The notes beneath the pieces were generated by a model. It was not told the origin of the DNA. It was given only the letters and a program-made list of their open reading frames with translations, and searched no databases. This document shows, piece after piece, positions 1 to 7,656 of a DNA stretch of 7,656 bases. The position numbers and the translations under genes were made by a program. Location of the stretch: the NCBI GenBank assembly GCA_030704615.1, contig JAKLZA010000151.1, forward strand, positions 1 through 7,656. The letters run 5' to 3'. The DNA is from Takakia lepidozioides. Taxonomy: Eukaryota; Plantae; Bryophyta. Each line of letters begins with the position of its first letter. Position 1 is the first letter of the stretch.

Positions 1-693
1 TTTTCCACCCTATCATTAGGCAAGGACATTCGTAGGTGGAGCAAGAGTCAGTCAGGGTTGGGCTGGGGTGTCCTTGCAGGAGCAACACCGTGGAGTGTTT
101 TGCGTGTGGGGGGAGTTGTCGATCTGATTCTGTGTTTGGATCCCCTCCATAACTGCATGCTTGACTGTGCGCCATGCTAGTTTTGGGTGGCGCTTGTGTT
201 TATAGGTGATTGGTCCGGATTGATCACCGGCCAAGTTCCTAGAGGCATGCTGCTGCTTGTTGTCGATGGTGAGGCTGGGGTTGATGACCAGCCAGACCAT
301 CATTGTTTCTCCTGTGGTGAGGTGGAGGTGAGACCAGCCAACCATAGGAGTGCTTGCGGTGGATGCAGGTACAGGTGTAGGCTATGTTCGGAACTTAGTA
401 TTCCAAACCATAAGCCGCCAACAGGTTCTCTACCCCCCCGGTTACCTTGTGGAGAGGGGGTTAGGGACATTGTTCATGACCGGTGAGTGTCAACACGGAG
501 GTGCCACTAGTTGCTGGGGGACAGTGCCGGTTCGAGCACTAGCGATACTAGTGGGTACACGAGACGAGGTGTACGGTTTAGGCCACCTTCACCTCCTGTG
601 TCTTCCACGGAAGGTTCTGATTCGGATTTGATGAATCAGGAGGACTCATCCGGCGGTTGCAAGTTGTTTCTTTTGCCATTGTTGTGGGACACA
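1..693 (+). other. Probable non-coding 5' region (end of 5' LTR and/or untranslated leader) rich in stem-loops
   Basis: No recognisable protein motifs in the short ORFs. It lies upstream of Gag-like sequence. Hairpins read by eye at 205-228, 265-301, 309-350, 425-468 and 501-558. LTR end not defined. Confidence 0.6.
267..345 (+). repeat. Imperfect direct repeat, 2 copies of ~31-34 bp, each part of a hairpin
   Basis: 267-300 tggtgaggctggggttgatgaccagccagaccat versus 315-345 tggtgagg-tggaggtga-gaccagcca-accat. Confidence 0.8.
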
Positions 694-1940
694 ATGGAGG
701 AGATGTATGGAGCTACCAAGGGGCCACGAAGGTACTCTGGGGCGGTGGGCACCATCGAGTGGATGATTTTATCCAAGAGTTTGATAGTTGGTGTGATTTG
801 CAGCAAATGCGCAATCCACAACTATTTACGCCTTTCATGGCATGGAAGGGGCTTTCAGCACCTTGAGAGGGCCGCCTATGGATGATTACCATGAGTTCAG
901 GCGGGGGCATGAGGTTGAGATCGAGGAGTGGAGGAGTGTACTGGTCACCCGACTATGTCTCCATCACTAGGGGCACTAGAGCCACGAGGGCAGTGGCTAC
1001 ACCTGCCGCTGCACCGGCAGCTTCAGCAAGCGCAGTGGGACTGGTGGTACAGTAGCTACGCGACGTCCACCCAAGCCACTACCGCACCAGCACTAGCACT
1101 GCCTGCCTTCAACCCTGTGTGGAGTTCTTCGAAGAGTTGAGAGGGAACTACCAAGGGGTGAGGACAGAGAAGTTGCGGAGCTTGCAAGAGTTCCAACGGA
1201 AGCCGACGAGAGAGCTTGAGGGAGGCTTTCACTCGCATGAGGCGCTTGATAAATGTAACCCAAGGGGTTACGGAAGCTCAGGCAGTCCAATTCTGGTATG
1301 GGATATTGGACAAGGAGCTGAGGAGAAGGGTGCGGGATGCAACTCTCCTACAAGCGGCCCAACCCACCTTAGCAAATGTGTTTTTGCTGGCAGAGCGGAT
1401 AGAGCTCAACATGGTGGAGGAACGAGTGGTCATGGTGGGATTGCTAAGGAGACACCACGGGGTAGTGGTGCTCCTAGCCAACCACCACCTCAACGTGCTC
1501 AAGGCAACAAGGGGGGCTCAGGTGAAGCTCAGGGAAGGGCAGAGAGGACCTCAGATGCAGGGGTCTCTCCCTTCATTTGCTGGCCAACAACGAGCGGATG
1601 TGGTGTGCTGGACATGTGGAGGACCCCATGTCAAGAAGGATTGTCCAGAGGGAGGCAAAGGGCCGGCACATGCACAGCCTGCACAGTTACAGTGTGGGCA
1701 TTGTGGCAAACACGGGCATGGAGAGGCTCAGTGTTATGGTTTGCATCCTGAGTTGCGCCCAGGCCAGTTCCAAGGGAACAATGGTGGCCGGGGGTGAGGT
1801 GGAGCAGCCCAGAGGGGACAAGGTGGCCAGCCACGAGGTGCAGGCCAAGGGCAAGCTCAACGTGGCCAAGGACGCGGAGGTCAGGGTGTTGACCAAGGCA
1901 TGGCCAACGGCTTCAGCAGCTAGAGCAGAGGCTCGCTGCC
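694..1940 (+). pseudogene. gag: Gag (capsid-like region, nucleocapsid and G/Q/R-rich tail), frameshifted in this sequence; start approximate
   Basis: Stitched across frames: MEEMYGATKGPRRYSG / HRVDDFIQEFDSWCDLQQMRNPQLFTPFMAWKGL / PPMDDYHEF / FNPV-EFFEELRGNYQGVRTEKLRSLQEFQRKP / LREAFTRMRRLINVTQGVTEAQAVQFWYGILDKELRRRVRD, then two zinc knuckles. ATG 694 is in an acaATGG context. In-frame TGA at 1795-1797. Confidence 0.8.
1606..1734 (+). other. Two nucleocapsid zinc knuckles
   Basis: CWTCGGPHVKKDC (CX2CX3HX4C, 1606-1644) and CGHCGKHGHGEAQC (CX2CX4HX4C, 1693-1734) in ORF 1216..1797. Confidence 0.92.
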
Positions 1941-2670
1941 ATGGCTACAGCTCAGGTGGTACCGGCTCTAAGGCCGGATGGTCCACCTCCTGCTCCTGAG
2001 GGAGGAGATATGGGAGGCATGGGATTCATGTGTGGAGCAGCACTACCACTAGTGCAGGTGGAGTCTGCTGCAGCCGTGACTCGAGGAGCAGCACGAGTTC
2101 CTGAGCCACGAGGTGCAGAGGTGGAGTTGGATCCACAGCGTGGGGAGGCAAGCCGTCAGGCTAGGCTTCCTCAGTCATTCACATTGGCGGAGACAGTGTC
2201 GACGCCATCCATGGCACCTAGTTCTCGCCCGACTGTTACCGAGGCGGAGGTTACTATGCCATTGGGGAGAGCTACACGGGTAGCACCACTACCTAGTGTT
2301 GCCAAGGCTACGGCAGCTAGTGTGCTGCTAGGAGCGGCCACATCTGTGTGCCAGGCTCCATTGTTCTCGGCTACCATGATTGCGACGCCGGGGGGTAAGA
2401 CCAGCTGAGGTGTTCAGGCTGGCAGCTACACTCTGTGAGAGTGGGGAGGTTACTTCATCTTCTGCGGAGATAGTAGGAGGTGTAGTGCCGGAGGGATCCT
2501 CGGATTTGAGGGTCAAGACTGCCACGGCGGCGCCATGGCAAGCTGCAGCTGCCAGGTTGATGGAGCTGCCAGCTAGGCCAGCCATTGAGCGCGCCATGGT
2601 GACACCTGGAGTTGTCATGTTAGACAACCAGGATGGCATTTTCTGTTTGAGTGGACCGGCAGGCAAGAGG

Positions 2671-3000
2671 TACCGGCCACTGCGGGTCTTGTTGGACTCG
2701 GGAGCTCAGCCATTGATGCTGGGCAGAGCTGCTATTGCAGGCTTGGGCCTCACGGAGGCGGATATGGAGCCTTGTCCTTTCCAGATACAGACGTCTTTGG
2801 GAGGATCGGAGCAGGCTCGGGGCATGACACGGCGTGAGTTGGCTATCAGACTACGGCGGATCACCCTACAGATGGCTCAGTGATGCGAGCCAAGGCCATT
2901 GTGACAGACGCAGTCTCATACGATGTCCTGGTTGGTGGGGCAGTGTTGTACCCCATGGGCTTCACCCTGGATTTTTGGGAGGAGTCAGCTTCCTATAGGC
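2671..3000 (+). CDS. Retropepsin-type aspartic protease domain (one frameshift near 2855); boundaries approximate
   Basis: RVLLDSGAQPLML (DSG at 2695-2703) and flap-like IQTSLGG. After a frame change: KAIVTDAVSYDVLVGGAVLYPMGFTLDFW (YDVLVG 2919-2936, the C-terminal hydrophobic-hydrophobic-Gly motif). Confidence 0.9.
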
Positions 3001-3401
3001 CTGCATGGCAGTCAGGGGAGGGCCGGCGTGTGTGCAGCTCCCTGTGACGTTCATAGGAGGAGTTGCGGTTGCCCAGCGAGGCAAGATGCCGACACTAGCA
3101 GCATTCACAGCGGCAGTGAGTTGGCCTAGAGAGTTGCTTGAGGGCAATGCTTCATTCAGAGGATGTACCACCTCCGGGAGAGCAGGATGACATGTATGGT
3201 ATGGCGGAGTTGCCTACCATGGTTGCTCAGACTCCATTGTGGGGCACGAGCAAGGATTTGCAGCGGGATGCTGATCGACGGGTGCAACAAGCCTGGGTAG
3301 AGGCTTTTGTACCGTCAGGAGAGGAGGAGAGTGTGGGGATTGCACCAGGACCACCTCAATTGTCTCCATTGGACACCACACCTATTGTGTGGCAGTATCC
3401 G

Positions 3402-4377
3402 GATGAAGGCATTTGTCTTCTGGACTTGTTTGGCGGGATCAGCACCGGATTGGCTGCTGTGTTACAGGCAGGTGTACGAGTTCGGCGTTACCTGTATGTG
3501 GAGAGGGATGAGACTGCACGACGCGTTTCACTTCGCCATGTTGCTCAGTTGGTGCAGCGGTACCCTGAGTTGTTGTCGGTGTCTGCAATTCGTGGATATC
3601 AGCAGGCCTTGCCAGCAGACATTTCGTTGCTGGGGGCGCAGGATTGGAGCGGGTTGGCTCCATTGATCTGGTAGTGGCAGGTTGGCCCTGCCAAGGGCAT
3701 TCATCAGCCGGGCATGGCAATGGATTGCGAGACTCGAGGTCGGGTCTGTTTTGGGAGATGGTGCGGGTTTTGCGCCACTTGCAGCTTCATCAAGCTGTAT
3801 CTCCAGCATACATCTTGGAGAATGTGCCACTGATGGGCGATTCTCGGGCCAGGGTGATGGCGAGTGTGCATCAAGTCCGGTCGTGGCTTGGGTCAGCAGT
3901 GTTGCTAGATGCAGCTACAGTGGGGTCACGGGCTCATCGTCCACGGCTATGGTGGACTAACATGATGCCACCCGCACTGCTCAAGCGTGCATTTGATGGG
4001 GTGCAGCGGCCAGCACATCTCACAGTGGATAACATTCTGGACACAGGGAGGCAGTCTCAACGTGTGAGACACGATGACCGTTCGCCTTTGGCAGTGGTCA
4101 ACAAGGTGGGTCAACCACGAGCAGCATTACCTACACTGCTCAGCTTCCCAGGATCGCATGCTTTCCGGGATAGTGGACCTGGCCTCCTGTGGGATGCTCA
4201 GTTGCAGCAGTTAGTGGAGCCTAATGCTGACGAGCGTGAGCGGGCAATGGTTTTACCACTGGTACCACGGCGGTGTCGTCTCTTTCTGAGGCATCACGTC
4301 GTCAAGTGTTGGGGCAAGCAATGGATCTCAATTGCTTGACCTGGATTATCAGCTTGGCTCTAGCTGAGCAACGCAGA
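3402..4377 (+). CDS. C5-cytosine DNA methyltransferase domain (DNMT3-like) within the polyprotein; split by two 1-nt frameshifts (~3644, ~4249)
   Basis: Motif I LDLFGGISTG (from 3420), II YVERD (E 3501), III DI (3618), IV DLVVAGWPCQG (catalytic PC 3686-3691), VI YILENV (ENV 3818-3826), VIII RAHRPRLWWTN (3929-3961), IX ERERAM-GF (4232-4254), X RRQVLGQAMD (LGQAMD 4309-4326). All in canonical order. Confidence 0.95.
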
Positions 4378-4653
4378 GTGCGGAATACACTTCCCTCAAT
4401 GGTCTCTCTGCCTACCGAGACGGTACAGGCAGTGAGTGGGGGCGAGCATATGAGGACCACGGGGTGCATGCATCCATGGCACACGTGGGAGGTGCTCGAG
4501 GTTCAGAGGGAGTTGGCAGCCAAGGCGGCTGTGATGGATGAGGTTGGGGATTCTTCTCGAGTTGAGGAGGTCCTCAAGGATGAGATGATGGGGCAGGATG
4601 ATGCCTTGTCATTGACTGAGCAGGTAGGGAGTACTGCTCAAGAGGTTGCAGCA

Positions 4654-4662
4654 TAGCAACCA
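4654..4662 (+). promoter_or_regulatory. Candidate stop-codon readthrough signal UAG-CAA-CCA (UAG-CARYYA) between DNMT and RT
   Basis: gca TAG CAA CCA. The same frame is open from DNMT motif X to the TAG and from 4657 into RT (ORF 4816). Confidence 0.5.
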
Positions 4663-4815
4663 CGGGACGCGTCCTCTACCTCTAAGCCCACTGGACTTAA
4701 GGTTGTAGTTACGGAGGACAATTGGGAGCCTGACATTGGACCCATTGTCACCGGAGGAGAGAGACGACGTATACGGCGGTTCCTGAGGGCTTACAGGAAT
4801 TGCTTTGCCTTCAGT

Positions 4816-5677
4816 TTGAAGGACTTGGGAGCACTGAAGGGTCAAGAGATCCGTATTGAGTTGGCCACTGACACGCCAATCTTTCGGAGACCCTATAGAT
4901 ACAGTGACATGGAGAGGTCTTTGATTCAGATGAGGACTCAAGATCTCTGGGAGGCAGGTTTGGTGGAGCTCTCTGGTGGAGAGTATGCTTCAGCCACAGT
5001 GATGCCAGCCAAGAAGGATGTCTATGGCAATTGGACGGAGAGACGTATGTGCGGTGATTACCGGCCTGTAAATCGTCAGACCAAGTCCGATAAGTATGCC
5101 ATGCCAACACCAGAGGAGATCTTTGATGCCATCGGGCATGCTAAGGCCTTTAGCACTTTGGATTTACGATCCGGATATCACCAGTTGCCAATCAAGGAGG
5201 CGGACAAGCAGAAGACGGCATTCTGGGGGATCAATGAGCACGGCAAGGATTGCCTATATCAGTGGCGGTTCTTACCATTTGGGCTTAAGAATGCTCCTGC
5301 AGAGTTTCAGAGAGTCATGGATAGGATTCTAGCAGGGGTGGACTTTGCTCGGTGCTACATAGATGACATCATCATCTTTAGTGTTACGATGGAGGAGCAT
5401 GAGAGACACCTTCAGGTGGTATTGGAGCGCTTGAGAGCGCACGGATTGAAGTTGCATCCGGGAAGTGCAAGTTTTTCCACAACCAGATTGAGTATCTGGG
5501 TCACATGATATATCCTGGAGGATTGGGGGTACAGCAGACTAAGGTAGAGGCCATTGCACAAATTCCACGCCCCACGGATGTGAGCCGAGTTCGAGCTTTC
5601 ATGGGGTTGGCAAACTATTATAGACGGTTTGTCAAGGGATTTAGTACCATTGCAAAGGCTCTAACAAGCTGACCAAG
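4816..5677 (+). CDS. pol: Reverse transcriptase (Ty3/Gypsy type); frameshifts at ~5461 and ~5663
   Basis: PIFRRPYRYS, RMCGDYRPVN, FSTLDLRSGYHQ (D 5161), KTAF, LPFGLKNAPAEFQR (5272), YIDD (5356-5367). In the next frame: KCKFFHNQIEYLGH...VRAFMGLANYYRRFVKGFSTIAK. Confidence 0.98.
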
Positions 5678-5785
5678 GTGGACCAGGAGTGGCAGTGGGA
5701 AGATGAGCAGGAACGAGCTTTTCAAGAGCTCAAGGCGAGGTTGACCTCGGCGCCTATCTTGAGACGACCTATCAGGGGGCGTCCC

Positions 5786-6145
5786 TTTCAGCTGCATACG
5801 GATTGGAGCATGCTGGGGCTTGGAGCGGTGCTCACACAGGTGGATGATGAGGGAAGAGAGTTCGTAGTGGCTTATGCTAGCCGCTCGAACAACGCTGCAG
5901 AGGCTAAGTACAGCTCATATGAGGGAGAGTGCTTAGCTGCAGTGTGGGCCGTGGCACACTTCAGGTGCTATCTATACGGCAATCTTTTCACCCTTGTCAC
6001 GGATCACCAGCCACTCAAGTGGTTGATGGAGTCAGACAAGCTTACAGGGAAGCTTGCACGGTGGGCACTTATACTCCAGGAGTATGACTTTCAGGTTGTG
6101 CATCGACCGGGTTTGGTCAATCGGGATGCGGATGGATTGAGTCGC
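5786..6145 (+). CDS. pol: RNase H (Ty3/Gypsy type)
   Basis: FQLHTDWSMLGLGAVL (D 5801), YSSYEGECLA (E 5927), VTDHQPL (D 6002), ARWALILQEYDF, ADGLSR (D 6131). Confidence 0.97.
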
Positions 6146-6547
6146 AATCCATGCATGAGCCAGCAGGATGACACTGGAGCTCGGTGGCATGGTGAGACGG
6201 ACGAGGAGATGGTGCCGGGATGGCACGCATCTGCATTTTTGTGTATCTTGGCATCGGGAGGTCAGATTGGACCTACAACAGGGATGACTGTAGACGGAGT
6301 GTCTGAGGACCCTGAGGCTAGTGATGAGCTAGGTGGTGCCAGAGATATACATGAGGATTCGGCTGTGTTGGACTACCTCCGCACGGGAGACACGGCAGCC
6401 ATTGTGACTGCCAGGGAGAGGGATCGGATCCTGCAACGAGCCAAGAGGTTCAAGTGGGAGGGGATACACCTACTTCGAGTGTGGGAGGGTGGTCGGGTGA
6501 GGATTGTGCCTCACCCCACACAGCGTGCACGGTTAGTGCGGCATGCC

Positions 6548-7198
6548 CATGAGGAGTTGGGGCATTTTGGAGTGCGACGCACTCACAGTTTACTGCAGGG
6601 GCAGTATTGGTGGCGTGGTATGCATACAGAGGTGCAACAGTTTGTGGCTAGGTGCATGGTGTGTGACAGGGTGCGTGCTTCATTCAACGCCCCTACACCA
6701 CAGTTGCATCCTTTACCTATCATGGGATTGGGCTACAGATGGAGTCTTGACTTCGCAAGACCGTTGCCACTGACTATGCGCCACCACAGATATGTGTTGG
6801 TGATGGTGGAGCACTTCTCCAAGTGGATTGAGTTGGTTCCATTGCCTGACAAGGCTAGTGAGGGGGCTGCGTATGCATTCTTGGATCGTGTGCTTAGCCG
6901 ATTTGGTGCTCCAGCTGAGGTACTCACGGACCAAGGGAGAGAGTTCTTGGGGGAGTTTCAGGCTTTGTGTGATAAAGCCTTGATAGACCACCGCACCACT
7001 TCTCGGGATCATCCTGAGGCCGATGGCTTAGCAGAGAGAGTTGTTCAGACGGTGAAGAGGGGTTTGCGCAAGTATGGCTTGCAGAAAGGACACCTAGGAG
7101 ATTGGGATCTTCAGGTTCCTTGGTTAGCCATGGGCTACAGGTTCAGCAAACAAGCATCACTTGCCTCCTTCTCACCATATTTCCTTCTCTTTGGCCGG
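6548..7198 (+). CDS. pol: Integrase zinc-binding and catalytic core
   Basis: HEELGH (6548, 6563)...CMVC (6653-6664); SLDF (D 6749), TDQG (D 6929), GLAER (E 7034); SPYFLLFGR. Confidence 0.97.
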
Positions 7199-7656
7199 AG
7201 CCGGATTTGCCTGCAGCCATTCGTAGGGACACTGCTCAAGTCCTTAACCTTGACGATCCGGACGTGTGGGTACGTGCATGTGATCAGCGTGCAGAGTTGT
7301 TCAAGAAAGTCATGCCCATGGCTTTTGAGAACCTTGCCATTGCACAGCACCGTGATACGTTGAGGTATGCCACTATACGTGGTGGAGGATATCGTCCTGG
7401 GGTTCGGAGGTTTAGCCCTGGTGACTATGTTTATTTGCAGCAGACTGCTCCTACGACTCTGGATGTTACTGCAGGGCGTGTTATTCTGAGGGTTCGAGAG
7501 GTGTTGCCCTCAGGGGTCCTGATCTTGGAGGGTCGGGATGGCATGACTTGGAAAGACCATGTGCGTAATTGTGCGCCATGTCACCTTCCCAATGTCGATG
7601 GCAGAGTTGACCCAAACTTGGCAGTGGTACCTGCAGGTTTGAGGTGCATGCTCTGT
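7198..7656 (+). CDS. Integrase C-terminal region (SH3-like module) then a CxxC at the window edge; not in the ORF track and open to the end
   Basis: The frame from 7198 has no stop: EPDLPAAIRRDTAQVLNLDDPDVWVRACDQRAELFKKVMPMAFENLAIAQHRDTLRYATIRGGGYRPGVRRFSPGDYVYLQQTAPTTLDVTAGRVILRVREVLPSGVLILEGRDGMTWKDHVRNCAPCHLPNVDGRVDPNLAVVPAGLRCMLC. FxxGDxVYL is typical of Gypsy integrase tails. Confidence 0.88.

Follow-up and report, generated by a model that had tools for sequence, protein, structure and literature searches.

What does a transposon gain from carrying an enzyme that silences transposons? The work of de Mendoza et al. left this question open in 2018, and its Gypsy example was algal (PMC5890265; statements about this and the other cited papers refer to the accessible parts of their texts). 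The question returns with a locus of the moss Takakia lepidozioides. In the whole stretch of 7,656 nucleotides analysed here, called the window below, a first-pass annotation had placed a complete C5 cytosine methyltransferase (DNMT) inside a Gypsy polyprotein, between protease and reverse transcriptase (RT). To what kind of element does the enzyme belong, how is it made, and what might it do?

The element in the window and its methyltransferase

What the window contains is the interior of a single dead Ty3/Gypsy retrotransposon copy, on the + strand. Gag with its pair of zinc knuckles comes first, then protease, methyltransferase, RT, RNase H and integrase, and a PHD finger begins at the far end. 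This includes the Gag-protease-RT-RNase H-integrase order and the DDE integrase of Ty3/Gypsy elements. The features are:

694..1794, +, Gag remnant, broken (tblastn with the Marchantia proteins P0001, P0003 and P0005, residue 1 falling on 694)
1606-1644 and 1693-1737, +, two CCHC zinc knuckles in the Gag remnant
2608..2856, +, aspartic protease, LLDSGA at 2689-2706 (Pfam Asp_protease_2, E 0.0025, under the curated cut-off)
3402..4377, +, DNMT3-type C5 cytosine methyltransferase, motifs I-X, last domain of ORF1 (PF00145, profile, fold)
3423-3449, +, motif I, DLFGGISTG
3495-3509, +, motif II, YVERD
3680-3697, +, motif IV, GWPCQG
3815-3826, +, motif VI, LENV
3935-3949, +, motif VIII, HRPRL
4232-4249, +, motif IX, ERERAM
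4309-4326, +, motif X, LGQAMD
4654..4662, +, conserved in-frame stop in a type-I readthrough-like context, TAG CAA CCA
4804..5669, +, reverse transcriptase and connection, YIDD at 5356-5367 (PF00078, E 6.7e-27)
5693..6166, +, RNase H (PF17917, E 5.2e-36)
6500..7180, +, integrase, HHCC zinc domain and D,D(35)E core (6743, 6926 and 7028 regions; PF17921, PF00665)
7198..7656, +, integrase C-terminal extension (65-77% identity to the equivalent region of loci L004-L022)

The methyltransferase is collinear with the protease upstream and with RT downstream, all on the same strand, as the first-pass annotation had it; RNase H and integrase also lie downstream. Its placement between protease and RT stands, and so does its membership in the element; the common polyprotein does not, because the methyltransferase is the last domain of ORF1, and a conserved stop stands between it and RT.

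The copy has at least eight frame changes, and its RT region is frameshifted near 5460. Indels distinguish sibling contigs at several of the frame-change sites, so the breaks belong to the window copy alone. On the Gag side the frame is open from 511; a Pfam search of the Gag part 1162-1794 gave no match. A peptide of the form TR-x(3-4)-R-x(2-3)-PSP is encoded at 553-600, 5' of the Met at 694, and was found by eye also in L001, L016 and L018. ORF1 may start further upstream than this Met, in some subfamilies without an in-frame ATG. The protease shares 38-69% identity with the equivalent region of relatives. At the other end, the PHD finger's first Cys pair is likely where the window stops; in the intact L018 the integrase extension continues into such a finger (PF00628, E 2.6e-10).

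The methyltransferase is indeed complete. Motifs I to X lie within 3402-4377 in canonical, unrearranged order, with the catalytic Cys, ENV and RxR of motifs IV, VI and VIII intact, as in the DNMT3 family. The two indels noticed earlier are frameshifts near 3643 and 4250, which spread the motifs over three frames. The middle piece matches PF00145 (E 1e-12, 48.6 bits, cut-off 22); the two short end pieces, each taken alone, matched no Pfam family. Among solved structures the middle piece finds DNMT3A best (E 1.9e-5). A family profile of 69 sequences, run against the PDB, reaches DNMT3A at E 1.8e-25, the tobacco-type/DRM2 chains at 7.7e-13 to 6e-10 and M.HhaI at 1.4e-9. The fold was modelled on the intact domain of the relative L001, which is 62-71% identical to the window's pieces (pLDDT 96.7, pTM 0.94). 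All 29 Foldseek matches listed for this model are DNMT3A, B or C, the best with E 1.2e-19, a TM score of 0.83 by target and 21% identity. Judged by profile and modelled fold, the nearest enzymes are DNMT3A/B, with DRM, DNMT1/2 and bacterial ones further away; identity is only about 21%.

In the relatives, aligned per site, the Cys of motif IV is kept in 207 of 210, the Glu of motif VI in 220 of 222, and the two Arg of motif VIII in 217 and 219 of 226; together with the SAM-binding Gly these residues are nearly invariant at 35-75% identity. Ahead of the catalytic Cys, about half of the distant relatives have Glu for Pro, which is unusual for C5 methyltransferases. It is found in 22 of 28 single-ORF relatives and in 48 of 104 with the order RNase H-DNMT-integrase; the window's own group retains Pro-Cys in 43 of 46. 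When 4252-4326 of the window is aligned to DNMT3A, Ala and Glu stand at the positions of the homodimer Asp and the DNA-contacting Arg, which we take to be D876 and R882. Going by this alignment, oligomer state and flanking preference may differ from those of DNMT3A.

The stop between methyltransferase and reverse transcriptase

The stop is a state of the family and not a product of decay of the window copy. TAR-CAR-YY, in the RT frame and 44-51 codons 5' of RT, is found in all 22 sequences with an RT match; these are redundant and collapse to five subfamilies, 17 of the 22 belonging to a single one. Five of the eight loci without an RT match have it as well, the other three being cut or deleted there. 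The junctions read:

window subfamily, TAG CAA CCA
L001 subfamily, TAG CAA CCA
L017/L018 subfamily, TAG CAG TTA
L022/L032 subfamily, TAG CAA TCA
L016 group, TAG or TAA CAA CCC

UAG-CAR-YYA, the type-I readthrough consensus of tobamoviruses (PMC3542737), is thus fully matched in the window and in four of the five subfamilies; the fifth, with 17 of the 22 sequences, has CAA-CCC, behind TAA in 7 of the 17. As background, TARCARYY occurs at 75 of 6583 TAR sites in these loci, junction sites counted in. The amino acids at the junction vary (QP, QL, QS) while YY is constant. Synonymous sites are near saturation and the flanking sequences have little in common, so that conservation of these eight bases speaks for selection. 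From DNMT to RT the distance varies across the five subfamilies, the frame being kept throughout. L018 consists of 1369 open codons, one stop and 1047 open codons, i.e., it has one internal stop in 2418 codons. Within the window's family, sibling contigs from four runs (at most two samples) have no variant of 4% or more at 4652-4663, and 12 other places of 151 vary; these 12 invariant bases alone are not significant.

Because the in-frame stop separates DNMT from RT, ORF1 is Gag-protease-DNMT3; ORF2, in the same frame, comprises RT, RNase H, integrase and PHD finger. Many relatives are Gag-protease-DNMT proteins that end 55-180 residues past the domain. The DNA of the stop was read only in the window and in metagenome contigs; Marchantia and Calypogeia contribute predicted proteins that end at the equivalent point. 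Predicted proteins with RT only were not counted as evidence of the stop, since they are found outside the stop clade too.

In the DNMT tree one clade of 35 members (local support 0.965) contains all five stop subfamilies. Only three of its members join RT to the domain, and these are Marchantia gene models whose alignments skip the stop. The RT tree has a matching clade (support 0.996). Outside the stop clade, DNMT and RT share one protein in 24 of 28 relatives with the domain before RT or after protease; these more distant one-ORF relatives include P0105, P0242, P0405 and Closterium proteins. Both trees place the window among liverwort-named and moss-like sequences. The trees, built with FastTree and its local supports from sequences other than those of Klebsormidium, omit near-duplicates, short matches and most of the relatives with RNase H-DNMT-integrase order (the RT tree retains 19 of them, the DNMT tree 21 of 141). 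A Coleochaete scutata transcript, P0255, codes for a stop-clade protein that is complete from RT to PHD, with 71% RT identity and a longer leader of 91 residues; at least one alga thus transcribes a member of the clade.

How, then, is RT made? Readthrough of the stop is the likely route. In tobamoviruses an in-frame UAG with CAR-YY behind it determines how much of each of two products is made (PMC3542737), and the same is predicted for the window's clade. A stimulatory RNA structure 3' of the stop was looked for in 7 sequences; z ranged from -0.06 to -1.98, none being clear and none being seen in the window. In the Tca2 retrotransposon the local context of the in-frame stop did not direct readthrough in yeast (PMC2194720). 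The stops of MuLV, Tca2 and SIRE1 lie between gag and pol or between pol and env (PMC2194720), whereas the present one follows the protease and a captured enzyme.

The stop could also be real and ORF2 be reached by other means: ribosomes might reinitiate at a near ATG or GTG, a promoter might lie inside the element, or the RNA might be spliced. In each case DNMT and Gag would still be produced together. Splicing has a model in the Ogre elements, where the stop is spliced out. Here the frame is held across five linker lengths and the least decayed copies have no other stop, which is unlike an intron. Reinitiation could make use of an ATG or GTG that most subfamilies have as the third or fifth codon past the stop: ATG is the third in the L016 group and the fifth in L017 and P0258, and L001, L018 and L022 have GTG in one or the other place. 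The window family, however, has CGG at codon 3 in most of its sibling depth and no Met before the RT core; in the window, as in L018, the first 60-61 codons after the stop lack Met. Finally, CAR-YY is conserved at the nucleotide level. We consider these other routes quite unlikely and keep to readthrough.

Relatives, copies and element ends

A search for longer relatives yielded 96 proteins. The best, 62-72% identical, are named from Marchantia polymorpha, with at least 15 predicted proteins among the matches, and from Calypogeia fissa; Sphagnum and Closterium come next, and Coleochaete too is among the organisms that name relatives. In the representative protein library, 490 clusters match at E up to 1e-10; host DNMT3 sequences did not turn up in these protein searches. 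In 32 of 51 metagenome loci the match extends to the element around the domain; the remaining 19 (L033-L051) match the catalytic core alone and were left out of the analysis. No relative was detected in the viral contigs searched. Two family members, P0324 and P0024, were deposited as bacterial (uncultured cyanobacterium, Obscuribacterales); they are likely eukaryotic contamination of metagenome bins.

The order of the element is the same in about 30 metagenome loci and in the named plant proteins. These relatives align collinearly with the window, and their alignments contain neither an intron nor a separate insert, in agreement with what had been read from the window alone. The window's family is high-copy and evenly covered: 41,457 and 86,427 contig records (two runs, one sample) span all 30 bins including those of the DNMT, i.e., the sibling copies carry the domain. 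A single RNA run yielded 3 poor reads and is no guide to expression in the host. An internally deleted copy, L012 5948-11598, has kept Gag, protease and DNMT, lacks RT, RNase H and the integrase core and has its own target duplication; it is possibly a non-autonomous derivative that moved.

The domain is, from sequence comparison, under purifying selection. The proposed check for a dN/dS below 1 gave 0.08 (window versus L006), 0.15, 0.11, 0.13 and 0.09 for the DNMT between subfamilies; four other pairs have saturated synonymous sites and a pN of 0.21-0.36. For the one pair with both values, the DNMT has 0.11 and RT 0.04. Close decayed copies have 0.41-0.62. These figures stem from 10 sequences in gap-free blocks. 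CpG depletion (observed/expected 0.27-0.70) was rejected as a sign of self-methylation, because host methylation explains it equally and a control of DNMT-free elements from the same hosts is lacking.

Another proposed check, whether the DNMT lies always between protease and RT, gave a negative answer: as classed, 141 of 318 DNMT-bearing relatives have it between RNase H and integrase. This second large architecture, RT-RNase H-DNMT-integrase-PHD (P0116, P0245, P0207, P0046, P0051 and others), includes sequences named from the chlorophytes Scenedesmus and Cymbomonas, and no description of it was found in the literature examined. Going by these domain orders, elements related to each other have had the domain at two places. 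By RT, the nearest kin beyond the DNMT group include elements that carry an adenine methyltransferase domain, PF05869 (P0318, P0321).

Terminal repeats are absent from the window. In the relatives, two identical terminal LTRs with a target duplication are not what is found; they carry split repeats instead. L016 has them completely, as A-coding-B-A-B with a 4-bp target duplication (1679-2017, 10238-10805). In L009 and L012 the repeats end after B, L018 and L022 have the B-A junction, and L023 is rearranged. The ends are TG...CA, and the three copies with both ends all have 4-bp duplications (AAGG, CACA and ATGT). L016 further has a polypurine tract before B, a palindromic B/A junction and a self-priming-like site. 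In three subfamilies the B/A junction forms a short palindrome whose arms are separated by 2 bases (L018 8645-8675, L022 8224-8254); A2-B2 differs between L016 and L023. This pattern is compatible with B+A being the true LTR and a palindrome within it being the site of the cut. Just past repeat A, at 2017-2033, L016 has 17 bases complementary to about 1842-1858 inside A; such self-complements measure 17 nt in 2 of 7 copies and 8-11 nt in the rest. A TGG-type site after repeat A was not seen, by eye only. By analogy with Tf1, self-priming in place of a tRNA primer is likely.

What the enzyme may do for the element, and for its hosts

The precedent in a charophyte, named in the first-pass annotation, holds. 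KnitGypsy-Dnmt3 of Klebsormidium nitens is a Gypsy element with a DNMT3-type domain and a Ka/Ks under 0.2 (de Mendoza et al. 2018, PMC5890265). It shares with the present family the conserved catalytic residues and purifying selection, and also the DIRS-like split repeats A-coding-B-A-B, seen here in the relative L016 and not in the window. The differences are that KnitGypsy has the DNMT in one ORF with RT and RNase H, whereas the stop of the window's clade puts it into ORF1 with Gag and protease, and that KnitGypsy is described from one alga with few copies, whereas the present family is high-copy with relatives in liverworts and peat mosses (PMC5890265). Since the one-ORF feature is absent, the window element is classed as a variant working like KnitGypsy-Dnmt3. 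None of the matches bears the name Klebsormidium; the window's tie to streptophyte algae runs through relatives named from Coleochaete, Closterium and Spirogloea, and the origin is probably shared.

Other elements are less close. The SymbioDIRS-Dnmt3 domains are likewise retroelement-borne DNMT3 and, in the accessible text, the only ones shown to methylate CG de novo; they belong to dinoflagellate DIRS elements with a tyrosine recombinase and were captured independently, the present ones being of Gypsy type (PMC5890265). EpiLTRs and DAM-LTRs are also Gypsy elements with methyltransferases, but have an adenine methyltransferase, a DNMT4-sister enzyme and a chromodomain, and their authors regard them as distinct from streptophyte Gypsy-DNMT3 (bioRxiv 10.64898/2026.05.21.726589). 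Phygy of Physcomitrella is likewise a bryophyte Gypsy without chromodomain, about 8.6 kb long and with a 4-bp target duplication; it has NCGN target sites and a tRNA-Trp primer site, and the accessible account lists no extra domain (Neumann et al. 2019, PMC6317226). Membership in Phygy, suggested by size, was dismissed, as the duplications of the relatives, from other hosts, do not fit NCGN.

The following sequence of events is proposed. Most ribosomes would halt at the stop, and a few would read through to make RT-RNase H-integrase-PHD. Retroelements require about 20 Gag per Pol (PMC2194720) and, with the DNMT upstream of the stop, the methyltransferase would thus be made at the level of Gag. 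Fused to Gag, it would assemble into the particle, be freed there by the protease and methylate the new cDNA while this is being formed. CG is the likely context, by analogy with related dinoflagellate retrotransposon domains, which methylated CG de novo in yeast (PMC5890265). KnitGypsy-Dnmt3, the one Gypsy-type domain tested, was inactive in yeast, a result its authors call inconclusive (PMC5890265). Methylation before arrival may protect the cDNA or disguise it. We regard it as probable that the enzyme is packaged with Gag, released by the protease and methylates cDNA de novo, CG probably being its target; on arrival the copy would then resemble methylated host DNA. For the reading as a whole, i.e., DNMT in ORF1 before a readthrough stop, enzyme at Gag level and cDNA methylated in the particle, we see slightly better than even chances.

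The enzyme might, instead, act mainly on chromosomes, at the insertion site or on copies in trans, e.g., by damping its own family or silencing competitors. An amount at Gag level would far exceed the need of one cDNA, and the integrase ends in a PHD chromatin reader. Fusion to Gag, however, favours packaging in the cytoplasm, as is established for retroelements. Self-limitation and effects on the host methylome are among the possibilities raised by de Mendoza et al.; the methylome of Klebsormidium, on the other hand, resembles an ordinary plant methylome (PMC5890265). We hold a mainly chromosomal action to be unlikely, yet worth keeping in mind. That the domain persists for something other than catalysis, e.g., to bind or shield cDNA or RNA within the particle, appears very unlikely: the inactivity of the Klebsormidium domain in yeast (PMC5890265) and the Glu ahead of the catalytic Cys in many relatives would suit it, but not the near invariance of the catalytic and SAM-binding residues, nor the Pro-Cys of the window's own group. 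A one-off insertion, a chimeric assembly or a neutrally decaying passenger has practically no chance. The window copy is dead, to be sure; the collinear loci and plant proteins, the even coverage by siblings and a dN/dS near 0.1 refute the idea. Methylation of the cDNA in the particle is the reading we retain.

How much of this is new? The class of Gypsy-DNMT3 elements is already known from one alga (PMC5890265); what is added is its range into land plants and the position of the stop. The surmise that its presence in this lineage is undescribed holds insofar as land-plant copies were not found in print. A literature search covering few subscription papers returned no report of them or of the conserved stop, and neither appears in the accessible parts of PMC11982613, PMC11244446, PMC6453930, PMC12344493, PMC5009743 and bioRxiv 10.1101/2021.02.12.428880. 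A 2025 paper and a 2026 preprint (bioRxiv 10.64898/2026.05.21.726589) attribute the class, in their accessible text, only to 'streptophytes', and Marchantia is absent from the species table of PMC5890265.

For bryophyte genomics there is a practical side: copies of the family can inflate DNMT counts, and three Marchantia gene models skip the stop. If made with Gag, the enzyme would outnumber RT many times over; this speaks against the strictly cis picture of 2018 with one enzyme per RT (PMC5890265). Since relatives occur in Marchantia polymorpha, a genetic model with methyltransferase mutants, the question of what the element gains is testable. Our widest proposal is tentative, and we would not put it at even chances: a clade of bryophytes and streptophyte algae, Marchantia included, would have moved its leaky stop beyond a captured DNMT3, so that its particles are lined with methyltransferase and its cDNA is methylated in advance and integrated via the palindrome of the repeats. 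Such elements may contribute to de novo methylation in non-seed plants without having been recognised as its source.
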